From the IMG/VR virus record IMGVR_UViG_3300029258_003331: a DNA stretch of 34,768 nt; one strand, given 5' to 3'. Shown here one piece after another: positions 1 to 34,768 of the stretch. How positions within the stretch are numbered: the stretch's first letter is position 1; each line of letters begins with the position of its first letter. The notes below the pieces were generated by a model. That model saw only the letters and a program-made list of their open reading frames with translations. It was not told the origin of the DNA and made no database searches. This stretch comes from a virus (taxonomy: Duplodnaviria > Heunggongvirae > Uroviricota > Caudoviricetes). A program made the translations under genes and the position numbers.

Positions 1-53
1 CTACCTCGGCGACAAGGGAAACATTGCCGGGTCAGACGTGTAAGGAGAGAGCC

Positions 54-1046
54 ATGACAGGTCGGCGAGGCGATAGGTTGCGCAATCTGAATCTACCCGT
101 CGCGACAATCTTGAGGAATCCGCAACGCGATTGGGGACAACTGACGCGCGGTCATGTTCGCATTGCCGCTGATCGTAGGCTCTCTGTGGATTGGAAGACG
201 TTCACACGAGACAAGTTTTTGTTTGCGCACTCTACCATTGTTTCGTCTGTCAAAGTCGCTTCAAATCACTACTACATCGAGCCACCGTGCGACGAATTGG
301 TGAACTCAAACGGGAATGCCTGGTCGACGCCGGTGTTGTTGGCGACTTTCCGAAGTTTTATCGGGCGAAACAATTACGTCGAACACTTGCAAGTGCCGGC
401 AATGTCCAAGGGTACTATCTTGGATGCCGTGGCTCGTCCTGTCAAATTCGCTGGTGAGAATGGTGATGAGGCAGATGTTGTCTACGTTGACATCCTGGTG
501 GCGGTAGACAGAAGGCATGCGGACCTGGTGGACCGGATTGAACGTGGCGAACTGCGAACGATGTCTATGGGATGTTTAGCCAAGTGGGTCCAATGTTCCA
601 AATGCGGAAAGCAAATCGACGACAGTATGAAGAACTGCACACATCTCGACAACGAACTGATGCAATACTTCGTCGATGAGAATGGGGTACGGCGTATCGT
701 TGCTGAACTGTGCGGGCGAATGGTGAAAAACCCAAAAACGGGAGAGATTGAGGCAGACCCTGAGTCGGTAGAATTTATCGAAGGGAGTTGGGTCGAAAAG
801 CCAGCCTTCAAAGGCGCTGTTCTTAATCACTTCGTTCAGGATAACACAAAGGTCGCCACGATTCTTGAGTTGCCAACCGACCGTCTCCAAGAAGCCGTTG
901 AGGATATTTTCAGGATGCGCGTTGCTGACCGCCAGGGAATGCTCGCTCTCCGGGTGGCACGGGACCTCATAATTCGCATGCGGCGGACAGATGTGGCTGA
1001 GAGGTTGGCGTATTGCACTGCACAGTCAAGAGGTCTTGTTAATTGA
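54..1046 (+). CDS. Probable prohead (capsid maturation) protease with Zn-ribbon insert
   Basis: ATG 54 follows AAGGAG. Motifs YVEH, SMGC, CSKC...CTH and E-x-S-W-V-x-x-PAF-x-x-A resemble phage head-maturation proteases. Lies upstream of scaffold-like and capsid genes. Confidence 0.65.
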   Translation: MTGRRGDRLRNLNLPVATILRNPQRDWGQLTRGHVRIAADRRLSVDWKTFTRDKFLFAHSTIVSSVKVASNHYYIEPPCDELVNSNGNAWSTPVLLATFRSFIGRNNYVEHLQVPAMSKGTILDAVARPVKFAGENGDEADVVYVDILVAVDRRHADLVDRIERGELRTMSMGCLAKWVQCSKCGKQIDDSMKNCTHLDNELMQYFVDENGVRRIVAELCGRMVKNPKTGEIEADPESVEFIEGSWVEKPAFKGAVLNHFVQDNTKVATILELPTDRLQEAVEDIFRMRVADRQGMLALRVARDLIIRMRRTDVAERLAYCTAQSRGLVN

Positions 1047-1597
1047 GGCAGCAACACAAGAGCGTTCTCCGTGAGCTTTTCTTCAACGCGGATACCCTGA
1101 GACAGGCCCTGGGCTTGGATAGTATATGGATGAGGGGCATGGAATTCCAGTTCGATAACCTCAGCCCAGAGCGAGCGGACCTTGTCTTCCAGGACAAGTG
1201 GGATGCTTACAGAGTGCCCGAGGATGTGACTTGCTACGTCTTGGAACTGAAGAGCGAGGTTGGGGACCACGAGGTTGTTGGGCAATTGAAAAAAGCGGTC
1301 ACTGTGATGGATGTGCGAGGGCGCTCGACGGGGCACTGGCACCGTACCGTCGGGATTGCTGTGGCGCGAAAGTTCACCAAAACAGGTCTCGAACTTTTGT
1401 GGCAGGAGAAATATCGCGCATTTGAGTACACGGGCGATGAAGGCGACATCAAGTTGACCGAACTGGAACAGCCGGAAGACGGAAGCCTGCGCCCTGTCAA
1501 GAAGGCTGTTAGTAAGGAATGGTTGGAAAAAATGAGAGCAGCGAAAAGAAAAGAAGATTGCTCAGAGGCAAAAGCCCTGAGACGGAATGAGAAATAA
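1043..1597 (+). CDS. PD-(D/E)XK nuclease, NucS/EndoMS C-terminal-like
   Basis: RADLVF...VLELKS...VVGQL...VGIAVA pattern. TTG start overlaps the upstream TGA; an ATG at 1129 is an alternative start. Confidence 0.55.
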   Translation: MRQQHKSVLRELFFNADTLRQALGLDSIWMRGMEFQFDNLSPERADLVFQDKWDAYRVPEDVTCYVLELKSEVGDHEVVGQLKKAVTVMDVRGRSTGHWHRTVGIAVARKFTKTGLELLWQEKYRAFEYTGDEGDIKLTELEQPEDGSLRPVKKAVSKEWLEKMRAAKRKEDCSEAKALRRNEK

Positions 1598-1677
1598 TAA
1601 GCAAGTTGCTTTCCGGTTTTGTATGTAACTCCTTCCCTGGGCACGAGTTCCGACCGTATCCAACAATGTGATATTTT

Positions 1678-1686
1678 TTTGATATT
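1678..1686 (+). promoter_or_regulatory. Recurrent intergenic motif TTTGATATT, copy 1 (candidate phage promoter)
   Basis: AT-rich intergenic site ahead of the head operon. Exact copies at 13642 and 16284. Confidence 0.4.
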
Positions 1687-1786
1687 TGTCTTTGGGTGAG
1701 AGGTCATTGTCTCCACGAGACCCTACCCGACCCTCGATGGAAGTCTGCGACGACTGAGATTTAGGTTCATTTGAAAGGAGATGGGA

Positions 1787-2485
1787 ATGCGGGACAATTT
1801 GCTGGGCGAAATCCAGGCGTTGGAAAAGCGTCTGGCTATGTTCGCCGACGATGAGGTGGTGGCTCCCGTCGAAGACACGCTGGATGAAGAAATTGCGGCT
1901 CTTGAAGACGAACTTGAGGAGGACGAGGTGCTTGAGTTGTCTCCCGAGGAAGACGACGAGGACCTGGAAGGCGAGATTGATGTCATGTTGTCCCGTTTGT
2001 CTCAGGACCAGGACGCCGAAATCGCGCAGGAAACCGAAGCCATCGTCAAGGAAGACGATGCTGACATCGAGAAAGCGACACGCAGGTCCGCCAGCGAGAA
2101 GGAAGGCATTGCTCGCGCGCTGTTGTCTCTCGCGCAGGAACTGACCCAGGAAGGCGCGCCGGAGGTTGTCAAGCCGGAAGAGGACATGACTCAGGACCTC
2201 GATGAAGTTGAGAAGGTCACAGGCGAAGAACCGGCTGAGGGAACCGACAGTGGCGAAAACGGCGATGTGTTGCCGGTAGCCAAGAAGGCAGATGACGCTG
2301 ACTACATCCAAGCGTCGCAACTTCAGGAAGCATCTCGTCGCCTTGACCGGGTTGCTAATGCATTGCAATCCCGAGGCGGAAAATGGGTCAAGATTGCACG
2401 ACAGGTTGACGTACTGGCAAACACCATCGACGAGAGACGAAAAGTGCTTGCTTCGCGGGTTGCGCAGCGTTTGGCCGCACGCTAG
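1787..2485 (+). CDS. Acidic head-associated protein (scaffold or internal protein-like)
   Basis: AAAGGAG RBS fits ATG 1787. Very D/E-rich with helical ends, located in the head operon. Confidence 0.5.
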   Translation: MRDNLLGEIQALEKRLAMFADDEVVAPVEDTLDEEIAALEDELEEDEVLELSPEEDDEDLEGEIDVMLSRLSQDQDAEIAQETEAIVKEDDADIEKATRRSASEKEGIARALLSLAQELTQEGAPEVVKPEEDMTQDLDEVEKVTGEEPAEGTDSGENGDVLPVAKKADDADYIQASQLQEASRRLDRVANALQSRGGKWVKIARQVDVLANTIDERRKVLASRVAQRLAAR

Positions 2486-2529
2486 GTCAAGGGCACGGAA
2501 TCAAAAACTCACATAGGGAGGTACAAAAC

Positions 2530-3609
2530 ATGGAACGTAAGAGACTCACAGACCGTGCTCTTCAGGCTGCCGAATCTGAGCCCTATCCGGGAATGGTCGG
2601 CCAACCTGATCGGACGTTTGAGCCAATGGACGAATACAACTCAGACGCCTACAAGCAGGAGGGTTGGTACTACCCGGACGAAAGCGACGACTGGAAAAAC
2701 GAAGAGCGCAACGAAATCGGCGTTGGTATCCCGCGCGAGGATCCAGAACGCTCTGGCGACAGTAACCCGGTCGTTCGCAAGGCTCACATCCAAAAGATTC
2801 GTCAGGCTGCAAGCAAAGCCGTTAGGTTGGCTGTGTTGCTGCTTGGTGATAAATCTCCGGAAGATGTCGTAGAAGCCCAGGCGCGTGATTTCATGCGACT
2901 CGGCAGCAGTGGTCTTGACAGCGCACTGAGCCGCTATGCCGAGACAGCCAATCTTTATGCCGAGGACGAGAAGCCCGCCGAAGCCAAGAAGGCTGAGGAC
3001 GCTGAAGAGAAGAAGGAAGACGAGGCGAAGGGCGAAGAAGAGGCTGCTAAGACGGTCCAGGAAGAAGTCGAAGAGGAAGCCAAGGGCGAAGCCAAGAAGG
3101 CTGAGGACGCTGAAGCCAAGAAGTCTGAGGACGAGGAACCCGCCGAAGCCAAGAAGGCTGAGGACGCTGAAGAGAAGTCTGAGGACGAGGAACCCGCCGA
3201 AGCCAAGAAAGCCGAGGACGAGGAACCCGCCGAAGCTAAGAAGTCTGAGGACGAGAAGCCAGCCGAAGCCAAGAAGTCTGAGGACGAGAAGCCAGCCGAA
3301 GCCAAGAAAGCCGGCGAACTGGATATCGAACTTGTCGCCTTGGAGTCGGATATCGACGCAACTCCGGAACAAGAGGCGCTTCTTGCCAGCCTTTACACTG
3401 ACGACAGCGAAGCACGGACAGCCGAGGACCAGGACGAGGGTGATGACGAGGAAGCCTGTGTTGAACTCAAGAAGTCCGAAGGCGGCTCAAAGAAGGCTGG
3501 CGTTCAGACCTTGGGCGGACAGCCGAAGGTGGCGAGTGCTTCTGGCGACCTCGACCTGACTACCCTGTGGAAGAGCGCTCCTGACGTAAGCAGTGTTTTC
3601 GGTTCCTAA
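2530..3609 (+). CDS. Probable capsid scaffolding protein with acidic/lysine repeats
   Basis: GGAGG RBS. E/K/A-rich tandem repeats. Sits between the protease and decoration/capsid genes. Confidence 0.6.
   Translation: MERKRLTDRALQAAESEPYPGMVGQPDRTFEPMDEYNSDAYKQEGWYYPDESDDWKNEERNEIGVGIPREDPERSGDSNPVVRKAHIQKIRQAASKAVRLAVLLLGDKSPEDVVEAQARDFMRLGSSGLDSALSRYAETANLYAEDEKPAEAKKAEDAEEKKEDEAKGEEEAAKTVQEEVEEEAKGEAKKAEDAEAKKSEDEEPAEAKKAEDAEEKSEDEEPAEAKKAEDEEPAEAKKSEDEKPAEAKKSEDEKPAEAKKAGELDIELVALESDIDATPEQEALLASLYTDDSEARTAEDQDEGDDEEACVELKKSEGGSKKAGVQTLGGQPKVASASGDLDLTTLWKSAPDVSSVFGS
2962..3312 (+). repeat. In-frame coding tandem repeats, core ~33 nt (EDE[E/K]PAEAKK[A/S])
   Basis: Repeated gccgaagccaagaag(g/t)ctgaggac with synonymous variation. 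Confidence 0.9.
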
Positions 3610-3718
3610 ATCAGGATAATGCGGGCGCTGCCCGACAATATGAGATCTTGAACAACAATGTGGGTTGGCGTCCGGAAAGGACGATTGACAAGGACTTTGG
3701 AGACAGGAGGAGTAAAGG

Positions 3719-4213
3719 ATGGCTCTCACAATTCTCATCCGTACTCAGAACAACAGCCTTCCTGTTCTCTCCGACGACTGCTTCACCAAGCAGAACTACG
3801 GAGCGAATGCGAATGGCAACAGCACGTTGAGCGTCAACACTCCGCGTGGTGTGTTGGGTGGGTCGGTTGCCGCCGTGAGTGCTGGTCTCGATTACACCGC
3901 CGTTCCGGGAACCGACGAGCTGATGCCCATCGGTCTCTTCGTGAACGATGCTGCTGGGGCAGCGTTTGACAACAGCCCGGCAGTCGCCTCTGGCAAGATC
4001 GCCGTTATCAAGGGACAGGCGTCAGTCGAGGTGGATGTGTACGAAACCGACACTGGTGGTGGTGCAATCACGTATGCTGTTGGCGAGAAACTCTACTGCT
4101 CGGCTTATGGTCTCTTGACCAACGTGGCCAGCAGCGAGGGGACCGTCATCGGTGTCGTGACAAAAGCACCGACAACCGCAAGCCCGACGCTGGGCCTGGA
4201 TATGCGTATCTAG
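3719..4213 (+). CDS. Probable head decoration/cement protein
   Basis: 164 aa, G/A/V/T-rich (PIGLFVND, YAVGEKLYCS, VIGVVTKAP), immediately before the capsid gene. GGAGGAG RBS. Confidence 0.65.
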   Translation: MALTILIRTQNNSLPVLSDDCFTKQNYGANANGNSTLSVNTPRGVLGGSVAAVSAGLDYTAVPGTDELMPIGLFVNDAAGAAFDNSPAVASGKIAVIKGQASVEVDVYETDTGGGAITYAVGEKLYCSAYGLLTNVASSEGTVIGVVTKAPTTASPTLGLDMRI

Positions 4214-4424
4214 GCAAGCAGCACCGCCACGCCTCACCCCCCGGCGTGAGAAGTAGGGGGTTTTTAAGACGAGTGGTTCAGGGAACGAGCAAGAAGAAAG
4301 GGGCCGTTCACCGCAATTGGAACCGCGAAGTCTAGGGTGGCACGTGGCTGCCCAATGCCCGAGAGGGCAGTGACTGGAGGAATGGCGAACTGCTCGCCAC
4401 TCCGATCTGAAAGGAGAAGGAATC
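4214..4424 (+). ncRNA. Structured 210-nt intergenic leader of the capsid gene
   Basis: Stems GTGGTTC/GAACCGC, GAACG/CGTTC, GGGTGGC/GCTGCCC, TGCCC-GAGA-GGGCA, GGAG..TGGCGA/TCGCCA..CTCC. Confidence 0.45.
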
Positions 4425-5285
4425 ATGGCTCTGGATAATCAGACCAAACAGGAAATCATCTCGCAGTTCATCCGGACTGCGGCTGGTCGCCAGCGTCTGG
4501 CAGCGTCGATGATTCAGCCTCTGCGTCGTCGTCGTGACTACTCCAGTGTGGGACGCAAAGCGTTCTACGTGGAACAATTGCCCGATGGCGCGCTTCCGCT
4601 CTACGACAAGGACCCGAACGTGACGGCCTACGTCGTGGGTGAGGAAGGGCTGAACATCATCGCGGTGCAGAAGCCGAAGCGCGTGATGTTTCCGTTGTTC
4701 GAGATTGCCTCGAACCCGGAAATTCAACTCACCGAGGTCAAGGCTCGTCGTTTCGACCTGATCGAGCGGAGCATTGACCTGGCGAAGAGCGAGATTCAAG
4801 CCGAGGAAGACCGCAAGGTTTTCGCGGTCATGGATGCGCTCGCCGCTGACCCGACCAACCCGAACCCGGCAATTCCTGTCACGGGCAACCTGACAGCGAA
4901 CGCCCTGGCTGATGCCTTTGCGAACGTGGAGCGTACCGACATGCGTGTCGCGAACGTCTTCCTGAACGCCAAGGACTACGCCGACCTGCGCAAGTGGGAC
5001 CGCGACACCCTGGACATTGAGACGCAGGCTCAGTTGCTCAAGACCGGTCTCATGGCTACCGTCTGGGGCGCGAAGTTGATTGTGTCGCGCGTTGTCCCCG
5101 AGGGTACCGTGTATGTTTGTGGCGAGCCCGAATTCTTCGGTCGCATTCCAGTGAGGACGGAACTTACCGTCCTCAGTGCAGACGACCCGAAGAACCGCCT
5201 GATTGGCTTCTCGGTGTTCGAGAACATCGGCATCGGCTGCTACAACCCCTACGCGCTGCAGGTGCTGAACATCACCCGTACCTGA
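4425..5285 (+). CDS. Major capsid protein (HK97-fold type)
   Basis: 286 aa with strongly biased codons, strong RBS and a terminator right after. Sequence pattern and gene order match large-phage capsid genes. Confidence 0.8.
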   Translation: MALDNQTKQEIISQFIRTAAGRQRLAASMIQPLRRRRDYSSVGRKAFYVEQLPDGALPLYDKDPNVTAYVVGEEGLNIIAVQKPKRVMFPLFEIASNPEIQLTEVKARRFDLIERSIDLAKSEIQAEEDRKVFAVMDALAADPTNPNPAIPVTGNLTANALADAFANVERTDMRVANVFLNAKDYADLRKWDRDTLDIETQAQLLKTGLMATVWGAKLIVSRVVPEGTVYVCGEPEFFGRIPVRTELTVLSADDPKNRLIGFSVFENIGIGCYNPYALQVLNITRT

Positions 5286-5317
5286 TACGCGCTGGTTCGG
5301 TAACGCCAACCCATCAT

Positions 5318-5350
5318 AAGCCCCTGGGAGATTTTCCCAGGGGCTTTTTC
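5318..5350 (+). terminator. Intrinsic terminator after the capsid gene
   Basis: AAGCCCCTGGGA / TCCCAGGGGCTT 12-bp stem followed by a T-run. Confidence 0.9.
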
Positions 5351-5430
5351 TTTGGATCAACGCACCCAATCTAGTCTTGCTTCAATGTTATCGAATACCA
5401 AATAGGTAACCAAAAGTTCTTGGGAATGTC

Positions 5431-5458
5431 TTGCCAGGAGCCGAAAAGATTGTATAGT
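5431..5458 (+). promoter_or_regulatory. Sigma70-like promoter
   Basis: TTGCCA, 16 nt, TATAGT, upstream of AGGAG and GTG 5487. Confidence 0.5.
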
Positions 5459-5486
5459 GCCCATGGACTCTTAAGGAGCGAGGCGC

Positions 5487-5906
5487 GTGACAAAGAAGTG
5501 TCACAAATGCGGCGAGATTTACGACGCGGGCGATGCGGCGTTGCACCTTGCTTACTGGTCCATTCCTTCGACCCCCGGCTTTCTCTTTCTTCTCCTTGGT
5601 TTTCTCCTGTTTTCATCCCTCACCCGATTGCTGTCTCTTTGGCTGATGGTTTTCGCCGCCGGGAATCTGTTCAGGTACTCTCCCTTTGAGATGCCATGAG
5701 CAGACAACAAATGCCGCCCGAGCCGACTAAACTTCCTGTGACATAGTTGGCAGGTCACAAAGTACGAGATTGGAAAACTGAGCGACGGTAAAATAGGCGC
5801 GATGTACGGGCTCACCGGGGAGGGAGTTGCATACCATCGGAAGAAACATGGCATTCCTACAAGAAGTCGTAAACCTGCAAGAGAAGTCAAGTTAAGCCTG
5901 AAGTAA
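5487..5906 (+). pseudogene. Zinc-finger/HTH protein gene interrupted by an inverted internal segment (5557-5760)
   Basis: CxxC N-terminus and HTH-like C-terminus share one + frame, while the middle encodes a C2H2-like finger on the - strand. Flipping between TACT (5553-5556) and AGTA (5761-5764) gives a 139-aa ORF with no stops. Confidence 0.6.
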
Positions 5907-6029
5907 CGTGCGGCGATAGAAAATCCGGGTTCGTTTTGCTTTTTCTCGGGCTTCAGCAGGTTTTGTCCTTGATAATTTGTTGATATAGTCATCTGGGTGA
6001 AGTCAACTATTTTTGGCAAGGAGAGAGCC

Positions 6030-6275
6030 ATGCAACTCAGCAACACGCCGAGCAATCAGATGCCCACGGCGGCAGTGGGTTCGGACAGCGGTCAATGTTT
6101 CATCGAGGAGGCTGCTTACGAGGGACAGATACGCGTGATGGACGAGACCAGGACCATTCGCGTGGCTGGCGGTAGCGTAATCAAGGCTCAAGCCGGCAGC
6201 GTTGTAGTATCAAACTGTGGCGTCATCTGCAACTGGAACGACACGGCGCTTGATTCCACGCCGGGAAGAGCCTAA
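6030..6275 (+). CDS. Hypothetical protein
   Basis: AAGGAG RBS, ATG 6030, 81 aa. Confidence 0.65.
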   Translation: MQLSNTPSNQMPTAAVGSDSGQCFIEEAAYEGQIRVMDETRTIRVAGGSVIKAQAGSVVVSNCGVICNWNDTALDSTPGRA

Positions 6276-6321
6276 CAAGGTTTTTTTGACGAGATTGAGG
6301 GAGAACCGGAGAGGAAAACAG

Positions 6322-7011
6322 ATGGACAACCGCTGTATTGCTGGTGAACTACTGAGGGTGGCGCGCCTGATTACGACCTCTCGTTGGGACGAGAAAATTG
6401 TCGGCAACGGTTGTCGTATCGAGTGGAATAACTTCAACCTGCGCATAACCGAACTCCCGGCGAAAGGGAAAAAGAAACTGCGCGTTTTCCGGGTCAGTGT
6501 TTGGCCCGGGATTCGCTCGGGTGTCGAAACGCGCGACGGTGCCAATGATCTTATCATCGAAAATCTGATGCGCGCTGGTAAGGTTGGGAAATCTTCCACC
6601 TATGACCAGGCTAAGCGCGGGATGGAAAAGGCTGTTAACGATGTTTTGACGAAGTGGGAAAGGGAAGGTCTCAAGACACGCCACTGGGCACACATGGGCG
6701 AAGAGCAGGTGCATTACCTGAAGGTCGAGCCGGAGGATGCGAAGCCCATTACCGTGAAGGGCAAAGATTTCGAGTTTACGAGTTCATGGACGAACTTTGG
6801 TGTCCGCGAGTATCACGGCGACAGTGGACCTCAGGACATGGACCCGAGCTACACCGACATTGATTCAACAAGCCCCGCGTCGGCCAGGAAACTCTACAAA
6901 ATGCTTCGCGCCGACCCTAACCTCCTCAGTAATGTGAGTCTAGGCGCGTTTCCGGATTGGCTCAAGAAGAACAAAATCAAGTACGAACTCCATTTCAGCG
7001 TTTGGCACTAG
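6322..7011 (+). CDS. Hypothetical protein with shared N-terminal helix motif (possible internal head protein)
   Basis: GAGGA RBS. Starts MDNRCIAGELLRVARLIT. Confidence 0.65.
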   Translation: MDNRCIAGELLRVARLITTSRWDEKIVGNGCRIEWNNFNLRITELPAKGKKKLRVFRVSVWPGIRSGVETRDGANDLIIENLMRAGKVGKSSTYDQAKRGMEKAVNDVLTKWEREGLKTRHWAHMGEEQVHYLKVEPEDAKPITVKGKDFEFTSSWTNFGVREYHGDSGPQDMDPSYTDIDSTSPASARKLYKMLRADPNLLSNVSLGAFPDWLKKNKIKYELHFSVWH

Positions 7012-7020
7012 GAGAGCACG

Positions 7021-7278
7021 ATGGATAGGAAGAAGGTAGCGCGCGAGTTGCTGGCGCTTGCAAAAGAACTAACGGCGAGCGAGAAGTCTGCCCGTCATCG
7101 CCTTACCGACCACACCGCCGGCGAAATGACTCCAAAGCAGAAGAAATACCGTGAGTTTTTCGAAGGCAAACTGCGGAAATACAAGGTAAATAGCCCTTCG
7201 GAGCTGAACGCCGAGCAGAAGAAGAAGTTTTTCGACGAAGTTGACAAGGGTTGGGATGCCGAGAAGGAAGAGGATTAA
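7021..7278 (+). CDS. Small basic protein with the same N-terminal motif
   Basis: GGAG RBS. Starts MDRKKVARELLALAKELTAS. Confidence 0.7.
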   Translation: MDRKKVARELLALAKELTASEKSARHRLTDHTAGEMTPKQKKYREFFEGKLRKYKVNSPSELNAEQKKKFFDEVDKGWDAEKEED

Positions 7279-7279
7279 C

Positions 7280-7618
7280 CTACCGTAGGCGGCGTTTCTT
7301 CCCGAACAATTCTTGCCTACGTTTTTTCACGACCGTTTTCACTTCTTCAGGTTGCATTTTGTCCAGGCTAGTCCGAACAGGGGTGATTTGAATCCCCTGG
7401 GTCGGACGCCTGTTTCTGACTGACCTGAGAACGTATGCGTCGCGGAATTCAGAAAAGTGCGCGAAGACCAGGCTTATGGATTCCTCATCCGGTAAGCCTG
7501 GGTATTTCCGGCGCAGCAGTTTGTATTCACCTATCGTTGAAAAGAAAACGCCATACCCGATGACAGCGTCGATAAGCGCTTGTTTGCGACTGTCAGGTGG
7601 TTGCGTGTTTTCGTTCAT
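7280..7618 (-). CDS. Hypothetical protein
   Basis: 112-aa ORF filling the gap, convergent with 7021-7278. No competing long + ORF. Confidence 0.55.
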   Translation of the reverse strand: MNENTQPPDSRKQALIDAVIGYGVFFSTIGEYKLLRRKYPGLPDEESISLVFAHFSEFRDAYVLRSVRNRRPTQGIQITPVRTSLDKMQPEEVKTVVKKRRQELFGKKRRLR

Positions 7619-7898
7619 GGTTTCGATTCTACATCTTTCTTCCTAGATTTTCACAAAAAAGATGGCGACGAACGTATAACTAGGAATGGTAAGGACGTGC
7701 GGAGGGTGAGTCATGTCTTTTTTTGCCATTTAGGGACCGGGAAATGCGAATAGGTGTCATTGGTTCCTATATTTCTTTGATACCCTCCTGTGAGTAGGCT
7801 GATAAATGATCACACCGGAGGGATGCAACGGATATTTCGGATTCGCTCTACGATTGAGCGGGAGTTCCAGGGACTCATAGTTGACTGGAGGCGAAGGG

Positions 7899-10766
7899 AT
7901 GCCGGTACGTCGCGGATGGCACGTGAAGCAATCATTTTCGAACGACTTTGTGGGCATCATGGAAGCACTGGAGGAAAAATACGGCGACAAGATATTTGCA
8001 ATTCAGGGCATTGCCGGCGAGCACATGGACCTGGTTAAGTTCAGCAAACGGTTTTTCAAGAGCGCGACGGTAAGTGTGGCGGATGTGAGCGTAGATGGAA
8101 ATGCGAATGTCACCGAAAAAAACATCATGCAGTACAACTACGAGGCGAACAAAGCGTTAATGAAGTTGAACAGCCTTTATCTTCTTTTCAAGTGGGTCAA
8201 GCGTTTCTATGGTCATGACGCTGCGGAGGAGGCGCTGGAGAAGGTAGTCAACGGCGAACTTTTCGTCAATGACCTCGTAAACTACTCAATGCCGTATTCG
8301 TACTATCAGCAGACTCCTGTGATAGTGCGCGTAAATGGTGGTCCAACTCGCCTTCTGACCATGAAGGCGTTGTTTGAAGAGTATGAAGAGTTTGCCGAAC
8401 ACCATCCCGACCGTGAAACAATCAACATGACAAGTGTTTACAAGGAACTGGATTTTCATCGTGTTGCGGTGGGCAGCGACAGGAAGAAAATAGTGCTCAG
8501 CGGAAAAGCATCAGAATCCGTTTTGCAGCGGCACCGTGTGGAAGTACTCGATGGAAATGGCGAGTGGGTGGTACTCAAGAGAATACTTCGTCACCAGAAT
8601 GAACGTGGCTATGTCATTTATCAAACAAAAAATGGCGACATGGCTTTCGTGACAGACGATCATCCGGTTATCATGGAAGACGGGTCAGAGAAGAATGCGG
8701 AGGACCTGGTCGCCGGGGATACAATCAGGGGAAGCGAGAATACACTGCAATTACGTTCTATTGTCGATGTTCCTGCTGACATGGCGTATTTGATGGGCTT
8801 TATCGCTGGAGATGGTTCAGTAGGGCGGCACAAGTTCTACTCTGGCTCAAAGAATCTTACCGGCGAAGAGGTTGCTATCAAAGTGGATGAACTTCGCGGA
8901 AACATCCACATCTATCAGAAGAACATCGTCGAGACAAAGATTTACGAAGTGGTGACAAGGTTGTTCCCTGAGTGTGCCGTAAGGACGCGGGACGACAGGC
9001 AGATCGTCTTCAACTCAAATCATTTCAGGATGCTGCTTGCGAAGGTTTTTGGTGTTGGCTACGAATCGTCATATGCCAAGTCCCTTCCGAATAACGTGCT
9101 GGATTGGGACGCAGAATCGGTCAGCGCATATGTCGCGGGACTGGTGGACAGTGACGGCATTGTCACTCGGGGGTCTGTGAACCTTCGTATGTCGGCATAC
9201 GCAATTGTGAACCAATTGTCTGATGTGCTGGCGGCAATGGGTGTCTTCAATCATAAGAGTGTCGAGGAGATTGGCGAATCAAGTTCGGGACATGGTAAGG
9301 GTGGGGTTACATTCTTGTTCGGACTTTCATTTCAGCCTAATGAGGACATGATTGACGCATCTGTGAAGTTATCCTCTTTTGCGCGAGAGGGCGGGCTCAA
9401 CAGCAGTCTGGACACGAATGAGCGCACGAATGAAGTGTCAAAGACATTTCGATTGGATGCAGGAACGCAGAAGGTCACTCCCTCTGGTGAGGATGTTCTT
9501 GGGTTTGTATACGACATCACAACGGAGTCTGGCACCTTCTATGCTTGCGGAATGACGCAACATAACTGCTTTGCCTTTGATTTGCGTAATCTCTTGGCTA
9601 GTGGCATGGCATTTTTTGACGGTAATATGCCTATCAATCCTCCAAAGCGCAGTGACTCGTTTTTTGCCCTTCTCATTCAGTCGACCGCCTACATCAGCAA
9701 CCAGATTCTCGGCGCGGCTAGCTATCCGGATTTCTTTGTGGCATTGGATTGGTTTTACCGGAAAGAGATGGGTGAAGACTACGCGAAGCACCTGGATAGA
9801 AAAGAAACGTGGGGGAAGATCAAGAACCAATTCCAAAACTTGATTTTCTCTCTCAACTTTCCTTTTCGCGGAAATCAAAGTGCCTTTACCAATCTCAGCG
9901 TAATGGACAAAGGCTTCTTGGCGGAGTTGTTTAGGGGCTATGCTTATCCGGATGGCACCAAACCGGACCTGGATAGCGTCTTGGTGTTATCGCGGCGCTT
10001 TTTTGAGTATTACGCGGAAATCAACTGCGAAGAGGGCATTTTCACTTTTCCCATTATGACCTTGGCGATTTCTCTTGACGAAAACGGGGAGTACATCGAC
10101 CCCGAATTTGTTGACTGGGCTGCCGAAGCCAACTGCGCCAAGGCAACGGCAAACATTTTCCAATCAAAGCCCAATGCATTCTCCTCGTGCTGCCGGCTGA
10201 AATCCGAGTTCGACAAGGTAGCGAGCGACGGGTACCAAAATTCGTTCGGGGTTGGCGGTTTGTCAATCGGTAGCCACAGAGTAGCCGGGCTGAACCTGCC
10301 CCGCATTGCCATTTTGGAACGCGATGATCCGGATATCCTGGAAAAAGACTTGGCAGTTCTCCACAAGATTTTGGTTTCCCATCGACGACTTATCCAACAC
10401 CGCATTGAGACGGGTCACTTGCCACTCTACACGACAGGCTGGATTGACCTGCGTCGCCAATACAGCACGATTGGTTTTGTAGGCGGTTACGAGTATGTGG
10501 TGAACAAAGGACTCGACATCAAAAGCGAGGAGGGTATCCAAGCGCTTGCCAATGTGCTCCAGACCGTCGAACGTCACATCGCAGAGTGGCAGAAACACGA
10601 AAGGAGAGAAGGTCGCATACGCATTGTGACTGACGATGGGGAAGTACTGCATTTCGAGCCAAGCGACGAGTTGACGGTGAAACACGTATCCAATGGCAGG
10701 GTGTCCAAGGTGACGGCTTCTGAGTACATGGAGAATCAGGACAGTTACCTCTTGGGAATCGCTTGA
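7899..10766 (+). CDS. nrdD: Anaerobic (class III) ribonucleotide reductase, N-terminal fragment, intein-containing, no ATP cone
   Basis: GGAGG RBS with ATG 7899. Motifs DGNANV, MPY|CFAF, SNQILGA, FTNLS, TFPIMT, SSCCRL, LNLPRIA, QYSTIG. Stops before the NIEQ-PAE motif and the glycyl-radical motif. Confidence 0.9.
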   Translation: MPVRRGWHVKQSFSNDFVGIMEALEEKYGDKIFAIQGIAGEHMDLVKFSKRFFKSATVSVADVSVDGNANVTEKNIMQYNYEANKALMKLNSLYLLFKWVKRFYGHDAAEEALEKVVNGELFVNDLVNYSMPYSYYQQTPVIVRVNGGPTRLLTMKALFEEYEEFAEHHPDRETINMTSVYKELDFHRVAVGSDRKKIVLSGKASESVLQRHRVEVLDGNGEWVVLKRILRHQNERGYVIYQTKNGDMAFVTDDHPVIMEDGSEKNAEDLVAGDTIRGSENTLQLRSIVDVPADMAYLMGFIAGDGSVGRHKFYSGSKNLTGEEVAIKVDELRGNIHIYQKNIVETKIYEVVTRLFPECAVRTRDDRQIVFNSNHFRMLLAKVFGVGYESSYAKSLPNNVLDWDAESVSAYVAGLVDSDGIVTRGSVNLRMSAYAIVNQLSDVLAAMGVFNHKSVEEIGESSSGHGKGGVTFLFGLSFQPNEDMIDASVKLSSFAREGGLNSSLDTNERTNEVSKTFRLDAGTQKVTPSGEDVLGFVYDITTESGTFYACGMTQHNCFAFDLRNLLASGMAFFDGNMPINPPKRSDSFFALLIQSTAYISNQILGAASYPDFFVALDWFYRKEMGEDYAKHLDRKETWGKIKNQFQNLIFSLNFPFRGNQSAFTNLSVMDKGFLAELFRGYAYPDGTKPDLDSVLVLSRRFFEYYAEINCEEGIFTFPIMTLAISLDENGEYIDPEFVDWAAEANCAKATANIFQSKPNAFSSCCRLKSEFDKVASDGYQNSFGVGGLSIGSHRVAGLNLPRIAILERDDPDILEKDLAVLHKILVSHRRLIQHRIETGHLPLYTTGWIDLRRQYSTIGFVGGYEYVVNKGLDIKSEEGIQALANVLQTVERHIAEWQKHERREGRIRIVTDDGEVLHFEPSDELTVKHVSNGRVSKVTASEYMENQDSYLLGIA
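8298..9566 (+). mobile_element. Intein (423 aa, Ser1) with LAGLIDADG endonuclease
   Basis: Block A SYYQQTPV, block B VTDDHP, LAGLIDADG-like LMGFIAGDGS and VAGLVDSDG, block F VYDITT, terminal HN followed by Cys+1. Confidence 0.9.
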
Positions 10767-10812
10767 GGTTCCTTGTGTTGCCGTGGAAAACCGAGGTAGG
10801 TGGGGAAGCCAC

Positions 10813-12501
10813 ATGAAGTGCGAGATATGTGGAAAAACGGGATTCAAGAACAAGGACGGGGTTAGGAAACACCTGTGCCAAAAACATCCCGACTGTGACC
10901 CGGTGGACTACTACGACCAGCGTCTTCGGAAACAGGGAGAGGGAATCTGTCAAGCCTGCGGTGCGCCGACGACCTTTATCTCCTTCGGAAAAGGATACCG
11001 AAGATTTTGCAGTTGTTCTTGCGCAACCGGGCAATTCTGGTCCGACGATGAGAACCGGAGAATAAGAACGAAGCAGATTGTGAGCGGCACATCTACTGAA
11101 GAGGCGATACAAAAGCGAAGGGTGGCTATTTCGAAGTCGTGGAGGACGAGGAGTAAGGAGGCAAGAGAGAGAAGCCTCGCCAATATCAGGGTGTCTGGCG
11201 AGGAACATCAGTTCGGCACAGAAAAGCACAGACAGGCGATGATCCGAAGGTATGGTGCTGACAACTATTTCAAGACGGAAGAGTTTCAGGAAAGGATGAA
11301 AGGAAGAAGAGAAGAGATAGAGGAAAAAAAGAGACAGACGCACCTGAAACGCCGTGGTGTTAAACATTACGCCATGACGGAGGATTGGAAGGAAAGATTC
11401 AGACAAGCGGCAAGAAGAAGTCGGTATGAACTTTTCCTTATTCAGATGAGACAGAAGCAAATTGAGGCGTTGTTCGATAGAGCCTTTTTTATCGAGGCAA
11501 CGGCTGGTTTCAAATACAGATGCTTGCGGTGCGGTTTGGAGTTCGAGGGGGATAGCTGTGTCGCTCAATTGGTGTTTTGTCCATCGCAAGAACATAAATA
11601 CACGAGTGCGGCAGAAGATGAGATAGAGAAGGTTGTTTCGGACCTGGGGATTGCCTCCGAGAGGAACAGGAGATTTTACTACGACGGGACGAGATATCAC
11701 GAGATTGATGTATTTCTCCCGGGCTGCAGCGTGGGGATTGAACACCATGGGGCGTACTGGCATTCTGACCTGTTCAAAGACAAGTCATACCACCGTGAGA
11801 AGTACCTGTTTTTCCGGGAGAAAGGCATAAGGCTGATTCAGATTTTTGACAGCGAAATGGCGGACAGGTTTGAGTGTGTCAAGTCGCTGATTCGTTCCGC
11901 TGTCGGTAAGAATGTTTCCGTTTATGCCAGGCAATGTGAGGTGGCAGAAGTTCCCAGGAGAGACGAGGTGGAGTTTCTGGAACAAAACCACATCCAAGGA
12001 TCATGCATCGGTGGTTCCTTGGCGCTTGGTCTTTTTCGCGGTGGGGAAATCGTTGCTGTTGCCGTCTTTGGCAAGGCGAGATACAGGAAGGATTTTGATT
12101 GGGAATTGCTGAGGTTTTGTTCAAAGGCTGGATTGTCGGTCATTGGTGGTTTGAGTCGCTTGCTGAAGAGAGTAGAAGGATCGATTGTTAGTTACTGTGA
12201 TGTGCGCTTGTTCGATGGGCGCGGATACGAGAAGGTTGGGTTCCAGAATTGTGGACTGACTCAACCGAACTACTACTACTTCCGGAAAGGGAGCCGGAAA
12301 CTTCAAAGCCGGGTTAGGTTTCAGAAACACAAACTGCCGCATATTCTGGACGACTATGACCCGAGTCTTTCTGAATGCGAGAATATGATGAAAAACGGCT
12401 ATTACAGGATTTTTGACGCCGGCATGCTTCGATTTGAAAGGAAAACCTGTGAAATTCGTCAAAGCGACCGCAAACAGGAAACAGGAAAAAACAATCTATA
12501 A
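10813..12501 (+). mobile_element. Free-standing Hef-like homing endonuclease gene inside nrdD
   Basis: N-terminal Zn motifs (CEICG..HL..KH; CQACG..CSCSC), Vsr/DUF559-like EIDVFLP..GIEHHGAYWH, and a C-terminal ARQC..NHIQG..ELLRFC..SYCD..QKHKL domain typical of phage Hef-like proteins. Confidence 0.75.
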
Positions 12502-13045
12502 CATTGAGCAAATTCCAGCCGAGTCAATGGCTGTGCGGCTGGCTCAGATTGACCGCCTCATGGGGTTCAATCCGAGGGAATTTGAACTCTACTCGAACCA
12601 GTACATTCCGCTGGTTGAGGAAGCCAGCATTCACGACCGGTTTCGTATCCAGGGGCGCATTGACGGGTTGACAAGCGGGGGTGCCATCCTTCACATGAAC
12701 GTGGACGATGAGAAGCCCTTGGGAGCCCGGCAGTTCAAGCGCATCATGGAGCATGCGAAGAATAGTGGTACTGTGTATTTCGCGGTTAACTACGCCTACA
12801 GTGAGTGCGCGAAATTACACTACAGCATCGGGCGCAAGGAAATTTGTCCCGTCTGCGGCGAGCCTATCCAGCAGCAGTACACGCGGGTGGTCGGATTCGT
12901 GACACCAGTTAGGAGTTGGAATCCTGTGCGCCGTGGCTACGAATATCCAAATCGGGTTTTCTACTCGAATGGCGGCGTGGCTCCAGAGGAGCCCATTGCG
13001 ATTGAAGCAGTCGGGAAGTTTGAGGAGGTCTTGGCATCAGCATGA
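12449..13045 (+). CDS. nrdD: Class III ribonucleotide reductase, C-terminal fragment (glycyl-radical domain)
   Basis: NIEQIPAES, YSNQYIPL, SGGAILH, YFAVN, CxxxH..CPVC Zn site, TRVVGF. GTG 12449 with AAGGA upstream, overlapping the endonuclease 3' end. Confidence 0.88.
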   Translation: MKFVKATANRKQEKTIYNIEQIPAESMAVRLAQIDRLMGFNPREFELYSNQYIPLVEEASIHDRFRIQGRIDGLTSGGAILHMNVDDEKPLGARQFKRIMEHAKNSGTVYFAVNYAYSECAKLHYSIGRKEICPVCGEPIQQQYTRVVGFVTPVRSWNPVRRGYEYPNRVFYSNGGVAPEEPIAIEAVGKFEEVLASA

Positions 13046-13638
13046 AAATCGTTCAGGTGATTTTGGACAGTTTTCAGGAATACGAAGACTATCAGGCTCT
13101 CGTGCTTTTTTGCTCTGGCTGTAATCTTGCTTGCCGGGGGTGCTACAACTACGAAGAGATTACGCAGGGAGAGTCGAAAGGAACCGCTATTGAGTTGCTG
13201 GACGCCCATATAACGCCGCTGCACGAAGCAGCGGTCTTCCTGGGAGGTGAACCTACCCTTTGGGGTCAGAAACTCGTAGACGCCGCCGAAAGGGCTCATA
13301 CAAAGCACGCATTGAGGGTTAAGGTCTTCACGAACGGAATGATGCCTGATGTCGTCGAAAATGTGGCGTCCCGGGGAATTCTGGACGCCCTCAGCGTGGA
13401 CCTGAAGTGTATCTCTAATGCTAGTAACGTTTTAGGAACGACAATTGACGACGAGATGTATCTTCAGCGCGTTACAGAGACGGTGAGAGCAGCCCAGAAA
13501 TACAGAGTAGACGTGGAGTTACGCACGACGACCTTTCAGCACATTGGGGATGTGGCTGCGATTGAGCGTTTTGCCGCGTTGCATTTTCCAGGTGTTTCTC
13601 ACATTTTGCAGGCTGAGTTTACACCGGTCAGGTCATAA
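13042..13638 (+). CDS. nrdG: Radical-SAM activase for class III RNR
   Basis: CSGCNLACRGC (CxxxCxxC), FLGGEPT, KVFTNG. ATGA overlap with the nrdD C-fragment. Confidence 0.85.
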   Translation: MKIVQVILDSFQEYEDYQALVLFCSGCNLACRGCYNYEEITQGESKGTAIELLDAHITPLHEAAVFLGGEPTLWGQKLVDAAERAHTKHALRVKVFTNGMMPDVVENVASRGILDALSVDLKCISNASNVLGTTIDDEMYLQRVTETVRAAQKYRVDVELRTTTFQHIGDVAAIERFAALHFPGVSHILQAEFTPVRS

Positions 13639-13641
13639 TTC

Positions 13642-13650
13642 TTTGATATT
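13642..13650 (+). promoter_or_regulatory. TTTGATATT motif, copy 2
   Basis: Followed by GTGTCTTT, similar to TGTCTTT after copy 1. Upstream of the lipoprotein/metacaspase module. Confidence 0.4.
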
Positions 13651-13715
13651 GTGTCTTTCGTGGAGGATTCTTACCGGCTATCGTGTGGCCGGATATTCTG
13701 GATGGAGGAAATGAG

Positions 13716-14243
13716 ATGAGAGGCATGGGCGTATTGCTGGTTGTATTGGCGTCGATGTTTTTGGTGACGGGCTGTGAGCCGCCAGGGATGAATCCTCAGC
13801 GAGCAGCATTGCGAGGAAGTGGCGACATCTCCATAAACACGACGTTGGATTTGGTGCCGGCTGAACAGGCTCCAGCGATTCAGGAAAAAACAAAGGAAAT
13901 CGCAGAAGCCATGAGATTGTTCCTCAAGACCGGAAAGGTAGCCGACCTGACGATTCCGGAGGTTACGGAGGCGTTGGAAAAAATCATTCCGGAGAGGTAC
14001 CGATTCTTGCTGGAAATAGCCTTAGCCCAGATTGAGGGAGTGACGCTGCCAGTAGACGTGATAGGCATCAACAACGTTCGACGCATCGACGCCCTTTGCG
14101 TTGGATTGATTACTGGTTGCAACGAGTATGACATGAATGACCGTCCTCCGCCAAATGAGACTGAGGCGACGGCTACTCGAAGCGTGGAAGACCCCGTGGC
14201 GATTTTTGGCAGGGAACTCAAGAAACAAGTGATGAATCAGTAA
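13716..14243 (+). CDS. Putative lipoprotein
   Basis: Hydrophobic signal peptide ending in lipobox-like LVTG-C. GGAGG RBS. Confidence 0.65.
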   Translation: MRGMGVLLVVLASMFLVTGCEPPGMNPQRAALRGSGDISINTTLDLVPAEQAPAIQEKTKEIAEAMRLFLKTGKVADLTIPEVTEALEKIIPERYRFLLEIALAQIEGVTLPVDVIGINNVRRIDALCVGLITGCNEYDMNDRPPPNETEATATRSVEDPVAIFGRELKKQVMNQ

Positions 14244-14319
14244 ATCGACGTGACTGGTGGGCGGACAGTGGTGACTTGGGTCCGTCCACCAGATGTTTCC
14301 GCGTGATGAGGAGATGGCT

Positions 14320-15279
14320 ATGGGCTTTGTGCGGGCGATTGTGGCTTTCTTCAGGAAACTACTTGGATTTGGAGGCGTGAAACCAGTGGCAGATGAATCG
14401 ACAAACCCTTCGACGCCAGCGGATTCTGTAGTGCCCATGAAGAAGAATCGCTACGCCTTGTTGGTGGGTATTAACAAATACGCGATGCCCGGAGCAGATT
14501 TGCGTGGGTGCGTAAACGACGTGGAAAGCATGTGGGAACGGCTGACGAAACTTTACCATTTCGACCCTGATAACATCCGGGTGCTCACTGATGCTCGCGC
14601 GACCAAGGCTAACATCATACAGCGACTTGAATGGCTCGTTCAGGTTGCGAAGGCGGGCGACCATCTCGTTTTTCATTTTTCTGGGCATGGTTCTCAGACG
14701 CGTGATAGAAACAATGATGAACTAGATGACCACCTTGACGAGTTGCTCTGCACGCATGACATGGATTGGGATGACCCACTCACTGATGACCTCCTGGCTA
14801 CCTATTTCAAGCGTGTAGCCAAGAAAGGCGCGCGTCTGACCTTTGTCGCAGATTGTTGTCACAGTGGCACCGTTGATAGGGGGACGTTCGGAAATCCCCA
14901 CCCAACTGGAATTCGTTATCTGCGTCCTCCTGTTGATATCATGCTGCGAAGCCATGGTCGGTCACTGCAAAGGAAGCGCGTGGGGTGGCGGGAAGTTGGA
15001 GTGCGCTCGAACGATGTTACGCGTATCAATCCCCAAAACCACATGTTGATTTCGGGTTGTCGGGATGACCAAACGAGCGCAGATGCCTACATTGACGGCG
15101 AATACCAAGGTGCATTGACAGCCACTCTAACGAGCGTGTTGGATGAGATGCCAGATGCGGACTGGATAAGCATCCACCAGAAGGTCATTGGCGACTTGAA
15201 GGCTGGCAGATATAGCCAGATTCCCCAATTGAGCGGACCTGACGACATGTTGGATGTTGTTCCCTTCGGAGGAATATGA
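14320..15279 (+). CDS. Metacaspase (peptidase C14 family) with N-terminal amphipathic helix
   Basis: ALLVGINKY, LRGCVND, HFSGHG and ADCCHSG dyad motifs, ISGCRDDQTSAD, GALT. Confidence 0.9.
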   Translation: MGFVRAIVAFFRKLLGFGGVKPVADESTNPSTPADSVVPMKKNRYALLVGINKYAMPGADLRGCVNDVESMWERLTKLYHFDPDNIRVLTDARATKANIIQRLEWLVQVAKAGDHLVFHFSGHGSQTRDRNNDELDDHLDELLCTHDMDWDDPLTDDLLATYFKRVAKKGARLTFVADCCHSGTVDRGTFGNPHPTGIRYLRPPVDIMLRSHGRSLQRKRVGWREVGVRSNDVTRINPQNHMLISGCRDDQTSADAYIDGEYQGALTATLTSVLDEMPDADWISIHQKVIGDLKAGRYSQIPQLSGPDDMLDVVPFGGI

Positions 15280-15428
15280 TGATTAAGCGCAAGGAACAAC
15301 GCAAGCCCGAGCAGAAGTGTTTCAAAGACAAAGATGGCGTTCTCAAGACAGCCGCCGTCAAGAAACAAACGGCGGGCTCTGGCGTCAAAATCGGTGACTC
15401 TTCTGCGGTGACGGTCAAGGGACGGTAG
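15276..15428 (+). CDS. Small basic protein (50 aa)
   Basis: ATG overlapping the metacaspase stop with GGAGG upstream. MMIKRKEQRKPEQK... Confidence 0.45.
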   Translation: MMIKRKEQRKPEQKCFKDKDGVLKTAAVKKQTAGSGVKIGDSSAVTVKGR

Positions 15429-15496
15429 CGACTGTTGCTGTCTCTAGCGGATTCGAAGGGGCATCTCAAGCGTTGTGGCTATGAGGAGGACTAACC

Positions 15497-15721
15497 ATGG
15501 TGAAAGGTTTTCTGTCATGGTTATGGGACCTGCTTCAGTGGCTGGTGTCAGTCTTCCGGAAGAATGACGTAGCCGAGGAACAGGTAAACAGCGTGGTAGA
15601 TGCGGCGAACGAGGAGGATAGCGTGGTGTCTGAGCATGACGAGATTGATGCGTCGAACTCAGGCGTCGTGGAAACCGAGGATGGTGGCTTGAATTTTGAT
15701 GAAGTGAGGCGACCGAAATGA
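15497..15721 (+). CDS. Small protein with N-terminal amphipathic helix and acidic tail
   Basis: GAGGAGG RBS. MVKGFLSWLWDLLQWLVSVFRK. Confidence 0.65.
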   Translation: MVKGFLSWLWDLLQWLVSVFRKNDVAEEQVNSVVDAANEEDSVVSEHDEIDASNSGVVETEDGGLNFDEVRRPK

Positions 15722-16125
15722 CGAGACTCTTCATGCTGTGTGCCGCGCTCGTGTGCCTGGTTGGGTGTACCGTTAATGTGGGACACAGGCAGGAGTTCGT
15801 CTATGAGCGTTATCCTGTCTATCCTGTGGCTGAGATGGAGAGGCTGGAGAATATTAGCGGCGCGGAGATGATGCCCTACAAGGAACTCGCTGAACTGGTC
15901 AGAAAATCCCTTGAAGATGGTGCCAAAGACATCAGAAAGGAAGAGGCAGCGCGTATCTTAGCCGAGGCAGATGAAAAAAGAGAAGAAGGTCGCCAGAAGG
16001 TAAGGCGGAATATCGAGAAATTGCTGCGCTGGGGTCGCAAAAATGAGGCTACAGTGCGTTCATACAACGAATATGCCAGAGGAAAGAACGAACGAATCAA
16101 GTTGTATGAAAAACTGGAAAGGTAA
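15718..16125 (+). CDS. Putative lipoprotein (spanin-like position, unproven)
   Basis: Lipobox-like LVG-C, helical body, ATGA overlap with the previous gene. Confidence 0.6.
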   Translation: MTRLFMLCAALVCLVGCTVNVGHRQEFVYERYPVYPVAEMERLENISGAEMMPYKELAELVRKSLEDGAKDIRKEEAARILAEADEKREEGRQKVRRNIEKLLRWGRKNEATVRSYNEYARGKNERIKLYEKLER

Positions 16126-16283
16126 AGCGCAGACCATTACCGAAAGGAATTCGTAGGTTTAGCGATTGATACCGCCCCGGGAGTCATAACTCGGGAAAAG
16201 AAAAGACCTTTCACACCTGCAACACATCATCATTTCCGGTCGAGTCCTGACCGAGACGGCCTTGCCGATATGTTTCATATTTA

Positions 16284-16292
16284 TTTGATATT
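16284..16292 (+). promoter_or_regulatory. TTTGATATT motif, copy 3
   Basis: AT-rich intergenic site ahead of the fibre operon. Confidence 0.4.
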
Positions 16293-16312
16293 CGCCTCCT
16301 TTATGAGAGGCG

Positions 16313-16708
16313 TTGTCGCGAGGACGTATTGTGATCAGAGAGTGGACCGCCGACAGATCATTCTACCTCGGGGACGTTCAACAACAGATCGTCCCTGTGC
16401 ATGACCGAACCATCGTCCAAATCGAGGCTGGCGAGGTCATCTGCGAGTCCGAGTCTCGTAATGCTGTACTCATCAAGGGTCGTTGGCTGATTCAGGACGA
16501 CGAATCCTGGAAAGGCTTCTGCAGCGTTACGGCAACCTACCAAGAAGACGTGCTCGGCAACATCAAATATACGGGAGGAGGCGGGGGAGGCTATACGCCG
16601 GATGACCCAACCCAGTGGACGTCTCCCCCTCCGACCACCACAAGTGAAGCGCTCGACCGACTGGTAGAGTTTATCAATGACCATGTCGGTGGCCCAGCGA
16701 AGCCATAG
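16313..16708 (+). CDS. Hypothetical virion-associated protein
   Basis: TTG start with GAGG upstream. Gly-run and P/T linker near the C-terminus. Confidence 0.55.
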   Translation: MSRGRIVIREWTADRSFYLGDVQQQIVPVHDRTIVQIEAGEVICESESRNAVLIKGRWLIQDDESWKGFCSVTATYQEDVLGNIKYTGGGGGGYTPDDPTQWTSPPPTTTSEALDRLVEFINDHVGGPAKP

Positions 16709-16721
16709 TGAGGAGCGGGCC

Positions 16722-17318
16722 ATGGCTGACAGAGTAGCCCTAATCGGAACCGCTACCGGTGGCTTGACGAAGCACGATCAGGCGTCTTGGACGCCTGGTG
16801 ACCGGATGGTTGACCCGGATGGCCACGTCATCGTAACGAGTGCGTCCACGACGGGGATGATAAATACGGTTCCCTTCTATGAGGGAAGCAATGCGCCGCC
16901 CATGATCAACATTGACGATTACGACTTCGAGGATGCGGCTGAGTTTCAAAACGGCACTGTTCAGGACGTGATTTTCAGGGTTGACGTCACGAACCTGGCA
17001 CAGAGTGGCATCAGGTTTGTCATGCGTTACTTCATGACGACTGCTCACACAGGGACGTTGCGGCTTCGACTGGATTATCGGATTAAGGACACGGGAGACG
17101 CCGTGAGTGGCGGCTCAAATTACATGACCCTCCTGACCTTCGACCCCGTAAACACAGCCAATGAGGTTGCATGGTTCAACGATGTTACTGTTCCTGCAGG
17201 TCGCGTGGTGGCGGCTACGCAACTTATTCACTGCAGGTTTTCGCGAATAGGAAATGACGTGGCTGACACGCACGATGGTTCTTTTTGTCTTCTGAACATT
17301 CAACCGGTTGTTCTTTAA
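16722..17318 (+). CDS. Hypothetical beta-rich virion protein
   Basis: GAGGAG RBS with ATG 16722. Jelly-roll-like composition; ends RIGNDVADT..F.L. Confidence 0.6.
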   Translation: MADRVALIGTATGGLTKHDQASWTPGDRMVDPDGHVIVTSASTTGMINTVPFYEGSNAPPMINIDDYDFEDAAEFQNGTVQDVIFRVDVTNLAQSGIRFVMRYFMTTAHTGTLRLRLDYRIKDTGDAVSGGSNYMTLLTFDPVNTANEVAWFNDVTVPAGRVVAATQLIHCRFSRIGNDVADTHDGSFCLLNIQPVVL

Positions 17319-17335
17319 GGTAAGGAGAAATTGAA

Positions 17336-19873
17336 ATGGCTGCTTATGTGGAAAGAAGGGTAAAAGAGGAGGTCGATAGTAAACATGCGACGACTGACAG
17401 TCTGATTACTACGGCTAGCTCGGAGGTAGATAGCAAACACTCCACTACCGACGCGCTGATCACTAGCAAGCATGCTACTGACGTGTCGATGCTTAACACC
17501 AACGAAACGCTGTTGGGCACTGTCGAATCCAAGGTTGACACGGTCGAGTCGAAGATTGACACCATTTCCAGTGGTGATGCTTCGGTGTCAATGCAGGACG
17601 TTATCAGTTCCCAGGTGGACACCAATGAATCTCTGCTCACCACTGTCAAATCAATGGCTGATACCAACGAAGCTGAGGTTGACAGCAAGCACGCAACCAC
17701 CGACGCGCTGATCACCAGCAAGCACGCTACTGATGCGTCGATGCTTAACACCAACGAAACGCTGTTGGGCACGGTTGAGTCCAAGGTTGACACGGTCGAA
17801 TCCAAGGTTGACACGGTCGAGTCAAAGATTGACACCATTTCCAGTGGTGACGCTTCGGTGTCAATGCAGGACGTTATCAGTTCTCAGGTGGATACGAATG
17901 AGTCTCTGCTCACCACCGTTAAGTCGATGGTGGACACGAACGAAGCCGAGGTTGACAGCAAACACACCACCACCGACGCGCTGATTACTAGCAAGCATGC
18001 AACCGACGCGTCCATGCTTAACACGAACGAAACGCTGCTGGGTACCGTCGAGTCCAAGGTTGACACGGTCGAATCCAAAGTCGATACGGTCGAGTCCAAG
18101 GTTGACACGGTCGAGTCAAAGATTGACACCATTTCCAGTGGTGACGCTTCGGTGTCAATGCAGGACGTTATCAGTTCTCAGGTGGATACGAATGAATCTC
18201 TGCTCACCACCGTTAAGTCGATGGTGGATACGAACGAAGCCGAGATTGACAGCAAGCACGCCACCACTGATTCTGAGATTGACAGCAAGCACACCACGAC
18301 CGACACGCTGATCTCGACGAAGCACACCGCGACGGATGCCGAGATTGACAGCAAACACACGACCACGGATGCCCTGATCACCAGCAAGCATGCGACTGAT
18401 GTCTCGATGCTGGACACGAATGAGTCTCTGCTTACCACTGTCAAATCAATGGCTGATACCAACGAAGCCGAGATTGACAGCAAGCACGCCACCACCGACG
18501 TGCTGATTACTAGCAAGCATGCTACTGACGTGTCGATGCTTAACACCAATGAGACGTTGCTGGGCACCATCGAGTCCAAGGTCGATACGAACGAGACCGA
18601 GATTGACAGCAAGCATGCGACGACTGATGCATTGGTCACCAGCAAGCACGCTACTGATGCGTCCATGCTGAACACCAACGAGTCGTTGCTCACCACCACA
18701 ATCAATGCTATTGGTGCGATCAGCAACAATATGCTTACCAAGATTGTGGCTCCTAGTGACTTTGAGCGGCCTGACTCAGGCTCAGCCAATGTGCGTTTCT
18801 GGGCGTATAACTACGATTCGTCCGGAAACATGGAGGCACCTGATAGCGCTCCGACCATCAAGATTACCGATGCGAGCGGCGCTACGATTGTTGCCGAGAC
18901 ATCCATGACCTCTGACGGTCGCACCCCGGACGCTGTCTATCGCTACGACTGGTCTGTCAGTTCTGCACAGGCTTTGGGTTCGTACTATGCAGAAGTCAAG
19001 GTGATTGAAAACAGCGTGACCCGGTACAACGGCAAGAGTATCGTGATTGTTGACAACGAAGGCGTTATTGGTGAGATTGACAGCAAGCACGCAACTACCG
19101 ACACGCTCATTGCCAGCAAACACACGACTTCAGATGCGTTGGTTACCAGCAAGCACGCGACTGACGTGTCGATGCTGAACACCAATGAGTCGATGCTCAC
19201 CACTGTCAAGTCGATGGCTGACACCAACGAAGCCGAGATTGACAGCAAGCACGCTACGACTGACGCTGAGATCGACAGCAAACATGCAACAACTGATGCG
19301 TTGGTCACCAGCAAGCATGCAACCGATGTCTCGATGTTGAACACGAATGAAACGCTGCTGGGCACTGTGGAGTCCAAGGTTGATACGCTCCAGGACAACT
19401 TCAGTCAGTTCGAGGAAAGCGTCTTTCTCAAGACAAGCGGTACTCTTACTGCTGATGGCAATGATGAGGAAGAAATCACCACAAGCGATTCCACGGATAC
19501 CGACTACAGTGCCGACACTTGCATCATGGCCTCCAAGATTATCGGTCAGGGCATGGGTGCAGTGGCGTGCCGTTCTGCTTATGTCGACGTCGGTTGGAAC
19601 GGTGAGATGGACGCGAATACGGGCAACTCCAAACTGATGGTTGTTGCTGGCTCGACGGCAACGGTCACAGGCGCGGTTGACCTGACGGATGACATCAACG
19701 AATCGACGACGAAGACAGGTCGTTGGCGTAGTGGTCAGATTAAGTTGGCTTCTATGGCTGACCTGCCGTTTACCGTGATGCTGTGTGGTCACGTTGATTC
19801 GGGTGGTGACACGTTGACCTGTAAGGGCTTTGCAGGCTCAACGGTTACGGTGGTTCACGAACTCGAAACTTGA
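17336..19873 (+). CDS. 845-aa Thr/Ser/Asp-rich repeat protein (probable virion fibre or stalk)
   Basis: AAGGAG RBS. Long repeat tracts interrupted by an Ig-like-looking beta segment, plus a beta-rich C-terminal domain. Confidence 0.7.
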   Translation: MAAYVERRVKEEVDSKHATTDSLITTASSEVDSKHSTTDALITSKHATDVSMLNTNETLLGTVESKVDTVESKIDTISSGDASVSMQDVISSQVDTNESLLTTVKSMADTNEAEVDSKHATTDALITSKHATDASMLNTNETLLGTVESKVDTVESKVDTVESKIDTISSGDASVSMQDVISSQVDTNESLLTTVKSMVDTNEAEVDSKHTTTDALITSKHATDASMLNTNETLLGTVESKVDTVESKVDTVESKVDTVESKIDTISSGDASVSMQDVISSQVDTNESLLTTVKSMVDTNEAEIDSKHATTDSEIDSKHTTTDTLISTKHTATDAEIDSKHTTTDALITSKHATDVSMLDTNESLLTTVKSMADTNEAEIDSKHATTDVLITSKHATDVSMLNTNETLLGTIESKVDTNETEIDSKHATTDALVTSKHATDASMLNTNESLLTTTINAIGAISNNMLTKIVAPSDFERPDSGSANVRFWAYNYDSSGNMEAPDSAPTIKITDASGATIVAETSMTSDGRTPDAVYRYDWSVSSAQALGSYYAEVKVIENSVTRYNGKSIVIVDNEGVIGEIDSKHATTDTLIASKHTTSDALVTSKHATDVSMLNTNESMLTTVKSMADTNEAEIDSKHATTDAEIDSKHATTDALVTSKHATDVSMLNTNETLLGTVESKVDTLQDNFSQFEESVFLKTSGTLTADGNDEEEITTSDSTDTDYSADTCIMASKIIGQGMGAVACRSAYVDVGWNGEMDANTGNSKLMVVAGSTATVTGAVDLTDDINESTTKTGRWRSGQIKLASMADLPFTVMLCGHVDSGGDTLTCKGFAGSTVTVVHELET
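17375..19390 (+). repeat. Coding repeats: 11-aa [I/V]DSKHATTD(A/S)(L/E), 7-aa VESKVDT and a longer unit repeated three times
   Basis: Visible in both DNA and translation, e.g. gacaccatttccagtggtga(t/c)gcttcggtgtcaatgcaggacg three times. Confidence 0.92.
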
Positions 19874-19938
19874 TGAGTAGTCTACGGGTGTGGGGTGCTA
19901 AAACCACTCCCACACCCGACATATGAAAAGAGGATGAT

Positions 19939-20979
19939 ATGAGAGTATCGGTATTTAGCACCAACCTATCTTTTTTTGGGCCAATTCAGGAGGCACTTCA
20001 AAAGGCGGGACACAAGGTTCACATCGGTTACAAGGACGGCATGCCAGGAGTCACACAAGGTCTTCATTTGAGTGATGCTTTTTGGCGCTCCGATGTCGTT
20101 TTTGTTGAGTTCTGTCAAGTGCCGATGCGACAAGTGCTTGATGTTTTCGCTGGCAGTAGGCGTGCGGTTGTCGTCGCGCGTATGCATCGTATAGAGATGT
20201 ATAACGCGCTGACGCAAGATCCCGATTTGAACTGGGACCGCGTTGATGTTCTGATGACCTCGGCGGAGCATGTTACAGATAGGTTTATGCAGAAACGCCA
20301 GGGGTTGTCAAAACCGAAAAGCGTTTTGCTCCATCCCACAAATGTCGCAGATGAAAGCCGGTTTTTCTACAAAGTCAGGAACTGGAAGCCTCCTTTTCGG
20401 ATTTGCATGCTGGGCAATTTTGTACCGAAGAAACGGCAGTATACGGCAATTCAGTATATGTACGACCTGAAACAGGAATTTGGACGTGACTTCAGGTTGG
20501 AGATTGTTGGCGCGAGGGGACAATGGGGAGGATACGGAAACCCGGAATACTACGAAAACTGCAAAGATTTGATTGCCGATTTGGATTTGCAGGACGTGGT
20601 GACGATATTTGACAAAGTTCCTCACGACGAGGTGCCTAACCTACTTGCGCGAGAGCATGCAATCATCAGCAACAGCAATGAAGAAGGGACTCATGTAGCA
20701 ATTGCAGAAGCAGCGATGACCGGATGTTTGCCGCTTTGTAATTGTTGGCGCGGTGTTCAGGCGGTTTATCCTGATCCGCAGGTGGCTTGGCATTTTAGAT
20801 CAGGGACGGAGTTTGTGGGTTTATGTCGCCGGATAAAGACGTTTCAGCCGGCAGAGCTAGAGGCAAGATCACAAGAGGTGGCAAAGGCGGCGCAAGAGAG
20901 GTATGCGGCACGGGATCGGTATGACAAACTGGTGCAATACCTCGAAGAGATGGTTCAAAAGAAAAGGCCGTCGCCATGA
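19939..20979 (+). CDS. GT-B glycosyltransferase (GT4-like)
   Basis: ICMLGNFVPKK and the EX7E-type motif SNSNEEGTHVAIAEAAMTG. Confidence 0.8.
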   Translation: MRVSVFSTNLSFFGPIQEALQKAGHKVHIGYKDGMPGVTQGLHLSDAFWRSDVVFVEFCQVPMRQVLDVFAGSRRAVVVARMHRIEMYNALTQDPDLNWDRVDVLMTSAEHVTDRFMQKRQGLSKPKSVLLHPTNVADESRFFYKVRNWKPPFRICMLGNFVPKKRQYTAIQYMYDLKQEFGRDFRLEIVGARGQWGGYGNPEYYENCKDLIADLDLQDVVTIFDKVPHDEVPNLLAREHAIISNSNEEGTHVAIAEAAMTGCLPLCNCWRGVQAVYPDPQVAWHFRSGTEFVGLCRRIKTFQPAELEARSQEVAKAAQERYAARDRYDKLVQYLEEMVQKKRPSP

Positions 20980-22010
20980 AGATTGCGCATTTCATCTTCT
21001 ACGGACCACGGCGGTCTGGGATGTACGAGACGACGCGTGACCTGTGTGCGGCTGAGTGCGCGCTAGGACACGACGCGAAACTCATTGATACTTCATGGAT
21101 TGGGAAAGGAAATCCGCCCGAAACCTCAAGGATTGATCGTGGTATCGAGGTGACCACTCTTGATTGGGCTCTGGAATGTGACTACCACGTTATGCACAGT
21201 CGCATCCATGACGAGGTATTCGGAAAAAAGCCGACGGTCCTGATCCTGCATGGTGCTCCGGAGTATTGTTTTTACTCGGAACTGTTAAACCACGACAAGG
21301 GTGACCGGAACTTCTCGACACTGTTGGCTTACAAAAGAGATGAGAGAGTCCAAAAGTTCGTAACCATGTGGCCGCGCCATTTGTCTTACTGGAGGGCAAT
21401 TTTAGGCGACGAAAATGTGCATCTTGTCAAAGCGCCGGTAAATCTGTCTGAATATAGTCCGGAAGGAAAAAAACACGAATTCCAGACACCAGGCCAGTTC
21501 AACGTGGGATTTTGTGACACCTGGAGACCGACGTTTTTCAAGGATCCTTTTCAGATTATCATGGGGGTGCGTGAATTTTGGAAATTGCAACCCGACATCA
21601 AGATGCGACTTTTTGCGATTCCTTCAACGCGGGACATTGTTTGGGATAGGTGCATAGGAGCAATCAAAAAGGAGGGTGACTTTTTTGGTGAGATATGGGA
21701 ACTCCACAGGGAAATGGCAACTGTCTACCGAGCCTTGGATGTAGTAGTGACAACGACGGTGGATGCCTCTCGCATCACTCGTGAATGCCTGTCCTGTGGT
21801 ACTCCTATTATCGCACCGGTTGGAAACCCTTATACGCCATATACGGTCGACATTGGCAATGCGGAGGCTTTAGCTAAGCGGCTCTGTGAGATTCGGGATT
21901 TGCTGAAGAGGGAACCCGAACGCGTCAAACAGGAATGCCTAGAAACCGCTTCACAGTTCAGCAGCGAAGGTACTGCTGAGGCTTTTGTGGAGGTGCTGAA
22001 ATCGCTGTAA
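20976..22010 (+). CDS. Second GT-B glycosyltransferase
   Basis: MKIAHF..SGMYE, ALDVVV..SRITRECLSCGTPII. ATGA overlap. Confidence 0.7.
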   Translation: MKIAHFIFYGPRRSGMYETTRDLCAAECALGHDAKLIDTSWIGKGNPPETSRIDRGIEVTTLDWALECDYHVMHSRIHDEVFGKKPTVLILHGAPEYCFYSELLNHDKGDRNFSTLLAYKRDERVQKFVTMWPRHLSYWRAILGDENVHLVKAPVNLSEYSPEGKKHEFQTPGQFNVGFCDTWRPTFFKDPFQIIMGVREFWKLQPDIKMRLFAIPSTRDIVWDRCIGAIKKEGDFFGEIWELHREMATVYRALDVVVTTTVDASRITRECLSCGTPIIAPVGNPYTPYTVDIGNAEALAKRLCEIRDLLKREPERVKQECLETASQFSSEGTAEAFVEVLKSL

Positions 22011-22084
22011 GCATCTGATCGGTATGGTCGGTCTTTTTCAGATCGGCTGGTTCGCGCGAGCGACCCTACTGTGAGGAGAATAGA

Positions 22085-22336
22085 ATGCCTGGCGGAAACA
22101 TCGGAAGACTAAGCGCACGTCGATTCAACGCTGCTTTTAACCCCTCGAATTACACACCTAGTTCTGTTGGTGATGAGTCTACCAACAAGATATCTGCTCA
22201 TCTCAAGGGTATCGACAATGCGCTTGCCTCGGCGACCGTTGGCGGTTCCGATGGCCAAGTCCAGTACAATAACGGCGGTGCTCTTCGGTTGATCTACTCG
22301 TCGAGTTGCAGATTTACTAAATTAGGAGGAACGTGA
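22085..22336 (+). CDS. Short protein made almost only of the N-terminal module also found in 25089-26264
   Basis: GG.IGR.SA.R....NYTP..VG.ESTNK.SAH.KGIDNALA is shared, as is the upstream ggagaatagaatg. Confidence 0.7.
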   Translation: MPGGNIGRLSARRFNAAFNPSNYTPSSVGDESTNKISAHLKGIDNALASATVGGSDGQVQYNNGGALRLIYSSSCRFTKLGGT

Positions 22337-22686
22337 TGGGCGATGTCCTGAAAAGCAAAAGAGTGTTGATTGGCAACAGCAGTACGGAGATCTTAGCTGC
22401 ACCCGGCACTACCGGGAACGTGTGTGTTGTCAATAACCTGACGTTCTTTAATATTGATGGCGTTAACGCTTGCGACGTTGATGTAACCATCAATGAGAAC
22501 GGCGGCGGAGATGTAGATTTGGTCAAAAAGCTGACAATTCCTGCCGGGACCGGTGTTTGTGTGTTCGGAGAAAAGACGGGCAAGCTTAATCTCCAGAACG
22601 AAGGTACTGCGGCGGATACGATTGACGCGACGGCGACATATGTCAACGATGTTGTCGCGTTTGTAAATTACGTAGAGAGGACATAA
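22336..22686 (+). CDS. Small beta-rich virion-type protein
   Basis: GGAGG RBS. GTG 22333 is an alternative start. Confidence 0.6.
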   Translation: MGDVLKSKRVLIGNSSTEILAAPGTTGNVCVVNNLTFFNIDGVNACDVDVTINENGGGDVDLVKKLTIPAGTGVCVFGEKTGKLNLQNEGTAADTIDATATYVNDVVAFVNYVERT

Positions 22687-22688
22687 CC

Positions 22689-24041
22689 ATGGGAGGCTTT
22701 GACCATTACTGCACGGTCGCCTGTCATGGAGACGGTGACCTTGCTCCGTCGCCACATCGGATTCTGCTATCTAATGGGGTGCAGTTTGCGAATTTTGCGC
22801 CTCCGGGGAAAGTAGGGTCCTTTTTCTTCAATGGGACAACCGCACCATCAAATCGATCATATGCGTGGACCGATAACGGTACCTGGCTGCCGTCGGGGTC
22901 GAACGACTACTACATTCGGGGTTGGATTTACTACACATCCACCATTGGAGCACGCCACACCATTTTCATCAAAAAGCAGGACGCGAATAACCTGCAGGAA
23001 TTCTATCTGCATACGGACGGTAAGTTGAAATGGACTGTGCGCGATACGTCCGTGGACCGTGTTGCTATTACTTCTAGTAGTGCAATTACCCCGAATAAGT
23101 GGTACCAGTTCAAGCTCGCTCGGGAAAGCAACACGTTTACGATGTATCTCGATGGTGTAGATGTAGGGAACGCATCGTATTCAGGTGCAGTTGCTTCTCA
23201 TAGCGGCATTTGCGTTTGGGGAGACAATACCGCCCCTTATGAATGGGTTGGTTTTATGGCTGACCTGGAAGTTGATGACAACGGTACCACCGTATTCAAG
23301 TGGGATGGTGGTGGTTGCGATGAGAGCTTTGCACCGAGCACCATAGTGACTAGCGACGGGAATCGACTGCGGGAGGCTGCTGGACCGTTTACTAACTCGG
23401 GGTCGTTTTATTTTGAAGGCACCTCTACATCCTATTTCATATACCCCTTCGCGGGTAACTACCGCTATCCGTTTGTTCTTGGTGGAAACGATTTCACAAT
23501 AGACGCGTGGATAAATCCATCTAACACGTCGGCGAGAGGTTTGTTTGCTTCTTGGGCGGATTATCGGTATGGGATGTCAGTTGGCTTCACGTCTCCGTTT
23601 GTCCTTGGCATTTGGGCGAGCAGCAATGGGACGTCATGGGATATCCTTAGAGCAGATACCGGATACAATGGTGTTGGTACCATCACTCTCTCAACCTCTA
23701 CGTGGCAGCACGTTGCTTTTTGCCACTGGGGTAACCGGTGGATGTCATTTGTGGACGGTGTTCTTGACGTGGATGTTACTGATTCGAAGGACATTTACGT
23801 TGCAAATGAAGGCATGAGAATTGGACTTTGGGGGTCTGGCAGTATGCAGTTCTCCGGCTCGATGGCAGAGATTCGCGTCAGCCGAATTGCTAGAATTGCC
23901 GACCCGACAGATCCCCTGTACATCCCGAGTGGGGATCCCAATGACGGCTTCACACCACCCACTGCGCCTTACACCAAACAGACGATCTACTCAAAGTTGC
24001 CAGTAATTGGTTGGGAAGACGCATTGATCCCTAGCCCGTAG
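22689..24041 (+). CDS. Protein with two LamG/concanavalin-A-like domains (fibre or receptor-binding)
   Basis: NKWY..KL.R..NTFTMYLDG and DFTIDAWI..TWQHVAF....MSFVDG..FSGSMAEIRVS. Confidence 0.8.
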   Translation: MGGFDHYCTVACHGDGDLAPSPHRILLSNGVQFANFAPPGKVGSFFFNGTTAPSNRSYAWTDNGTWLPSGSNDYYIRGWIYYTSTIGARHTIFIKKQDANNLQEFYLHTDGKLKWTVRDTSVDRVAITSSSAITPNKWYQFKLARESNTFTMYLDGVDVGNASYSGAVASHSGICVWGDNTAPYEWVGFMADLEVDDNGTTVFKWDGGGCDESFAPSTIVTSDGNRLREAAGPFTNSGSFYFEGTSTSYFIYPFAGNYRYPFVLGGNDFTIDAWINPSNTSARGLFASWADYRYGMSVGFTSPFVLGIWASSNGTSWDILRADTGYNGVGTITLSTSTWQHVAFCHWGNRWMSFVDGVLDVDVTDSKDIYVANEGMRIGLWGSGSMQFSGSMAEIRVSRIARIADPTDPLYIPSGDPNDGFTPPTAPYTKQTIYSKLPVIGWEDALIPSP

Positions 24042-24086
24042 ATTGCTGCGGCTGGGCCAATCTACAACTGCATAAGGAGAAATACG

Positions 24087-24410
24087 ATGGGTTTGGAGTT
24101 TACTGGCGAGAATGCTGGCTCGGTCCAGACTGTTCAACTGGACGACGTGGACTACTGGCATGTGTGGAAGATCGAGGATTACCCGAGAGAGGGCGTTCTC
24201 GACGTGTGGCTGCGCGGGTACAAGACCTACACAGAGCGCAGCACTAACGGTCTGACGGCGATGCGCTTGGAAAAAGGTCCGATCCGTATCGAGGGCGACG
24301 ATTACAGTGAGGACATGACGCTTGCGGAAATTTATGCGCATGTTCAAACACTTGACGACGGAGATGGTGTTGATTGGACCGTATCTTCAGACAAAGATCC
24401 GGATGCGTAA
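24087..24410 (+). CDS. Hypothetical protein (fibre-associated)
   Basis: AAGGAG RBS, 107 aa. Confidence 0.65.
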   Translation: MGLEFTGENAGSVQTVQLDDVDYWHVWKIEDYPREGVLDVWLRGYKTYTERSTNGLTAMRLEKGPIRIEGDDYSEDMTLAEIYAHVQTLDDGDGVDWTVSSDKDPDA

Positions 24411-24516
24411 TTGGCTGGATCACACGCTTGTGGGTGATCTAAGGAACGATGAGATAGATGATGAGACAGTAGACGCTCAATTGTGCGTCTGATGGGATTG
24501 ACAAGGAGCAGTGACG

Positions 24517-24990
24517 ATGGCGGAGGAAAAGAGGAAGTTTGACTTAACGAACGCAGATGTACACAGGAAGGTGGACGGGCTTGTCGCGCTTGGTCAAGAC
24601 CCAACGACACCATTTGCCCTTGCGTTTCGGTGTACTCGTAATCACCGGATTCTTGAGCCTCTCTCGAAGGCGAGTTACGATGTCCGAGAGAACATCGGGA
24701 GGGCGTTCGCGGAGAAGACGGAAGAAGGAGAACCGCGCCAAGTCGAACTTCCTGGACAGGCGGGAACCTACATGTGGGACATCCCGGCCGAGAAGCAGGC
24801 GAAGTACAACAAAGCAATGCGCGAGCACATGGACGAGGTTAACAAGGACGTTGAACTTTACATGGTGCATTCTGCGGCGTTCAGAGGTGTCAAAGAGATT
24901 GCGGGAAACATCCTTTTCGCAATCTTTGACATGATTGAAGACCCAGATAAATTGGAAGCAATGTTTCCACTAGAGGAAACTAAACAATAA
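24517..24990 (+). CDS. Hypothetical protein, possible fibre chaperone
   Basis: AAGGAG RBS. Charged helical protein between fibre genes. Confidence 0.6.
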   Translation: MAEEKRKFDLTNADVHRKVDGLVALGQDPTTPFALAFRCTRNHRILEPLSKASYDVRENIGRAFAEKTEEGEPRQVELPGQAGTYMWDIPAEKQAKYNKAMREHMDEVNKDVELYMVHSAAFRGVKEIAGNILFAIFDMIEDPDKLEAMFPLEETKQ

Positions 24991-25088
24991 CGATGACATA
25001 GCGGTCTGTTGCGGTGCGACCACTATCCCGAAACATGGTTCTTGGTCAAGCCAGATTGCTATGACGGTCGTACCGTAAGGAGAATAGA

Positions 25089-26264
25089 ATGGCTGGCGGA
25101 AGCATCGGAAGACACAGCGCAGCCCGCATACAAGCCGTACACACGGCAGTAAATTACACACCTGTCGCAGTTGGTAGTGAGTCCACAAACAAGGTATCCG
25201 CACATATCAAGGGTATCGACAATGCCCTTGCTGCTCTCGCTTCTGATGGGGCGACTGGTCGAATACAGATAAGCGATGGCGCTGGCGGATTTACGAGTTC
25301 GGCAAACCTTACATACTCATCCAACATTTTCAAGGTTGGCACTACTCAGAACGTGTCCATAGGGAACACTTATGACGGTGCTGGTGGCTGGGCAAGTAAT
25401 AGGAGTGCCGTTGTTCTTGATAACGGGACCATTCGTGGCAGCTTTCAATTGAACCCTTCCGGTGGGATGATCCTGTGCTCGGAGACAAACCATAGGCTAG
25501 CTATCGGTATTAACAATGCTGAATATCTGACGTTCGAGACTGCAGGGTACATCGCTACGCTATCCGGGATCGAGGTGTGCGCTCTCCAAAGTGGAGATCG
25601 GAATTCGCTGATTGACTTCCATTCAGACGACACATACACCGACTATAGCCTACGAATTATACGCTCCCCCGGTGCAAATGGGGGCGCAAGCATTACGCAT
25701 CGTGGTACGGGTATTTTTGAGATTCGCACCGTTGAGGCTGCGCCTATCGACTTTGTGTCTAGTAGCTCTTTGCAGTTGCGTATCGGAAATATCACCAGTG
25801 CCGTCAACTACGCATTCATCAACGGGTCCACAAGTACAAATCCAGTGACTCTCGGTGCGTGGGGTTCCGATTCCAATATTGATATTGCACTGACTCCAAG
25901 AGGGACAGGTTGGGTTAAGTCAGACAGACCGATTCAAGCGGGCGGCAGCGGCGCGGCAGACAATTTCCTCAATATTTCATTGTACCAGGTTGGGTCCGGA
26001 GCCACGGGTTACATCGCTAGTGACCCGTCGGTAACAGCTGCGGCCATTCGCAATAGCTCTGGTCAAGACGTTTTCTCGGCGCTCCAGAATCGTGACGTTA
26101 CCATTACTTATGGTGGCTTGGTCTTTCAGGGCAGTACCGTAACTTCCACGGCAAACGGTACGATGTATTGGAACGGTTCGGACTTCTTGGGTCGAAAAGG
26201 CGGCGCTTGGGTGTCGTTTACAAGTGCGGGTGGTGACGCTCTGGTCGATGACCAGATTTACTAA
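25089..26264 (+). CDS. Tail-fibre-like protein
   Basis: G/S/T/N-rich. IDFH....DYSLRI and STSTNPVTLGA.G.DSNIDI.L.P.GTG fibre-type modules. N-terminus shared with 22085. Confidence 0.75.
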   Translation: MAGGSIGRHSAARIQAVHTAVNYTPVAVGSESTNKVSAHIKGIDNALAALASDGATGRIQISDGAGGFTSSANLTYSSNIFKVGTTQNVSIGNTYDGAGGWASNRSAVVLDNGTIRGSFQLNPSGGMILCSETNHRLAIGINNAEYLTFETAGYIATLSGIEVCALQSGDRNSLIDFHSDDTYTDYSLRIIRSPGANGGASITHRGTGIFEIRTVEAAPIDFVSSSSLQLRIGNITSAVNYAFINGSTSTNPVTLGAWGSDSNIDIALTPRGTGWVKSDRPIQAGGSGAADNFLNISLYQVGSGATGYIASDPSVTAAAIRNSSGQDVFSALQNRDVTITYGGLVFQGSTVTSTANGTMYWNGSDFLGRKGGAWVSFTSAGGDALVDDQIY

Positions 26265-26344
26265 GACGGATTGGCGCGAACACAGGCGATTTACGAAAAT
26301 TGAGAATTTTTCAGAATTTTCGCTGCATTTCTGATTTTGAGGGG

Positions 26345-26350
26345 TATAAT
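26345..26350 (+). promoter_or_regulatory. -10 box ahead of the tRNA array
   Basis: TATAAT 12 nt before tRNA-fMet. No convincing -35 box. Confidence 0.45.
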
Positions 26351-26362
26351 GCAGAATGAGAT

Positions 26363-26439
<77 letters not shown>

Positions 26440-26691
26440 GAACGTAACTGCAGGCATTCCTGCTGCCCCTTGAGCCCGACCAGCAGGTTTGTCTGCGATT
26501 TGAGCAACGAGGCGAGACATGTACCGGACTACACAGATATCACAATCAGGATCATCGCATCCAGCCGTATATCATCGCGGTTTGGGATGCGCTGTGCTTC
26601 TGCCGGTCAATCTGTCGTGCGAGGTCAGTGAATCCCTACAAGATGATTTTGGTCCCGCACCCTGAGCCCCGACGGAGATAGATGAGATTAG

Positions 26692-26723
26692 AACCGCCGG
26701 GGCAAAAACCCCGGCGGTTTTTT
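26692..26723 (+). terminator. Intrinsic terminator directly upstream of the HNH gene
   Basis: AACCGCCGGGG / CCCCGGCGGTT 11-bp stem followed by a T-run. Confidence 0.85.
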
Positions 26724-26750
26724 ATTGGTGCAGAAAGAGGGGGGTGCGCA

Positions 26751-27296
26751 GTGAAGAATTCGCTATTGCTTGGTCGCGGTGGGCGCGTCTTGAATGTGAT
26801 TTCCTGGGAGAAGGCTGTTCTCCTGATGTATTTTCGGGACGATGGTAACGCGGTGTTCCCGCTGGAGTTACATGATGCCTATGTGCGCTCGAAGGATCGT
26901 GTTTTCCAGTTGCCGTCAGTCTTACTCTTGACGGGAAAACGAGACAAGCATGGAAACTTCGACAGGCTGCCACTAACTAGGCACAACGTGTTTCTGAGGG
27001 ACAATTTTACCTGTCAGTGGTGCGGAAAGCGCCTGTCGAACACCAGCGGCACTATTGATCATGTGCATCCGGTTGCGAGAGGTGGAACAAACGCCTGGAG
27101 GAATGTGGTGGCGGCTTGTGAATCCTGCAACAATGAAAAGGGTGACATGCTGCCAGAGCATTACACGAAGCGAACTGGAAAGAAGTTGGCGCAGAAGCCA
27201 ATAACGCCGAATCGTGGACTTCTGTTCAAGCAATACCTGAACAATGAAGACTATGCGGCGTGGGAGCCCTATCTTGGAAAGGCGATAGCATCATAG
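26751..27296 (+). CDS. HNH endonuclease (McrA/HNH_5-like)
   Basis: LTRHNVFLRDNFTCQWCG..TIDHVHP..GG...W.NVVAACESCNNEKG. GTG 26751 with GAGGGG upstream. Confidence 0.9.
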   Translation: MKNSLLLGRGGRVLNVISWEKAVLLMYFRDDGNAVFPLELHDAYVRSKDRVFQLPSVLLLTGKRDKHGNFDRLPLTRHNVFLRDNFTCQWCGKRLSNTSGTIDHVHPVARGGTNAWRNVVAACESCNNEKGDMLPEHYTKRTGKKLAQKPITPNRGLLFKQYLNNEDYAAWEPYLGKAIAS

Positions 27297-27371
27297 AGCC
27301 GTAGCTCAATTGGCGAGAGCACCGGATTGTCGATCCGAAGGTTGCGGGTTCAAGTCCCGTCGGTTCTGCCA
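27295..27371 (+). tRNA. tRNA-Asp (GTC)
   Basis: Full cloverleaf, loop TTGTCGA, G73, CCA. Confidence 0.92.
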
Positions 27372-27437
27372 AAAGCAAAGGGTGAAGCCTTCGGCCAAAG
27401 AAATCCCCTCTCTTTGGTGCGAAGGCGGAGCCCAAGT

Positions 27438-27446
27438 TGGTATAAT
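27438..27446 (+). promoter_or_regulatory. Extended -10 promoter
   Basis: TG-G-TATAAT 9 nt before tRNA-Leu, preceded by a long hairpin (about 27387-27427). Confidence 0.55.
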
Positions 27447-27455
27447 GAAGGAGCC

Positions 27456-27543
27456 GCGAGCGTGGCGCAACGGCAGACGCGGCAGTTTGAGGGACTGTTT
27501 GGGCTTGTCCCTACTGGGAGTTCGAATCTCCCCGCTCGCACCA
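27456..27543 (+). tRNA. tRNA-Leu (GAG)
   Basis: Type II cloverleaf, loop TTGAGGG, CCA. Confidence 0.93.
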
Positions 27544-27559
27544 AAATGAAAGGATTTTT

Positions 27560-27636
27560 GCCCCCGTCGTCTAATGGTTTAGGACGCCAGTTTTTCATGC
27601 TGGATATTGCAGGTTCGAATCCTGTCGGGGGTGCCA
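27560..27636 (+). tRNA. tRNA-Glu (TTC)
   Basis: Loop TTTTCAT, CCA. Confidence 0.9.
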
Positions 27637-27654
27637 AAAAAGAGAAGGCGACCA

Positions 27655-27831
27655 ATGCTCCACGTTGAAACCTGTAGGACGTGCGATAAATGGTGTGATT
27701 CCTATAAGGACATTGGAGAAATTGGAGCGCTGTGGGGAGTAGAGGTTTTCTTGGAGGAAATGGCCCGGGCAGAACCACCTCGGACCTGTCACCAAAAGGA
27801 GAAACATCAAGAAGGACGCGCTTCAGCATAG
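27655..27831 (+). CDS. Small Cys-containing hypothetical protein
   Basis: 58 aa, CxxC. The 3' end overlaps the permuted RNA. Confidence 0.35.
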   Translation: MLHVETCRTCDKWCDSYKDIGEIGALWGVEVFLEEMARAEPPRTCHQKEKHQEGRASA

Positions 27832-27948
27832 GACTACTTCTTTCAATCTGCAGACGGGGGTTCGATTCCCTCTGGGGCTACATCAGACGGCCCCATAGTG
27901 CAGTGGCAGCACGGCAGCACAAGCAGCCTACGCGGTTTTTGGCGTCCT
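27813..27948 (+). ncRNA. Circularly permuted tRNA-Glu-like RNA (YrlA/Y-RNA-like topology)
   Basis: Order is T arm (27856-27872), acceptor 3' strand TGGGGCT, 9-nt linker, acceptor 5' strand GGCCCCA, D arm. Enclosed by CTGC/GCAG, TAGG/CCTA and AGGACGC/GCGTCCT stems. Confidence 0.8.
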
Positions 27949-28016
27949 ATTTGGAGGAGAGGCAATGACTAGCGCGGGGGGAAATCCATTGTAGTGCTCT
28001 TGAAAGGAGAACTGCA

Positions 28017-28355
28017 ATGGGAAAGAGTTGGAAGAGATATCCATGGACGTATTTTCGTTGCCCGCGTGGAGGGAAAAGCGCAAAAATCAACGGCGTAAGA
28101 TCTGGCTCAACTCCCCCGAACGAATGGGACGATGTTGACTACGACAGAGCGTGCTGGATTGCCGGCAAGGTGGCTTTAGCGCTGCACAAAAAGAGACGCG
28201 GAGACGATGAAATTGTCCGCCATTTGCGCAAGAAATTTGGATATGGACGTAAAATGGCTGTAAACGTCATAAGGTGGGCCAAGTCGTATAATGGGACTTG
28301 GAGACGCTGTGATTGTGAGTGCTGCAAAGAAAGCAGAAATGCCCCCATCGTCTAG
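28017..28355 (+). CDS. Basic hypothetical protein
   Basis: AAAGGAG RBS, 112 aa, C-terminal CxCxCC. Confidence 0.6.
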   Translation: MGKSWKRYPWTYFRCPRGGKSAKINGVRSGSTPPNEWDDVDYDRACWIAGKVALALHKKRRGDDEIVRHLRKKFGYGRKMAVNVIRWAKSYNGTWRRCDCECCKESRNAPIV

Positions 28356-28413
28356 TGGCCCAGGATGGCAGATTCTCAGTCTGCAGACACCGGTTCGAGT
28401 CCGGTTGGGGGTA
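28341..28413 (+). tRNA. tRNA-Glu (CTC), CCA not encoded
   Basis: GCAGA-TTCTCAG-TCTGC anticodon arm, full cloverleaf. Confidence 0.9.
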
Positions 28414-28423
28414 ATAAACAAAG

Positions 28424-28577
28424 AAAAGGCACGCTTCAGCGAGGAGATACTTCAGAGAAACCGGTGTCCTTCGGGACTTGTGGGTTCGAGCCCCACCGGG
28501 TCGTCCTCGGATGGCTTGTGGCGAAATTGGCAAACGCGCCGGTAAAAAGACACTCCTTGTATTTTTTGGTGCCTTTT
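28424..28577 (+). ncRNA. Circularly permuted type II (Leu-like) tRNA-like RNA
   Basis: ACCGG, variable arm GTCC-TTCG-GGAC, T arm, closed acceptor hairpin, D arm GCG-AAATTGGCAAA-CGC, CCGGT. Outer stems GAGGAG/CTCCTT and AAAAGGCAC/GTGCCTTTT. Confidence 0.8.
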
Positions 28578-28583
28578 GTTTTT

Positions 28584-28696
28584 AGGAAGCTGGAGGTTCA
28601 ATTCCTTCGTGTGGTCGTCCAAGAGCGCTCTTGGGGCTACTCCGCAGGTTGGCAAGCGCTTGCTGGCTAGCGGAAAGACGTGGTTGCCGGCTTCCT
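28584..28696 (+). ncRNA. Third, more divergent T-arm-first tRNA-like RNA
   Basis: GGAGG-TTCAATT-CCTTC T arm, long hairpin CCAAGA/TCTTGG, D-like CGC-AGGTTGGCAA-GCG, enclosing AGGAAGCT/GGCTTCCT. Confidence 0.5.
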
Positions 28697-28708
28697 CTTT
28701 ATAAGAAT

Positions 28709-28796
28709 GCGAGCGTGGCGCAATGGCAGACGCGGCAGACTCAGGCTCTGTTTGGGCTTGTCCCTACTGGAGGTTCGAATCCTCTCGCTCGCACCA
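28709..28796 (+). tRNA. tRNA-Leu (CAG)
   Basis: Loop CTCAGGC. Near-duplicate of tRNA-Leu(GAG) at 27456. Confidence 0.93.
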
Positions 28797-28816
28797 GGTT
28801 TTCTAGGGGAACCGTG

Positions 28817-29020
28817 ATGCAGTGGTTTATAGTGTACGACTACGATTATGACTTTCATGGCGTCCGAGCATGTGATAGCGAGCAAGAGGCGCTGGAATTT
28901 ATCGAAGAGCGAATGAGGCGGAACGAGAACGCTACCCTAGAGGACTTTCAGGTTATCAAGGGCGAAAAGAGGGCTTTGATGACCGAGGAAGGCAACAGGC
29001 TTATGGTTGGAGGACCATGA
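28817..29020 (+). CDS. Hypothetical protein
   Basis: AGGGG upstream, 67 aa. Confidence 0.55.
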   Translation: MQWFIVYDYDYDFHGVRACDSEQEALEFIEERMRRNENATLEDFQVIKGEKRALMTEEGNRLMVGGP

Positions 29021-29051
29021 CGAGGTGCGGCGTCAGGTATAGTGGTTACGG

Positions 29052-29138
29052 GGCTCTGTGGCGGAATAGGCATACGCGCCAGACTTAGGATCTGGTGGCT
29101 GCAAAGCCATGGAGGTTCGAATCCTCTCAGAGCCACCA
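29052..29138 (+). tRNA. tRNA-Leu (TAG)
   Basis: Loop CTTAGGA, variable arm, CCA. Confidence 0.93.
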
Positions 29139-29236
29139 AACCGAGTCCGAATCTTAGTTTTGCTGCCAGGAGCCACGTAGTGATGCCCTGGTTGAAACAG
29201 CCCTCCCAGTAGCGGCTTATGAAGGGGAAACAGAGC

Positions 29237-29470
29237 ATGAGGGAAACGTTGGCAAGGTATGCGCATGATGCCTGGAGCGGCTGGATGAAGTACATGTTCA
29301 GTAAGTCCAAAAAGAACGAAGACGGCACAGTGACGATTCCCAGGAGCCTTGTCGAGAGGTGGGAGCGTCAGATGAATACGGAATATGGGAGTTTGCCGGA
29401 GGAGGAAAAAGAAAGCGACCGTGACGAGGCTGACAAGATAATGGGCATTCTCCTCGCGCGAGGCTCGTGA
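29237..29470 (+). CDS. Hypothetical protein
   Basis: AAGGGG RBS. AHDAWSGWM...Y..LPEEEKESDR. Confidence 0.6.
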   Translation: MRETLARYAHDAWSGWMKYMFSKSKKNEDGTVTIPRSLVERWERQMNTEYGSLPEEEKESDRDEADKIMGILLARGS

Positions 29471-29491
29471 CAGGCTGAAGCAGGAACTCAT

Positions 29492-29567
29492 AGGTGTGTA
29501 GCTCAGAGGCTAGAGCGTCTGACTTACATTCAGAGGGTCGGGGGTTCGAATCCCTCCACGCCTACCA
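29492..29567 (+). tRNA. tRNA-Val (TAC)
   Basis: Loop CTTACAT, CCA. Confidence 0.93.
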
Positions 29568-29586
29568 AAATACGCTTAGGAGACAG

Positions 29587-29665
29587 AGGGCGGAAAGTCT
29601 GGTTGATTCGACGGGTCTTATAAACTCGTGTCCGCAGCAGGGTTCGATTCCCTCTCGCCCTACCA
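29587..29665 (+). ncRNA. Atypical tRNA-like RNA with UAU loop and tmRNA-like 5' motif
   Basis: 7-bp acceptor AGGGCGG/TCGCCCT plus ACCA, T arm, hairpin CGGGT-CTTATAA-ACTCG. No U8, weak D stem, contains GATTCGACGGG. Confidence 0.65.
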
Positions 29666-29712
29666 AACTGACAAACTCACGATTCGGTTGTGACCGCGAC
29701 GAAGGGAAAACG

Positions 29713-30228
29713 ATGCTTAACATGCGCGCAATGGATCATATCGAGCGTACACGAAGTTATTTGGACTACATTGAAAATCACTTGCGCAACATCGAGAAGG
29801 CATGGGGCGTACTCCAAGAAAAGTGCAAGGACATGCGTTTTATCTATGATGACTACGTTTTTCACGAAATCAGAGGACACCTGGAACAGCATGATGTTTC
29901 GAAACTATCGCCAGAGGAATTTGTCCAGTATCGCGTAAAATTCTATCCTACTGAGCATGAGGATGCCAACTCAGCCGATTTTGCGGCGGCATGGGAACAT
30001 CACAAGGGAGAGAATCCACATCATTGGGAAAACTGGGCTGCGACGGAGTTCTTCAATCCATACGCCGGCGAGGTACACTGCGTTTGCATGGTTGCGGATT
30101 GGATGGCAATGGGTTACCAGTTTGGGGATACGGCTCGGGAGTACTACGAAAAAAACAAGGATAGGATTGAACTGCCAGAGTGGGCAGTCAGGTTCATTCA
30201 CGAGATATTCGAGCGTGTGTATTCGTAA
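29713..30228 (+). CDS. HD-like metal-binding protein (DUF5662-like)
   Basis: HLRNI..HDVSKL..EEF..AWEHH...NPHHWE..MVADW. Confidence 0.6.
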   Translation: MLNMRAMDHIERTRSYLDYIENHLRNIEKAWGVLQEKCKDMRFIYDDYVFHEIRGHLEQHDVSKLSPEEFVQYRVKFYPTEHEDANSADFAAAWEHHKGENPHHWENWAATEFFNPYAGEVHCVCMVADWMAMGYQFGDTAREYYEKNKDRIELPEWAVRFIHEIFERVYS

Positions 30229-30242
30229 GTGGAAGGGACCAG

Positions 30243-30437
30243 ATGGACAGGAAGTACGCGCTGACGGTGGTAATTCCTATCGACGACGCTGTTGACGACA
30301 TTGACGCTCGGCAGTCAGGGAAAGTCATGCTGTGCAAGGTTAGTTGGAAGGACATCCCAGGGGCGAAGGTGAAACTACAAGAAATCTTTGATGACAAGCC
30401 GCCTCGGAAGGTCGAGTGGAGAGATGAGGTTGAGTGA
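30243..30437 (+). CDS. Hypothetical protein
   Basis: GAAGGG RBS, 64 aa. Confidence 0.5.
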   Translation: MDRKYALTVVIPIDDAVDDIDARQSGKVMLCKVSWKDIPGAKVKLQEIFDDKPPRKVEWRDEVE

Positions 30438-30457
30438 CCAAGTCCGAAATCCTGTCC

Positions 30458-30531
30458 GGGCGTGTTGCATAACGGCAATGCACTGGCTTGACGTGCCAGA
30501 GACGGAAGTTCGACTCTTCTCACGCCCACCA
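30458..30531 (+). tRNA. tRNA-Val (GAC)
   Basis: Loop TTGACGT, CCA. Confidence 0.9.
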
Positions 30532-30554
30532 AACTGAGATGCGTCGATACATGA

Positions 30555-30631
30555 GGGCGATTAGCTCAGTTGGCTAGAGCGCTTCTCTCACGCAGAAGAG
30601 GTCACAGGTTCGAATCCTGTATCGCCCACCA
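30555..30631 (+). tRNA. tRNA-Val (CAC)
   Basis: Loop CTCACGC, CCA. Confidence 0.92.
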
Positions 30632-30642
30632 AGAAGGGAAAA

Positions 30643-31083
30643 ATAGTCATAGAGACGGTCACCTGCAACGGCTGCTTTGATGGCATTCACCCAGGACATC
30701 TGTTTTATCTGGGTTTTTGCCGTGGTCAGGGAGACCGACTTGTGGTCGGTATCAACGCTGACGACTACATACGACGGAGAAAGCGTCCTGAGCCATTTTT
30801 CGACCAAGAGACGCGGCGCAAAGCGTTGATGAGTCTAGGATTTGTTGATAAAGTGGTTATATTTGAGGAAGATACGCCGGATGCCTTCATTCGGAGTATC
30901 AAGCCCCACGTACATTGCACAGGAGAGGAATACGGTCGAGAATGCCCGGAATCTTCAACTTGCAAAGAAATAGGGGCGCGGCTCGTCTTGGTGCCCAGGA
31001 CGGCTTTTTGGGCGACAAGCAGCATGAGTGAGCCGGCTATCCGAGGAGTGCAGGGTTTCATGAGGAATTGTGTTGCTGAATGA
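30643..31083 (+). CDS. Cytidylyltransferase-family nucleotidyltransferase (RfaE/HldE-II-like)
   Basis: NGCFDGIHPGH (HxGH), LVVGINAD, VDKVVIFEEDTP. The frame is open upstream of the listed GTG 30742; the best start is ATA 30643 after AAGGG. Confidence 0.8.
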   Translation: MVIETVTCNGCFDGIHPGHLFYLGFCRGQGDRLVVGINADDYIRRRKRPEPFFDQETRRKALMSLGFVDKVVIFEEDTPDAFIRSIKPHVHCTGEEYGRECPESSTCKEIGARLVLVPRTAFWATSSMSEPAIRGVQGFMRNCVAE

Positions 31084-31148
31084 GTGGTGTGGGATTTCGT
31101 TTGTCTCGAAAAACAGGAAAGGAACTCAGGCGACTTTTGTCTGGCAAC

Positions 31149-31234
31149 GGAAGGGTATCATAACTGGTAATGAACCACTTTGCTAAAGTGGCGACCTCAC
31201 GGTCTTGCAGGTTCGAGTCCTGTCCCTTCCGCCA
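31149..31234 (+). tRNA. tRNA-Ser (GCT)
   Basis: Loop TTGCTAA, variable arm, G73, CCA. Confidence 0.93.
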
Positions 31235-31250
31235 TAATGAGGGGTGCTTC

Positions 31251-31505
31251 ATGATTTTCACAATAGGCAAGAAGGAAATATATGAGAAATACATAGATGA
31301 GGATGAAAACGCAGCAAAAGCCGCCGGTGGCTCTGTGTGGCGGTTTTGGAAGGATGCTCTCGCTTATCTGGAGAGGACAAAACAGGAGGGAGAGTTTGAA
31401 GTTTACGCAGTAGATGCAGATTGGCGAGACGACACGATTGACACAGGTAAGGAGTGGAATAGTTTGACCAGGGATGCCAAATTGCTGAGAGTGCGCAGAA
31501 GCTAA
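31251..31505 (+). CDS. Hypothetical protein
   Basis: GAGGGG RBS, 84 aa. Confidence 0.6.
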   Translation: MIFTIGKKEIYEKYIDEDENAAKAAGGSVWRFWKDALAYLERTKQEGEFEVYAVDADWRDDTIDTGKEWNSLTRDAKLLRVRRS

Positions 31506-31506
31506 C

Positions 31507-31594
31507 GGAAGGGTGCCCCGAACGGTAAGGGTCCTGCCTGGAAAGCAGGTGTGGCGCGAGTCACATGCAGGTTCGAGTCCTGTCCCTTCCGCCA
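31507..31594 (+). tRNA. tRNA-Ser (GGA)
   Basis: Loop CTGGAAA, variable arm, CCA. Confidence 0.93.
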
Positions 31595-31604
31595 ATTCAC
31601 GTAA

Positions 31605-31694
31605 GGATGGGTCGCATAGTGGTCTAGTGCTCTGGTCTTGAAAATCAGTGGCGGTGCAAGCCGTCCGTGGGTTCGAATCCCACCCCATCCGCCA
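31605..31694 (+). tRNA. tRNA-Ser (TGA)
   Basis: Loop CTTGAAA, variable arm, CCA. Confidence 0.93.
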
Positions 31695-31709
31695 AATTGA
31701 AGGTGACAA

Positions 31710-32012
31710 ATGAGGATCACCATAGGGAACAAGAAGGCAGGGGACAAGGGAGAGTATGTCGGTAGAGGTTCGCCGCTCGGTAATCCTTTTCCATTGCCAT
31801 CGGAGTCGAAGCGTGACGAGTGCATCGAGCGTTACAAGGAATGGCTGGAGGGGAGAATTGAAGAGGAGGACCAAGAGGTTGTATGCGAACTTTGGCGTTT
31901 GGCTGACATTTTACGCTTGAACGGAGAGGTAACACTGCTTTGCTGGTGTGCTCCGAAGAGATGCCATGCCGAGGTTATTGCTGCCCTGCTTGAGGAGATG
32001 ACGCGTGAGTAG
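31710..32012 (+). CDS. DUF4326-like protein
   Basis: YVGRGSPLGNPF..Y.EWL..LLCWCAPKRCHAEV. Confidence 0.75.
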   Translation: MRITIGNKKAGDKGEYVGRGSPLGNPFPLPSESKRDECIERYKEWLEGRIEEEDQEVVCELWRLADILRLNGEVTLLCWCAPKRCHAEVIAALLEEMTRE

Positions 32013-32235
32013 CCAAAGAGAGCCGTCGTCGTTCAGGTGGTTGGTGAGCAAGTTGGCGAGCGAGTTTGGCAACCAGAAACACTTTGCGAATGTTATCGCG
32101 TTGCTTGTAGTGGGCGCGACAATATACATGCAGATTGTACAGATGCAGGTAGATAGATCTTGGTGGGTCCTGGCAACCGCTGTAATAACCCACTATTTCG
32201 CGGCAAGAAAGAATGGAGGCGCGTCTGAGAGATGA
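32005..32235 (+). CDS. Small two-TM membrane protein
   Basis: Two hydrophobic segments and a basic tail. GTG start overlapping the previous gene. Confidence 0.5.
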   Translation: MSSQREPSSFRWLVSKLASEFGNQKHFANVIALLVVGATIYMQIVQMQVDRSWWVLATAVITHYFAARKNGGASER

Positions 32236-32240
32236 CAAAT

Positions 32241-32331
32241 GGCAGGGTGCGATAACTGGTAGTCGGCCTGTCTCGAAAACAGGTGGGGGCTTTGATGCCC
32301 CTTCAGGGTTCGAGTCCCTGTCCTGCCGCCA
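32241..32331 (+). tRNA. tRNA-Ser (CGA)
   Basis: Loop CTCGAAA, variable arm, CCA. Confidence 0.92.
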
Positions 32332-32349
32332 AACATAAGAGGGGAAACA

Positions 32350-32739
32350 ATGAGAGCGTTGATTGTGGATGACTCGTCCACCATCCGGCGCATTCAGATA
32401 CGGCTACTGACGAGCATGGGTTTTGAGGAGTTTGTGGAAGCGCGCGATGGCAAAGAAGCGCTTTTCGAGATGGAGCGCGGAAGGTTCGACCTCGTTACTC
32501 TGGACCTCAATATGCCGCGAATGGGCGGCTTGGAGTTCCTGAGCGAGATAAGAAAGACAGACCGGGAAACGCCAATCGTCGTAGCCACTTCTGATGCGGA
32601 TAGAATGACAGTTATCATGGCAGCAAAGAAGGGCGCAAACCAGTATATCATCAAACCGTTTACGCCTGACGTTTTTCGCGCCAAAATACAAAGGATTCTA
32701 CCAAAGGAAGGCAGCGATGAACAATCCGGAAAACGGTAG
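32350..32739 (+). CDS. Stand-alone CheY-like response regulator
   Basis: LIVDDS, LDLNMP (phospho-acceptor Asp), VATS, YIIKPF: all conserved receiver residues. Confidence 0.9.
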   Translation: MRALIVDDSSTIRRIQIRLLTSMGFEEFVEARDGKEALFEMERGRFDLVTLDLNMPRMGGLEFLSEIRKTDRETPIVVATSDADRMTVIMAAKKGANQYIIKPFTPDVFRAKIQRILPKEGSDEQSGKR

Positions 32740-33151
32740 GGGTAGGAGGAATCGGATTGGAGAGGTATTTCGGTGTCAGAAGTGTAGTCACACTGACAAT
32801 GCAGACGTAAATGCTGCCCGAAATATCTTGGACCGATTACTTACAGGACCCTACGGTGCCTGTTGCAAATCTGAAAATGTGGCTTAAAGGATATTTGTCT
32901 ACGTTTTCAGAAACGGTAAGGTAGACGCGGTACAGTACGAATACGCAGGGGAAATCGCCCGGCTGAATGCAGAACTCATTCGTGAACGTGAAAAACCGAC
33001 CTCGCTGTCGCCGGCGATTGATGTGAGGAAGTTGCGAGAAAAACACCAGGAGAGCCTGCTGGAGCGCGTAGAAGAGGGCACAGAGGATAGAAGACAACAG
33101 AGGGAACAGTTGAAATTGCAGATTGTCCCGGTTCGAATTCTGAAAAAATAA
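32717..33151 (+). pseudogene. Small helical-protein gene interrupted by a tnpB remnant
   Basis: Removing 32737-32916 joins MNNPENG to KVDAVQYEYAGE..., giving an 84-aa ORF with an AAGGAAGG RBS. Confidence 0.6.
32737..32916 (+). mobile_element. tnpB 3' remnant with IS607-like right end (omega/reRNA region)
   Basis: Encodes ENRIGEVFRCQKCSHTDNADVNAARNIL (Zn finger and RuvC-III) then ends ...GTCTACGTTTTCAGAAACGG. Confidence 0.8.
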
Positions 33152-33200
33152 GCAAAAAGGAACAGAAAACAGACCGCGAGCCCGGTTACAAAGAAAGAGA

Positions 33201-33274
33201 TACCCCATAGCTCAACGGAAGGGCACCAGATTTTGGCTCTGGGGGTCCTGGTTCGAATCCAGGTGGGGTAACCA
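33201..33274 (+). tRNA. tRNA-Gln (TTG)
   Basis: U1-A72 pair, loop TTTTGGC, CCA. Confidence 0.9.
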
Positions 33275-33295
33275 GCAGAATTTGAAAATATGTTC

Positions 33296-33324
33296 TTGAC
33301 AAGACAAGTATAGTCAGATATACT
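33296..33324 (+). promoter_or_regulatory. Sigma70 promoter of IS607 tnpA (probably leaderless transcript)
   Basis: TTGACA, 17 nt, TATACT, ending 6 nt before ATG 33331. No RBS. Confidence 0.8.
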
Positions 33325-33330
33325 ACGAGT

Positions 33331-33903
33331 ATGAAACTTTCAGAGTGGGCGAAACAGAATGGTTTGAGTTATCGGACGGCTCACCGCCTGTTCCAGAGTG
33401 GTAAATTGCCTTGTGAAGCACAACAACTCGCAACAGGCACCATATTGGTACACCCTACGGAAGAACCATCTTCTGGTGATTTTGTCGTACTTTACGGAAG
33501 AGTGTCCTCACGTGATCAAAAAGATAATCTTGAGCGTCAGATGAATCGTCTCCGCGATTACGCTTCGGAGAAGGGTTTTAGGGTTACGCAGGAGATTACG
33601 GAAATAGGATCTGGACTTAACGGATCGAGGAAAAAGCTTTTGAAGATTCTCTCTTCAAAATCTATCTCGACTATCATTGTTGAGCATCGAGATCGATTGT
33701 CTCGCTTTGGCGTTGACTACATTGAGGCAGCACTTGATGCTGCTGGCAAGAGGATAATCGTGATAAATGAAGAGGAAGAGACTTCTGATCTCTTAAAGGA
33801 TTTCACAGATGTAGTCACTTCTATGTGTGCAAGAATTTATGGTAGAAGGTCAGCAAAGAATCGGGCAAAAAGAGCGATAAAGGCAGCAGAAAGTGAAGAT
33901 TAA
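33331..33903 (+). CDS. tnpA: IS607-family serine transposase
   Basis: MerR-like HTH (MKLSEWAK..LSYRTA), then YGRVSS..Q, EIGSGLN, EHRDRLSRFG. Confidence 0.95.
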   Translation: MKLSEWAKQNGLSYRTAHRLFQSGKLPCEAQQLATGTILVHPTEEPSSGDFVVLYGRVSSRDQKDNLERQMNRLRDYASEKGFRVTQEITEIGSGLNGSRKKLLKILSSKSISTIIVEHRDRLSRFGVDYIEAALDAAGKRIIVINEEEETSDLLKDFTDVVTSMCARIYGRRSAKNRAKRAIKAAESED

Positions 33904-34768
33904 GCGATCAAGCAAATGCTCTTTGAAGTTTGCCAATGAACAGAAGAGAGAAACTCTGAGAAACATTCTTTGTGAGTATGCTAAAGTCGTTAACCACTTC
34001 ATTGATCTTTTCTGGTTATCCTGTCCTGCACGTTGTCAGCTTTTGAAGCCAATTGTCAATTCACCGACGACTTGGTTATCTGCCAGGTTAAGAAAAGTAG
34101 CAGCGCGTGAAGCAATTGGAATGGTCAAGGCTTCAAGAGAAAGAGATGGTAAGAAAGCAAGAAAGCCGAAACACAGAGGCAAATCAATGTCTGTCTCCAG
34201 CACGATTGCTGAGTTACAGCCAGCAAAACACGCAAGAGAGTTTGATGCTTGGTTGCACTTAGCTTCTATTGGTGAAAAGATTTCATTAGATTTGCCTATT
34301 CGTTTTCATGATCAATTCAATCGCTTATCTCAACGAGGAGTGCGCCTGAACAGCTACGTCATCACTGATAGGTGTGTCCAATTCTGTTTTGAAATTGAAA
34401 CAGGGTTGAAGCAAGCGATCAACAAGTGTGTCGGAATTGATACAGGGATAAATTCTCTTGCTACGCTTTCCACGGGAGAAAGGTTAGGAACAGATATCAG
34501 GGAGAGGATTGAGAGAGTCAAGCGTTGCAGGCATGGGAGTAAGGGACAGCAAAAGGCAGCGAGAGCATTAAGACAACGGATGGATGAGGTTGCCAGGGAC
34601 GTTACTGACAATGCTTCTTTGGTCGTTGTTGAGAAGTTGAAGGGGATAACAAAAGGCACAAGACTCAAACGTCGATTGAGTAAAAACATTCGACGCTCTA
34701 TTGGCAGTTGGAATGTTCGATATTGGTTATCCAGGCTTCAGCAAGACTGTGAGGATAAGAACGTTTCT
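33893..34768 (+). CDS. tnpB: IS607-associated TnpB RNA-guided nuclease (truncated by the window end)
   Basis: GTG start overlapping tnpA. Open to the window end, so absent from the ORF track. RuvC-I VGIDTGINSLATLSTG and RuvC-II VVVEKLKGI. Confidence 0.92.
   Translation, partial: MKIKRSSKCSLKFANEQKRETLRNILCEYAKVVNHFIDLFWLSCPARCQLLKPIVNSPTTWLSARLRKVAAREAIGMVKASRERDGKKARKPKHRGKSMSVSSTIAELQPAKHAREFDAWLHLASIGEKISLDLPIRFHDQFNRLSQRGVRLNSYVITDRCVQFCFEIETGLKQAINKCVGIDTGINSLATLSTGERLGTDIRERIERVKRCRHGSKGQQKAARALRQRMDEVARDVTDNASLVVVEKLKGITKGTRLKRRLSKNIRRSIGSWNVRYWLSRLQQDCEDKNVS

Follow-up and report, generated by a model that had tools for sequence, protein, structure and literature searches.

Introduction

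Several arrangements are known in which the gene of a ribonucleotide reductase (RNR) is broken and an endonuclease gene lies at or near the break. The closest is that of Aeromonas phage Aeh1, whose class Ia reductase is encoded by 'genes-in-pieces' in the order NrdA-a/mobE/NrdA-b (Friedrich et al., 2007, cited in PMC3653736) and is active as NrdA-a/NrdA-b in a manner that requires its tails (Crona et al., 2011; PMC3045599). Other examples include the 'fractured genes', which among others interrupt RNRs of phage-like metagenomic DNA (Dassa et al., 2009; PMC2677866), the split nrdD genes that Dwivedi et al. (2013; PMC3653736) list for phages, and the Jug phages, where nrdD is fragmented by endonucleases and one junction is without evidence of RNA splicing (PMC12880540). 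In a further glycyl-radical system, YfiD complements damaged pyruvate formate-lyase in trans with a glycyl-radical domain (PMC8683613).

The locus described here lies in a phage sequence of 34,768 nucleotides (the window, that is, the whole stretch of DNA analysed) and is best read, by analogy, as the class III counterpart of Aeh1 NrdA-a/mobE/NrdA-b; the parallel with Aeh1 drawn in the initial annotation was apt. In both phages the catalytic RNR subunit is interrupted within the barrel, by or around a free-standing gene for a homing endonuclease, which overlaps with the downstream half; each chain holds part of the active-site residues, the split ends bear unique tails and the junction shows neither intron nor intein (sequence tests were negative here). 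Unlike Aeh1, the enzyme is of class III (glycyl radical) instead of class Ia and is split at another site in the fold, the endonuclease is Hef-like and not MobE, and at least six lineages share a conserved family of tails, which includes endonuclease-free and fused forms. Aeh1 is a single instance, but one with biochemical proof, whereas the present case is known from sequence and models.

The remaining systems resemble the locus in part. T4 nrdD (sunY) is the same phage gene with an endonuclease ORF and nrdG afterwards, but it contains a group I ribozyme core (RF00028, 105 bits) and I-TevII at roughly codon 165, whereas the window has no ribozyme core but a coding stretch for a protein tail. 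Fractured genes share the order half/endonuclease/half and the short extensions on both halves; in contrast, the extensions found here are without intein catalytic residues and half the size of a HINT domain, and the endonuclease is Hef-like. The Jug phage and Dwivedi-listed nrdD genes are likewise in pieces with endonuclease genes between the fragments, but those reports list the fragmentation and analyse neither a two-chain enzyme nor conserved tails nor endonuclease-free split alleles. The view that no such case had been described must accordingly be narrowed: split phage nrdD genes were already known, and it is the analysis of a two-chain enzyme that is absent from PMC3653736 and PMC12880540. 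As with the YfiD/GrcA 'spare part' protein, the glycyl-radical loop is on a separate small polypeptide, in trans with the enzyme body; YfiD, however, repairs oxygen-cleaved pyruvate formate-lyase, is not an obligate enzyme half and is much smaller than NrdD-b.

Anatomy of the split nrdD gene

The features of the locus are listed in Table 1. The two nrdD ORFs jointly span positions 53–562 of the Pfam NRDD profile (PF13597), nrdD-a covering 53–404 (E=1.7e-41), and positions 126–628 of NCBIfam NF006127 (126–464 for nrdD-a, 460–628 for nrdD-b). The called start of nrdD-a is an ATG in a frame open from TTG 7881, and its stop codon occupies 10764–10766. The GTG of nrdD-b (12449) follows an AAGGA at 12438–12442, and an independent gene caller returned the identical 198-aa product (P0152).

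Table 1. Coordinates of the features of the split nrdD locus in the window.
Feature	Position	Strand	Description
nrdD-a	7899..10766	+	N-terminal ~three quarters of class III ribonucleotide reductase; called product P0227, 955 aa
LAGLIDADG intein	8298..9566	+	in frame inside nrdD-a, 423 aa; Pfam LAGLIDADG_3 E=2.6e-5; relative P0002
Repeat, left copy	10592..10602	+	GAAACACGAAA, 11 nt; within E/K-rich linker
NrdD-a C-terminal tail	10614..10766	+	50 aa (RIRIVTDDGEV...SYLLGIA) and stop codon; homologous tails in relatives
Hef-like free-standing homing endonuclease gene	10813..12501	+	562 aa; phrog_3339 match
nrdD-b head	12449-12493	+	15 aa, VKFVKATANRKQEKT; M-x-F-x-K form
nrdD-b	12449..13045	+	198 aa; GTG start; Pfam NRDD E=8e-33, profile 396-562
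Repeat, right copy	12478..12488	+	GAAACAGGAAA, 10 of 11; within duplicated linker of nrdD-b
nrdG activase (radical SAM)	13042..13638	+	Pfam Radical_SAM E=4.4e-12, Fer4_12 E=4.8e-9

NrdD homology ends near 10601–10619 and restarts near 12479–12488, the break codons being those of E in ...AEWQKHE (10599–10601) and of K in KTIYNIEQ (12488–12490). In the alignment with 4coi, the NrdD of Thermotoga maritima, the N part extends to residue 478 and is followed by 10 unaligned residues, and the C part covers residues 491–646 with two residues ahead of 491; the split has cost no residue, whether measured against T. maritima NrdD or against the nearest unsplit relatives. A tblastn search with the closest of these, P0231, placed its residues 137–492 at 9567–10619 and 487–650 at 12479–12970, and since these segments overlap (487–492) the halves share about six linker residues. 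The same search found no second intact nrdD within the window. The nrdG gene is intact and adjoining, its start overlapping the stop of nrdD-b, and occupies the equivalent position in L002, L006, L081 and the P0160 contig. A JGI contig shows the same arrangement and three further contigs are reported as similar places, which argues against mis-assembly.

Judged from sequence, the pair is a class III ribonucleotide reductase NrdD of the T. maritima type, for which the conserved active-site Cys125 and Gly621 have been described (PMC4493059). The nrdD-a product holds the conserved Cys in PY/CFAFDL, restored on removal of the intein, and the finger-loop Cys pair in FSSCCRL. In nrdD-b the 15-aa head precedes IYNIEQIPAES, which contains the EQIPAE Glu; the Cys/His of the Zn site and the glycyl-radical motif RVVGF come after it. 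Its YTRVVGFV aligns with MRIVGYL around Gly621 of 4coi, as does the C..H..C..C pattern, and EQIP, the three Cys and RVVGF do not vary among the seven split C fragments. The initial annotation had put the breaks at 10601 and 12488, assigned AAGGA and GTG start signals to the C fragment, joined the halves with the spacing of a Thermotoga-type NrdD and allotted the catalytic cysteines to one chain and EQIPAE, the Zn site and the glycyl radical to the other, and on each of these points it was correct.

Split, unsplit and fused relatives

The split recurs at the same place in no fewer than six other nrdD genes of metagenomic phages; their C fragments are 54–68% identical and start about 20 residues before EQIP. 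Two of them (L004 and the P0160 contig) carry a homologous endonuclease. L002 and L006 are without endonuclease and have spacers of 29 and 11 nt, respectively, each with GGAG and ATG. Uninterrupted alleles, a search for which had been proposed, exist: P0231 is unsplit, and in the unsplit genes P0232 and L089 tail and head are fused as an in-frame insertion of ~65 aa at the same site. All stages are thereby represented among the relatives, from unsplit genes through split ones that have or lack the endonuclease to genes in which an in-frame fusion unites tail and head.

The 165 nt following the breakpoint are not spare space but protein-coding and specify the conserved tail of ~50 aa, which had been missed together with the short head. 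The tail is beta-rich, is not NrdD sequence and gave no sequence match in Pfam or PDB. Homologous tails end every split N fragment, namely those of L002, L004, L006, P0233 and P0236, and M-x-F-x-K heads stand on six other split C fragments. The split relatives conserve the 50-aa tail and 15-aa head, which unsplit relatives lack. Tail homology persists even though L002 is visibly far richer in A+T than the window (in the stretch read), and the constraint is therefore on protein, not on RNA.

A probable two-chain reductase

The phage is likely to build a stable two-chain class III reductase from NrdD-a and NrdD-b, joined without splicing. The two NrdD polypeptides would be translated separately and the LAGLIDADG intein would splice out of NrdD-a, with neither RNA nor protein splicing connecting the halves. 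NrdD-a would then give the greater part of the barrel together with the conserved Cys and the two Cys of the finger loop, and NrdD-b (198 aa) the EQIPAE glutamate strand, the Zn site and the loop of the glycyl radical. The chains would bind non-covalently via the ordinary NrdD core interface, aided by a split extra module in which the ~15-aa head adds a strand to the ~50-aa beta-rich tail. NrdG would put the radical on the small chain, from which it would pass to the Cys of the large one, and the Hef-like homing endonuclease gene in the junction would be an optional selfish passenger.

Structure prediction of the two-chain complex, which the initial annotation had suggested, is consistent with this reading. 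The NrdD-a/NrdD-b pair scored 0.88 and the best control 0.00; a score of 0.88 is attained by 58 of 80 solved complexes and by 2 of 110 mismatched pairs. Contacts agreed between runs by at least 81% and partner pLDDT was at least 82, although the core part of this result may reflect likeness to solved NrdD structures. The confident predicted interface includes tail residues 349–357, 370–372 and 395–399 and head residues 1–11; tail and head touch in the models and probably hold the NrdD halves together without splicing. The AlphaFold2 model of P0232, which matches 4u3e and 4coi (TM 0.82–0.87), presents the fused insertion as a beta-rich unit (block pLDDT 83–90), in which the position corresponding to the split falls in an inter-strand loop. 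Modelled alone, the fused module is of low confidence (pLDDT 49), and the tail-head fold therefore rests on models in whole-protein context. The alignments from which the models were made have little depth (2 to 21 rows).

The endonuclease gene and the order of events

The gene between the halves is one intact ORF, open from GTG 10783, whose last 53 nt overlap nrdD-b in a different frame. It matches phrog_3339 'homing endonuclease' over practically the full profile (positions 55–534 of 536, E=1.1e-102); the earlier description of nrdD as two ORFs with an intact endonuclease gene between them is upheld. By tblastn it matches Hef-like endonucleases in 414 phage records, and matching features in Yersinia, Acinetobacter and Campylobacter phage records carry the Hef-like annotation. 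The product is 41% identical to the same-position ORF of L004; in the P0160 contig a DUF7487 ORF occupies the equivalent position.

The initial statement that the gene had been fractured by an endonuclease went beyond what is shown. Since L002 and L006 keep the identical split without one, the endonuclease is dispensable for the split state, and it may be an optional occupant of the junction instead of the cause of the split. The 10/11-nt direct repeat at the breakpoints, offered as a sign of insertion, is real and falls in the E/K-rich linker kept by both nrdD halves; as support for an insertion mechanism it is weak, the window containing 2 matches vs. 1.15 expected and at least 2 occurring in 32 of 100 shuffles.

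Two accounts of how a two-chain enzyme arose can be weighed, each of them tentative. It is possible, if doubtful, that tail, endonuclease gene and head constitute one mobile cassette which splices neither as RNA nor as protein and bears the halves of a small complementing domain. The invaded enzyme would stay working as two chains, the cassette would spread between nrdD alleles by homing, and later decay of the endonuclease would leave the gene either split for good or with a fused loop insertion. If true, homing endonucleases would have a third means, in addition to introns and inteins, of inserting harmlessly. The split and unsplit alleles P0159 and L009, 94% identical over 179 aa downstream and diverging exactly at the junction, fit movement of a whole cassette with its endonuclease.

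Alternatively, the endonuclease may be a latecomer, although this too is put forward with reserve: a loop insertion of ~65 aa (the P0232 form) followed by fission, or fission first, would have produced the two chains, and the Hef-like gene would later have homed into the intergenic spacer. Split alleles without endonuclease (L002, L006), fused forms (P0232, L089) and the statistical weakness of the repeat all agree with such an order, as does the normally intergenic position of Hef-type genes (PMC3322345, citing the U5 work); such spacers are the usual niche of free-standing endonucleases. Against it are the presence of homologous endonucleases in the same junction of three diverged lineages and the P0159/L009 divergence at the junction; tree resolution is too poor to order the events.

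Less likely readings: inactivation, trans-splicing and RNA splicing

A two-chain enzyme is preferred over three further explanations. That the endonuclease insertion inactivated nrdD, leaving decaying fragments in a phage that uses the host's or another reductase, is improbable. Degenerating fragmented RNR genes do occur in Campylobacter phages (PMC3653736), but here both ORFs are intact with start signals, the catalytic motifs are invariant in split alleles diverged to 54–68% identity, tail and head are conserved too, nrdG is kept beside the gene in every member and the intein is in frame with intact end residues.

It is very improbable that tail and head together make up a split intein which ligates the NrdD halves by protein trans-splicing. 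The layout of N-extein with extension, free-standing endonuclease, and short extension with C-extein is that of the fractured genes (PMC2677866), inteins are abundant in nrdD of this clade and the tail of the window contains a loose T-x-x-H-like stretch (LTVKH). Its His, however, is not conserved, and across the seven members compared neither tail nor head contains intein catalytic residues: the first tail position is without a conserved Cys, Ser or Thr and none of the seven has HN followed by Cys, Ser or Thr at the head-extein junction. A minimal HINT domain comprises ~130 aa, roughly twice the size of tail and head, which total ~65–70 aa. Pfam gave no intein or HINT match even at E=10, and in the fused P0232 and L089 the module is kept, in frame, within the protein.

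The idea of a group I (or II) intron with an endonuclease ORF, whose RNA splicing would restore a continuous nrdD mRNA, is close to refuted. In its favour, T4 nrdD is laid out exactly so, its ribozyme core lying 5' of the I-TevII ORF, ~210 nt precede the endonuclease ATG, and from base composition alone an open extension of 54 codons has a probability of ~0.07. The initial finding of no intron core was nevertheless upheld by an Rfam search of 7500–13500 at E up to 10, which gave no intron match (no RF00028) while recovering the T4 nrdD control (RF00028) at 105 bits (E=1e-27). Further, five other lineages conserve the 5' stretch as a protein tail, the 11- and 29-nt spacers of L006 and L002 leave no room for an intron, and no 3' intron elements are left because the endonuclease ORF enters nrdD-b by 53 nt.

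The intein of nrdD-a

The LAGLIDADG intein of nrdD-a begins with Ser (SYYQQ...) and ends in ...HN, followed by the Cys of CFAFDL. Its boundaries were set with the relative P0002, which has an uninterrupted ...CYCYAFDL, and the HSPs of the P0231 tblastn search are interrupted at 8303 and 9567, at the intein. The nrdD gene of this clade is heavily colonised by inteins, with one in the window and three in L002.

A Divided Class III Reductase Gene

The class III ribonucleotide reductase (RNR) gene of the window appears to encode a two-chain enzyme, a reading that is supported by the anatomy of the gene, its conservation among relatives and structural models. This was the interpretation of the initial annotation, which proved largely right although it missed the tail and head described below and assigned too much of the causation to an endonuclease. 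The gene is divided into nrdD-a, covering about the N-terminal three quarters, and nrdD-b, encoding a C fragment of 198 aa. Both are parts of one NrdD according to the Pfam NRDD profile (positions 53–404 in the N ORF and 396–562 in the C ORF), the NCBIfam profile NF006127 (126–464 and 460–628, respectively) and alignments with the Thermotoga maritima NrdD structure 4coi and the unsplit relative P0231. On 4coi the N part reaches residue 478 plus ten unaligned residues and the C part aligns from residue 491 with two residues ahead of it, thus no NrdD residues are missing at the split.

Features of the divided nrdD region and of the nrdD-a gene of a related locus
Feature	Coordinates	Strand	Description
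nrdD-a	7881/7899–10766	+	ORF, N part of one NrdD
LAGLIDADG intein	8298–9566		423 aa, in frame in nrdD-a; starts with Ser, ends with HN
Tail	10614–10766		C-terminal extension of NrdD-a, ~50 aa
Homing endonuclease gene	10813–12501		one intact 562-aa ORF between the halves
nrdD-b	12449–13045	+	ORF, C part of one NrdD
Head	12449–12493		N-terminal start of NrdD-b, ~15 aa
L002 nrdD-a	L002:2710–7971		1753-aa ORF; three inteins and tail; locus syntenic with the window

In a tblastn search with P0231 (about 76% identical) residues 137–492 matched 9567–10619 and residues 487–650 matched 12479–12970; since these ranges overlap, about six residues of an E/K-rich linker (WQREEKEDGNIYNIEQ in the unsplit form) are present on both halves. 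The breakpoints first proposed, 10601 and 12488, are right to within a few codons. The 10/11-nt direct repeat noted there exists and lies inside the duplicated low-complexity linker, but it is weak evidence by itself (2 matches against 1.15 expected, with at least 2 in 32 of 100 shuffles). The first strand of the tail (G-RIRIV, 10614–10630) can be aligned with the barrel strand at the start of nrdD-b (12491–12505; G-NIYNI in unsplit relatives), so the duplication may be longer than six residues, one copy having diverged into the tail. The P0231 tblastn match extends to 10619, into this first tail strand.

Split, Endonuclease-Free and Fused Relatives

Comparison among relatives is, at the level of sequence, the decisive evidence for the two-chain reading. 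One exhaustive and one indexed search for relatives of nrdD-b retrieved six more C fragments of ~180–210 aa (P0001, P0153, P0154, P0156, P0159, and P0160), which start ~20 residues before EQIP with an M-x-F-x-K head and are only 54–68% identical to that of the window. A homologous endonuclease lies between the halves at locus L004 (41% identical to the window's) and in the contig of P0160 (DUF7487), while the split loci L002 and L006 have none and their halves are separated by spacers of 29 and 11 nt, respectively, containing GGAG and ATG. The claim that nrdD was fractured by an endonuclease is therefore sound in that an intact endonuclease gene sits in the junction, but over-assigns the cause, as L002 and L006 are split without one.

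Beyond a WQ..EK linker, every available N fragment (window, L002, L004, L006, P0233, and P0236) carries a homologous strand-turn-strand tail of ~50 aa. Over the stretch inspected, L002 is visibly far richer in A+T than the window and yet the tail is conserved, therefore conservation acts on the protein. A profile search for the tail in longer proteins returned nothing except NrdD N fragments. Two unsplit proteins, P0232 (L081:198–2363) and that of L089 (457–3855), contain at exactly the split site an in-frame insertion of ~65 aa in which a tail homologue is followed by a head homologue; such a fused form could have preceded the split or have arisen by re-fusion once the endonuclease was lost.

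Uninterrupted alleles, which had been called for to map the insertion site, do exist (P0231, L082, and L009), and the junction is mapped by the P0231 alignment. A scan of IMG/VR found unsplit relatives only, and in a JGI/ENA metagenome scan the matches listed, which covered about half of the loci, comprised unsplit relatives, an already known split locus and an additional fused form.

The Endonuclease and the Gain or Loss of the Split

The endonuclease ORF matches phrog_3339 ("homing endonuclease") end to end (E = 1e-102), as well as Hef-like homing endonucleases in 414 phage records. According to PMC3322345, which cites the primary study, Hef was originally reported from phage U5, where it lies between nrdA and nrdB at the place of mobE. 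The final 53 nt of the ORF (12449–12501) overlap nrdD-b in a different frame, as mobE overlaps nrdA-b in Aeromonas phage Aeh1. At L004 the ATG of the endonuclease overlaps the stop of nrdD-a (TAATG), a sign that translation may be coupled along the operon.

Recombination appears to add or remove the split state, or the whole tail-endonuclease-head block, within short evolutionary times. Two comparisons point to this: split P0159 and unsplit L009 are 94% identical over the 179 aa downstream of EQIPGESM and unrelated just upstream, and the C part of the window shares more identity with unsplit alleles (L082, 80%; P0231, 77%) than with any other split allele (67%). The pattern is the one expected from homing with co-conversion, although it would not differ if an unsplit allele had been precisely substituted. 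The endonuclease may have made the split or may have moved into the spacer afterwards. In a tree of the C-terminal 165 aa the split alleles form no clear clade, and the order of events is not readable from it because it is poorly resolved.

Splicing and Bypassing

An intron would join the halves at the RNA level. A cmscan (Rfam) of 7500–13500 at E up to 10 detected no intron family, just two chance-level matches, whereas the same search on T4 nrdD gives RF00028 (105 bits, E = 1e-27); with this positive control the intron was rejected. In L002 and L006 it is impossible because of the 29- and 11-nt spacers. T4 nrdD, in which a ribozyme core precedes the endonuclease ORF, has the layout an intron would require, while the window has no detectable core; the T4 intron also lies elsewhere, at about codon 165. 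The earlier argument that the insert leaves no room for an intron core thus holds in its outcome, but the 165 nt counted there are a coding domain, the tail.

A split intein was rejected on residues and size. Across the seven members there is no conserved Cys, Ser or Thr at the first tail residue and no Asn followed by Cys/Ser/Thr at the head-extein border, nor is the His in the LTVKH of the window conserved. Tail and head combined amount to ~65–70 aa; Pfam at E = 10 gave no intein or HINT match for any of the seven tails, and a PDB profile search with the tails gave nothing relevant. Translational bypassing, conceivable given how short the L002 and L006 spacers are, was rejected as every member has a ribosome-binding site and a start codon and the gap in the window is 1.7 kb.

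Predicted Association of the Two Chains

The insertion forms a beta-rich unit (block pLDDT 83–90) in the AlphaFold2 model of the fused protein P0232 (mean pLDDT 78.8), with strands at 488–492, 495–498, 502–507, 513–516, 529–532, and 545–549. The last two strands are joined by a loop that contains the position equivalent to the split; NrdD-b, through its head, therefore probably contributes one strand to the NrdD-a tail. Folded alone, the module (pLDDT 49, 2-row alignment) was too poor for a fold search, and the whole P0232 model returned NrdD alone. An ESM Atlas look-up of the tail gave weak structural neighbors only (TM ~0.5), e.g., N-termini of NUMOD4-type endonucleases, a likeness that is a lead and not a finding.

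The complex predicted from post-intein NrdD-a (399 aa) and NrdD-b scored 0.88 against 0.00 for the best control; 58 of 80 solved complexes reached this mark, as did 2 of 110 mismatched pairs. Contact agreement between runs was at least 81% and partner pLDDT at least 82. The confident interface includes tail residues 349–357, 370–372, and 395–399 of the 399-aa chain and head residues 1–11. The two-chain complex envisaged at the outset is favored by this score and by the tail and head contacts, which seem less trivial than those of the core, but since NrdD structures have been solved as single chains, the interface of the core may simply reproduce these known folds, and as a prediction it shows likeness, not binding.

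Signs of an intact gene accompany the split. All catalytic motifs are invariant across the seven split C fragments, both the conserved Cys and the finger-loop CC motif are preserved in nrdD-a, and nrdG, the radical-SAM activase gene, follows nrdD in every member. The role of the EQIPAE glutamate we take from thioredoxin-dependent NrdDs. The roles of Cys125 and Gly621 have been described (PMC4493059). YfiD is a precedent for a glycyl-radical loop working in trans (PMC8683613), as the motif carried by NrdD-b would.

Known Systems and Implications

To our knowledge, a single RNR has been worked out that functions as unspliced pieces, the class Ia enzyme of phage Aeh1, whose NrdA-a/mobE/NrdA-b genes, overlap included, are the nearest system to the nrdD of the window. 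Assembly of the Aeh1 enzyme depends on the tails that arose at the insertion (PMC3045599). Six cases of split phage nrdD have been catalogued, in which the break is due to an intron or to inteins or, in phiAS4, is unexplained (PMC3653736), and endonuclease genes break up nrdD in 95 of 104 Jug phage genomes, where evidence of RNA splicing is lacking at one junction (PMC12880540). The literature covered, provisionally since most subscription journals were outside its scope, describes no class III enzyme that is conserved as two chains and has a tail and head that match, nor endonuclease-free split nrdD alleles or fused derivatives.

A class III glycyl-radical enzyme would here present an Aeh1-like solution as a recurrent, conserved family, with every stage of the endonuclease life cycle found in nature among these alleles. 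If confirmed, the reading would show that the radical can pass from Gly to Cys between the two chains of an obligate heterodimer, and the tail and head would be a natural compact pair that reassembles a split enzyme. The system would then also be a test case for selfish nucleases driving gene fission and the birth of insertion domains. For annotation, ~200-aa "NrdD" ORFs adjoining nrdG are not necessarily pseudogenes.

Inteins and Genomic Setting

True inteins with proper ends are plentiful in these genes. That of the window directly precedes the universally conserved active-site Cys (CFAFDL), and being inserted in nrdD-a implies that the mature large chain also needs protein splicing. The nrdD-a of L002 is exceptionally loaded with selfish elements, its inteins lying before CFAFDL, inside RGNQ|S.FTNL and inside GGLSVG|SHRVAG. 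In the NrdD relative P0101 the C-terminal end of an intein (...LLIHN) directly precedes SAIKLAQ, i.e., inside EQIPAE|S, which makes a further site occupied by a mobile element, a few residues downstream of the split.

The window has the appearance of phage DNA: the + strand carries almost all long ORFs, and a major head protein (phrog_2522, E = 7e-54) and further virion-protein matches are present. A blastn search of the locus against GenBank phages gave no match; among named relatives, the reductase is closest to the unsplit NrdD of Desulfovibrio phage ProddE (C part 46% identical). No sigma-70-like promoter or terminator-like site occurs on the + strand between nrdD-a, the endonuclease gene, nrdD-b and nrdG, which is weak evidence compatible with a single operon. 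A few genes downstream of nrdG, a caspase-family peptidase (Peptidase_C14) is encoded both in the window (14293–15279) and at L002 (L002:10641–11615), in conserved synteny.

What the first reader, a model, noticed from the sequence alone, without database searches (positions are those of the whole stretch)
27813..27948. Circularly permuted tRNA-Glu-like RNA inside a phage tRNA array
Seen: the 3' half of a tRNA (CTTTCAA, TCTGC, AGAC, T arm, TGGGGCT-A) comes first, then an 8-nt spacer, then the 5' half (GGCCCCA, TA, D arm GTGC/GCAC, GCAG). All 7 acceptor positions pair. The 3' half resembles the normal tRNA-Glu(CTC) at 28341 (both have TCTGCAGAC..GGTTCGA.TCC..TGGGG). A canonical-looking CU-UUC-AA loop sits at the break. 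Flanks form nested stems. Known: permuted tRNA genes occur in Cyanidioschyzon and Thermofilum, where they are matured by splicing; bacterial and phage YrlA Y RNAs have the same T-acceptor-D order with a closed acceptor loop. Inference: either a Y-RNA-like tRNA mimic (decoy for anticodon nucleases or tether for a Ro60/TROVE protein) or a precursor of a re-ligated tRNA. No Ro60 or RtcB gene is visible in this window.
Basis: partly seen in the sequence, partly recalled or inferred. Interest (0 to 1): 0.88.

Follow-up and report, generated by a model that had tools for sequence, protein, structure and literature searches.

The report
Phage Y-like RNA displaying permuted tRNA
This stretch encodes a small phage RNA in which a whole tRNA-Glu look-alike, written back to front, sits on a conserved two-stem handle; in related phages RNAs with the same handle lie directly beside a gene for the RNA-binding ring protein Ro60, so it is most likely a new variety of the known Ro60 partner "Y RNAs", not a tRNA gene awaiting re-joining.

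Summary
Window 27813-27948 holds the 3' half of a tRNA, an 8-nt spacer, then the 5' half. Re-joined in silico, ARAGORN calls it tRNA-Glu(UUC).

It belongs to a family. A second copy lies at 28426-28575, with a Leu(GAG) type II body. I collected 46 distinct members in all, from this phage's syntenic relative (IMG/VR record G001, 253 kb) and from other uncultured phage contigs.

All members share a handle:
- closing stem P1;
- an internal loop, NCUUCA opposite RNUUYUUG;
- an 8-bp stem P2;
- WUACUUC, then a variable cargo: nothing, an anticodon-arm mimic, or a complete permuted tRNA.

P1 and P2 covary strongly. A model built without the window's sequences hits exactly 27813-27948 (39 bits, E 1e-8).

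The handle RNA lies just upstream, on the same strand, of a Ro60 (TROVE plus Ro60-vWA) gene in 12 of 12 IMG/VR loci and at least 30 of 44 metagenome loci.

It fails Rfam YrlA (27 versus 69 bits) and lacks the YrlA CGAA motif. I class it as a new variant of a known kind.

Caveat: no Ro60 gene was found in about 62 kb of this phage, and the syntenic slot is empty. Expression could not be tested.

This scan has already reported similar "tRNA on a handle" RNAs on other DNA. Those have a different handle and sit beside DUF2828 genes.

The parts
27813..27819 (+). Copy 1, P1 5' strand (AGGACGC)
   Evidence: Pairs 7/7 with 27942-27948. Within the R1 model hit 27813-27948.
27820..27825 (+). Copy 1, 5' side of the conserved internal loop (GCUUCA)
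   Evidence: NCUUCA is present in nearly all 46 family members. CU.CA is invariant in alignment A2.
27826..27832 (+). Copy 1, P2 5' strand (GCAUAGG)
   Evidence: Pairs with 27927-27933 with one A-C mismatch. P2 covaries across the family.
27835..27840 (+). Conserved junction motif UACUUC. Its CUU (27837-27839) can pair with AAG at 27921-27923 (short P3).
   Evidence: WUACUUC is invariant in A2 and in the listed members. The P3 pairing is read from the sequences and is an inference.
27840..27846 (+). Anticodon-loop mimic CUUUCAA (Glu, UUC), displayed as a 7-nt bulge at the break between tRNA positions 31 and 32
   Evidence: The same loop is found in the orthologous G001 element at 124279-124433, although the stems differ.
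27847..27855 (+). Anticodon-stem 3' strand UCUGC plus variable region AGAC
   Evidence: Pairs with GCAG at 27914-27917.
27856..27872 (+). T arm (GGGGG UUCGAUU CCCUC)
27873..27895 (+). Acceptor stem closed into a hairpin: 3' strand UGGGGCU, A73, 8-nt spacer CAUCAGAC, 5' strand GGCCCCA
   Evidence: 7/7 pairs.
27896..27918 (+). U8 A9, D arm (GUGC AGUGGCA GCAC), G26, anticodon-stem 5' strand GCAGC
27927..27933 (+). Copy 1, P2 3' strand (CCUACGC)
27934..27941 (+). Copy 1, 3' side of the internal loop (GGUUUUUG)
   Evidence: Family consensus is RNUUYUUG, 8 nt, ending in G.
27942..27948 (+). Copy 1, P1 3' strand (GCGUCCU)
28426..28583 (+). Copy 2: same handle (AAGGCAC / GCUUCA / GCGAGGAG / AUACUUC ... 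CUCCUUGU / AUUUUUUG / GUGCCUU), carrying a permuted type II tRNA-Leu(GAG) body, followed by a T run at 28576-28583
   Evidence: 15/15 handle pairs in my scan. Fold. The un-permuted body is called tRNA-Leu(gag) by ARAGORN.
28586..28695 (+). Possible third module: T arm, hairpin-closed acceptor-like stem and a D-like hairpin inside a plain closing stem (GGAAGC/GCUUCC), without the handle motifs. Whether it belongs to the family is uncertain.
   Evidence: Fold. A counterpart with the same layout follows a handle RNA in G001 (L122 4066-4139).
27456..27636 (+). Context: canonical tRNA-Leu(GAG) and tRNA-Glu(UUC) genes, the same identities as the two mimics

Best explanation
27813-27948 is a gene for a small structured RNA of the Y-RNA type.

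Its two ends pair to form a handle: P1, a conserved asymmetric internal loop (NCUUCA opposite RNUUYUUG), P2, then UACUUC. Shown: related phages encode handle RNAs directly beside a Ro60 (TROVE plus vWA) gene. Inferred: the handle is where that protein binds.

The handle carries a complete tRNA-Glu(UUC) look-alike. The acceptor end is closed into a hairpin. The backbone is opened between positions 31 and 32, so the 7-nt anticodon loop, T arm, D arm and acceptor helix are all displayed.

Inferred mechanism: the RNA works like YrlA and other Y RNAs. The handle holds the Ro60 ring. The tRNA-shaped module brings in, or competes for, a protein that recognises that particular tRNA. Candidates are a modification enzyme, a synthetase, RNase P or a host anticodon nuclease, possibly as part of a tRNA damage and repair response (G001 also encodes RtcB).

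Copy 2 (28426-28575) does the same with a tRNA-Leu(GAG) body.

Shown: anatomy, family membership, covariation, and genomic linkage to Ro60 in relatives. Inferred: Ro60 binding, and what the tRNA module recruits.
For: (1) Anatomy and ARAGORN calls of the re-joined bodies.

(2) The family has 46 distinct members with the same handle and different cargo.

(3) Covariation in 9 short members from other phages: 93.3% of cells paired, against 41-44% when the partner is slid. 12 of 15 pairs show changes on both sides. 0 of 500 shuffles reach the observed values.

(4) Model R1, built without the window's sequences, hits 27813-27948 at 39.1 bits, E 1e-8.

(5) Linkage to Ro60:
- In G001, a handle RNA ends about 425 nt upstream of the TROVE gene.
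- Same strand and 0.1-1.9 kb upstream in 12/12 IMG/VR loci of this TROVE subfamily.
- At least 30 of 44 metagenome loci.
- The shuffle control gave 11 scanner hits per 4.1 Mb.

(6) The partner proteins carry TROVE plus Ro60-vWA domains. Their nearest solved relatives are Thermus phage phiLo Ro60, human and Xenopus Ro60, and Rsr.

(7) The window phage is a syntenic relative of G001, with 42-89% amino-acid identity over tens of kb. G001 has an orthologous Glu mimic with the identical CUUUCAA loop but different acceptor and anticodon stems and one compensated pair in the T stem (G-U to U-A). It sits beside tRNA-Glu(UUC) and tRNA-Leu(GAG), as here.

(8) Precedent: YrlA has the T-acceptor-D order and is encoded next to Ro60 in bacteria and phages. 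M. smegmatis YrlA, which has a 7-bp acceptor stem, is cut by RNase P and receives CCA (PMC4201824). phiLo Ro60 binds upstream-encoded Y-like RNAs (PMC12135203).
Against: - No TROVE gene in the window (Pfam) or in about 62 kb of this phage by tblastn.
- The G001 segment carrying TROVE (55-71.5 kb) is absent at the syntenic position in this phage.
- The rest of the genome could not be reached, because all assemblies break at an IS607-type element and about 30 kb upstream.
- The handle lacks the GNCGAAN0-1G / CGAA motif shown to matter for Ro60 binding in known bacterial and phage Y RNAs.
- Rfam YrlA scores are far below threshold.
- Copy 1 is slightly off consensus: CGC instead of CAC at the end of P1, one P2 mismatch, and one extra base.
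Confidence: 0.7

Rival explanations
1. Ro60-independent tRNA decoy. In this phage, which may lack Ro60, the RNAs act alone or with another protein. They would be stable tRNA-Glu and tRNA-Leu look-alikes that soak up a host anticodon nuclease or another tRNA-targeting defence. The handle would serve only as a closing stem, terminator or stabiliser.
For: - No TROVE in about 62 kb of this phage, and the syntenic TROVE cassette is missing.
- Most family members in G001 lie 37-57 kb from the TROVE gene, inside the tRNA array.
- The anticodon loop sequence is conserved (CUUUCAA) while the acceptor and anticodon stems diverge.
- The mimicked identities match the phage's own canonical tRNAs.
Against: - The handle has a conserved asymmetric internal loop and junction motif that a mere closing stem would not need.
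- Cargo-less members exist, and they are the ones placed next to TROVE.
- Only part of this phage's genome was seen.
Confidence: 0.17
2. Circularly permuted pre-tRNA. The flanks are removed, positions 31 and 32 are ligated (for example by RtcB), and the acceptor loop is opened by RNase P and a 3' nuclease to give a working tRNA-Glu.
For: - The re-joined sequence is a good tRNA.
- G001 encodes RtcB.
- The 7-bp acceptor stem with A73 could be an RNase P substrate, as shown for M. smegmatis YrlA.
Against: - The same handle carries no tRNA, or only an anticodon arm with a T arm, in many members.
- The break point varies: 31|32, or 26|27.
- Several members close the acceptor helix with a UUCG tetraloop and leave no unpaired discriminator base.
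- By inspection there is no bulge-helix-bulge motif.
- No tRNA splicing endonuclease in G001. RtcB is absent from the other five handle-bearing records G002-G006.
- Canonical tRNA-Glu(UUC) and tRNA-Leu(GAG) genes lie next door, so no decoding gap is filled.
Confidence: 0.04
3. Member of the other phage handle-RNA family that this scan reported before: a closing stem followed by UUACAGCAA, encoded beside DUF2828/DUF7788 Ro60-shaped proteins, and resembling Dictyostelium Class I RNAs.
For: - The general design is the same: a closing stem, a CAG-containing motif just after it, and variable tRNA-like cargo.
- Felix O1 shows such elements next to a DUF2828+DUF7788 gene.
Against: - No DUF2828 or DUF7788 in G001 or in the window ORFs.
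- Model R1 finds nothing in the Felix O1 array.
- Rfam lists no Class I RNA match in the window at E up to 10.
- The motif differs (NCUUCA+P2+UACUUC against UUACAGCAA), and the linked protein here is a true TROVE protein.
Confidence: 0.05
4. Decayed remnant of two tandem tRNA genes, with no function.
For: The order '3' half, short spacer, 5' half' is what a deletion across a tandem pair would leave. The anticodon stem and variable region match the neighbouring tRNA-Glu(CUC).
Against: - Conserved non-tRNA flanks with compensatory changes across many phages.
- A second copy with a different tRNA body on the same handle.
- An orthologue in G001 with compensated stems.
Confidence: 0.02

Closest known systems
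YrlA (Y RNA-like A; Rfam RF02553; Chen et al. 2014, PMC4201824), partner of bacterial and mycobacteriophage Ro60/Rsr
   Same: - The ends pair into a two-stem handle with an asymmetric internal loop (5-6 nt opposite 8 nt, ending in UUG or UYG).
- A YUAY-type junction (UUAC/AUAC here) follows P2.
- The tRNA-like module runs T arm, loop-closed acceptor, D arm.
- Family members are encoded just upstream of a Ro60 gene on the same strand.
- A 7-bp acceptor stem, as in M. smegmatis YrlA.
   Different: - Fails the Rfam model (26.9 and 18.9 bits against 69).
- NCUUCA replaces the GNCGAAN0-1G/CGAA motif.
- The anticodon loop or the whole anticodon arm is present, so the mimic has a specific identity (Glu, Leu, Gly, Thr, Asn and others).
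- Many copies per genome, scattered in the tRNA array.
- Cargo ranges from none to about 200 nt.
- No Ro60 gene found so far in this particular phage.
Thermus phage phiLo Ro60 with Yrl1/Yrl2 (NAR 2025, PMC12135203; PDB 9KOP, 9L5Y)
   Same: A phage-encoded Ro60 with small stem-bulge-stem RNAs encoded directly upstream. phiLo Ro60 is the nearest solved relative of the partner proteins found here.
   Different: The phiLo RNAs carry the CGAA motif, and the paper does not use the term tRNA-like for them. The RNAs here have a different loop motif and carry tRNA mimics.
Circularly permuted tRNA genes of Cyanidioschyzon merolae and some archaea
   Same: The 3' half lies upstream of the 5' half, with a short linker joining the acceptor strands.
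   Different: Those precursors are processed through a bulge-helix-bulge motif by the splicing endonuclease and a ligase into working tRNAs. Here no such motif or enzyme was found, and the flanks are a conserved protein-handle-like structure shared with cargo-less RNAs.
Handle RNAs beside DUF2828/DUF7788 genes (Felix O1-type and other phages), reported earlier in this scan, and Dictyostelium Class I RNAs (RF01414)
   Same: The concept is the same: a constant closing stem and motif displaying variable tRNA pieces, encoded in phage tRNA arrays and linked to a Ro60-shaped protein.
   Different: The motif differs (UUACAGCAA, no P2/UACUUC), the protein family differs, and there is no cross-detection by model R1 or Rfam.

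Membership tests
YrlA (Rfam RF02553) | Score at or above the Rfam gathering threshold (69 bits) | tested here: not met
   26.9 bits on the core 27848-27920 and 18.9 bits on copy 2. Relatives score 27-34 bits, no better than junctions between ordinary adjacent tRNAs.
YrlA (Chen et al. 2014) | 5' motif GNCGAAN0-1G (CGAA) proposed for Ro60 recognition | tested here: not met
   The sequence at that place is CGC-GCUUCA-G (copy 1) or CAC-GCUUCA-G (copy 2). The family consensus is NCUUCA.
YrlA (Chen et al. 2014) | tRNA-like domain in the order T arm, stem-loop in the acceptor position, D arm | tested here: met
YrlA (Chen et al. 2014) | Encoded within 4 kb of a Ro60 orthologue on the same strand | tested here: not met
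   For this element there is no TROVE in the window or in about 62 kb of the phage. For the family the feature is met by other members: 12/12 IMG/VR and at least 30/44 metagenome TROVE loci.
Y RNA in the broad sense (RNA partner of Ro60) | Physical binding to Ro60 | not testable with these tools
   Only genomic linkage in relatives is available.
Y RNA in the broad sense | 5' and 3' ends pair into a stem interrupted by a conserved internal loop; size about 60-200 nt | tested here: met
   P1 and P2 covariation, model hit, length 136 nt.
Circularly permuted tRNA gene (matured to a tRNA) | 3' half upstream of the 5' half; the two together form a full cloverleaf | tested here: met
   ARAGORN calls the re-joined sequence tRNA-Glu(ttc).
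Circularly permuted tRNA gene (matured to a tRNA) | Bulge-helix-bulge motif at the junction, and a splicing endonuclease to cut it | tested here: not met
   The junction is P2 / 3x3-nt loop / 3-bp CUU-AAG / 7-nt bulge opposite CAC, read from the sequence. PF01974 is absent from G001. No such domain among the window ORFs scanned.
Circularly permuted tRNA gene (matured to a tRNA) | A mature linear tRNA with the junction joined | not testable with these tools
DUF2828-linked handle RNAs / Class I RNAs (RF01414) | Closing stem followed by UUACAGCAA-type motif; DUF2828 gene nearby | tested here: not met
   no RF01414 match listed; no DUF2828 or DUF7788 in G001; R1 finds nothing in the Felix O1 array.
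tRNA (RF00005) | Contiguous cloverleaf with free acceptor ends | tested here: not met
   Not called by ARAGORN or Rfam in the genomic order. The acceptor end is a closed hairpin.

The most novel reading that the evidence does not exclude
Large phages use Ro60 ring particles loaded with a panel of full, identity-specific tRNA mimics (Glu-UUC, Leu-GAG, Gly-UCC, Thr-UGU, Asn-GUU, Met-CAU arms and others). Each copies one of the phage's own tRNAs down to the anticodon loop. They would act as decoys or sentinels for host tRNA-cleaving defences, with cleaved mimics or tRNAs handed to RtcB for repair. That would give Y RNAs a concrete job in phage-host conflict.
Probability: 0.2. Interest if true: 0.85.

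Novelty: new variant of a known kind. Interest (0 to 1): 0.62.

Why it matters
Ro60 and its Y RNAs are conserved from bacteria to humans. Yet what the tRNA-like part of bacterial Y RNAs recruits is still unknown.

This family offers a natural experiment. One constant handle is linked to a phage Ro60 gene and displays cargo that runs from nothing to complete tRNAs of defined identity, anticodon loop included.

That makes two questions directly testable:
- Which handle nucleotides does this Ro60 subfamily read, given that the known CGAA motif is absent?
- Which tRNA-recognising protein is the target of the mimic?

It also matters for annotation. These elements sit in phage tRNA arrays and are invisible to tRNA finders and to Rfam.

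Tried and rejected
A longer pattern found G001.
- The neighbouring 112-aa ORF has no relatives in IMG/VR. blastn against GenBank phages found only a tRNA-Glu match.
- No whole genome is held for the window. ENA and metagenome records cannot be searched as handles.
- I walked the phage's contigs with five look-ups. This reached about 28 kb upstream and showed that every assembly stops at the IS607-type element on the right, so the rest of the genome stayed out of reach.
- The metagenome TROVE scan returned sister samples (Ga0180429-438) but no contig from the window phage's own JGI sample series, Ga0180431.
- Model R1 with filters off scored the long-cargo copies poorly: 14.7 and 13.1 bits. The long insert is penalised, so copy 2's membership rests on my pairing scan (15/15) and the shared motifs.
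- The promoter consensus scan found nothing near the elements.
- A profile alignment of the handle with YrlA was only done by eye. The spacing is the same and about 10 of 21 positions are identical from P1 to YUAY. I do not count this as evidence.

Full report
**What is there**

The window is part of an uncultured large phage. It carries a tRNA array with 16 tRNA genes between 26363 and 33274. Between tRNA-Glu(UUC) (27560-27636) and tRNA-Glu(CUC) (28340-28414) lies the flagged stretch.

Read 5' to 3', it contains the following:
- stem strand AGGACGC
- GCUUCA
- stem strand GCAUAGG
- A-C-UACUUC
- a 7-nt loop-like CUUUCAA (its first C is the last base of UACUUC)
- UCUGC, then AGAC
- a perfect T arm
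- UGGGGCU-A, then an 8-nt spacer, then GGCCCCA
- UA, then a D arm with the GG dinucleotide
- G, GCAGC, ACAAG, CAG
- CCUACGC, GGUUUUUG, GCGUCCU

All seven acceptor positions pair. The two outer stems (P1 and P2) are predicted by RNAfold. ARAGORN and the Rfam tRNA model do not see the element in genomic order. When the 5' half (27889-27918) is placed before the 3' half (27840-27880), ARAGORN calls tRNA-Glu(UUC).

**It is one of a family**

A second element at 28426-28575 has the same flanks: AAGGCAC / GCUUCA / GCGAGGAG / AUACUUC ... CUCCUUGU / AUUUUUUG / GUGCCUU, followed by a T run. Its body is a different, type II tRNA, which ARAGORN calls Leu(GAG) once un-permuted.

A pattern combining the shared flank with a T loop found one IMG/VR record, a 253-kb phage contig that I call G001. 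G001 has at least nine such elements.

A second pattern, based on the 5' motif only, found further phage contigs. In that scan the true members had 14-15 of 15 possible P1+P2 pairs with a downstream partner. The chance matches had 10-12.

In all I collected 46 distinct elements. They share:
- P1, 6-8 bp or longer, usually ending CAC/GUG
- a 5' loop strand NCUUCA (rare variants GCUCCA and GCUUCU)
- P2, 8 bp
- WUACUUC
- the cargo
- the 3' strand of P2
- an 8-nt loop strand RNUUYUUG
- the 3' strand of P1, usually followed by a T run

**Structure is conserved by compensatory change**

I aligned nine short members from other phages, none from the window. In that alignment P1 and P2 are 93.3% paired, against 41-44% when the 3' partner is slid by 1-3 columns. 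Twelve of 15 pairs show changes on both sides. None of 500 column shuffles reaches the observed values.

A covariance model built from that alignment (R1) hits the window at exactly 27813-27948. It spans the full model, at 39.1 bits and E about 1e-8, with the tRNA body treated as an insertion.

Copy 2 is too long for R1. It still has 15 of 15 handle pairs and all the motifs.

**The cargo varies**

- Some members have only a short hairpin after UACUUC, at 61-73 nt in total.
- Some carry an anticodon-arm look-alike plus a T arm, for example CUUUU-CUCAUAC-AAAAG in G001 at 106985.
- Others carry whole permuted tRNAs.

Eight un-permuted bodies from four phages are all called tRNAs by ARAGORN: Glu(UUC) twice, Leu(GAG), Gly(UCC), Thr(UGU), Asn(GUU), Ser(GCU) and one ambiguous call.

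The point where the handle enters the tRNA differs between members. In the window's two copies, in G001 124279 and in one G003 element it lies between positions 31 and 32, so the anticodon loop is a 7-nt bulge. In others it lies between 26 and 27, so the whole anticodon arm is a local hairpin.

The G001 element at 124279-124433 is the orthologue of the flagged one. Both carry the loop CUUUCAA. Both sit beside tRNA-Glu(UUC) and tRNA-Leu(GAG) genes. Yet their acceptor and anticodon stems differ throughout, and the T stems differ at one compensated pair (G-U to U-A); pairing is kept in all three. So both the tRNA shape and the loop sequence appear to be under selection.

**Link to Ro60**

G001 encodes a TROVE-domain protein at about 68.5-70.2 kb. 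A cargo-less handle RNA sits at 68021-68083, immediately upstream on the same strand.

Three further records (two phages) have TROVE genes. Each is preceded by a promoter-like sequence, two handle RNAs and a tRNA-Met.

I aligned three of these proteins and used the alignment as a query.
- It returned 12 IMG/VR loci. Eleven show a handle RNA upstream on the same strand with my strict scanner. The remaining phage has a GCUCCA variant.
- Of 44 metagenome loci with at least 300 nt upstream, 24 have a handle RNA by the scanner and six more by R1.
- The scanner's background rate was 11 hits in 4.1 Mb of shuffled sequence.

The proteins have TROVE plus the Ro60-type vWA domain. Their nearest solved relatives are Thermus phage phiLo Ro60, vertebrate Ro60 and Deinococcus Rsr. 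G001 also encodes RtcB. The five other handle-bearing records (G002-G006) do not.

**Relation of the window phage to G001**

Proteins from the window and from about 28 kb upstream of it match G001 in the same order, at 42-89% identity. The exception is the G001 segment 55-71.5 kb. That segment holds the TROVE gene and its RNA, and it is missing at the corresponding place in this phage.

No TROVE was found by Pfam in the window ORFs. None was found by tblastn in about 62 kb of this phage. All public assemblies of the phage stop at an IS607-type element on the right and about 30 kb to the left. Whether the phage has a Ro60 gene elsewhere remains open.

**Comparison with what is known**

YrlA RNAs are encoded next to Ro60 in more than 250 bacteria and 22 phages. 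They have the T-acceptor-D order, a 5' GNCGAAN0-1G motif and a YUAY after the second stem. The M. smegmatis RNA, with its 7-bp acceptor stem, is cut by RNase P and receives CCA (PMC4201824). Thermus phage phiLo Ro60 binds two upstream-encoded stem-bulge-stem RNAs through a CGAA motif (PMC12135203). [quoted passage not shown]

The present family shares the architecture, the YUAY-like UUAC/AUAC and the gene linkage.

It differs in these respects:
- It fails the Rfam YrlA model: 26.9 and 18.9 bits here and 27-34 bits in relatives, against 69. That is no better than junctions between ordinary adjacent tRNAs.
- It has NCUUCA where the CGAA motif would be.
- It displays the anticodon loop or the whole anticodon arm, which the tRNA-like domain of published YrlA (T, acceptor, D and V) does not include.

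I found no paper in the held library that describes it.

Earlier reports of this scan describe a similar design on other DNA: a handle RNA beside a DUF2828 gene, as in Felix O1. I checked Felix O1 directly. Its handle is different (GACCNN-UUACAGCAA ... GGUCUGG). R1 does not detect it. G001 has no DUF2828 or DUF7788.

**Why not a tRNA precursor**

- The handle is shared with RNAs that carry no tRNA.
- The break point varies between members.
- Several members close the acceptor helix with a UUCG tetraloop.
- The junction is not a bulge-helix-bulge motif.
- G001 has no splicing endonuclease.
- The mimicked identities duplicate canonical genes next door.

I put this reading at a few percent.

**Verdict**

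The feature is real. Its anatomy is as described. It is best read as a Y-RNA-type tRNA mimic of a previously uncatalogued, Ro60-linked phage family.

Still inferred: Ro60 binding, the target of the tRNA module, and whether this phage has its own Ro60.

Noticed in passing
window 28586-28695; L122 4066-4139: Directly after copy 2 lies a third permuted tRNA-like module: T arm, an acceptor-like stem capped by its own hairpin, and a D-like hairpin. It sits inside a plain closing stem (GGAAGC/GCUUCC) and has none of the handle motifs. G001 has a module with the same layout directly after one of its handle RNAs. Single-sequence folding is not significant (z -1.9 and -0.3).
   Followed up: partly
window 27655-27831: A 58-codon ORF (MLHVETCRTCDKWCDSYKD..., cysteine-rich, with a GAGAAGG Shine-Dalgarno-like sequence upstream) ends 19 nt inside the 5' end of copy 1. 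It is not called in the public gene tables. Whether it is a real gene is unknown.
   Followed up: partly
L144 300-3210; L158 750-2976; G001 68021-70232: In three phage lineages the Ro60 gene is preceded by a compact unit. In two of them this is a TTGCAAAC...TATAGT promoter-like sequence, two handle RNAs and a tRNA-Met, plus a 215-aa ORF in one lineage. In G001 it is one handle RNA and a tRNA-Met. The consistent tRNA-Met is unexplained.
   Followed up: partly
L163 6000-7470 compared with G001 55-71.5 kb: The roughly 16-kb G001 segment holding Ro60 and its adjacent RNA is an insertion or deletion relative to the window phage. The Ro60 cassette therefore seems to come and go while the array-embedded handle RNAs stay.
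   Followed up: partly
window 33331-34768 (and 32717-32887): An IS607-type pair (serine recombinase plus TnpB) sits at the right end of the window, with a tnpB fragment nearby. Every public assembly of this phage ends here, which suggests a repeated or polymorphic insertion.
   Followed up: partly
G001 (whole record): ARAGORN finds 57 tRNAs in G001. One has anticodon CUA and is labelled tRNA-Pyl, that is, a possible amber suppressor.
   Followed up: no
L158 about 650-745: Just upstream of the Ro60 RNA unit in G003 the sequence ends like a tmRNA 3' end (GGAGUUCGACUCUCCUCGCCUCCACCA), so this may be a phage-encoded tmRNA.
   Followed up: no
L171 5804-5873; L122 5390-5458: Two members vary the otherwise constant loop strand (GCUCCA and GCUUCU instead of NCUUCA). 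These variants are useful for defining which loop bases matter.
   Followed up: partly

What the first reader, a model, noticed from the sequence alone, without database searches (positions are those of the whole stretch)
28424..28577. Second permuted RNA, built on a type II tRNA, shares the scaffold motifs and so defines a family
Seen: the same inverted order but with a different tRNA body (UUCG-capped variable arm, Leu-type D arm). Both copies share an outer stem, then GCTTCAGC, then AGGA, then TACTTC, a 7-nt loop-like stretch (CTTTCAA versus CAGAGAA), and on the 3' side AAG and TTTTTG before the closing strand. The outer stems differ in sequence yet both pair (AGGACGC/GCGTCCT versus AAAAGGCAC/GTGCCTTTT), which is covariation within the window. 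Inference: a conserved protein-binding or processing scaffold carrying interchangeable tRNA modules that mirror isoacceptors (Glu, Leu) also encoded normally nearby. A33 in place of U33 argues for mimicry over decoding.
Basis: partly seen in the sequence, partly recalled or inferred. Interest (0 to 1): 0.85.

Follow-up and report, generated by a model that had tools for sequence, protein, structure and literature searches.

The report
Phage Y RNA with Leu-tRNA mimic
This stretch encodes a small folded phage RNA made of a conserved stem-and-loop handle and an inside-out copy of a leucine tRNA; it belongs to a large, unannotated subfamily of Y RNAs, the partner RNAs of the Ro60 protein, and is a new variant of a known kind of RNA.

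Summary
Window 28424-28577 and its sibling at 27813-27948 share a terminal stem, conserved internal loops and a tRNA-like body whose acceptor stem is sealed by a loop. The body here is Leu-like (type II) and the sibling's is Glu-like.

A covariance model built from 11 members (R1) scores the two copies at 95.9 and 105.9 bits. It finds at least 43 members in uncultured large-phage contigs. In 861 kb of unrelated viral DNA nothing scores above 18 bits. Twenty of 22 modelled pairs show compensatory changes.

The constant part is the scaffold. The payload varies from a whole permuted tRNA to almost nothing.

All 7 loci examined that encode one divergent phage Ro60 clade carry a scaffold copy upstream on the same strand. 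Y RNAs of cultured phages (CcrColossus, Satis) share UUACUUC, and they carry the known Ro60-contact motif where this family has GCUUCAG.

Best reading (about 0.7): a YrlA-type Y RNA subfamily, dispersed through phage tRNA arrays. Not shown: Ro60 binding, and a Ro60 gene in this phage (none lies in the window).

Earlier agents of this scan noted the same kind of RNA on other DNA. I found no paper describing it.

The parts
28424..28432 (+). P1, 5' strand of the terminal stem (AAAAGGCAC)
   Evidence: Pairs with 28569-28577 in the minimum-energy fold. All 7 P1 pairs show compensatory changes across 43 members.
28433..28440 (+). Conserved 5' internal-loop motif GCUUCAGC; the last two bases (GC) begin helix P2
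   Evidence: Nearly invariant as C-(G/U/A)CU(U/C)CAG in 43 members. It occupies the slot that holds GCGACAG or GCGUAG in the Y RNAs of cultured phages.
28439..28446 (+). P2, 5' strand (GCGAGGAG)
   Evidence: Pairs with 28553-28560. Six of 7 P2 pairs show double changes.
28448..28453 (+). Conserved UACUUC element
   Evidence: Nearly invariant across the family and shared with the Ro60-adjacent RNAs of CcrColossus and Satis. It corresponds to the YUAY element of YrlA (PMC4201824).
28453..28459 (+). Anticodon-loop-like 7-mer CAGAGAA (Leu GAG, with A at position 33)
   Evidence: The un-permuted body is called tRNA-Leu(GAG) with a perfect 5-bp stem, CCGGU/ACCGG.
28460..28543 (+). tRNA-Leu-like body in permuted order: anticodon-stem 3' strand 28460-64, variable arm 28466-77, T arm 28480-96, sealed acceptor hairpin 28497-518, D arm 28521-37, anticodon-stem 5' strand 28539-43
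   Evidence: Supported by the fold, the weak Rfam YrlA alignment over 28452-28563, and closest similarity to the window's tRNA-Leu(UAG) at 64%.
28544..28552 (+). A-rich 3' side of the inner internal loop
   Evidence: A-rich in most members. Its role is unknown.
28553..28560 (+). P2, 3' strand (CUCCUUGU)
28561..28568 (+). Conserved 3' internal-loop motif (AUUUUUUG; family consensus NCG-NN-U-N-U-Y-G)
28569..28577 (+). P1, 3' strand (GUGCCUUUU)
27813..27948 (+). Sibling copy 1: the same scaffold with a tRNA-Glu-like body, loop CUUUCAA (Glu UUC), and a 7-bp acceptor stem closed by a 9-nt loop
   Evidence: R1 scores it at 105.9 bits. See also the fold, the ARAGORN call of Glu(UUC) after un-permuting, and 71% identity to the window's tRNA-Glu(CUC).

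Best explanation
The RNA is a phage Y RNA of the YrlA type.

Its 5' and 3' ends pair to form P1. Then come a conserved asymmetric internal loop (GCUUCAG opposite NCG..UUUUUG), a second helix P2, and a UACUUC element. This scaffold is most likely the binding site for a divergent clade of phage Ro60 (TROVE plus Ro60-type vWA domains).

The scaffold carries a payload. Here the payload is a complete tRNA-Leu look-alike, opened between positions 31 and 32 and sealed at the acceptor end. It cannot be charged or decode, but it can present a tRNA shape to proteins that recognise tRNA.

By analogy with studied Y RNAs, the RNA would gate or tether Ro60 to RNA-processing or RNA-repair enzymes during infection. 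The copies in tRNA arrays are probably cut out of the long array transcript.

What is shown: the architecture, the covariation, the size of the family, the genomic link of the family to Ro60, and a motif slot shared with known phage Y RNAs.

What is inferred: binding to Ro60, processing from the array transcript, and the downstream function.
For: - Both copies fold as terminal stem, internal loops and a multi-way tRNA-like junction with a closed acceptor. This is the YrlA topology (Rfam alignment; PMC4201824).
- R1 finds 43 members at E of 1e-7 or better. Cells paired: 95.6% against 66.7% in shuffles. Covariation score: 0.63 against 0.19 in shuffles and at most 0.13 in slid registers. Twenty of 22 pairs show double changes.
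- An 861-kb control gave no hit above 18 bits.
- In the 253-kb phage record G001, one copy lies 425 nt upstream of a Ro60 gene on the same strand.
- All 7 loci fetched for this Ro60 clade, whose proteins share 49-84% identity, have a full-length copy upstream on the same strand at 36-64 bits. One of them (L342) has no tRNA gene in the locus at all.
- No canonical YrlA reaches threshold at the four of these loci that I scanned with Rfam (L336-L339).
- R1 and Rfam YrlA hit the same Ro60-adjacent RNAs in the cultured phages CcrColossus, Satis and G. Those RNAs share UUACUUC and carry GCGACAG or GCGUAG in the slot of GCUUCAG.
- No other protein family recurs beside the members.
Against: - No Ro60/TROVE gene lies in the 34.7-kb window. 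No genome is held for this phage, so whether it encodes Ro60 is unknown.
- The window copies fail YrlA's literal criteria. The GNCGAAN0-1G motif is absent. The Rfam scores are 18.9 and 26.9 bits against a gathering score of 69. They are not within 4 kb of a Ro60 gene.
- Most copies lie in tRNA arrays tens of kb from Ro60.
- In 6 of the 7 Ro60 loci, Ro60 itself sits beside a tRNA or tmRNA gene. Part of the linkage could therefore reflect clustering of RNA genes.
- There is no expression or binding evidence.
- The A2 alignment was fitted to the model, which inflates the pairing statistics somewhat.
Confidence: 0.7

Rival explanations
1. The scaffold serves a partner other than Ro60, or works as a processing or stability element for tRNA-array transcripts. 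On this view its position beside Ro60 genes only reflects the clustering of RNA genes in these phages.
For: Most copies sit in tRNA arrays far from Ro60. Six of the 7 Ro60 loci also hold a tRNA or tmRNA gene. Earlier notes of this scan report YrlA-like RNAs paired with non-Ro60 proteins, DUF7873 and TerD; these are unverified leads. The literal Ro60-contact motif is absent.
Against: No other protein family recurs near members. No DUF7873 or TerD domain turned up in the window's large ORFs or in the gene table of its array region. L342 has a copy 128 nt upstream of Ro60 and no tRNA in 13.8 kb. The motif occupies the same slot, with the same GC..CAG frame, as the Ro60-contact motif of known phage Y RNAs.
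Confidence: 0.17
2. It is a circularly permuted pre-tRNA gene. The scaffold would be cut away, the ends ligated to close the anticodon loop, and the acceptor loop opened, giving a working tRNA-Leu(GAG).
For: The 3' half precedes the 5' half. A 7-nt loop that matches the body's identity is retained in many members. Jumbo phages often encode RNA ligases (PMC7824862). M. smegmatis YrlA is cleaved by RNase P and receives CCA (PMC4201824).
Against: Family members exist with no tRNA body, or with only a T arm. In this copy the acceptor continues into a hairpin of 9-10 pairs, rich in G-U, with a 3-nt loop and no single-stranded leader. Position 33 is A here, and G or A in other members. Several members have degenerate anticodon stems. 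An ordinary tRNA-Leu(GAG) is encoded 900 nt upstream. The P1/P2 junction is a large asymmetric internal loop, not a bulge-helix-bulge.
Confidence: 0.07
3. It is a chance or decayed product: the junction of two tandem tRNA genes, or a tRNA pseudogene, with no function of its own.
For: The Rfam YrlA model also weakly hits junctions between ordinary adjacent tRNAs.
Against: There are no flanking tRNA halves. The enclosing scaffold is conserved, with compensatory changes across 43 members in many contigs. The syntenic relative L240 has both RNAs, with many compensatory substitutions.
Confidence: 0.02

Closest known systems
YrlA (Y RNA-like A; Rfam RF02553) of Salmonella, M. smegmatis and mycobacteriophages (Chen et al. 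2014, PMC4201824; Wang et al. 2018, bioRxiv 10.1101/312249)
   Same: The 5' and 3' ends pair in a stem with an internal loop. A (Y)UAC element follows. The tRNA-like domain runs V, T, sealed acceptor, D. Family members lie just upstream of Ro60 on the same strand, often in several copies.
   Different: The slot of GNCGAAN0-1G holds GCUUCAG. Rfam scores are far below the gathering score. Up to about 9 copies occur per genome, most of them dispersed in tRNA arrays tens of kb from Ro60. The bodies are whole tRNAs of different isoacceptor types that keep matching anticodon-loop sequences. Some members have no body.
Yrl1 and Yrl2 of Thermus phage phiLo, shown to bind phage Ro60 (NAR 2025, PMC12135203)
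   Same: Phage-encoded Y-like RNAs upstream of a phage Ro60 gene, with a stem-bulge-stem build.
   Different: Those RNAs were identified through the CGAA motif, and binding was shown by experiment. Here the motif differs, nothing has been tested, and the Ro60 clade is under 32% identical to any cultured-phage Ro60.
Ro60-adjacent RNAs of Caulobacter phage CcrColossus and Streptomyces phage Satis (unannotated in the records)
   Same: They are hit by both R1 and Rfam YrlA. They share UUACUUC, the tRNA-like body and the terminal stem.
   Different: They carry GCGACAG, GCGACGU or GCGUAG in the motif slot, and they lie next to Ro60 instead of inside large tRNA arrays.
Circularly permuted tRNA genes of Cyanidioschyzon merolae and some archaea (from my own knowledge, not checked here)
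   Same: The 3' half of a tRNA lies upstream of the 5' half in one transcript.
   Different: Those genes mature through a bulge-helix-bulge cut, a circular intermediate and opening of the acceptor, and they supply needed tRNAs. Here there is no bulge-helix-bulge, the acceptor is sealed, the isoacceptor is redundant, and body-less relatives exist.

Membership tests
YrlA-type bacterial/phage Y RNA (Chen et al. 2014; Rfam RF02553) | A terminal stem formed by the 5' and 3' ends, interrupted by an internal loop | tested here: met
   Seen in the folds. P1 and P2 covary across 43 members.
YrlA-type bacterial/phage Y RNA (Chen et al. 2014; Rfam RF02553) | The GNCGAAN0-1G motif near the 5' end (presumed Ro60 contact) | tested here: not met
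   GCUUCAGC occupies this slot. Cultured-phage relatives have GCGACAG or GCGUAG there, so this looks like a derived variant, not the motif itself.
YrlA-type bacterial/phage Y RNA (Chen et al. 2014; Rfam RF02553) | A conserved YUAY ahead of the variable arm | tested here: inconclusive
   Copy 1 has CUAC, which fits. Copy 2 has AUAC, where the first base is not a pyrimidine. The family consensus is (A/U)UACUUC.
YrlA-type bacterial/phage Y RNA (Chen et al. 2014; Rfam RF02553) | A tRNA-like domain in the order V, T arm, loop-closed acceptor stem, D arm | tested here: met
YrlA-type bacterial/phage Y RNA (Chen et al. 2014; Rfam RF02553) | Encoded within about 4 kb of a Ro60 gene on the same strand | tested here: not met
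   No TROVE gene lies in the 34.7-kb window. Other members of the family do meet this, at 7 of 7 clade Ro60 loci.
YrlA-type bacterial/phage Y RNA (Chen et al. 2014; Rfam RF02553) | Reaches the Rfam gathering score (69 bits) | tested here: not met
   Copy 2 scores 18.9 bits and copy 1 scores 26.9 bits.
YrlA-type bacterial/phage Y RNA (Chen et al. 2014; Rfam RF02553) | Physically bound by Ro60/Rsr | not testable with these tools
   This needs EMSA or co-immunoprecipitation.
Circularly permuted tRNA gene that matures to a functional tRNA | The 3' half lies upstream of the 5' half | tested here: met
Circularly permuted tRNA gene that matures to a functional tRNA | The termini form a bulge-helix-bulge or another defined cut-and-ligate signal at the anticodon loop | tested here: not met
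   The junction is a large asymmetric internal loop between P2 and the anticodon stem, 13 nt opposite 9 nt, with no 3-4-3 bulge-helix-bulge.
Circularly permuted tRNA gene that matures to a functional tRNA | An acceptor end that can be opened, and a canonical anticodon loop (U33) | tested here: not met
   The acceptor continues into a hairpin of 9-10 pairs with a 3-nt loop. Position 33 is A.

The most novel reading that the evidence does not exclude
The copies in tRNA arrays are isoacceptor-specific tRNA decoys or adapters. Each would present the body and anticodon loop of one particular tRNA (Leu, Glu, Pro, Thr, Ile) on a Ro60 handle. They could soak up or sense host anticodon nucleases and tRNA-modifying defences, or bring the matching damaged tRNA, synthetase or repair enzyme to Ro60. 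Members with a 7-bp acceptor stem and an open loop (such as copy 1) might be cut by RNase P, receive CCA and even be charged, as a two-piece RNA.
Probability: 0.15. Interest if true: 0.85.

Novelty: new variant of a known kind. Interest (0 to 1): 0.55.

Why it matters
Y RNAs and Ro60 are conserved from bacteria to humans, yet the function of their tRNA-like module is still open. This family offers a natural experiment. One fixed handle is combined with many different payloads: whole tRNAs of defined identity, single arms, or nothing. There are many copies per phage genome, and they sit among the tRNA genes that large phages are thought to use against host tRNA-targeting defences.

The family also shows that the standard search rules miss most of these RNAs. 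Those rules are the CGAA motif, a distance of at most 4 kb from Ro60, and discarding hits in tRNA clusters.

The paired change of the RNA motif (GA to UU in the same slot) and the Ro60 clade gives a directly testable specificity switch for Ro60-RNA recognition.

Tried and rejected
2. Adding a T-loop gave 19 loci. After I wrongly took the multi-copy ones as proof of a family. Inspection showed they are collagen-like Gly/Ser/Thr repeat genes, and only L134 was genuine. I withdrew that statement.
3. The genome-contig scan gave 79 loci. None passed the structural filter, so no member was found in cellular genomes with the exact motif.
4. blastn of the region against GenBank phages found only a tRNA-Glu match.
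5. No own genome is held for the window. Metagenome records behind the members cannot be searched whole.
6. A single-protein search for Ro60 relatives in the viral collection found only the query itself.
7. Walking off the window's 3' end failed, because public assemblies of this phage break just after the resolvase gene.
9. The first un-permuting test was uninformative, because any junction yields some anticodon. I replaced it with a junction-constrained version.
10. The third element at 28584-28697 is not recognised by R1, even with filters off.
11. The 2020 Ro60/Y RNA review (PMC10870794) is not held.

Full report
**What is there.** The window is part of an uncultured large phage. It encodes a split anaerobic ribonucleotide reductase with a homing-endonuclease insert, its activase, a caspase-like protease and an HNH nuclease. 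It also holds 16 tRNA genes on the + strand between 26363 and 33274.

The flagged stretch 28424-28577 reads as follows:
- P1 5' strand
- GCUUCAGC
- P2 5' strand
- UACUUC
- a 7-nt stretch, CAGAGAA
- a tRNA body in the order anticodon-stem 3' strand, UUCG-capped variable arm, T arm, acceptor hairpin, Leu-type D arm, anticodon-stem 5' strand
- an A-rich stretch
- P2 3' strand
- AUUUUUUG
- P1 3' strand

The sibling at 27813-27948 has the same order around a Glu-like body. Both fold as a terminal stem with internal loops leading into a tRNA-like multi-way junction whose acceptor stem is closed by a loop. Ordinary tRNA-Leu(GAG) and tRNA-Glu(UUC) lie just upstream.

**Finding relatives.** In the viral collection it returned chance hits in coding sequence. 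With a T-loop added it returned mostly collagen-like repeat genes. After I briefly and wrongly took the multi-copy loci as evidence for a family. Inspection showed that only L134, from a 253-kb viral contig, was genuine.

I then fixed the spacer length, scanned the metagenome collection and filtered by structure (closing P1, paired T stem). This recovered about ten distinct members. All lie inside large phage tRNA arrays, on the same strand as the tRNAs. L240 is syntenic with the window.

**Structure and size of the family.** An 11-sequence alignment gave 22 consensus pairs, 17 of them with compensatory changes. The covariance model R1 then found many copies that were not in the training set, typically 3-6 per array. 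At E of 1e-7 or better there are 43 members.

| Measure on the 43 members | Observed | Shuffled | Slid registers |
|---|---|---|---|
| Cells paired | 95.6% | 66.7% | 37-47% |
| Covariation score | 0.63 | 0.19 | at most 0.13 |

Twenty of 22 pairs show changes on both sides. The alignment was fitted to the model, so these numbers lean towards the structure. A control of 861 kb of unrelated viral DNA gave nothing above 18 bits.

The new members show that the scaffold is the constant unit and the payload varies. Payloads are full permuted tRNA bodies, a lone T arm with hairpins, or almost nothing in copies of 63-70 nt. The scaffold consensus is P1, C-(G/U/A)CU(U/C)CAG, P2, (A/U)UACUUC, payload, P2', NCG-NN-U-N-U-Y-GG, P1'.

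**The link to Ro60.** The topology matches YrlA, the tRNA-mimicking bacterial Y RNA (PMC4201824). Rfam's YrlA model touches both window copies only weakly, at 26.9 and 18.9 bits against a gathering score of 69. It also weakly hits junctions between ordinary tRNAs, so that alone proves little.

The decisive evidence is genomic:
- The 253-kb record G001 encodes a true Ro60 orthologue with TROVE and Ro60-type vWA domains.
- G001 holds nine full-length R1 copies. One, with no body, lies 425 nt upstream of Ro60 on the same strand.
- I fetched six more loci for relatives of this Ro60, at 49-84% identity. All seven loci have a full-length copy upstream on the same strand, at 36-64 bits.
- No canonical YrlA reaches threshold at the four of these loci that I scanned with Rfam, L336-L339.
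- One locus (L342) has the RNA 128 nt from Ro60 and no tRNA gene at all. This argues against a mere clustering of RNA genes.
- No other protein family recurs beside members.

**The bridge to known Y RNAs.** Cultured-phage Ro60 proteins are all under 32% identical to this clade. Even so, R1 hits directly upstream of Ro60 in CcrColossus, Satis and phage G, at the same places as Rfam's YrlA model.

Those RNAs share UUACUUC. In the slot of GCUUCAG they carry GCGACAG, GCGACGU or GCGUAG, which are recognisable forms of the GNCGAAN0-1G contact motif. The family's motif therefore looks like a derived version of the Ro60 site (GA replaced by UU within the same GC..CAG frame), in step with a divergent Ro60 clade.

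**The tRNA modules.** I un-permuted each body with the junction fixed at 31|32 and kept the best-paired anticodon stems. ARAGORN then read the native loops as follows:

| Body | Anticodon read from the native loop |
|---|---|
| Two Glu-like bodies | Glu UUC |
| Five type II (Leu-like) bodies | Leu GAG, CAG, CAA, UAA, CAA |
| Other type I bodies | Pro UGG (twice), Thr UGU, Ile UAU |

Some members allow alternative registers, so this table is indicative. Position 33 is often A or G.

The window bodies are closest to the phage's own tRNA-Glu (71%) and tRNA-Leu (64%). They belong to the matching tRNA families but are not recent duplicates.

**Against a maturing pre-tRNA.** For the finding's copy the acceptor runs on into a hairpin of 9-10 pairs, rich in G-U, with a 3-nt loop. 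Position 33 is A. The same anticodon is supplied by a normal tRNA nearby. Body-less relatives exist.

Copy 1 has a 7-bp acceptor stem and a 9-nt loop. It could in principle be cut by RNase P, as M. smegmatis YrlA is (PMC4201824). That is an inference.

**What is missing.**
- No Ro60 gene lies in the window.
- No genome is held for this phage, and public assemblies break at the resolvase gene. Whether the phage encodes Ro60 is therefore unknown. In G001 the array copies lie 38-57 kb from Ro60, so its absence from a 34.7-kb window is uninformative.
- No sigma-70-type promoter or intrinsic terminator lies between 27200 and 29200. This fits excision from a long array transcript, which is an inference.

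**Novelty.** Phage Y RNAs are known from mycobacteriophages (PMC4201824) and from Thermus phage phiLo, where binding to phage Ro60 was shown (PMC12135203). A jumbo-phage review notes TROVE proteins with a tRNA-like partner (PMC7824862).

Four things appear undescribed in the papers I could search:
- this motif variant
- the large copy number
- the dispersal through tRNA arrays
- the isoacceptor-matched payloads

The published pipeline excluded hits more than 4 kb from Ro60 or overlapping tandem tRNA genes.

Earlier agents of this scan reported the same kind of RNA on other DNA (e1-1610882, e1-1843367, e1-1877120). I reached the reading before seeing those notes, and they agree with it.

**Verdict.** This is a new variant of a known kind, of moderate interest.

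Noticed in passing
window 28584-28697: A third structured element lies directly behind the finding. It has a 10-bp outer stem (AGGAAGCUGG/CCGGCUUCCU), a T-arm-like hairpin and two further hairpins. R1 recognises only the T arm, at 6.8 bits with filters off. It is therefore not a member by the model, and may be a decayed copy or a different RNA.
   Followed up: partly
L336 5723-5814; L337 4829-4917; L339 4726-5590; L340 2347-2421; L341 2875-4323: A recurring layout appears upstream of this clade's Ro60 gene: (tmRNA), scaffold RNA(s), tRNA-Met(CAU), then Ro60. Two of the tRNA-Met genes are unusually long (89-92 nt, with an extra arm).
   Followed up: no
window 29587-29665: ARAGORN calls a 79-nt tRNA-Ile(UAU). 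Rfam's tRNA model does not reach threshold there, and its best match is tRNA-Sec at 26.4 bits. This is an atypical tRNA-like gene.
   Followed up: no
window 7881-13045: The anaerobic ribonucleotide reductase is in two ORFs. NRDD profile positions 53-404, plus a LAGLIDADG domain, lie in 7881-10766. NRDD positions 396-562 lie in 12413-13045. A 572-aa ORF of unclear family (10783-12501) sits between them.
   Followed up: no
window 33331-33903: This is a serine-resolvase gene. Several public assemblies of this phage end about 200 nt past it, which suggests a repeated or mobile element at that point.
   Followed up: no
window 32350-32739; L336, L337, L342 downstream of Ro60: The window's stand-alone receiver-domain protein belongs to a family that is also encoded near Ro60 in three clade loci, there alongside histidine-kinase genes. 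This is a weak hint that these phages are related.
   Followed up: no
L337 388-2031 and 7816-8484: A CCA-adding-enzyme-like gene (PolyA_pol plus HD) lies about 4 kb upstream of Ro60, and a ClpP gene lies directly downstream. ClpP also occurs in the L338 locus.
   Followed up: no
L121, L123, L127, L130-L133 (viral contigs): These loci hold long collagen-like Gly/Ser/Thr repeat genes. Their codon pattern (GGTTCA...) mimics T-loops and the GCTTCAGC...TACTTC motif, so they are a trap for pattern searches.
   Followed up: yes
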